From NCBI GenBank assembly GCA_964016885.1, contig OZ024741.1, positions 277,574,001 through 277,638,000 on the forward strand: DNA of 64,000 nucleotides, given 5' to 3'. A program made the translations under genes and the position numbers. Source of the DNA: Eledone cirrhosa (lineage: Eukaryota). Of the stretch, positions 1 to 64,000 are shown one piece after another (within the stretch, counting starts at the first letter, position 1; the number at the start of each line of letters is the position of its first letter). The notes under the pieces were generated by a model. It was given only the letters and a program-made list of their open reading frames with translations, searched no databases and was not told the DNA's origin.

Positions 1-180
1 AAGAAGAAAAGGAATAAAGACGATGTACAAGACAAGTTTACACACACATACCTCCCCTCCCCCCCCCACACACACACACATACGCACATACACACGTATA
101 AGTGTGTGTGTGGGGAGGGGGGGTTCAAAAGAGTGCACAGCACAGAGACAATGAAAAGAACAACAAAAAGACGGACAGTC

Positions 181-250
181 ACATCTCCTCAGTCAACCTC
201 TAGAAATCACTACTGTTTCGGCGCATTAAGGTCGATGCCATTCATTCCAG
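181..250 (-). ncRNA. Rearranged hammerhead-like motif, degenerate copy
   Basis: Minus strand reads aatggc-A-tcgacctt-aatgcgcc-GAAAC-22 nt-CTGAGGA; tcgacctt pairs with gaggttga immediately 5' of the core; cleavage triplet appears mutated (GCA). Confidence 0.55.
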
Positions 251-305
251 TGTACATTGGGACATAACAAATTTGGTAAAGACAAGTTATGCCTTTAAAC
301 GAATT

Positions 306-447
306 ACATAAATAAAGGTGACGTACAAGACAAGTTTACACACAAATACCTTCACCCTCATCGTGCGAAACCATTTTGCCGATTTTGGAGCTGATGTAGG
401 TGAAGATCTGTGTGTAAACTTGTCTTGTACATCGCCTTTATTTATTT
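306..447. repeat. Short inverted repeat, with a direct copy at 14-46
   Basis: aataaaggtgacgtacaagacaagtttacacaca (~311-344) is inverted at ~409-442 and repeated directly at the window start. Confidence 0.7.
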
Positions 448-651
448 CCTACTTCCAGTCACTTCTGTGCGCCAGCGCATTTCTTGTCCGTCTATATTTC
501 ATCTGCCTGTCCCCCACTTTGTGGATTCTCTCTCTGTTGACCACTCACCGCTGGTCTTTGTACTCTGAAGCATTTTGTCCTATCGTAGTCTTTGATAGTA
601 TTTAGCTGTTTTAACGGCTGTTCTGGCGATGAGTGTTCACATATATATATA

Positions 652-703
<52 letters not shown>

Positions 704-749
704 CACGTATGTTTAGAAAACGGCGAGCGGAATTTGAAAATTGAATTGA

Positions 750-1040
750 GTGGTTGTGTTAGGTGGTTGGGTGGTTGGATGGTTTGGTGGGGTAGTTGGT
801 TAGTTGGGTAGGTAGTTGGCTGGTTGCATTGCTGGATGGTTGGATGGTTAGATGGTTGGGTGGTTAGGTGGTTGGGTGGTTAGGTGGTTGGGTGGTTGTG
901 TTAGGTGGCTGAGTGGTTGGATGGTTGGATGGTTTGGTGGTTGGTTAGTTGGGTTGTCGGGTGTTGTGTGGATAGTTGGCTGGTTGGGTGGTTGGCTGGG
1001 TGGTTGGCTGTCGGGTGGCTGTATTCCTGGGTGGCTTGGG
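750..1040. repeat. (GGTT)n-like degenerate microsatellite
   Basis: Tandem ggtt/ggtg/ggat units. Confidence 0.85.
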
Positions 1041-1289
1041 TAATGTCTACACTGGAATGTGTGCAGTCGATGGATTCAAGGTCTTCGATTTCTGACACAA
1101 AGATATCGGGATGTTTTTCCTGCACGTATTGGTTCTACTCTTCTTGGTCGATTGATTGATTAATTGATCGAAGTAACAATCGATCACTATTCATCACCAC
1201 CACCACCATTATCTACAACACCCCAACGAACCAAAACTACAGTTACCAACACCAATAGCCTCATGCAGCTAACACCTACACGAATACTA

Positions 1290-2310
1290 CCTACACCACC
1301 ACCACCACCGCCACTAAAACACAGCTAACCAACACCACACCAGCACCACCGACAACATCAACACCAACACCAGCACCACCGACAACACCACCACCACCAC
1401 TAAAACACAGCTAACCAACACCAACACCAACACCACCGCCGCCACTAAAACACAGCTAACCAACACCAACACCAACACCACCACCACCACCGCCACTAAA
1501 ACACGGCTAACCAACACCAACACCACCACCACCACCGCCACTAAAACACAGCTAACCAACACCAACACCACCACCACCACCGCCACTAAAATACAGCTAA
1601 CCAACACCAGCACCAACACCAACACCAACACCACCGACAACACCACCACCACCACCACTAAAACACAGCTAACCAACACCAACACCACCACCACCACCGT
1701 CACTAAAATACAGCTAACCAACACCACCACTAATACCACCGACACCACCACCACCATCACCACCGTCACTAAAATACAGCTAACCAACACCACCACTAAT
1801 ACCACCGACACCACCACCACCATCACCACCGTCATTAAAATACAGCTAACCAACACCACCACTAATACCACCGACACCACCACCACCACCACCGCCACTA
1901 AAATACAGCTAACCAACACCAACACCACCGACACCACCACCACCACCACCAGTTACTAAAAAACAGCTAACCAACACCAACACCAATACCACCGACAACA
2001 CCACCACCATCAAACTACAGTGAACCAATACCAATACCAACACGAACTCTCGTTACCGAAATGAAAGTCAACAATACCAACACCAATACCACCAACCACA
2101 CCACCACCTACATCACTACCAAAACTACCACCTACACCACTACCGCTTACATCACTGCACAATAACATCAGCACCAACAAAACCACTACCAGCAACCACT
2201 GACGCCAACAATACTACAACTTACATCACTAGCAAAACCACCACCTACACCACTACCAAAATCGCCTCCTACATCAACAATACTGCCACCTCACCACTAC
2301 TCCCACCAAC
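1290..2310. repeat. ACC-rich minisatellite (core actaaaacacagctaaccaacacc)
   Basis: Core repeated more than 10 times, separated by (ACC)n. Confidence 0.9.
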
Positions 2311-3809
2311 AATTCAGGTACAACACATGTTTTACCATCTGAGGGTGTAGGCATGCATGCATGGTCTCGTGACATACGGCGTTTCTATGACATTTTTTTT
2401 TAAACCTGGCAAAGCCCATCTCTCTAGGTTTGAATAGAGCAAATTTCTTCCGGAGAAGGATAGAGAAGTGAGAGAGAGGAAGTGAGAAAGAGATATAGAG
2501 GAAGAATCACTACTAGACTGAGGTCGATAAAAAAGTACCAGTCTAGTAGTGATTCTTCCTTTATATCTCTTTCTCATTGAGGTCGATAAAAAAGTACCAA
2601 TGTTGACCTCAGTGAGAGTACAGGTGCAACGTGAAATAAAGTGTCTTGCTCAAAGATCAAACTCACCTCTTACGATCGGGAGCCGAACACCCTACCCATT
2701 AAGCCACACACATTCACCACTTCTATACAACATTGTACTACATGCAAAAGTGTCATGCAATCTCACTTTTGCTCGGAGAGAGAATCCCTTTGTTATCAGT
2801 AGAAATAACAGCTCCCTGAGCTGTTACTTGAGCTACTACGCTTTCAGAATAACATCCCCCACTGTCTATTTCTTCTCCATTCACATTGTTTTGATGTTCT
2901 TGATAATTCTTGTCCTTGTTTTGATGTTCTTGATGTTCTCGAACCTGACGATACTTGAGATCTCGACGGCAATCGGTTCGAAAAGGAAGCAGTTTCCAGA
3001 GCAGACATAGTAAAGAGAAGTTTCTAAGAACCGCTTTTTAGTGATGACTACTTTGGAGGATGCTGTGGTCAACAACACACGTCTGTCAGACAGACAGACG
3101 TTTCTCTCTCTCTCTCGCTCTCATAACAAACTCTCCCTCTCTCTCATAAACTCTTCCTATACACTCACGCTTCTACATAAACACGGATGTTCTGTCGTCT
3201 CTCTCCATATACGCATACATAACACACACGTCTCTCCTTTTTCTCAAAAACACACAAACTCTTCCCCCCTCCTCCTCTCTCTCTCTTTCTTTCTTTCTTT
3301 CTATTTGTCTCCCTCCCTCTTTCTCCATGCACACAACTCTCATATAGAAATTTTTATTTTCTACTTATACACACGCACTCATTTTTCTCTTTCACTCGCT
3401 GACTGTCATTGTCTGTCTCTCTACTCAACTGTACGTACTCAGAGAAATATACTCCATAACATATACACCACTGATATAAAAATGTTGGTTTCTGGTTGGA
3501 ACCTCCAGGTTTCCTGCACTGGAAGAGCCTGGTTAAGAGTCTATACGGTTACGTGACACAGCCCAGACACCTTGTAACTATGTTATGACACCAACCAGCA
3601 TGTTACAGAGGGTGTTTAAAGACTCAAAGGTTCATAAAACCGACTACAAACTGATTATATATGCAACGGATGTCCTGTCCTAATATATTACAAAATCTAC
3701 AGTAGTTTCGAATTCAATTTTTATCTAATTTAACCACGGTAATTGTAATTACATTTGATGTATTAATATTTAGTAAAGGAAAGATTAAACTTGATCTAAT
3801 ACCGGGGGT

Positions 3810-4530
3810 TTTCAGAGGATGAAATTTGACCTCGGGTGAGATTTGGACTTGGGGCGTAAAGATCTAGAACAAATATCGCAAAGCAATTTTATCCGAACTA
3901 ACGATATTACAAATCCACTTTTAGAAGGATAAAAGGCAAAGTTAACTTTTGCGGAATTTGAACTCGGAACCTAAGAGCCAGAATGCCTCAACATTTTATC
4001 CGAATTTCTAATTATTCTACCAATCATTTGAATTAACGATTCTGTCAATCTGCTGATTTAAGCACGAGGCTAGCAATTTGGAGGGAGAGGACAGTCGATT
4101 AAATCGATTAGTACTTTATTTTATCGACCCCGTAAAGATGAAAAGCAAAGCTAACCTCCGTGGGTTTTGAACTTAGAACGTAAAGGAACATATGTCGCAA
4201 AGCAAGTTGTGCGCTCTACCAATACTGTTAATACCGCCATTATATATTGCCCTGATAATGAAAATACACGGGGTAAATTACTGGTACCGGATAAAGGCCT
4301 GTATTCATTTGTATTATATATACTATATATATATACTATATATACGAATAATTATTTCTACTTTTGGCACAAGGCCAGCAATTATGCCAATGCATTACTG
4401 GTACTTTATTTTATCGACCCCGTAAGGCAAAGTTAACCTCGGCGGGATTTGAACTCAGACCATAAAGGGCCGCAACTCTTTGCTGCAAAGCATTGCGTCC
4501 GACCCTCTACCGATACTGCCAATCTGCCAT
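3810..4530 (-). mobile_element. Cluster of about four tRNA-derived SINE copies/fragments
   Basis: Repeated core tttattttatcgaccccgtaagg...aaagttaacctcggcgggatttgaactcag (reverse complement contains B-box gagttcaaatccc); most complete copy 4355-4530. Confidence 0.8.
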
Positions 4531-4702
4531 ATTATATATATATATACATATATATACAAATAATATACATATATATATATAAGAAAGTGTTTTTTTTTTA
4601 CAAAATGAAAAATAACCGGTGTCCTACACGAGTGAAAGTATAAAGAAAAAAAGATGCAATCGAAAATGCAACTGGAGTCTAATATATATATTTATTTGGT
4701 TC

Positions 4703-4735
4703 CTTTACCGATTTCGCAGTTCTGCTTTTCAAAAG
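4703..4735 (-). ncRNA. Minimal type I hammerhead, U3-A8 core variant (left arm)
   Basis: ctt-TTGAAAA-gcag aa ctgc-GAAAT-cg-GTA-aag. Confidence 0.5.
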
Positions 4736-5670
4736 TAGAATTGAGATGGAGGGTCTGGTTTTTCTCACATCTGGTTGCTCTCTGAATGTTACTTGTTTTA
4801 TATGGAAAAAGAAGTAATTTGATTGGTTGGTCAATAATTATGATAAATATCACGCCAGTTCGCGTTACAAAGTTCTTCAAACAAGGGGGGGGGGTCACAG
4901 GTTGGTTTTTTCGTTAAAAAGGAAATTATGGCTGTCACGTGAACAAGTTTTCATTAAATTTTTGCGCCGTTATTTGGAAATCTATTCTGTAGCCTTTTTA
5001 GAGAATTTTATGACAAGTAAAAGATAATGGTCAAGAGAAATTGGATGGGAGAATTGTTCTGGTTCAGTGAATATGGTTAGTTCGCTGGGGTGTCAGAAAA
5101 AAAGGGGCTCACGAAGGCTTTTTTTTAAGTAAAAAGAAATTCAAACACACACACAACACCAACACACACACACACACACACACACACAAGCACACAAATA
5201 AACATACATATCTTTACTTTCTTTATTCAATAGAGTATCTGAATTCTGACACCCCAGCGAACTAACCATATTCATATTCACTGAACCAGAACAATTCTCC
5301 CATCCAATTTCTCTTTTACTTGTCATGAAATTCTCTAAAAAGGCGACAAATAAGGGCGCGAAAATTTAATGAAAACTTGTTCACGTGAGAGCCATAATTT
5401 CATTTATAACCAATCAAATTACGTTTATTAAAAAAAAGCCTTCGCGAGCCCCCTTCTTTTTAAGTAAAAAGAAATTCAAACACTCATATATGAAAAAAAC
5501 AACCTGTGACACCTTCCCCCCCTTGTTTGAAGAACTTTGTAACGCGAACTGGCGCGAAATTTATTATAATTATTGACCAACCAATCAAATTACTTCTTTT
5601 TCCATAAAAACAAGTAACATTCAGAGACCAACTAGATGTGAGAAAAACCAGACCCTCCATCTCAACTCTA

Positions 5671-5704
5671 CTTTTGAAAAGCAGAAGAACTGCGAAACCG
5701 GTAA

Positions 5705-5706
<2 letters not shown>
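5671..5706 (+). ncRNA. Minimal type I hammerhead, U3-A8 core variant
   Basis: ctt-TTGAAAA-gcag aagaa ctgc-GAAAC-cg-GTA-aag; palindromic stem III ACCGGT; AATAAA at 5713-5718. Confidence 0.65.
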
Positions 5707-8390
<2,684 letters not shown>

Positions 8391-8448
8391 TGTTACTTAT
8401 GCGAGCGATAACAGATGATTGAAGGTAGGTACGGAAATTAAAACAGTG

Positions 8449-8578
<130 letters not shown>

Positions 8579-8689
8579 GCACAAATACACATACTTTCAC
8601 ACCTGATTTCGCCAATTGCCGGATAACATCAAAACAAAACACAGACACACACATGCACATACATACAAAAACACACACAAACACACACA

Positions 8690-8965
8690 ATCTATACTTA
8701 AAGCTGACGGTTGTATATATGTATGTATGTATGTCTCTATAATTTAACAGCTTTACTCTGTCGCTCTTCAATCTCTCTATGACAACACTTTTAGTTTCCG
8801 TATCTCCCTTCAATATATACAGAGAGAGAGAGAGATTAGGAAAACTACACACACATCTGCAGAGAGAGACAGAAAAAGAAGGAGGGGGAAAAGAGAGAGA
8901 TAGGCTGTTAGACAGAGAGATACAAATCCGTTAGACAGAGAGAGATAGAATTAAAGTGTTAGTTG

Positions 8966-9024
<59 letters not shown>

Positions 9025-9214
9025 GAGCGTCGTATGTATGTATTATGTATGTATGTATCCTACACACCTCCCTATAGTTTCTTAGCTTTACTTTCTGCGT
9101 CACTCTTCCCTCTCTATAATAGATCATTCTCCCTCTATAATTTAACTGCTTTACTCTCTGTCGCTCTCAGTCTGACAACATTTTAGTTTCCGTATCTCCC
9201 TTCAATATATACAC

Positions 9215-9279
<65 letters not shown>

Positions 9280-9678
9280 GAGAAAGATTAGGAAAACTAC
9301 ACACACACACATCTACAGAGAGAGACAGAAAACCAGAGGAAGGGAAAAAGAGAGAGATAGGCCGTTAGACAGAGAGAGATACCGTTAGACAGAGAGAGAT
9401 ACAATTAAAGTGTTAGATATTCAGAGAGAGAGAGACAGACCGAGAGAGACAGAGGGGGACCAGCAAGTGACCTATTTTCCAATGATGTTAAATCAAGTAT
9501 CGGCATTAAAATAATTTTGAAATAAACAATGTGTATGATCAAATGTAACGGTGATTGAAAAATAACGTTCATTTCCGTGGTATATCGTTCATCTGTCGTC
9601 GCTCACATAACACACACACACATACTTTCACGCCTGATTTCGCCAATTGCCAGATACATCAAAACAAAACACACACAT

Positions 9679-9732
<54 letters not shown>

Positions 9733-9837
9733 CTATACTTTATATGTATGTGTATGATCATTCCCCCTCCCTATAATTTAACTGCTTTACTCTGTCGCTC
9801 TTCACTCTTCAATATATACACTATCTCCCTTCAATAT

Positions 9838-9919
<82 letters not shown>

Positions 9920-10180
9920 GGAAAACTACACACACACATCTACAGAGAGAGACAGAAAAACAGAGGGAGGGGAAAAGAGGGAGATAGGCCGTTAGTCAGA
10001 GAGAGATACAATTAGCCAGAGAGATACAATTAAGCCAGAGAGAGATACAATTAAAGTGTTAGTTATTCAGAAAGAGAGAGATATTCGGAAGGACAATGTG
10101 ACACGGGAGGGTGTGTGGTATCTTTGCAGTGGAGTGGTGGGGGCAGGTAAACCTAGCCGGGCGCCAGCCGGACGGACCAG
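8690..10180 (+). mobile_element. Non-autonomous Helitron-like element with internal triplication
   Basis: Starts a|tctatacttaaagctga followed by (TATG)n; block ctccctt caatata-(GA)n-ttaggaaaactacac...aattaaagtgttag occurs three times; GC-rich hairpin-like end near 10150-10180; related inverted copies at 6250-6475 and 7635-7885. Confidence 0.45.
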
Positions 10181-10184
10181 GTAT

Positions 10185-10945
10185 CCCGTCAAGGGTGAAA
10201 GCAGCGATTCTTTGCTTAAACTTTACTGTTATTTTAATATATATATGATAATATATATATATATATATTACAAACGTATTTATTTCACGAGGCTCGATAA
10301 GGATAAATATTTATCAAATATATAAGTAATATATAGTAATGATAACAATAATAATAATAATAATAATAATAATACTGTGAAGACTGATTCATTTGTTATA
10401 TATATATAACAGATTAAAGTTTAAGCAAAGAATCGCTGCTTTCACTCTTACGGGATCTTCTGAAACTAAAGAAATCAATCTGTGAACGCAGAAGTAAATA
10501 TTTCGAAAAACACTCCTTGAAATATAAGTAATACACATGTAAAGTTTGAAAAAGATCGGTTGAGTACTTCTCGGGTTTCACACACACACACACAAATACA
10601 TACACACAAATACATCCTTCCTCAATTTTATATATATATTCATATATAGATTAAAATAACAGATTAAAGTTTAACCAAAGAATTGTTGCTTTCACCCTTA
10701 ACGGGATCTTCTGAAACTAAAAACATCAATCTGTGAACGCAGAAGTAAATATTTCGAAAAACGTTGTAACAGAAGGAAAACAGGAAGACGATACTTTGGT
10801 TCGTGAAGACGTTCCCTGACAATGAACGGAAAAAAAACGAAGATAATACGTCATCAATGTTCGTCAGAATGTAAAGCAGACAGCCAGGCATACAGACAGA
10901 TATTATAAGAGCGCGACGGAGATGGATAACCGGCGCCTAACACCC
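10185..10945. mobile_element. Fragments of the Helitron-like family seen at 58580-59318
   Basis: aaagtttaagcaaagaatcgctgctttca...cgggatcttctgaaact at 10415 and 10665, inverted at 10185-10240. Confidence 0.6.
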
Positions 10946-11175
10946 CTTTAACAACAGAAAATTGAAAAATAAAAGCTGCAGTTAATATCTTTAGACCGCA
11001 AGGAATATATATATATATAAATATAAATATAAATATAATAAATATATATATAAATATATAAATATATATATATACATATAAATATATAAATATATATATA
11101 TACATATAAATATATAAATATATATATATACATATAAATATATAAATATATATATATACATATATACATATATAC

Positions 11176-11209
<34 letters not shown>

Positions 11210-11379
11210 GTATATATGTATATATGTATATATGGTATGGTGGGACAAAAAACTTACTTAGAAAACAACAACCTCTTAACCCTGATAATATTCTCCCGCT
11301 ACGTTGATATAAACATCGTAGTAACAATATACATTTATACATATATATATACATAAATAATATACTTATATATATATAC

Positions 11380-11420
<41 letters not shown>

Positions 11421-11439
11421 TATACACATATATATTATG

Positions 11440-11612
11440 CAGTATCGGTAGAGGGTCGGACGCCATGCTTTGCAGCAAAGAGTTACGGCCCTTTATGGTC
11501 TGAATTCAAATCCCGTCGATGTTAACTTTGCCTTTCATCCTTACGGGGTCGATAAAATAAAGTACCAGTAATGTACTGGTATAATTGCTGGCCTTATGCC
11601 AAATGTAGAAAC
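11440..11612 (+). mobile_element. tRNA-derived SINE
   Basis: gcagtatcggtagag...tgaattcaaatccc...ggtcgataaaataaagtaccag. Confidence 0.85.
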
Positions 11613-11861
11613 AGTTTTATATATACTAGCAGAAAAAACCACCCTACCGGTGCATACTGATATTATACGCATGTAGATATGATACAACAAATAAAATCGT
11701 AATTGACAATATACACAGAAATTAAACGAAGACTGCGTTACACTCTCTTATGTAATCAGTAACGTAATCCATGATACATTTAAAAAAAGACGATATTATA
11801 TATAAACTGCATTCGGAGAAAATTAGTGACGGAAATATATGAATGTTAAATATATATATAG

Positions 11862-11892
<31 letters not shown>

Positions 11893-11907
11893 TACATATA
11901 TGGATAA

Positions 11908-11940
<33 letters not shown>

Positions 11941-13373
11941 TACAAATATATATATATATACAAATATATATATATACACACACATACAAATATATATATA
12001 TATACAAATATATATATATACATTATATATATATATATTATATATATATACAAATATATATATACAAATATATATATATACAAATATATATATATACAAA
12101 TATTATATATACACACATATATACAACTAATATATATATATACAAATATTTTCGAGGCCAAGGACACCAGAAGTCTCCACTGCCAAAGGCACGGTGTATT
12201 TTCATTATCAGAGCAATTTAATCATTTAATCCTAGCTGGTTAGCGTCCCAATTTTCCCAAAAACTATTTTATATGGTTGAAGTTAACTCAGGAACGTAAA
12301 GAGCCAGAACAAATACATAGCAAATTTAAACTCAAGAGCCTAAAGGGAGCTGGATGGAACAAATATCGCAAATATGTCTATACGTGTGTGGGGGCGGGGT
12401 TGAGTGTATGCTCGCGAGTAGAATCGAATGCTTACCTATCATAAAGTCGGTGTTGATCATAGACAAGTCTGCAGTCTATAGATCCTGTGTTGGTGTCTGC
12501 TGAAATCTTGACGATATGAAGATAAAGTCAAATCGTGATGCCTATTAATAAGGGAAATCAGCAAATTATGACGTCATAATAGGGCGATACCAAAACGTTC
12601 AAACGAAATTCATGGCAAACGGATAAATCACCATTTTATTACCTCCCTTTAGTTCTTTTCATTAAAAAAAATTAAGATTGAAATGACGTCATAATGAATT
12701 TTTATTTGTTTATTTTTTGCTTAATGAAATCATAACACGTTAAAAGAGAGGTGCAGTTTGACTACCTCATACCACTCCTCTCTCTTTACGTCTGCTGCTT
12801 GCGTGAATGTATGTGTGTGTAAAAGGAAGGAAAGGGTGGTGAAAAAACTATAGCAAAATAGCAGCTAGCGTTCTATTTGTTATGCTGTGTATGTGTGTGT
12901 ATGAATGTATGTGTGTGTTTGTGTGAATGTATGTCTGAGAGTGTATTTTTGTAAGTGTATTTTTGTAAGGGTTTGCACGTTTATATTTATATACTCATAC
13001 ATATAAATATATGCACATACACACACGCACACACATATACATACGCATCAGCATGTTGAAAAAAATCCTAGTTTAATAAAAAATTTTAGTTATTTACTGT
13101 ATTGAAAACTTTTGTTACACCACACACTCGTCCAAGTTTAGCTGGACTACTACGAGGCTAAATCTTATATGAGGTTTTTCTTGCGTTTTAAGAATAGCAG
13201 CAAATGGCCTAATGGTTAGGCCTGGGTAGGCTGCTGCACTGTGTTCTTAAGCAAAACCTTTATTTCACGTTGCTCTAGTACATTCAGCTATAACCTACTT
13301 GTATAGATGCATATAGACATGCATACACACATACCTAAATATACATATTTTTTCCGGTTCCTTGCTCCCGGTA

Positions 13374-13420
13374 CAGGTTGAATAAGTTGGCCTTCCGGGC
13401 CAACGAAACGGGCATTCCTG
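13374..13420 (+). ncRNA. Type I hammerhead-like motif with variant core UUGAAUAA
   Basis: cagg-TTGAATAA-gttggcc ttccg ggccaac-GAAAC-gggc-ATT-cctg; stems I (4 bp) and II (7 bp) are perfect, stem III weak. Confidence 0.5.
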
Positions 13421-13580
13421 GTATGGCTCCGTTGTAGTAACTGGTCTTAATAATTATATTTAGCAACCACGAAAGGATTAAAGGCAAAGTTGGCCTCGGC
13501 AGGATTTGAACTCAGAGCGCAGAGAACTGGAACAAATGCCGAGGCATTTTTAATCCGACATCCCAACGACTCTGCCAATG

Positions 13581-13813
13581 CTTCTTCTTCTTCTTCTTCT
13601 TCTTCTTCTTCGCCAGATTATTCCTGGGAGGATTGTGGGGACAGCGTCCTCAAACACTCCTTCCAGAGGGTCCTGTCAGAAGCAACCGTCTCCAAATGAT
13701 CCGACTGAATCACTGAGCGAGACCAACCGGATTCATGGATGTTATCCAACCATCTTGCTCGTAGTTTACCTTGGCGTCTCATGCTGGTTGGTTTTGCTCG
13801 TAAATTCTGTCCA
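13581..13813 (-). mobile_element. RTE-like LINE 3' fragment with (GAA)n tail
   Basis: Encodes GKLRARWLDNI...LWKECLRTL; homologous to 62914-63165. Confidence 0.75.
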
Positions 13814-13954
13814 ACAAAAGCAACAATACCAGCAGCAGCGAAAACAATAGCAACAAAAGCAACGGCAGTAGTAGCAGCAGCAACAACAGCAACTACTACA
13901 ACTACAACAACAACAAAAACAACAGAACAGTAGCAACATGAAATAATAATTATT

Positions 13955-14130
13955 TCTACTTTAGGCACAAGGCCAGCAATTATTCCAGTGTATTACTGGT
14001 ACTTTATTTTATCGACCCCGTAAGGATGAAAGGCAAAGTTAACCTCGGCGGGATTTGAACTCAGACCATAAAGGGCCGTAACTCTTTGTTGCAAATCATG
14101 GCGTTCGACTCTCTACCGATACTGCCAATC
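13955..14130 (-). mobile_element. tRNA-derived SINE
   Basis: Same core as 11440-11612 in reverse; further copies at 13470-13580, 20995-21100 and 53057-53146. Confidence 0.85.
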
Positions 14131-14159
14131 AAGGGAAATAATAATGTAATAAGTAGGCC

Positions 14160-15410
14160 AAACAACCAGCCAGTCACTACCACCCCCAACAAAAACAACA
14201 ACAACAACACTACCAACACCGCCTTTAACATCACCATTAATACCAACAGCACCACCACAAACAACAATACTACCACCATCGCCGTCGCCACCTACAACAA
14301 TACCACCACCATCAACGACACCACTCATACCATTACCATCACCACCAACATCAACAGCATCACCACAAATAACAACAACAACAACCACACTGCCGCCACC
14401 ACCACCACCACCACCACCTACAGCGACAACAATACTACACCATCGACACCAACACCAATACAATTGCCACCACCACCAACATTAAGAGCACTACCTCAAA
14501 CAACAACACTACCACCACCACCGCCACCGCCGCCGCCGCCACCACCACCACCTACAATAACGACATTACCACCACCACCACCACCACCACCACCGCCGCC
14601 GCCGCCACCACCTACAATAACGACATTACCACCACCACCACCACCACCACCACCGCCGCCGCCGCCACCACCTACAACAACGACATTACCACCACCACCA
14701 CCACCACCACCACCACCGCCGCCGCCACCACCTACAACAACGACATTACCACCACCACCACCGCCACCGCCGCCGCCGCCACCACCACCACCTACAATAA
14801 CGACATTACCACCACCACCACCGCCGCCGCCGCCACCACCTACAATAACGACATTACCACCACCACCACCGCCGCCGCCGCCGCCACCACCTACAATAAC
14901 GACATTACCACCACCACCACCGCCGCCGCCGCCGCCACCACCTACAATAACGACATTACCACCACCACCGCCGCCGCCGCCACCACCTACAATAACGACA
15001 TTACCACCACCACCACCGCCGCCGCCGCCGCCACCACCTACAATAACGACATTACCACCACCACCATCGCCGCCGCCGCCGCCACCACCACCACCTACAA
15101 TAACGACATTACCACCACCACCACCACCACCGCCGCCGCCGCCGCCACCACCTACAACAACGACATTACCACCACCACCACCACCGCCGCCGCCGCCGCC
15201 GCCGCCACCACCTACAACAACGACATTACCACCACCACCACCGCCGCCGCCGCCAACACCGCCACCACCACCACCGCCGCCGCCGCCACCGCCACCACCA
15301 CCTACAACAACAACACTACCACTATCAGTACCACCATCAACACCACCACCATAAACAACAATACCACCACCATAAACAACAACCAGCCAACCAGCCAACC
15401 ATCCAGCCAA
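14160..15410. repeat. (CCA/CCG)n minisatellite, ~48-60 bp unit with cctacaataacgacatta spacer
   Basis: About 13 units between 14500 and 15320, preceded by ACC/AAC-rich sequence. Confidence 0.9.
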
Positions 15411-15720
15411 TAGTTTTAATGTCAGCCTGTTTTGAAAGTAGAGAAGTTTCGTTTGAACTGAGGTAACTTTTAAGTGAAGACGTTTGATATTACACTACAA
15501 CCTGAGTGCTATTGATTTTTACTGTCTTTCCTTCTTTATTCAATCCATTTATTTATTTATTTATTTGTTTATTTTTGTTTTTGTTTGTTTTTGTTTTGGG
15601 GATATTTTTTCCTCTTTCAGTCGTAATAAAAAGAATGAAAGTACAAGAATAAAAGTGCAAACTGTCCTCAACGATGGCGACTAGAGCAGTGGTCGTAGAA
15701 GGTATCCGGTGTGATCCATT

Positions 15721-16000
15721 TATGAGATGCAGCCTCATGGGAGGGCGGTTAGACCTACATAGGTGTGAGCTGTAGCAACAACATCTGCCCCTGTCGTTAA
15801 AACTCCCGATAAACCTCTTATGAGATGCAACTTCATAGGAAGGGCAGCTAAACCAAAATAGATGCGAGTTGCTCCTATCGTTAAAACTCCCAATAACCCT
15901 CTATGAGATGCAGCTTCGTAGAGAAGACAGTTAAACCTAACAGATGTGAGCTGAAACAATATGTGTGCCCCTTATCATTAAAACACCCGAGAAACCTCCT
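15721..16000. repeat. Three diverged tandem copies of an 84-98 bp unit
   Basis: tatgagatgca...tcgttaaaactcc...aaccct starting at 15721, 15819 and 15902. Confidence 0.75.
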
Positions 16001-16872
16001 ATAATTTTTTTCTGCCCCGTCAATGAACAACGGCCAATTCAGAAGTGCTTTTGTGTTTTCCAGTGGTCAAAATACACTTACATGAAATGAAATAAAAACT
16101 TTACAGTTCACACCTATGATATCCTCTTTGTTACATCTCATAGGAGGTTTCCCGTTTTTTTGTTTTTTTTAAGGATTGTTACCACAGCCCACACGTATGA
16201 AGGCTCAGCTGAACTTTTATGAGGCTGTATTTCCCATGAGGCTTCACGGGTGTTTTAGTGATACGAGTCCGAGTCCTATCATGAAAAGTAACGTTAAATG
16301 AAGTAATAAATGACTGATAAGTTTCACAAAATTGGTACAATGTGGTAGAAATAACCAAGGGCAAATGATGACTAATAAAACAAAACAAAGTCATGAGTTA
16401 CCCAGTATGATATTTCAAGGCTATTACCCACTTTTCAAATGTGAAACGGAAACGGTTCAAAACAAAAACAAACGATCGATGTGTTCTTCCTTAACTGGTC
16501 TACGTGACTGAAATATGCGTGGGTGAAGTCATTATGGTAGCCAATCTGCTTCATGCATTTCCAATATATTATTTAGCTGTGTTTTTTTTTTTTTCTTGTT
16601 TTTTCTTTTTTCTTGATAATGACCTCATTGATTATTAAATTACTTTGTTTTGTTTTATTTGTCATCTTTTGCCCTTTATATATTTCTACCGCATTGTTCT
16701 GGGAGGCAGCCTGCAATATAATGACGTGACAATGAGTAAAGACTGAAAGTATCCATGGTGGACCGGCAGCGGTATTTGTTAATTATTTACGTATTTTGTC
16801 CTCGCAATGTAATTTCACATAAGATCTGTTTCTTTTTTGTAACTAACTTGATCTACACTGTGACCACACTCC

Positions 16873-16918
<46 letters not shown>

Positions 16919-33759: not shown

Positions 33760-34194
33760 TGTTATACTTTGGGAGGGTCATGTTGCCAATAAGAAACACA
33801 CGCACCAGTTGATTTCACTTCAATTTATTATAATAAATTTATAAATTTAGGAATTTATAAATTTCCGGTTGGTTGGTTGGTTCCACAACCAGATGATTGT
33901 TTATATATTGTCAATGTTCTTTCGTCACACATTCTGTGACCTCATCAGTGACTGGGGATTCTTTTCTTTGTTTTTGTGCCTCTCTCTGTTTTTGTGCCCC
34001 AGTCACTGAAGAGGTCACAGAATGTGTGACGAAAAAACTTTGACAATATATAAACAATCATCTGGTTGTGGAACCAACAAACCAACCGGAAATTTATAAA
34101 TTCCTAAATTTATAAATTTATTATAATAAATTGAAGTGAAAGCAACTGGTGCGTGTGTTTCTTATTGGCAACATGACCCTCCCAAAGTATAACA
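33760..34194. repeat. Inverted repeat (198-bp arms, 39-bp spacer) with hammerhead-like motifs
   Basis: Arms 33760-33957 and 33997-34194; gtca-CTGAAGA-g gtcaca gaatg tgtgac-GAAA-aaactt-tgac at 34002-34044 and a CTGATGA mirror at 33910-33952; stem III poor. Confidence 0.85.
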
Positions 34195-34235
<41 letters not shown>

Positions 34236-34386
34236 TCAGGATTAAAACAGTATCAAACTAGTTAGACCATTATTCAACAGAGTACTCGATACTTAGGATG
34301 ATAAAGTATGACTATATTCGCAGCCCGACGGATGAGCTCTTGCTATTTCAACAACTAATACCAGTCGTCAAACCCCAACTCTTTCG

Positions 34387-34425
<39 letters not shown>

Positions 34426-34492
34426 GCGCGTATACAGGTATATATATACAGACGTACATGTGTATATTGATATATACATACAAACGTGCGTG

Positions 34493-34569
<77 letters not shown>

Positions 34570-34747
34570 GCGCGTATACAGGTATATATATACAGACGTA
34601 CATGTGTATATTGATATATACTAACAAACGTGCGTGTATATGTATACCTTAATGCACGCAATTACAGGAGAGCAATGTGACTAATGAGGTAATTATGTAG
34701 TTATGTCTTCGACTTATGTAACTTTTTCTGGGTGAGTGCATCTTCTG

Positions 34748-35015
<268 letters not shown>

Positions 35016-35093
35016 ACGCGACACGCCATTTCTCGATTTATATGGTATGTATGTATATCTATATATACATACACACGCTTAGACTTGTATATA

Positions 35094-35194
<101 letters not shown>

Positions 35195-35253
35195 GCGCAT
35201 ATGTGTATTAATATATACATACAAACGTGCGCATATATGTATCTATATCTATG

Positions 35254-35293
<40 letters not shown>

Positions 35294-35751
35294 ATACATC
35301 ATAAATAAAACACTGAATTCGATACAAATCGATAAAATCAATATCTTTTCTTATATAATTCAGTTTCAGTGTAAAATTTGAAATAAAAAAAAAGAAAACT
35401 TTAATTGCAAACAAAAAAAAAATACAAAATAATTTAGAATTAACTTGAAATTCAAACTTTGATTAAAACAAACTTTTAAAAGAGATTGAACTGAAATATT
35501 CGAACTTGAATCAATAAAAAACAAAAACAAAATATTAATATTCTTATTTATTTCTCAACTTTTGGCGGGAGCGAATTTATTTCAAATAACAGACGATTGC
35601 CTTGTAGTATGTTTCTTCTATTTATACATTTACTCTGGACTTGAAAATTCGTGTTCGGCTTCAGCGTTTCAACATTAGTTCCCTATTTCTGTCTTTCTTT
35701 CTCTCTTTCATTCTATCTTTCTTTCTTTCTTTCTATCTATTTCTTTTTCTC

Positions 35752-35844
<93 letters not shown>

Positions 35845-35966
35845 CTTCCTTCTATCTTTCTCTTTCTCTCTCCGTCTCTAAAACTATCTGTCAATCTATT
35901 TTTCTTTCAATCTATCTCTATATCTATCCATATATCAATCTCTCTCTCCCTCTCTCTCTCTCTCTG

Positions 35967-36029
<63 letters not shown>

Positions 36030-36110
36030 TAAAAGTGATAAAGGCGCTGTGTGGTTACTAATAAATATTATTTTGGAAAACGTAAGAGAAACACAAACAT
36101 AAGGACAATT

Positions 36111-36190
36111 CCCGCTGTTCGGCTGTCTGCTGTAGGTCGCTGGTGTTTCAACGCATTAAAGACAATACATCTCACCACAGTGCGTTGATA
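36111..36190 (-). ncRNA. Rearranged hammerhead-like motif, core mutated
   Basis: gatGT-A-ttgtct..tgcgtt-GAAAC-22 nt (ending agacag)-CCGAACA. Confidence 0.5.
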
Positions 36191-37836
36191 ACCAAGAGGA
36201 ATAGGTGTCCGGTGAGAAAACAACAAAAAGAAACAGAGACGATAACGAAGAGAACGACAAAAAAAGAAAATTAAAAAAAATAAAAACATACCGATAGAGA
36301 AGGGGAAACACGAAACAGTAGTACATGTAAGTTGCAGTAACCAGTGGGAGAGAGGGAGAAGTTAATAAGGCGACCGAACGTAAGTCCTGAATCCATACTA
36401 ACAGCACGAGGGAAAGCGAAGAGAAAAACGTCTGTTCATAGGGAGAACAGGCGCAAATAGGAAGAGACGAAGGGAAACGGAAGCGAGCGGGGGTAGTGGT
36501 AAGGGATCAGAGAGTGGAGGGAGAAAAGAGATAGGTGGTAAGAGAGAAAGAGAGAGAAAGAATAAGTGAGTTGGAGAGAGAGAAAAGGGGAATAAGTGAA
36601 TGGAAGAGAGAGAAAGAGAGAAAAAGAAAGAGAAAGAGAGAGAAAGGAAGAAGGAAAAGAGTTAATCCAAAATGGCAGAACAAAAGTTCAAAACCTGAAT
36701 TAACAACAACAAGCCAGATATATATACATATATATATATACAAATGGAAGTTTAGTAAAATCGAAGTTTTGGCTGTGGCCAAGCTAACGATATACAATCA
36801 GGAATGTGCAGCAAAGCGCTCGGTAAGGTTGTGTCACCTTAGAGTAATAACATACGTTAGAAAGCTTGACAAATTGAAGGCTGTAACCGGTGACCCAGCC
36901 ACATTAACCAAAGCAACGAGAAAACCAAATCAGGTATTGACAAACCTGAACCATCTCATCGATATTAAGCAATATCTCCGATAGGTTTCTATGCAACCGA
37001 AATCAACAATTCTACTTGCGCAGTATGCAAGTTTTTAAGTTTTTGGTTTTGGATGACCGAACAGTGGATTCACTTTATCAACAGGCTTCCGTTCTGTGCC
37101 GCTAGCCGGTGTGAGTCGTAGCAGTAAACTGCTGGCGGTCACGTGGTTTTTCACCACGGTCTTTGGCGGGCGAATTCAAATTGTGAACGAAGGAATAAAT
37201 TGTTTTCCACAAATCGAATAAAGCTATCGACTAGACGTTATTAAACAAACATAAATAATTAGCCAATCAATAGAATTGTCTAATTAAATTAATTAATTAA
37301 TCATTAAGTCTAGGATATATATATATATATATATATATATCGTCAATCTATCTATATATCTATCTATTTATTTCCTTTAATCTATGCTATTGTTGATTGA
37401 TGTCGTTAGTCTTTCTGGCACAACAAGCAAACACTGGTCCCGGGAATTGACGGTCATGAATCGTAAGTATGGAAGAATATAGGAGATATAATCAAGATAA
37501 TTATTTGTTTCATCTGCTTGTTTTTTTTTTATTTTGTGTTTTTTTGTTTTGTTTTGTTTTGTTTTGTTATTTTATGGATGCCCTTCACAAAATTGAGTCT
37601 TTCATACTTCCTAATGTCTCTTCACCGTTGTCACCATCATCGTTGTCATCGTCTTTCTCTTCTTAATGATGCAGGTAAATCCTGTCAGAGCTGACCTTTA
37701 TAATCAAATGCTAATTTATTTTTATTTGTCTTTTGCCTCTTCCTTTGGTTTTACTTCCATCCTTTGTCGAGTGAAGTTCAGACGCCTATGGCAAAGAATC
37801 TCACTGCAGACATTGATAAGTCACAAATTATTATAA

Positions 37837-37880
<44 letters not shown>

Positions 37881-39010
37881 GGCAGTAGAGGTAGAGGATC
37901 GGACGCCATGCTTTGCAGCATAGAGTTACGGCCCTCTATGATCTGAGTTCAAATCCCGCCGAGGTTAACTTTGCCTTTCATCCTTACGGGGTCGATAAAA
38001 TAAAGTACCAGTCACGCATTGGCGTCAATTTAATCGACTTTCCCCTTCTCCCAAATTACTGGCCTTGTGCCTATATAAGAAACCAATCGGGCAATGTGAT
38101 CGGTGGAAACTTCACCTCGGCGTTCTATAGAGGATTAGTGGAGGGGAAGAGCGACGACGTACTTGGGGAAACTCTAGGCGTCGACGAAAATCAACTAGCC
38201 AATCTCTTCGGAAGAACTTTCGGGCCGGGGCCTATGGACAACTTCCAGAAATCTCTGGCCTGGCAGTGCTACCGAGGAGCCTTGCCAGTTCGGGATAAAC
38301 TCTACAGGCATGGAGGTGCCGTCAGCCGGGCATGTCCGAGATGCGCGCAGGGCGACGAAACCGTCCTGCACGCACTCGTCCAGTGTCCGAAAATTGCTGA
38401 CTTGTGGGTTTATGTCGAACACCTGCTGTCGCGTTTAGGACGGATCCGGCTATCATCTGAGTCCATCGTGAGGATTGCCCCGCCCTCCTCCTTTAGCCGG
38501 GAAGGGCAGGCAGTTTTTATCTGTCTGGTGGCCATGGCGAAAGAGATAGTATGGTGGACACGTTTGAAAGGGCTGAAGACGAGCACTTACCTCTTCGGTG
38601 ATGCTCTGATTGACTTTTTCAAATTTCATTTGAAAAGGAAAATCAGAGTAGAGAGGGAAGTGCTCTCTTCCCAGCATTTTGTTGAAAGATGGGTGAGAGA
38701 AGCAAGAATGGCCCGAGTGAATGGGCCTACTCTGAGTATATATCTGTAAATTAAAGGTGGAAAACTGGGAGAGGGCACTTGCCTTGGTGGTCAGGGTCAT
38801 TGTGGCTTTTTACTGGGCTTTCTCCACAAATGTCCCTCCGAAGTCTCCCCCCTATTGGGGAATTTTTCATTGTTATTTTCATTGTTATTTTTTGTTACAT
38901 CCTCTGTTTTTGTTTTTTTACACGCAGAAATGCCCATTTGTACCGTCCTGCATTGTCCTGCACTGTCCTTAATGTCTACTTTATGTAAACCCTTGTGGTT
39001 AATAAAGAAA

Positions 39011-39063
<53 letters not shown>
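37881..39063 (+). mobile_element. SINE + Tx1/L1-like LINE 3' end, tandem unit 1
   Basis: SINE 37881-~38084; LINE ORF2 C-terminus ~38085-38749 with CPRC..ETVLHALVQCP zinc finger; 3' UTR, AATAAA, (ATT)n. Confidence 0.85.
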
Positions 39064-40191
39064 GGCAGTAGAGGTAGAGGATCGGACGCCATGCTTTGCA
39101 GCATAGAGTTACGGCCCTCTATGATCTGAGTTCAAATCCCGCCGAGGTTAACTTTGCCTTTCATCCTTACGGGGTCGATAAAATAAAGTACCAGTCACGC
39201 ATTGACGTCAATTTAATCGACTTTCCCCTTCTCCCAAATTACTGGCCTTGTGCCTATATAAGAAACCAATCGGGCAATGTGATCGGTGGAAACTCCACCT
39301 CGGCGTTCTATAGAGGATTAGTGGAGGGGAAGAGCGACGACGTACTTGGGGAAACTCTAGGCGTCGACGAAAATCAACTAGCCAATCTCTTCGGAAGAAC
39401 TTTCGGGCCGGGGCCTATGGACAACTTCCAGAAATCTCTGGCCTGGCAGTGCTACCGAGGAGCCTTGCCAGTTCGGGATAAACTCTACAGGCATGGAGGT
39501 GCCGTCAGCCGGGCATGTCCGAGATGCGCGCAGGGCGACGAAACCGTACTGCACGCACTCGTCCAGTGTCCGAAAATTGCTGACTTGTGGGTTTATGTCG
39601 AACAACTGCTGTCGCGTGTAGGACGGATCCGGCTATCATCTGAGTCCATCGTGAGGATTGCCCCGCCCTCCTCCTTTAGCCGGGAAGGGCAGGCAGTTTT
39701 TATCTGTCTGGTGGCCATGGCGAAAGAGATAGTATGGTGGACACGTTTGAAAGGGCTGAAGACGAGCACTTACCTCTTCGGTGATGCTCTGATTGACTTT
39801 TTCAAATTTCATTTGAAAAGGAAAATCAGAGTAGAGAGGGAAGTGCTCTCTTCCCAGTATTTTGTTGAAAGATGGGTGAGAGAAGCAAGAATGGCCCGAG
39901 TGAATGGGCCTACTCTGAGTATATATCTGTAAATTAAAGGTGGAAAACTGGGAGAGGGCACTTGCCTTGGTGGTCAGGGTCACTGTGGCCTTTTACTGGG
40001 CTTTCTCCACAAATGTCCCTCCGAAGTCTCCCCCTATTGGGGAATTTTTCATTGTTATTTTTTTGTTACATCCTCTGTTTTTGTTTTTTACACGCAGAAA
40101 TGCCCATTTGTACCGTCCTGTATTGTCCTGCACTGTCCTTAATGTCTACTTTATGTAAACCCTTGTGGTTAATAAAGAAATCATTATTATT

Positions 40192-40192
<1 letters not shown>
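39064..40192 (+). mobile_element. SINE + Tx1/L1-like LINE 3' end, tandem unit 2
   Basis: Near-identical copy offset by 1183 bp. Confidence 0.85.
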
Positions 40193-40228
<36 letters not shown>

Positions 40229-40754
40229 TTGAAACTTCCTTTGAATTCTGCTTCTTTCCATCATCGTGTTGGATGTCATATTAATCGAACTCGAGACCAA
40301 GAATGCAAATTGGTTTTAAAATATCTCCGATGGCTGTTAAGGACTGTTTTCAGGTACTGATCAAATCCCAACACGGGATTTAAACTAGTATTGCAGATCC
40401 TTTTTTTCTGTTCACAAAGTTATTGCTTATGAAAACATGGTGTTGACATCTATACATGCACATCATTCAAGCTGCATCTCCCTGAAAATTACATTAAGAG
40501 TACACGTGTCTGTTGAATGTTCAGCCACATACACATTAATTTCACAAGCAGGCTGTTCTGTGGATTAAACAACTGGAACACTCATCCTCGAAACCGACAG
40601 CGGTCCATCGATCGACATACCATTCACACTGAATCTCCCTGGGAATTAAGTTAAGGCTACATGCATCTGTGGAATACTCAGCCACTTATACGCTAATGTG
40701 CGTGAGCAGACTGTTCTGTTGATCAAACAAATAGAATACAAACACATACCCTCA

Positions 40755-41500
40755 TGGCGAATATACATGACGCAACTGATGCTTTTGACAAACTACATCA
40801 CCGCCTGTGGAGTGCCAGAGGTATATCCCTGAAAGCAAAAGTTGCAGTTTATCGTGCAGTGATACTGAAAACACTCTTATATAGTTCAGGGTCATGGACA
40901 CTTCGCGGCACTCACATACATAAGCTTGATGTCTTCCACAAACGTTGCCTTCGCTCTGTCTGTAGATATGCACTTCCTGACAGTCTCCAATGCCGAAATG
41001 TTCACAAGGTGCAACATTGGTGGGTTTGAGTCATCTCTGATGCAATCCCAATTCAGAATGGATGGTTATGTCCTACGGATGTCTGAGGACCGCACACCTA
41101 AGGTACTGTTTAACAGTCAGCTCCAGGATGGTGTGCATAGTGTGGGCAGGCCATTACTCCGATATAAGGACAAACTGAAGTACAATCTTAAGTCTGTCAA
41201 CGTACCTCTTTCTTCGTTTGAAGCTATGACTGCCAGCCGTAAAAGAAGGAGAACCGTCTGCCACGAAGGTATAAAGAACTTTGAGAAATCTTGTTTAGTC
41301 CAGCTCTGTGAGTTAAGATCTGACACCAGGGTCCGGTCAGGCATTCCATCCTGGTCTGTTCAAGATCCTATCACCTGCACCAAATGCGGATTGATGTGTA
41401 AATCAACAGCTGGATTGAAGTGCCATTTGAGGCATAAACATAAAACAATGAACTAAAAAGACTGTTGAACCTTCATATGTCGAATCGACGGGAGAGACCA
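40755..41500 (+). mobile_element. RTE-clade LINE 3' fragment
   Basis: LKAKVAVYRAVILKTLLYSS, GRPLLRYKDKLK, C2H2 finger CTKCGLMCKSTAGLKCHLRHKH; frameshifted. Confidence 0.85.
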
Positions 41501-41814
41501 TCATATATACACATATATGTGTGCGTGTGTATGCATACAAACACGCAGAGGATTATTAGAGAAACATCCTTGGGTAAACAGTATTCATGCAGGAGTGGAG
41601 GAAGCATATCAACAGCATCTATAACATCAATAACAATAACATCATCAAAAAACGACATCAAAAATTCCGATAATTGCCAGTCATTTAAGTACGTTCCATC
41701 AACTAGATATTTTAATTATGTGACATTTATGTCATACATTCACATTTAAATATATATGTGTGTCCGTCCTCATATATACATATATACATATATATATATA
41801 GGCATATATATATA

Positions 41815-41880
<66 letters not shown>

Positions 41881-42446
41881 CATGTGTGTGTACGTGTGCC
41901 TGTGAGTGTAACCTGCTTTATATATATATGTGTGTGTATATACACTGTTGATTTGGAGATGTGTGTAAAGAAATGCATAGATGACTTGCAATCGATAGAA
42001 GTGTTTAAGTATGATTGATCTGTAAAAAATGTGTACCATGATCAACTTTTAATAGCTTCCATTCTGGATGATATGTTTTTAAAAGTCTATAATTCTGTCT
42101 ATTTAAATTGTGTATATATATGTATGTTCAGATGTCATATATATATATATATTGTGTGTGTGTGTGTGTGTGTATGTGTGTATGTGTGTGTGTGTGTGTA
42201 AGTGTGTGTGCGTGTATATGTATAATGTAGATAGATTTATAGTTAAATAGATAGATAGAAAGATAGCTACATAAACACATACGCATTCACACACACACAC
42301 ACAAACACACACACACATATATATATATATATACTTATATATATACTTATATATCTTATATATATATATATATATGTGTGTATATATATATATGTGTGTG
42401 TGTGTATATATATATATATGTATATATATATATGTATATATATATG

Positions 42447-42569
<123 letters not shown>

Positions 42570-42752
42570 GAGGGTGTTAAAGTTTGCTTGAAGCATTGTG
42601 AAATGTGTAAAATACGTAGTTAAGAAAGCCACAACAATGCAGAGGGAAATCTCGAGGTAGGAAGTGAATGATAGACAGGTGAAAGTGAAAATTGAGAGAG
42701 ACAAAGATGAAAACAAAACAAAGGTAGAAGGGTTACCGTAGTGGAGATTTAA

Positions 42753-42788
42753 TCCCAATATTTCGGGCTCACGCCCATCAACGGGGGA
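42753..42788 (-). ncRNA. Degenerate minimal hammerhead
   Basis: tccc-CCGTTGA-t gggc gtga gccc-GAAAT-ATT-ggga; stems intact, two core substitutions. Confidence 0.55.
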
Positions 42789-42853
42789 AAGTTCCAAAAG
42801 GGGGGGAACAGGCCAAGCGGAGAAAGTTGTGATGTCGTTAAGACAGGAATGCA

Positions 42854-42982
<129 letters not shown>

Positions 42983-43110
42983 TATATATATATAAAGAAT
43001 TAGTATATCTACCAACATATGTATACAGATGCATACCTATGCAAGCAAATATATAGGTTTTGTCTTAGTAACTTTGTGGTTCAATGCAAGGGGATGCAGA
43101 ACAATTATAG

Positions 43111-43478
43111 GAAAGACGTAAAATAAGAAAATTATAAAAATTAACTTACTTACTAAAATTTTACTCCAACTAATTAGTTTCTGAAAGGGAATAAACATGG
43201 TTTCCAAATTTGCCACCGACCAAGTAGGCAGTCATTTTTTCAATGTCTTGGAATTTAGTCACGCTTGCTTTTTTCCATCCACTGAATTATTTTTGTATAA
43301 GTTCCCTGTGTCCACGCATCGCCAGGTATCTTAGCTGAGAATGACTTCCTGATAACGAAATGGCTTCTCCATGTTTTCCATTTGGAAACCATGTTTATTC
43401 CCTTTCAGAAACTAATTAGTTGGAGTGAAATTTCAGTAAGTAAGTTAATTTTTATAATTTTCTTATTTTACGTCTTTC
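43111..43478. repeat. Inverted repeat, ~99-bp arms, ~170-bp spacer
   Basis: 43111-43209 versus 43380-43478; right arm abuts (TA)n. Confidence 0.85.
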
Positions 43479-43540
43479 ATATATATATATATATATGTGT
43501 GTGGGTGTGTGTGTGTGTGTGTGTGTGTGTATACATATAT

Positions 43541-43872
43541 ATATCACATAAGAAACGGAGAATCAGTGGTGCGATGAATAAAATTTATTAGACATATTAC
43601 AATCGTTTCTCTGGCGACCAGCTCGAGGCACGATCGATGTACTGATCGAACCTGATCTGAAATTGCATGGTCGTCAGATATGTCTCGATTCTACGAAGCA
43701 GAGTTTCCAAATGTTCGTAGAATCGAGACATATCTGACGACCTTGCGATTTCAGAGTCAGGTTCGATCAGTACATCGATCGTGCCTCGAACTGGTCGCCA
43801 GAGAAACGATTGTAATAAGTCTAATACATTTTAATTCGTTGCACCACTGATTCTCCGTTTCTTATGTGATAT
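43541..43872. repeat. Inverted repeat (~157-bp arms, 16-bp spacer), family B copy 1
   Basis: Arms 43541-43697 and 43714-43872; related to 54066-54333. Confidence 0.9.
43591..43684 (-). ncRNA. Type I hammerhead with ~60-nt stem II domain (mirror copy 43727-43821 on plus strand)
   Basis: gacatat-CTGACGA-~60 nt-GAAAC-gatt-GTA-atatgtc-taataaa; 7-bp stem I. Confidence 0.7.
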
Positions 43873-43944
43873 CATACTCTGCTCCGTAAGAGCATCGCGT
43901 GCTCAAACGGCCTACCGCTTGCGGACGCTTTATATATATAACAC

Positions 43945-43998
<54 letters not shown>

Positions 43999-44499
43999 TA
44001 TATATATATATACATATATCACACACACACACATATATATATACACATTTTAGTACAGCATTATCGAAGCTTTAGGCTGCGGCTAAGCTAACGAATGAAG
44101 ATTCGAAATGTAGCTTTATCACTCGATGGAGAATAATACCCCAGAGTTATAACAATACGTTTTGACAGCTTTGCAAATCAAATATAGCGACCGACAATCC
44201 AGCCGCATTGCCATAGCAACGAAAAAGACTGAACTTAGGGAAAGATAAATATATACGAATATTGGGCATGTGTCTATTGGTATGTAAAATTATTTAAATT
44301 CACTCAATAATTAAGTGCAACGAAGACATATCAAACATTACATTGATGTAGGTAAACGTTGTGTATATATATATATGTATATGTATATGTTCGAGTGCGT
44401 GAGTGTGTGTGTGTGTGTGTATGCATGTGTGTATATATATATATGTGTGTATTTATATAAACACACACACATATCCATATATATATATATATATATATA

Positions 44500-44558
<59 letters not shown>

Positions 44559-44568
44559 TATTTATATA

Positions 44569-44703
<135 letters not shown>

Positions 44704-45336
44704 ATATATGTATACATATATAGTTATGTTTATATATACATATGTATATATTTATATACATACATATATACATACATATAAATATATATATATATATACA
44801 TATATGTATACATATATAGTTATGTTTATATATACATATGTATATATATATGGTAGCTGCCAACTCGTTTTCGAGTACGGCCACTACTTTATATCCATGT
44901 AGGAGAGCCCCTACCGATGCACTGAACGAGTGTGACTTTTTAGTCCAGCCAGAGACTTGAAAACTCTGGTACAAACACTACACCTGTGACAATTATTGAC
45001 ACATAGTGCTGGGCCCATGGTACCATGTGACGACAAGTACAGAGAGATCTCCAGATATAAAGCAATGCCTGTGCCGTGAAGCTTTTATAGTGAGCAAAGG
45101 CACTGCACAAAGCCAGTCCCACTCTCTTAACCAAGATGATATTTACCAAAAAGAAGAACAAGTCAACATCATTGGATACCATCTGGGTTGCAGGTGTTAT
45201 ATCAGAGTTTTCCTTCTCCTAGAATTCTGCCTTGACAAAGGCTAAGGGGTCATCTCTCCCGGTGATTTTGGATGGCCATTGACTCTTACGAGCTCCTTTG
45301 CCCTTTGTGTATATATATACATACATATATACATAC

Positions 45337-45455
<119 letters not shown>

Positions 45456-45510
45456 TGTGTACATATATAGTTATGTTTATATATACATATGTATATATAT
45501 ATATACATAC

Positions 45511-45574
<64 letters not shown>

Positions 45575-45713
45575 ATACATACATGATGGCTGCCCCCTCG
45601 TTATCGAGTATGCCCATTGCACGAACAAAAAAAATAAATTTAAAAAAATATATATATATATCTATATATATATATATATACATACACATATATATATATA
45701 TATATATATACAT

Positions 45714-45824
<111 letters not shown>

Positions 45825-45976
45825 CATACACACACATATCTATTAATAGCAATAATAATAATAATAATAATAATAACAAAAATAATAATAACGACAACAA
45901 CAACAATAATAACATACATATATATCCACACACACGCACACACATAAACATATCTATACACACACACACACACGAT

Positions 45977-47640
45977 AGCAACTAACAGCGCTGCGATCGA
46001 ATGTGGCTTTTTAGCCCACCCAATGATCTAAAATGTCTTGCACAGAGTTGGCAACCAAAACATTCAATGGGAATAGACGGCTGTGGTTGGAGTTCATGTA
46101 CTTTTGCATGTCACTTGAGCCCTCCTGCTGATTTACATTCTCTACCACATGCTTGGCAAGCATGATGAGTAGCATCTCCAACAGCAGCCTGGTAGTCAAC
46201 CACTGGTCTTACTTCATGACTGCGAAGATGACTTTCGAGTCCAGCTTTGCTTAGGCAGAGTCTCGCACAGACGCTGCATGTCAGCACCATAGGAGGACCC
46301 TCGCCGTCTGGAAGTGCAACAGCAATGCCCTTCCTCACATCCCGCTTTACTTTCTCGTATGCGATTCGAGATGCCTCAAAGGCAACTTTTCTCCATTTAT
46401 ACGATCAGCAGCAATATTTTCCCACGTATCAGCAGAGATGTTAGCGTCTTTCAAAGAGGCTTTCAAGGAATCCTTATACCTCTTTTTTGGTTTATGTGGC
46501 GGTCGTTTTCCTTTAACCAACTCTCCATAAAAGAGTTGTTTTGGTATTCTAGAATCCTTCATCCTGGCAAGGTGACCACTCCAACGGAGTCGTTGCTTAA
46601 GCACAAGAGCTTCTATACTGTCACACATAGAGCTTTCCAAAATCTCGACATCACTGATGTGGTCCCTCCAGTGAACGCCATGGATCCGTCTGAGACACAT
46701 CTGATGGAAACGCTTCAATTGCTTAAGGTGGTGTCGATATGTGACCCAGGTCTCGCAGGCATAAAGAAGACAAGAGAGCACACATGCCTTCTACACCTTT
46801 ACCTTTGTCTTCTTGCATATGTCTCGCCGACCCCAGAGTCGCCTTTCTAGCTTTCCGAAAGCATCACTTGCTTTCCTAATCCTGAGTGGGATTTCATTAT
46901 CAAAGTTGCTGTATCGATTGAAAGTGCTTCCCAGGTAGACAAACTGATCAACCACTCAAGTCGTTTACCATACACATAGATGTGTGGTTCAGTGTACTGC
47001 TTACCAGGGGCAGGTTGGTACATGATGACGGTTTTCTTGAGACTGACAGTCAATCCTAGGGCAGTGCAAGCGTCAGAAAATGCATTCAAATGTGCTGCAT
47101 ATTACTCTCTGTGTGCGCTACAAGATCGCAATCATCTGCATACACGAGGTCTCTTATGATTGATGTAAATTCTTTTGTCTTTGCAGCAAAGCGCCTGATG
47201 TTAAATATGCTGCCTGAGGTTCGATATCGGATGTAAACACCATGCTCGCAATTCCTGAATGCAATACAGAAAACCATTGCAAAGTATATGGCAAACAGGG
47301 TCGGTGCTGGAATATCCCCCTGTTTCACTCCATTTTTTACTGAGATAGGCTCCGACATTAACCCAAGCCTTCATGTCGTCATGGAAAGACCTAACTAAAG
47401 CAAGGAACTTATCAGGGCAACCAAGTTTCTGGAGAACCTTCCATAATGCATTTCTGTTAACAGTATCGAAAGCTTTTGTCAGATCGACAAAAACCTGATA
47501 CAGATCCAAACCTTGTTCCATGCACTTCTCCTGGAGCTGTCTAGCTGAGAAGATCATATCAGTAGTGCCGCGTCCAGCACGAAAACCAGATTGACTTTCA
47601 GGAAGAACACAATCTGCAATGTGTGTCAGCAGACGGTCCA
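45977..47640 (-). mobile_element. RTE-clade LINE, 5'-truncated and frameshifted
   Basis: PESQSGFRAGRGT, FVDLTKAFD, GVKQG, LVYADDC, LLYACETW, tandem C-terminal C2H2 fingers. Confidence 0.92.
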
Positions 47641-47760
47641 TATATATATATATACACGGTGTATATATATATATATACACACACATACATACATACATAC
47701 ATACATACATACATACATACATACATACATACATACATACATACATACATACATACATAC

Positions 47761-49960
47761 AGACAGAATTTCACTTTCTATCGGCAAGATCTCATACGGC
47801 TGTTTACAGAAACCATTAAAGGCACACAAGAACTGCCCAGATGGTTATCAACTGCCACTACTCTCCTCATTCCCAAAAATAGCCAAACCACCCTTGCTAA
47901 AAATACCGCCCAATAGCCTGCCAAAACATCATGTATAAATTATATACTGGGTGCCTTAACCTGTTCTTACAGGATCACTGTGCTACCAACAACATCATAA
48001 CACCTGAGCAAGCTGGTGGAAAGAGGGAGGTGTGGGGTTGCATAGATCACCTACTAACTAATAAAATGATTCAAGAAAAAACAACAAAGAATCGCAGAAA
48101 CATGACTGTGGTGTGGCTGGACTATCAAAAAGCATTTGATAGTGTACCTTATGGGTGGATTGTTAAGGCTTTACAGTTAGCCAAAGTCCCACAACCACTG
48201 ATAGCTGCTGTTGAACGTCTGACCAAGAACTGGTACACCAATTTGATCCTTAGAGGTGAGAAGGAGAAAGTTAAGACTGATAAGATACATTACCAGAATG
48301 GCATCTTTCAGGGTGATAGCTTGTCAGTACTACTCTTCGTTGAAACAAGGTGGACAAAGAAGTGGGTCCAGAAGTATCTCCCATCTTTTCTTTGTTGATG
48401 ACCTGAAGTTGTATGGGCCAAATAGCAATGACATCAAGAAACAATTGGACCTCATTACACAATTTTCAACAGACATCAAAATGGAATTTGGTGAGTCCAA
48501 GTGTGCACATATTGGAAGTAAAACGTGGAAGAGCTGTGCCCTCCTCTAGAAATCTAGAGATGAACGGCCTGACAATACAACCTCTACAGTCAGGTGACAA
48601 CTACAGATATCTTGGACAGGATGAGAATGCCAGATATGATGGACCCATAAATAAGGAGAGAACCAGAACTGAATACCTCAGAAGAGTAAAGAAAATATGG
48701 TCATCAGAACTGTCAGCGTACAACAAATACATTGCCCACAATACTTATGCTGTGCCAATTCTAACGCCAACATTTGGCCTGCTGAACTGGCCATTGCAAG
48801 AAGTAAGTGAGATGGATGTTAGAACTCGCAAACTTCTCACTGGGAACTTTAACATCAATGGTGATGTGGATAGGCTATACTTCTCATGCAAGGAAGGTGG
48901 CCGGGGGTCTAAAATCCATATTAACATCATATAAGACCCGGATAGTAACACTGAAGCAACACCTTCAACAGAGGAAAAAGGTTGGCAACCATCTTGCCCA
49001 GGTTTATGAGTATGAAAAAATATATATCATTAGAATAGCGACTGATCTGGAGGAGAGATATGGAATAAAGCCTGATATAAATCTCTCACCCAGAGAAATC
49101 GGAAGATCCTATTCAATGTTCAAACAAGATGAAAAAATTGACCAATTTACAGAAAAAGTTGTGCATGGATACTTGAGACGTAAAACACAGACCATAGAGG
49201 GGATAAACCACTCAAAAAGCCTGGCATGGAGTTCCGACAAGTTTATGACATCACACCTTGAGGGATATCTCTATGCAATTCAGGAACAAGAACTCCCTAC
49301 CAAATATCTGCTGCACAAAAGAGGAGGGCCATCAGCTGACAATAAATGTAGGCTATGTAAAACAAAGATCGAAGATGTAAGCCACATTGTTGCCAGCTGC
49401 GAAAGAATGTCATATCGCTACTACCTCCCCATGAGACACGATGGGATAGCTAGAACCATCTGGAACGCACTTCGGAAAACAAAATTAACAACAAACGAGG
49501 AAGAATATATTGAGACAGATGGCACTAAGGAATACTGGTGGAACCTGAAAATAAAAACTGCCACCAAATTAAAGCACAACCGGCCTGATATTGTTGTTTG
49601 GGACCACACATTGAATAGGTGTTCTGTTGTGGAGATCAGCTGCCCACTTGATGTAAACGTTGTCAGAAAAATAGAGGAGAAGGAGGACATCTACGGACCA
49701 TTGATGAGGAGTTTACAAATCCAGTATCTAAGATACACCTTTAGCTTCATACCCATCATTATTGGAGCTACGGGTTATATACCAACCCGTTTGGATCAAA
49801 GTATGACTGAACTTGGATTTGCGGACAAAGAGCGCAGCTCCCTAATTCATAGTCTACAAATGGCTGCGATAGCTGGCACCTTCAAAATTTGCAAAACATT
49901 CTTGCGATTCAGGAAGGTGGCCGGTCAAAAAAATATACTCGAAATTAAGAGAAAGAGATA
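47761..49960 (+). mobile_element. R4/Dong-like non-LTR retrotransposon with restriction-like endonuclease, 5'-truncated
   Basis: WLDYQKAFDSV, GIFQGDSLS, FVDDLKLY, YRYLG, CRLC..HIVASC zinc knuckle, RHD, RPDIVVWD..VEISCP; several frameshifts. Confidence 0.88.
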
Positions 49961-50078
49961 ACATACATACATACTCATACCTTTCGGAAATTCTGCATCT
50001 AATATCTTCATATACATATACATTTAACCATACAGATCAAGACACGGAATAAGATCCATACCTGCACACACACAAACT

Positions 50079-50229
<151 letters not shown>

Positions 50230-50497
50230 GCACACACACACACACACACACAAGCACACACGCTTACAGACATATATAGATATACATACGTATTAACATA
50301 GTTGATGTCTAAATTCCAATAAAAGTGTCTTGTTACTATGTTAGAATCTTGTTACTATGTTAGAATCCGGCTCACTCCCTATTGGTGAACATTTATAAAA
50401 TACAAGTATATATAAATATATATATATAATTGTACGCAATTATACTATATATATATTCAATTGTACGCAGTTATATTAGGTTTATGCTTGGAGGAGG

Positions 50498-50533
50498 TTT
50501 CTACGTTTCGGACATAAGTCCTTCATCAGGAAA
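50498..50533 (-). ncRNA. Minimal type I hammerhead ribozyme
   Basis: tttc-CTGATGA-a ggac ttat gtcc-GAAAC-GTA-gaaa; palindromic ACGT stem III typical of Penelope HHRs. Confidence 0.85.
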
Positions 50534-50663
50534 GTGTGGTAAGGAGGAGAACACGAACTTCGAGAAGGAGTGAGGAGGGTTTTAATGAGAGAAGTTACAA
50601 AGTAATGATAAAAATAAAAATGAAAATAAACATAAAAATAAAAGGGGTTATCTCTCTCTCTAT

Positions 50664-50708
<45 letters not shown>

Positions 50709-50723
50709 CGTGTGTGTGTGTGT

Positions 50724-50798
<75 letters not shown>

Positions 50799-50811
50799 GA
50801 AATAGATAGAT

Positions 50812-51760
50812 ATCTTTCTTTATTTGCCACAAGGGCGTACAAAAATGGGACATTACAAGACGTGACGGCGGGGGTTTACATAAAAATAACTTTAATATTA
50901 ATAAATAACAATAAACTATATATAATAAAATAACAATTGAAATCCCCAATAAGGGGGAACGTTACTGCAGGGTTGTTTTACACCCCGTGGATAGAACAAC
51001 CCTCAACACCAGGAAACGTTTTGTAGATGTTCCTGTCTTCCCTCTGTTTATCTTCCTCAACCTACAGGTTTATATACAGAGAAGACCCATTCACTCGGGC
51101 CATTTTTGCCACATTCACCCACCCTTCAGCGAATTTACTGGGGTGTAGCTCCTCTCCCTCCACTCTCACCTTCCTTCTGAAGTGATACTTAAAGAAGGGG
51201 ATAAGTTGTGGTCCGGAGAGAAAGGTGTTTTCCCTCAGACCTTTTAACCTCGTCCACCATATTACCTCTTTCGCCACCAGGCAGAGGAAAACCGCCTCTC
51301 CTTCATTCTTAAATGAAGGCGGCGGGGTGATCCTCACGATGGACTCGGCTGACAACTGGATGCGTCCCACACGTGACAGCAGCTGTTCGACATAATTCCA
51401 CTGGGCACTGAACAATTGCGTGCAGAACGGTTTCGATGCCCTGCTCGCATCTTGGACAGGTCCTTTTGGCAGGATCTCTGCCAGGGCGTCCGTGCCTGTA
51501 GATTTTGTCTCGAACTGGTAGAACTCCTCGGTAGCACTGCCAGGCCAGAGACCTCTGGAAGTTATCCATAGGCCCTGGACGGAAAGTCCTCCCCGAACAG
51601 ACTTGTCAGTTCGTCCTCCTCGATGCCTAGAGTTTCCCCGAGAACGTCGTCGCATTTATCTTCCACTAATCCCCTATAGAATGTCGAAGTAGAGTCTCCG
51701 CTGATTGCCGTTTCCGCTTGGTAGAGGGCTGTGAGCGCCTGTAGGCGCTCGAGGTGCCAT
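50812..51760 (-). mobile_element. Tx1/L1-like LINE 3' fragment (relative of 38085-39010)
   Basis: STFYRGLVE, MDNFQRSLAWQCYRG, CPRC..ETVLHAIVQCP; frameshifted; (GATA)n on both sides. Confidence 0.85.
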
Positions 51761-51864
51761 AGATAGATAGATAGAGTCCGTGCTGCTGAGAACGAGGAGA
51801 CCACTTATCATTTGAATACTCGATACATGGCGAGATGCGGTTGTGATTTTACACATATCTCTTG

Positions 51865-51895
<31 letters not shown>

Positions 51896-52095
51896 AATAT
51901 ATATATATGTATATATATATATATATCCTTATATATAAATATATATTTACATGTATAGGGTGTCCCCAAATATGTATACACACTTCAACAGCATTCTAAT
52001 AAGTGTGTGTATATATTTTGGGGGGAAATTCTGTATATAGATATATCAAAAGGGTTAAAGTATATATACAATATAAATTAACCGTTTTGAACGTA

Positions 52096-52189
<94 letters not shown>

Positions 52190-52191
<2 letters not shown>

Positions 52192-52393
52192 GCGATTACA
52201 AATGACAATCTACAACCCTAACCCCCCTACACACCCACCTATCAATCAACATACAGTATCAATATGTTCAAATATGTAAAATCTTTAAGTAATTTGATCG
52301 AATAAAATTGAGATTTAAATCAAAGCTGGACTGTCAGAATATTTTATTTTTGACACGCTTGATTGATGACTAACTGTTGCTGTTTCATTTCTA

Positions 52394-52395
<2 letters not shown>
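52190..52395. repeat. ~200-bp dispersed repeat, second copy 60653-60879
   Basis: aagcgattacaaatgac...ttcatttctaat shared at high identity. Confidence 0.8.
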
Positions 52396-52463
<68 letters not shown>

Positions 52464-52492
52464 AAATGTGTGTAATCCTTGGTACAGTTAGG

Positions 52493-52865
<373 letters not shown>

Positions 52866-53296
52866 GGGTTATAGAGAGGAAGGGGCGGAGAGATACAACG
52901 AGGTGCGATACAGAATACTGCATGCCAAAAGTCGATGCGTAGTGTACTCGATGCTTGGGTTGTCAGGGTGAAATATTTGAGTTGACAAACCCCGCATAAG
53001 TTAATTTTTTAAATAATATTTTTTTCCCCATAGCTGGTATGGGTAAAAAATAATTGTTTCTACTTTTGGCACAAGGCCAGCAATTACTCAGTGTATTACT
53101 GGTACTTTATTTTATCGACCCCGTAAGGATGAAAGCAAAGTTAACCTGTTGCTGTTTCATTTCTATTATGGTAAAAAATAATGCAGTAACATTCAACAGG
53201 CACCAGGTGATTACCTCCCTAGCGTGTTATATCCCTTTCACCGGCAACCATACCGATACCATCTGAAATCACAATACATAGCGATGTGATGCTATA

Positions 53297-53441
53297 ATTC
53301 CCTCTCAGGAATTTGTAATTAAGGACTTAGCCATCTGAATATCTGCCTCCGACTAGCCCCTCTGGGCGAAACACGTGTAAGAGCTATATAAAGATATATT
53401 TTAACGACTTGTAACTCTTTCATTCACACATTCATTTGTTT

Positions 53442-53513
<72 letters not shown>

Positions 53514-53953
53514 ATACTTGGGGAGGGTCATATTTGTGTAATATTGCCAGAATTAATAACAGAACACACTCACTGTTTGGTTGGTTTTCGCTTCTCGCTT
53601 CTGTGTCTTTTATATCGGTTAATTTAATTTACTCGGTCCTCAATGTTGCCATTGACTGACCGACGGTCAAAAGTAATACAGATACAATATAGACACAAAC
53701 ACATATATATAGTTTATCATAAATCTTTCGTTGCACATCTGCAACATCGTCAGTGGTGCTATTGTTTCCTCCCGTTGCATTGTATGTCTACGCCATTTTT
53801 ATATATTTATATAAGCAAATGAATGTGTGAATGAAAGAGTTACAAGTTGTTAAAATATATCTTTATATAGCTCTTACACGTGTTTCGCCCAGAGGGGCTA
53901 GTCGGAGGCAGATATTCAGATGGCTAAGTCCTTAATTACAAATTCCTGAGAGG

Positions 53954-53957
<4 letters not shown>
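53297..53957. repeat. Inverted ~150-bp repeat pair with degenerate hammerhead
   Basis: 53297-53446 versus 53807-53957; CCGACTA-gccc ctct gggc-GAAAC-acgt-GTA at 53349-53379. Confidence 0.8.
53715..53758 (-). ncRNA. Minimal hammerhead, weak stem I
   Basis: cacca-CTGACGA-t gttgca gatg tgcaac-GAAAG-at-TTA-tgata. Confidence 0.6.
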
Positions 53958-53999
<42 letters not shown>

Positions 54000-54065
54000 G
54001 GTGTTGGATGCTTAAAGCGTCCGTATGCGCTATGAGCACTCGATGACCTCATAGAGCAGAGCATG

Positions 54066-54326
54066 ATATCACAGAAAAAAGAGAATCAGTGTTGCGACGA
54101 AAGGAATTTATTGGACATATTACAATTGTTTCTCGGGCGACCAGCTCGAGGCACGATCAATGTGGTGATGAAACCTGACTCTGAAATCAAGACGTATCCG
54201 AGGACCGCGCGATTTCAGAGTCAGGTTTGATCACCACATTGATCGTGCCTCGAGCTGGTCGCCCGAGAAACAATTGTAATATGTCCAATAAATTCCATTC
54301 GTCGCAACACTGATTCTCTTTTTTCT

Positions 54327-54333
<7 letters not shown>
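54066..54333. repeat. Inverted repeat, family B copy 2, with core-mutated hammerhead at 54191-54285
   Basis: Arms 54066-54188 and 54211-54333; gacgtat-CCGAGGA...GAAAC-aatt-GTA-atatgtc. Confidence 0.85.
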
Positions 54334-54383
<50 letters not shown>

Positions 54384-54475
54384 CCAAATGTTAAACAAGG
54401 TTCACTGATTATTCAATGAATATATTTTTTACAATAGATTAAAAGCACTCAACAATGAAGTTTTCTGGAGTTATT

Positions 54476-54892
54476 AATATTATTAAAAATATTAATAAAT
54501 GGATATATTCACATAATCAAAATATATGCTTTATTATATATATTTCGGAGGTACTGTGCTGTTTTTTCAGTACGTCCTCATCAGATAAAATACATAAATT
54601 GATGTATGACATACCTCAACTATGCTGATCGTTCAATTCCAGTCTTGGCAGTGATTTATTACAACAAAACTCAATATTTATATACCACAAGTAAAAGTGT
54701 GACAAACTAAATATGATGGAGAGGGGTAAGTAGCGAGATAAAAGTATTAGGAGTGGGTGAGTAGGAGAAAGTATAGAATAAATAAATAAATAAACAACTT
54801 TTCCTTATGCAGTTATATATTCTATCATCTCTATCCCCTTCTCTCTTCTTTTTATCTTCATCTTCGTATTTTTTCCCTTTTCTCTTCTATTT

Positions 54893-54965
<73 letters not shown>

Positions 54966-55326
54966 CTTTTTCTCTAACACGGATATTTACATATTTAAAT
55001 ATTTAACATTTATATACTTATGTGTTTATTTATTTATTTATTTATTCTATACTTTCTCCTACCCACCCACTCCTAATACTTTTATCTCGCTACTTACCCC
55101 TCTCCATCATATTTAGTTTGTCACACTTTTACTTGTGGTATATAAATATTGAGTTTTGTTGTAATAAATCACTGCCAAGACTGGAATTAAACCATCAGCA
55201 CAGTTGAGGTATGTCATACATCAATTTATGTATTTTATCTAATGAAGACGTACTGAAAAAAGAGCACAGTACCACCGAAATATATTTTGATTATGTGAAT
55301 ATATCCATTTATTAATATTTTGAATA

Positions 55327-55330
<4 letters not shown>
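54476..55330. repeat. Inverted repeat, ~310-bp arms around a (CT)n-containing spacer
   Basis: ~54476-54796 versus ~55023-55330. Confidence 0.85.
54530..54589 (-). ncRNA. Type I hammerhead ribozyme
   Basis: tttat-CTGATGA-gga c gtactg..cagtac c tcc-GAAAT-atat-ATA-ataaa; mirror at ~55234-55285 is mutated (CTAATGA) and partly deleted. Confidence 0.8.
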
Positions 55331-55399
<69 letters not shown>

Positions 55400-55640
55400 A
55401 ATAAATAATCGAGAATCGGAATCTCGGCCCACGAAATAACGAAACACAATCTTCGAAATACATGGCAAAGGGCTCAATAGTTTGGAAAAACCAGAGCTAT
55501 AACTATCGTTTAAATACCAACACATAGAGACAATGCTTAAAATCATTCGCACAGCCGAAAAAACGACCAGGAAAATTCGGGTCACACAAATAATAAATTA
55601 ATAAATTAAATGAATGTTTTATATATATATATATATATAT

Positions 55641-56791
55641 TAGAAAGTGAGGTTTTTTTACAAAATGCAAAATAACCGAGGTGTCCTACACGAGTTAAAG
55701 TATAAAGAAAAAAAGATGAAAGCGAAATGCAACTGGAGTCTTATTTTTAAAAGAATATATATATTTATTTGGTTCCTTTACCGGTTTCGCAGTTCTTCTG
55801 CTTTTCAAAAGTAGAGTTGAGATGGAGGGTCTGTGGTTTTTCTCACATCTGGTTGGTCTTTGAATGTTACTTGCTTTATATGGAAAAAAGTGGCTCGAAA
55901 CGCCAGGTTTTTAGAGAAGTAATTTGATTGGTTGGTCAATAAGTATAATAAATTTCGCGCCTGTTCGCGTTACAAAGTTCTTCAAATAAGGGGAGGGTGC
56001 GCAGGTTGTTTTTTTCATATATAAGTGTTTGAATTACTTTTTACTTAAAAAAAGGGGCTCACGAAGGCTTTTTCTAAAAAAATGTAATCTGATTGGTTAT
56101 AAATGAAATTATGGCTGTCACGTGAACAAGTTCATTAAATTTCGCGCCCGTATTTCGGAATTTGTTTTGTACTTAAAAAAAGGGGCTCACGGAGGCTTTT
56201 TCTAATAAAATGTAATCTGATTGGTTATAAATGAAATTATAGCTGTCACGTGAATAAGTTCATTAAATTTCGCACCCGTATTTCGGAATTTGTTTTGTAG
56301 CCTTTTAGAGAATTTTATGACAATAAAAAAAAGTGGCTCACGAAGCCATTTTTTTTATTTAATGAACTTGTTCACGTGACAGCCATAATTTCATTTATAA
56401 CCAATCAGATTACATTTTTTTAGAAAAAGCCTTCGTGAGCCCCTTTTTTTAAGTAAAAAGTAATTCAAACACTCATATATGGAAAAACAACCTGAGTACC
56501 CTCCCCCCTTGTTTGAAGAACTTTGTAACGCGAATTGGCGCGAAATTTATCATACTTATTGACCAACCAATCAAATTACTTCTCTAAAAACCTGGCGTTT
56601 CGAGCCACTTTTTCCCATATAAAACAAGTAACATTCAAAGACCAACCAGATGTGAGAAAAACCACAGACCCTCCATCTCAACTCTACTTTTGAAAAACAG
56701 AAGAACTGCGAAACCGGTAAAGGGACCAAATAAATATATATATATATTTTTAAATAAGACTCCAGTTGCATTTTCGATTTCATCTTTTTTT

Positions 56792-56798
<7 letters not shown>
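55641..56798. mobile_element. Head-to-head inverted-repeat element, family A copy 2, with U3-A8 hammerheads at 55776-55811 (-) and 56687-56722 (+)
   Basis: Arms 55701 to 56798; same ~60-nt left extension as 4580-4638; internal ~130-bp tandem duplication near 56040-56295. Confidence 0.8.
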
Positions 56799-56866
<68 letters not shown>

Positions 56867-56918
56867 TGTATTGTCTTCTCGGTCCCAATCCAATACCGCT
56901 GACTATATATATATATAT

Positions 56919-57387
56919 ATTCGTACGAAAACTGAAAAACTCGGCGTAAGGAAGCTGTTAAAACAGCAAAATGCCGTCGAAGCGGCGTTGGGTGAAACAT
57001 TATCTGGAAGGAGAGAAATCAGCGGCTCGATGTGAGTTGGCTCGAAGAAATGATAGGAAGAAATAGAATGGATAAGAAGAGATCATAAACATTAAAATAC
57101 GCTCAGCAGATTTCAGACCACCAGTTAAATTGTTGAAACTGCAGGTGGTCTATAATCTGATGAGCGTATTTAAATGTTTGTGATTTCTTCTCATCCATTC
57201 TATTTCGTCCTTCCTATCATTTCTTCCTTCCTATCATTTCTTCCTTCCTATCATTTCTTCCTTCCTATCATTTCTTCGATCCAACTCACTTCCAGCTGCT
57301 GATTTCTGTCCTTCGAGGTAATTTCACCAGCGGTATTTTGCTGCTTTAACAGCTTCCTTACGTCGAGTTTTTCCATTTTCTACGAAT
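56919..57387. repeat. Diverged inverted repeat with a 17-bp tandem expansion in the right arm
   Basis: Arms meet near 57120-57142; ttccttcctatcatttc x4 at ~57207-57277. Confidence 0.8.
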
Positions 57388-57496
57388 TCTATTACACTCG
57401 CGTTTCAAAAATCGATGTTCTAGTTAATTTTGTTTATATATATATATAAGAGTGTTGAAGTTTGCTTGAAGCATTGTTGAGGCTTCCAAAACGACC

Positions 57497-57543
<47 letters not shown>

Positions 57544-57546
<3 letters not shown>

Positions 57547-57852
57547 CACCGTATTTTTGACTAAAGGAATTTTAGCCTGATATTGGGGTTTAGAACCCTC
57601 AGATAAATGGAAAAAGATGAGTATTGACGTACATGGGAGTCGAACCGACATCTTTGGTTATCGCGACCACTGTGCTACCATTACACCAACACATCACCCT
57701 GGTGTGTTGGTGTAATGGTAGCACAGTGGTCGCGATAACCAAAGATGTCGGTTCGACTCCCATGTACGTCAATACTCATCTTTTTCCATTTATCTGAGGG
57801 TTCTAAACCCCAATATCAGGCTAAAATTCCTTTAGTCAAAAATACGGCGAAA
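57544..57852. repeat. Near-perfect palindrome (150-bp arms, 9-bp spacer) with back-to-back tRNA-like heads
   Basis: Centre 57698; A-box tggtgtaatgg and B-box ggttcgactcc within 57702-57771 (+), mirrored on the minus strand. Confidence 0.85.
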
Positions 57853-57907
57853 GCTATTCTATTTTCTAATTTCAAACCTGCTCACTGTTTCAAAACATAC
57901 TTACTTG

Positions 57908-57955
<48 letters not shown>

Positions 57956-58118
57956 CAATATGTTGAAAAGGTAACACACTAGAGAGAGATAATGCGCCAT
58001 CAATAAAACAGGGAAAAACCACCAGTGTATGGAGTCTATAACCTATGAAAGGCAGAGTAGACACACAATAATTAAAAGTATAAATTAAAGTGTAAATACA
58101 TACTTCTATAACTATATA

Positions 58119-58201
58119 ACACACGTACAAATCCAAAGAGATCTGTTTCGCCAATAAGTTGTTGACAGAAATGAAATAGCCCATGGTTCATCAGCGTGTG
58201 T
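58119..58201 (-). ncRNA. Type I hammerhead ribozyme with long stem III
   Basis: acacacg-CTGATGA-a cca..tgg c-GAA-acagatct cttt ggatttGT-A-cgtgtgt; 7-bp stem I, 8-bp stem III. Confidence 0.8.
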
Positions 58202-58529
58202 AAGGCTATACATTTCAGACAACTCTAACAGAATTTAAAGCGACCGTCCAGCTACACGTGGGAGAGAGAAATCACAGCGTGTTTAGGGCAGTGAACCAGT
58301 GGCTTCTGAGGGCCGAAAACCACTCAGAGAAGTGTGCTCAACCAAACAGAGAGAGAGGAAAGACTGTTATAAGGAGCGAAATATCACGATAAATTAACGG
58401 AGCCAAAGACTCTTGCTATTCCCTGTCAATAATGTGCTCAAAGGAGAAGGAATCCTGAGCTCTTTAAAATACAATATGTTGAAAAGGTAACACACTAGAG
58501 AGAGATAGCATATTATCACGTTAACTTAT

Positions 58530-58579
<50 letters not shown>

Positions 58580-58586
<7 letters not shown>

Positions 58587-59253
58587 GAGAGAGAGAAAAT
58601 GGCCCGGCGTTGCTCGGGATTTTCTCTAGGGTTCTTATATATTTGATATATATTTATCCTTATCGAGCCTCGTGAAATAAATACGTTTGTTTACATTTTG
58701 TTATTGTGTATGCAAAAATATCTGTACACGAATATATATATATTAAAATAACAGATTAAAGTTTAAGCAAAGAATCGCTGCTTTCATCCTTAACGGGATC
58801 TTCTGAAACTAAAATTAAAAAAATCAATCTGTGAACGCAGATGTAAATATTTCGAAAAACGTTGCAACCGAAGGAAAACAGGAAGACGATACTTTGGTTC
58901 GTTAAGATGTTCCCTGGCATAAGAATATATATACACACACTATATATATACATATATACACACACTATATATATACATATATACACACACATACTGATCG
59001 CGTCATAATGACGTAATGCAGACAGTCAGGCATACAGACAGATACTATAAGGGCGCGACGTCATATCTATGTATCTATCTAAAAAGAGTAAGACTAAGAG
59101 AGAGAGAGAGAGATCGCTAAATCGCCTAATGCGGTCTCTAGGGCATTGAAAATTTGAAATTCTTTTCTTCAGAACACTCAATAGGACCATAAGTATTACA
59201 TGTGTAAAGTTTGAAAACAATCGGTTGGGTGGTTCTCGAGTTTTAGTGATTGT

Positions 59254-59296
<43 letters not shown>

Positions 59297-59318
59297 TTCT
59301 CTGTTTTAGTAATATAGA
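58580..59318 (-). mobile_element. Non-autonomous Helitron-like element
   Basis: 5' a|TCtatattactaaaa + (TGTC)n; subterminal hairpin cccgagcaacgccggg near 58602-58618; canonical CTAG end not intact. Confidence 0.6.
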
Positions 59319-59388
59319 TCATATTTGTCCGTTCCTTTGTCGTTTTAATTTGGATTGCCTCGGGAACTTAACCTTATTATGTAATAAA

Positions 59389-59461
59389 CTGTCTGATGAG
59401 ATCATAGCACTGGTTAGGTGAAATCGCGTGGCCACTGTTGTCATCGAAATATGTATTACAG
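59389..59461 (+). ncRNA. Type I hammerhead ribozyme
   Basis: ctgt-CTGATGA-gat..atc-GAAAT-atgt-ATT-acag; aataaa follows. Confidence 0.7.
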
Positions 59462-59509
59462 CCTTATCAATAAAGAAGTTTAACATCTGAAACTACTGAA
59501 ACTACTTCG

Positions 59510-59548
<39 letters not shown>

Positions 59549-59614
59549 GTTATTCCGGGTTGAATCGGAGGTAACCACAGTAAGTAAGGTACTCAATACA
59601 TTGCAGAGTATAAA

Positions 59615-59741
59615 AGTTTTAATATAGATGAGATTCTACAGGACTAGAATTGTTTCATTCTTTAGAAATCATCAGGATTCCTGATGATTTCTAAAGAATG
59701 AAACAGTTCTAGTCCTGTAGAATCTCATCTATATTAAAACT
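59615..59741. repeat. 127-bp palindrome of two back-to-back hammerheads
   Basis: Centre 59678 (atcagga t tcctgat); plus-strand HHR 59676-59724 gattc-CTGATGA..GAA-acag..ctGT-A-gaatc. Confidence 0.88.
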
Positions 59742-59755
59742 ATATATATATATAT

Positions 59756-59823
<68 letters not shown>

Positions 59824-59947
59824 GAATTGAACTATGTATACAAATCTTTTACCACTCCCCGTGACAGAAAAGAATAACAACAATTTTTAGAATTGTTTGA
59901 TATGACACTACTGCTATGCTTTCATTACATGTCCATATATGGACTAT

Positions 59948-60042
59948 ACCCCTTGATAAGTTCACCTATATTACTACCGTCCTAACACTACTGGGTTGGT
60001 TCAGATCTAGTTGTCGAAACGGCCGAGCTCCACCGTCGGCGT
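59948..60042 (+). ncRNA. Type I hammerhead-like motif, U3-A8 core (UUGAUAA), long stem II
   Basis: acccc-TTGATAA-g..56 nt..c-GAA-acgg ccgagctcca ccGT-C-ggcgt (ggggt in sister copies). Confidence 0.55.
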
Positions 60043-60069
60043 CCTGACTCTTTTGCTATATATATATAT

Positions 60070-60397
60070 ATGAGGACTACGGACATCAGTGTGGACACCT
60101 GGGAGGAGACAGCTACTGACCGCTCTGCCTGGCGTTGGACAGTGAGGAAAGGCGTTTCTACGGCTGAAGAAAGGAGGACGCGGCTGTAGTCAGACAGGCG
60201 AGACGAGAGGAAGACCACTGCAGCAACAACCCAGGCGTACCCATCGACCTTCACGTGCAGCAACTGTGCCAAAGACTGCCACTCCAGAATTGGGCTGTTC
60301 AGTCACAGCAGACGCTGCTTATCATCAAACTAGCCTCACCCCCCCCCCCCCCCCCCCTTGGCGCAATCCATTGTCTATCGAGACAGAAGGGAGCCAT
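60070..60397 (+). mobile_element. RTE-clade LINE 3' fragment
   Basis: DTWEETATDRSAWR..FTCSNCAKDCHSRIGLFSHSRRC. Confidence 0.75.
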
Positions 60398-60399
60398 CG

Positions 60400-60465
<66 letters not shown>

Positions 60466-60554
60466 TATATACATACATACATGTGCGTGTTTATTTGTAC
60501 TCATTTAGGAATATATAGACACACACATGCAGACATATACACATACACACACAC

Positions 60555-60613
<59 letters not shown>

Positions 60614-60934
60614 TTGATGTGTGTGTGTGCATGTGTGAGTGTGTGTATGTGTAAGCGATTACAAATGACTATCTACAACCCTACCCCCCCCCCTACACCC
60701 ACCGACCCCCTACACACTCACCTATCAATCAACATACAGTATCAATATGTTCAAATATGTAAAATCTTTAAGTAAATTGATCGAATAAAATTGAGATTTA
60801 TATCAAAGTTGGACTGTCAGAATATTTTATTTTTGACACGCTTGATTGATGACGAACTGTTGCTGCTTCATTTCTAATGTTTGCCTGTCTGTGCGTCTGT
60901 TTGCTTGTCTGTATGTCTGTATGTCTTTGTCTGC

Positions 60935-60989
<55 letters not shown>

Positions 60990-61012
60990 ACTCTCTCTCT
61001 CTGTCTCTCTAT

Positions 61013-61053
<41 letters not shown>

Positions 61054-61204
61054 TTAACTTGATCTATCTTCTCTTCGGTTACTCACATGTGCCATTGTCC
61101 TGTGTTCCCCCTTCTATCGGTATGTTTACTTCATTTTTTTCCTTCTTTTCTTCTCCCCTTTTTTCTTTCTTTCCCTCATCGCTTTTTGATAGTTAAAAGG
61201 CCAT

Positions 61205-61292
61205 GGGCGCGCTATGGATAGATGTTCTGTTTATAATGCGCCGAAACATCCATGATCCGTAGTAAACAGCTGACGAAGGGAAACTTTCCTTC
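61205..61292 (+). ncRNA. Rearranged (non-circularly permuted) hammerhead-like motif, best-preserved copy
   Basis: gatGT-T-ctgtttat-aatgcgcc-GAA-acatc-catgatccgta-gtaaacag-CTGACGA-aggg; stem III 5 bp, stem I 8 bp. Confidence 0.7.
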
Positions 61293-61790
61293 TCTTGTTT
61301 GTGTCGCCTTACCTTCTAACACTCGTTATCAGTACCCACACAAGCCTCGCCTTCCTCAATCCTTATTTTTGTATATATATATATATATATATACTCATTA
61401 ATGTATGTAATTTCAGTGAGGGAAATGAAGGTACAATTCATCGCAATGGTGCCCCTACGTCTCTACCGGGAGTTGCGGGACCGTACCATCCTAGTACATT
61501 TGATAAACTCCGTCGTCATCTCTGAAACGAGTGGGGTATAAACCAAAATTGAAGTCTAAAATGTCGTTGTTCTCACTACCATTTTGTCTGGATTTCAGTC
61601 CTGAACTCCGTATCGCACACACATAAATCATCTAGATGTGTTCCACTATGGTTGCCTTCATGCCTTCATATAAATTGGGCTTACACACTTGAGTATCTCA
61701 TATATAGTCAGCTTCAGTGTGGTAAAAGGAGTATATGAACCGAACTAATGACCACGTAGCCATGCGCTTTCATGTGTGTGTGTGTGTGTG

Positions 61791-61937
<147 letters not shown>

Positions 61938-62024
61938 TCTTCAGGTCCGAAACTCTTGCATGAGGAGGGCTTCATCTCGGCTGTCAAGCTCCCCTGAGAA
62001 TTACTTAATATATATCATTATCTT

Positions 62025-62850
62025 TACGATCTGAGTTCAAATCCCGCCATGGTTAACTTTGCCTTTCATCCTTACGGAGGTCGATAAAATAAAGTACCAG
62101 TAATGTACTGGGTAATTGCTGGCCTTGTGCTAAAAGTAGAAACAATTATATGGCTTATAGACAATGCCCCGTCCTCTCCCTCACAGCACTGTCTTAAAAT
62201 ATTCCAGAATATTTTGATCAGACAAAGCATTAGAAGTTCTTTCCCCTGATTTCATCTTTTCAACTGAACTCCCTTGAAGAGGTTTCGGCCTTGTAATTGC
62301 CTACTATAGTGATAAGAGTTCTTTCCCTTGATTAAGTAAGTTTATTTTTGCTATTTGGGTAGTTTTAATGTAGTTAACTCCCGTACCAAAAAATTGTTTT
62401 ATAGCCGGTAATGTTTTCTAATTTAGGCACAAGGCCAGCTAAGTTGATTAAATCAACCCCGGTATTTGACTGGTACTTTATTTTATCGAGCCCGGAAGGA
62501 TGAAAGTCAAAGTTGACCTCGGCAGGATTTGATCTCAGTATGTGAAAACTCAGAAAAAATAACCAAATGGTTTTTATCCGACACTCTACCAATTCTGCCA
62601 ATCCACAATTTATAGTCAGTGTTAATAATTATTGCTAGAAATAATGGTTTCTTATATAGACACAAGGCCAGCAATTTGGGGGAGGGGGGGAGTGATTAAA
62701 TCGCCCTAGTGTGTGACTGGTACTTTATTTTATCGAGCCCGTAAGGATGAAAGGCAAAGTTAACCTCGGTGGGATTTGAACTCAGATCATAAAGGGTCGT
62801 AACTCTATGCTGCAAAGCATGGCGTCCGACCCTCTACTGATACTGCCAAT
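62025..62850. mobile_element. Three tRNA-derived SINE copies (62025-62145 +, 62420-62602 -, 62655-62850 -)
   Basis: Shared core ggtactttattttatcga..aaagttaacctcgg..gatttga. Confidence 0.85.
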
Positions 62851-62911
62851 CCACCGCCCTATTATTGCCAGAAATAATAAACACATAGAGTGTGTTGTAG
62901 CACACAATGTG

Positions 62912-62913
<2 letters not shown>

Positions 62914-62943
<30 letters not shown>

Positions 62944-64000
62944 CTTCTTCTTCTTCTTCTTCTTCTTCTTCTTCCTGAGAGGGTCGTGGGGTCAGAGTCC
63001 TCAAACATTCATTCCAACAGGTCCTGTCAGAAGCAACCGTCTCCTACTGATCCGGTTGGATCCCCAAGAGAGACCAGCCAAGCTCATGGATTTATCCAAC
63101 CATCTTGCTCGGAGTCTAGACCTGGGTCTCTTGCCGTTTCGTTTTACCCGTAAAATCTGTCCAGTGATTCTTTCTTGAGACATTCTAAACACATCCCCAT
63201 AGTATCGGAGCTGTGATCTCTCAAGTAGCGGCTCTACCAGGAGTGTCTCTCTGATCTCCGAGCTAAGCATTCTATCGAGTAACGTTACTCTAAAGACCCT
63301 TCAGATGAACCCCATTTCGGCCGCTTGTATTCGCGATTGTATTCTTTGGGTCATTACCCAAGATTCATGACTATAGGTAAGGGTTGACACGAATACTGAA
63401 TTGAAGATAGCGAGTTTGGCTTTTACACCTACTTCCCTTCTTCTCACTACCGAATGCTGAAGCTGGCGCATTACTGCACCAGCTCCTGTAATTCTAGCAC
63501 TTAATTCAGCCTCCTGCTTTCCATCACTCATGAACACGTCCCCGAGATACTTGAACTTTTCTACCTACTTCAGTGGAACATTAAGAGAGTACTGCGCAAG
63601 CTTCCTTTAGAGGACGAGTGTCTCAGTTTTCGCAGCACTGAATTTCATTCCAGCCATGCAGCACTTGGCATCAAACCTATCAAGTGCAAGTCAAAGATCA
63701 CCTTCAGTCGAATTAATTAACAAAATGTCGTCTGCAAACTCCAGCCGACTGATTTTACATCTGCCAGTCGTGATACCACTTATAACCCGGCTGCGCATGT
63801 CAATCCTGTTCATGAAAATAATGAACAGGGGAGGTGACAGTATGCACTCTTAGCGAAGTTGACTCCCACATTGAATGGTTTCGATTTAGCACTATTTATC
63901 CGAACACAAATACTCGAGCATTCGTATAGAGACATCAGGGCAGCAAGAAGCTGACCGTCGATCCCATACTCCTGCACAACCTTATACAACAGGTCCCGTG
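62914..64000 (-). mobile_element. RTE-like LINE (RT C-terminal half), runs off the window end
   Basis: FADDI, FKYLG, STLTYSHESW, RSQLRYYG..RPRSRLRARWLD; (GAA)n tail; frameshifts and stops. Confidence 0.88.

Follow-up and report, generated by a model that had tools for sequence, protein, structure and literature searches.

A hammerhead ribozyme candidate with S-G-C strand order near the 3' end of a non-coding Penelope-type repeat in the Eledone cirrhosa genome

The genome of Eledone cirrhosa (NCBI GenBank assembly GCA_964016885.1) contains a repeat family that carries a hammerhead motif in S-G-C order, in which the cleavage strand (S) is followed by the GAAA strand (G) and then by the CUGANGA strand (C). 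The family was analyzed starting from a 64,000-nt stretch of contig OZ024741.1 (positions 277,574,001 to 277,638,000), hereafter the window, which lies in a 3.0-Gb genome rich in microsatellites. Sequence comparison makes it likely that the motif, located near the 3' end of a non-coding repeat of the Penelope-like element (PLE) type, self-cleaves multimeric transcripts after UH, probably as a dimer of two copies.

In the copy at 61205 (plus strand), GAUGU-U (61221-61226) is followed by CUGUUUA (61227-61233), GAAAC (61243) and CUGACGA (61270), which bears out the strand order that an earlier note had read from this sequence. The pattern GAAAY-N22-CTGANGA occurs four times in the 64-kb window versus 0.03 expected, and none of 100 shuffles reaches four. 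Seven sites had been named as copies with this exact spacing, and all of them belong to the family, being the seven best window matches (E from 1e-19 to 0.02) of a covariance model built from 63 copies, with two of the seven in the training set. The 22-nt spacing is kept at all seven, but the exact pattern is present at only four, and only the 61205 and 30823 copies retain three blocks with an intact core. The core is damaged in three copies (17166, AAAAC/CTGAGTA; 30297, CTGGTGA; 36111, CCGAACA), and the 17166 and 19843 copies are 5'-truncated and lack the substrate strand. Because five of the seven are truncated or core-damaged, the window copies by themselves are weak evidence. An Rfam search of the window returned no hammerhead family among the 150 of 375 matches listed, which were mostly microsatellite noise. 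The features of the 61205 copy, its host repeat and the other copies are as follows (window coordinates).

61170..61176, plus strand: 5' strand of helix Q, pairing with 61277-61283 (MFE fold and covariation over 56 copies)
61177..61205, plus strand: hairpin R, between Q and P (covariation and fold)
61206..61211, plus strand: 5' strand of helix P, the upstream partner of the strand preceding GAAA, predicted to take the place of stem II (covariation)
61212..61217, plus strand: 5' strand of helix X, the equivalent of the type SGC bridging helix (covariation)
61218..61220, plus strand: non-bulged strand of the kink-turn-type loop, A/U/A at 3n/2n/1n (cluster consensus)
61221..61226, plus strand: 5' strand of stem III and triplet GUU, with the predicted cut 3' of 61226 (covariation, fold and core survey)
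61227..61233, plus strand: 5' strand of stem I (covariation)
61234..61236, plus strand: UAA linker from stem I to helix P (core survey)
61237..61242, plus strand: 3' strand of helix P, its last base being position 11.1 (covariation)
61243..61250, plus strand: core GAAA and 3' strand of stem III (sequence, covariation and core survey)
61251..61256, plus strand: bulged strand of the kink-turn-type loop (L1-L3, G1b, A2b, 3b; cluster consensus)
61257..61262, plus strand: 3' strand of helix X (covariation)
61263..61269, plus strand: 3' strand of stem I (covariation)
61270..61276, plus strand: core CUGACGA (sequence and core survey)
61277..61283, plus strand: position 10.1 and 3' strand of helix Q (covariation and MFE fold)
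60905..61372, plus strand: host-repeat copy, 5'-truncated and non-coding, with microsatellites inside and after it (72% identity to the tandem unit over 60905-61323)
30773..30901, plus strand: second copy with an intact core, triplet GUC, predicted cut 3' of 30843, kink-turn loop replaced as in its subfamily (covariance model)
30290..30377, minus strand: inverted partner of the 30823 copy, core damaged to CTGGTGA (covariance model)
36106..36189, minus strand: copy with a GUA triplet and the damaged core CCGAACA (covariance model)
176..259, minus strand: copy with the triplet mutated to GCA; its subfamily lacks hairpin R between Q and P (covariance model)
19805..19886, plus strand: 5'-truncated copy that keeps only the G and C blocks and is joined to an inverted part of its own sequence (covariance model)
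17142..17218, plus strand: 5'-truncated copy with a damaged core (covariance model)

The motif does not begin at 61205, as had been annotated, and starts about 35 nt further upstream, at 61170. The pairing claimed for stems I and III of this copy holds, both stems covary across 14 sequence clusters, and the predicted cut sites at 61226 and 30843 sit in register. Stems I and III therefore stand as parts of the structure first proposed, but the structure suggested by the family is larger and includes helices P, Q and R and a kink-turn-type loop. A second segment had been described as extending stem III; it does pair, but as a separate helix (X) beyond a 3x6 loop, where it would be the counterpart of the helix bridging stems I and II in type SGC hammerheads. 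The reported triplets GUU, GUC and GUA need correction in that the copy at 181-250 carries GCA instead of GUA, and the commonest triplets of the family are GUA and AUA, not GUU or GUC.

Covariation was assessed in a MAFFT alignment of 63 copies that was not structure-fitted and that was capped at eight copies per cluster, with the window copy added and truncated copies retained. A 24-pair model comprising I, III, X, P and 10.1-11.1 is paired in 88% of cells, versus 33-50% for slid controls, and 19 of the 24 pairs show two-sided change in a total of 336 cells, a count that overstates independence because related copies are scored as separate cells. All seven pairs of stem I change on both sides, as do four of five in stem III and five of six in helix X (90.5% paired). 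Helix P is 89% paired, with two-sided change in 32 of 62 at pair 12/51, and three of its five pairs vary on one side only. The 10.1-11.1 pair forms in 45 of 62 copies (18 two-sided) and fails in 17. In an unguided mutual-information scan of 3,916 column pairs, the ten best pairing-compatible pairs are all model pairs, and a helix P column pair ranks fifth.

Helices Q and R were seen first in young copies, where Q consists of the bases just after CUGANGA-N and an upstream GUCC-type segment. Their covariation was scored in 56 of 134 copies, after removal of near-duplicates, capping of clusters and exclusion of three copies with microsatellite flanks and of four clusters. Together Q and R are 82% paired, versus 28-53% for slid controls, and 11 of 13 pairs change on both sides. 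Helix Q is 78% paired with two-sided change in three of five pairs, and all eight pairs of the 8-bp hairpin R change on both sides (82-85% paired). One subfamily lacks hairpin R at this place, and in the 61205 subfamily the base after A9 lengthens Q. Six helices (I, III, X, P, Q and R) thus covary in these alignments, together with the 10.1-11.1 pair in most subfamilies.

A canonical stem II, which the earlier note leaves aside, would join the strand that follows CUGANGA to the one preceding GAAA. It is only 48% paired, and only its first pair (10.1-11.1) covaries; with or without a 1-nt bulge, this helix was ruled out by the pairing and covariation test. A local hairpin after CUGANGA was also rejected: it is found in some subfamilies only, and the same bases covary with the upstream strand of Q. 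Stem II thus appears to be a single pair that opens into a Q/R/P junction whose strands are supplied from upstream. Since 61170-61176 pairs with 61277-61283, the ends of the RNA would exit the motif through Q.

Q, R and P appear when the 61205 copy is folded on its own, and the most stable structure predicted for it is a competing hairpin that buries the cut site, with pair probabilities of 0 for X, III and I. Nested folding recovers X and III in only three to four of the eight copies tested, and single-copy folds are mostly no more stable than those of shuffled sequences.

The core was surveyed in 195 copies from 974 kb of genome DNA, collected by non-core positions only; because the reference copies of this survey were core-selected, the following counts may omit lineages whose core decayed long ago. 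Position N7 takes all four bases, H17 is G in only four of the 195 copies, and the remaining core positions are 86-100% fixed, with CUGANGA, GAAA and UH all intact in 136 copies. The main triplets are GUA (75), AUA (46), GUU (32), AUC (14) and GUC (11), and CCGAAGA is frequent in one subfamily. The two A of the UAA linker, which were among the positions used to select copies, are kept in 192 and 194 of the 195; the adenines of this linker (61234-61236) are nearly invariant and may mark a tertiary contact. A twister ribozyme was considered and rejected by eye, as only a UAAUGC-like stretch resembles the twister cleavage stretch and no GAG follows the P strand.

Between stem III and helix X lies a 3x6 loop in which N-R-Y-G-A-Y stands opposite Y/A-G/U-A. 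The prevailing letter is A at both 1n and 2b in 14 of 14 clusters and G at 1b in 13 of 14, and position 2n holds G or U. The sequence RUGAUG/CUGA, as in box C/D kink-turns, appears in some subfamilies. The full kink-turn set is present in 78 of 113 copies (43 with G2n and 35 with U2n), a count that leaves aside a 21-copy subfamily including 30823, in which the kink-turn consensus has been lost and replaced by plain pairs with a bulge or by a different loop; this subfamily has nevertheless spread. These positions were absent from the patterns used to collect the 113 copies, and they are conserved to the same degree as the core. Most young copies carry U/G/A at 3n/2n/1n, whereas the 61205 copy has A/U/A; young copies with an intact 5' side have G at 2n, in a set chosen with GA in the pattern. 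The III-X loop matches, at the level of sequence, the kink-turn definition given in the accessible text of Huang and Lilley 2016 (PMC5061560), namely a 3-nt bulge followed by G1b.A1n and A2b.G2n, with U as the commonest substitute at 2n. It also shares C-G at -1b/-1n and U at 2n with kink-turns described there. Unlike established kink-turns, the loop is predicted from aligned copies, and one subfamily has lost it. The literature searched yielded no natural hammerhead that contains a kink-turn.

A genome-wide collection by descriptor, of the kind that the earlier note had proposed, yields 25,253 matches to GAAAY-N6-GA-N14-CTGANGA, versus 90 for the control, and the subfamily pattern GCGCCGAAAC-N22-CTGANGA gives 407 versus 0 for a reversed control. 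Sampling of 136 copies produced 16 clusters; fixed-register counts use 113 copies in 14 clusters, two shorter-spacing clusters (23 copies) being left out. Identity between the 14 cluster representatives is 38-80% (median 56%). Young subfamilies are also present, including a five-copy tandem array with 98% identity among its four full units. Of 83 genome copies, 58 form at least 19 of 22 pairs, and the 61205 copy forms all 22. A narrow pattern gave at least 118 matches in metagenome contigs and 40 in viral contigs, none with the stems, and relatives that it misses may exist elsewhere; as negative controls, the 114 metagenome matches scored form at most 16 of 22 pairs and the 33 viral matches scored at most 15. 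The family is also present in three sequencing runs whose type is not recorded, with common variants only outside the core; all three come from one sample, which may be that of the assembly, and they are not counted as independent support.

The host units are about 400-760 nt long, pyrimidine-rich and without a conserved ORF, and each carries one ribozyme motif about 60-130 nt from its 3' end. Within each subfamily this 3' end is fixed, with microsatellites following it; on the 5' side, copies are truncated at varying points or run on into the preceding unit. By hand count, the first 100 matches listed include 14 tandem steps of 445-706 nt and eight inverted neighbours within 1 kb, all eight in -/+ orientation, the majority of these matches being single copies. 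Partial tandems, an inverted 5'-truncated copy and microsatellite targets form the Penelope-like insertion pattern described in the available part of bioRxiv 10.1101/2021.04.23.441226, and the host shows partial tandems, inverted 5'-truncated neighbours, a fixed 3' end and microsatellite targets. The Penelope-like context suggested earlier is accordingly upheld for the insertion pattern, but the host is a non-coding tandem repeat for which no RT-encoding parent was found.

A search of 136 copies, 30 long copies and 20 regions of 7-10 kb detected no RT/GIY-YIG frame continuous with the repeat; a rare autonomous copy may exist. The motif was also considered as a candidate for the hammerhead that Naiad elements lack, and no Naiad ORF was identified beside any copy. 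A 954-aa RT/GIY-YIG ORF beside one copy was rejected as the parent, since it belongs to a separate young family with its own CUGAAGA-stem-GAAA motif, and other nearby PLE ORFs are unlinked, those inspected carrying their own canonical-order motifs. The host is likely a non-autonomous Penelope-like element of retrozyme type.

Several observations concern these neighbouring elements. The very young Penelope-like family with the open 954-aa RT/GIY-YIG frame (L121:2356-5217, minus strand) has 37,033 candidates, 150 scored copies being 96-100% identical, and its 3' end carries CUGAAGA-stem-GAAA with no obvious cleavage strand; an inverted pair of ends of this family lies in the window at 33890-34060. 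Broken Penelope-like RT and GIY-YIG frames at 24751-26790 (minus strand) are followed by a canonical-order hammerhead-like motif at 24610-24710 (minus strand). In addition, a short GUAACCAC-like word is found in the tails of several permuted subfamilies (L029, L105 and L243 flanks). It recurs in the 3' part of a PLE family and in a further abundant repeat, and may represent a shared RT recognition signal.

The S-G-C order lies outside hammerhead types I-III (C-G-S, G-S-C or S-C-G), as had been stated, but it is not new in itself, because it has already been named and experimentally validated as type SGC. The accessible text of Eckert et al. 2023 (PMC10085705) defines the blocks S, G and C and validates type SGC by cleavage at the predicted site and by compensatory mutants. 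It describes 583 SGC sequences, from metatranscriptomes only, and, as far as that text goes, no permuted RNA was found in the genome of a known organism except one GCS candidate. In type SGC, the stem II strand and one strand of the bridging helix come after CUGANGA, a short linker of about 3 nt leads from stem I to the strand preceding GAAA, and 0-44 nt separate stem III from the bridge, an arrangement that the authors call sterically puzzling. The family described here shares with type SGC the strand order, the full core, the 3-nt stem I linker (here UAA) and a helix that connects stems I and II at their far ends. It differs in residing in an animal genome in over 25,000 copies, in having the stem II strand and the bridging strand upstream of the S block, in a stem II that appears reduced to one pair leading into the Q/R/P junction with the ends exiting through Q, and in a bridge tied to stem III on both strands via the kink-turn-type loop. 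Because two strands come from upstream, the assumption in that paper that the blocks are indivisible is broken here. With respect to hammerheads in general, the core and covarying stems I and III at the cut site are present, and a local stem II is replaced by P and Q.

Comparison with hammerheads of retroelements reveals further likenesses. Like PLE hammerheads, the motif lies near element ends in tandem and inverted insertions, has an extra base after A9, a GGAC/GUCC helix after CUGANGA and high family diversity, and is proposed to act as a dimer. Unlike them (type I, C-G-S, with a minimal or palindromic stem III), it has a 5-bp stem III and a non-circular permutation, and no ORF was found. 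Animal non-LTR retrozymes, according to the available portions of PMC7229834 and bioRxiv 10.64898/2026.07.22.740005, likewise consist of non-coding tandem units with one hammerhead each, occur as monomers to multimers and have been proposed as non-autonomous PLE derivatives. They are type I by definition, whereas the order here is S-G-C in units of about 400-760 nt, and retrozyme searches as described in those sources would miss the motif because they use type I descriptors. The literature within reach, which includes work since 2023 and few subscription papers, contains no report of S-G-C order in an animal genome or with a kink-turn, and Eckert et al. announce a later SGC structure in the accessible text of PMC10085705. 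The host, the copy number and the expanded topology appear to be new.

The canonical arrangement CUGANGA-N-GGAC-loop-GUCC-GAAA is found in 6,775 copies genome-wide, versus 0 in the control. Helix Q matches the GGAC/GUCC helix of these copies in position and sequence, which makes it reasonable to suppose that the permuted motif arose by rearrangement of a canonical PLE hammerhead.

In the proposed mechanism, each copy would first fold Q, R and a long hairpin comprising X, the kink and stem III. The hairpin loop would hold the cut site, the stem I strand, UAA, the P strand and GAAA, and the hairpin base would be flanked by the other P strand, still unpaired, and by the stem I strand that carries CUGANGA. 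Pairing of loop with base through stems I and P would then stack P in the usual place of stem II, so that a standard hammerhead core could form. Since X is connected to III through linkers of 3 and 6 nt and to P and I directly, a single copy should achieve such pairing less readily than two copies in tandem. If a dimer is needed, cleavage would take place in multimers and be suppressed in unit-length or circular RNA; multimeric transcripts would be cut into units, and a Penelope-type RT acting in trans would copy these units back.

A crude geometric estimate assumed a 50-degree kink and 2.8 Å per base pair. With stems II and III coaxial and I parallel to II, as given in the accessible text of PMC4209133, helix X of a monomer would be 20-29 Å short along the axis and the helix axes would be separated by a gap of 26-37 Å. 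By reasoning and not computation, a parallelogram would result if two copies docked loop-to-base. Dimeric action of PLE and amphibian hammerheads is described in the parts available of PMC4209133, PMC7229834 and the review PMC6765202, and the earlier suggestion of a dimer-assembled or pseudoknotted RNA appears supported. Within the model, dimer action is mildly favored, monomer action is considered less probable, and use of both forms is a minor option. The 61205 copy itself is possibly an older, poor cutter; its activity is doubtful because of its GUU triplet, the U at 2n, an A.C mismatch at 10.1-11.1 and the more stable rival hairpin.

A less probable alternative is that the same ribozyme works as a monomer, the kink-turn bending X along stem III so that the loop docks on its own base, as in the SAM-I riboswitch. 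Kink-turns typically fold a short stem-loop back to a remote receptor (accessible text of PMC5061560), single-motif SGC constructs were cleaved during transcription, some with a 0-nt linker (accessible text of PMC10085705), helix lengths are constant across subfamilies, and single copies are the majority of the first 100 matches listed. The axial shortfall of the crude model argues for two copies instead, as does the shortness of both linkers here, compared with the one 0-44 nt linker described for known SGC; the part of PMC10085705 available includes no dimer tests. Somewhat more doubtful is a reading in which helix Q (GGAC/GUCC) and not P serves as the working stem II, with R and P inserted between C11.1 and G12 of a canonical-like junction. 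Q does have the position and sequence that stem II has in the 6,775 canonical copies, and the base after A9 lengthens it in the 61205 subfamily. However, P continues covalently into G12, the nucleotide that follows A9 and the one preceding G12 covary (18 two-sided changes), and a 3-nt linker ties P to stem I, like stem II in type SGC.

It is unlikely that the fold is real but serves mainly as a binding or priming signal for a Penelope-type RT/endonuclease or a kink-turn protein, with cleavage that is slow, protein-dependent or vestigial. The position of the motif 60-130 nt from a fixed 3' end, the dominance of GUA, AUA and GUU among the triplets and the frequent CCGAAGA of one subfamily would suit such a role. 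So would two precedents in the accessible texts: one PLE hammerhead (PAc) needs the element's protein and is dispensable for insertion in vitro (PMC11167929), and box C/D-type kink-turns fold only with protein (PMC5061560). However, a free N7, an H17 that is not G and a fixed U16.1-A15.1, all at a median cluster identity of 56%, are constraints of the catalytic type. A chance motif amplified with the repeat and devoid of RNA function is highly improbable and already largely refuted. The common ancestry of all copies, the use of core patterns in the first collections and the ordinary stability of single-copy folds would agree with it, but compensatory changes occur in six helices across clusters 38-80% identical, the negative controls (slid helices, metagenome and viral matches) fail, and the kink-turn positions are conserved though not selected for. 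The preferred reading thus remains an S-G-C hammerhead that probably cleaves multimeric transcripts as a dimer.

A joint and more far-reaching version of this reading is put forward tentatively. The motif would be the first non-circularly permuted ribozyme in an animal genome, with a topology outside the six-permutation scheme, and it would work only as a pair of copies, whose kink-turned hairpins dock loop to base as a parallelogram with two active sites. Stem II would have become a four-way junction, and host L7Ae/15.5K would gate cleavage. If this were true, searches with type I-III descriptors would be blind to such motifs, and retroelements said to lack hammerheads, as well as many animal genomes, may hide them.

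Non-circular RNA permutations are known, from the accessible text on type SGC, as 583 environmental sequences of unknown host whose origin was left open. Few ribozyme-like motifs in this animal genome are as common as the permuted arrangement, and censuses of retroelement ribozymes by type I-III descriptors are incomplete. With 6,775 canonical relatives that share the same GGAC/GUCC helix in the same genome, the path from canonical to permuted can be traced, and the natural subfamilies supply ready-made compensatory variants. In addition, the kink-turn and possible dimer offer a testable answer to the steric puzzle of type SGC, in which the far end of stem III is joined to the bridge between stems I and II.

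Other features of the window include canonical-order hammerhead-like motifs (CUGAUGA-stem-GAAA) at 50470-50560, 17765-17850, 19060-19150 and 54520-54610 (all minus strand) and at 59650-59740 (both strands). A type I hammerhead-like motif with a GUA triplet and a CACACG/CGUGUG stem I is located at 58120-58230 (minus strand) and occurs in tandem in L018; its large stem II domain and a long upstream pairing, equivalent to a stem I/II bridging helix, mark it as a possible relative of the permuted family. A long near-perfect palindrome at 43640-43780 carries CUGACGA on both arms. An inverted tRNA-Ser(CGA)-like pair, perhaps SINE-derived, lies at 57624-57696 (minus strand) and 57700-57772 (plus strand), 3 nt apart, and LINE-like frames at 37895-38746 and 39078-39929 (plus strand) and at 47204-49958 are duplicated, broken and unrelated to the permuted motif.
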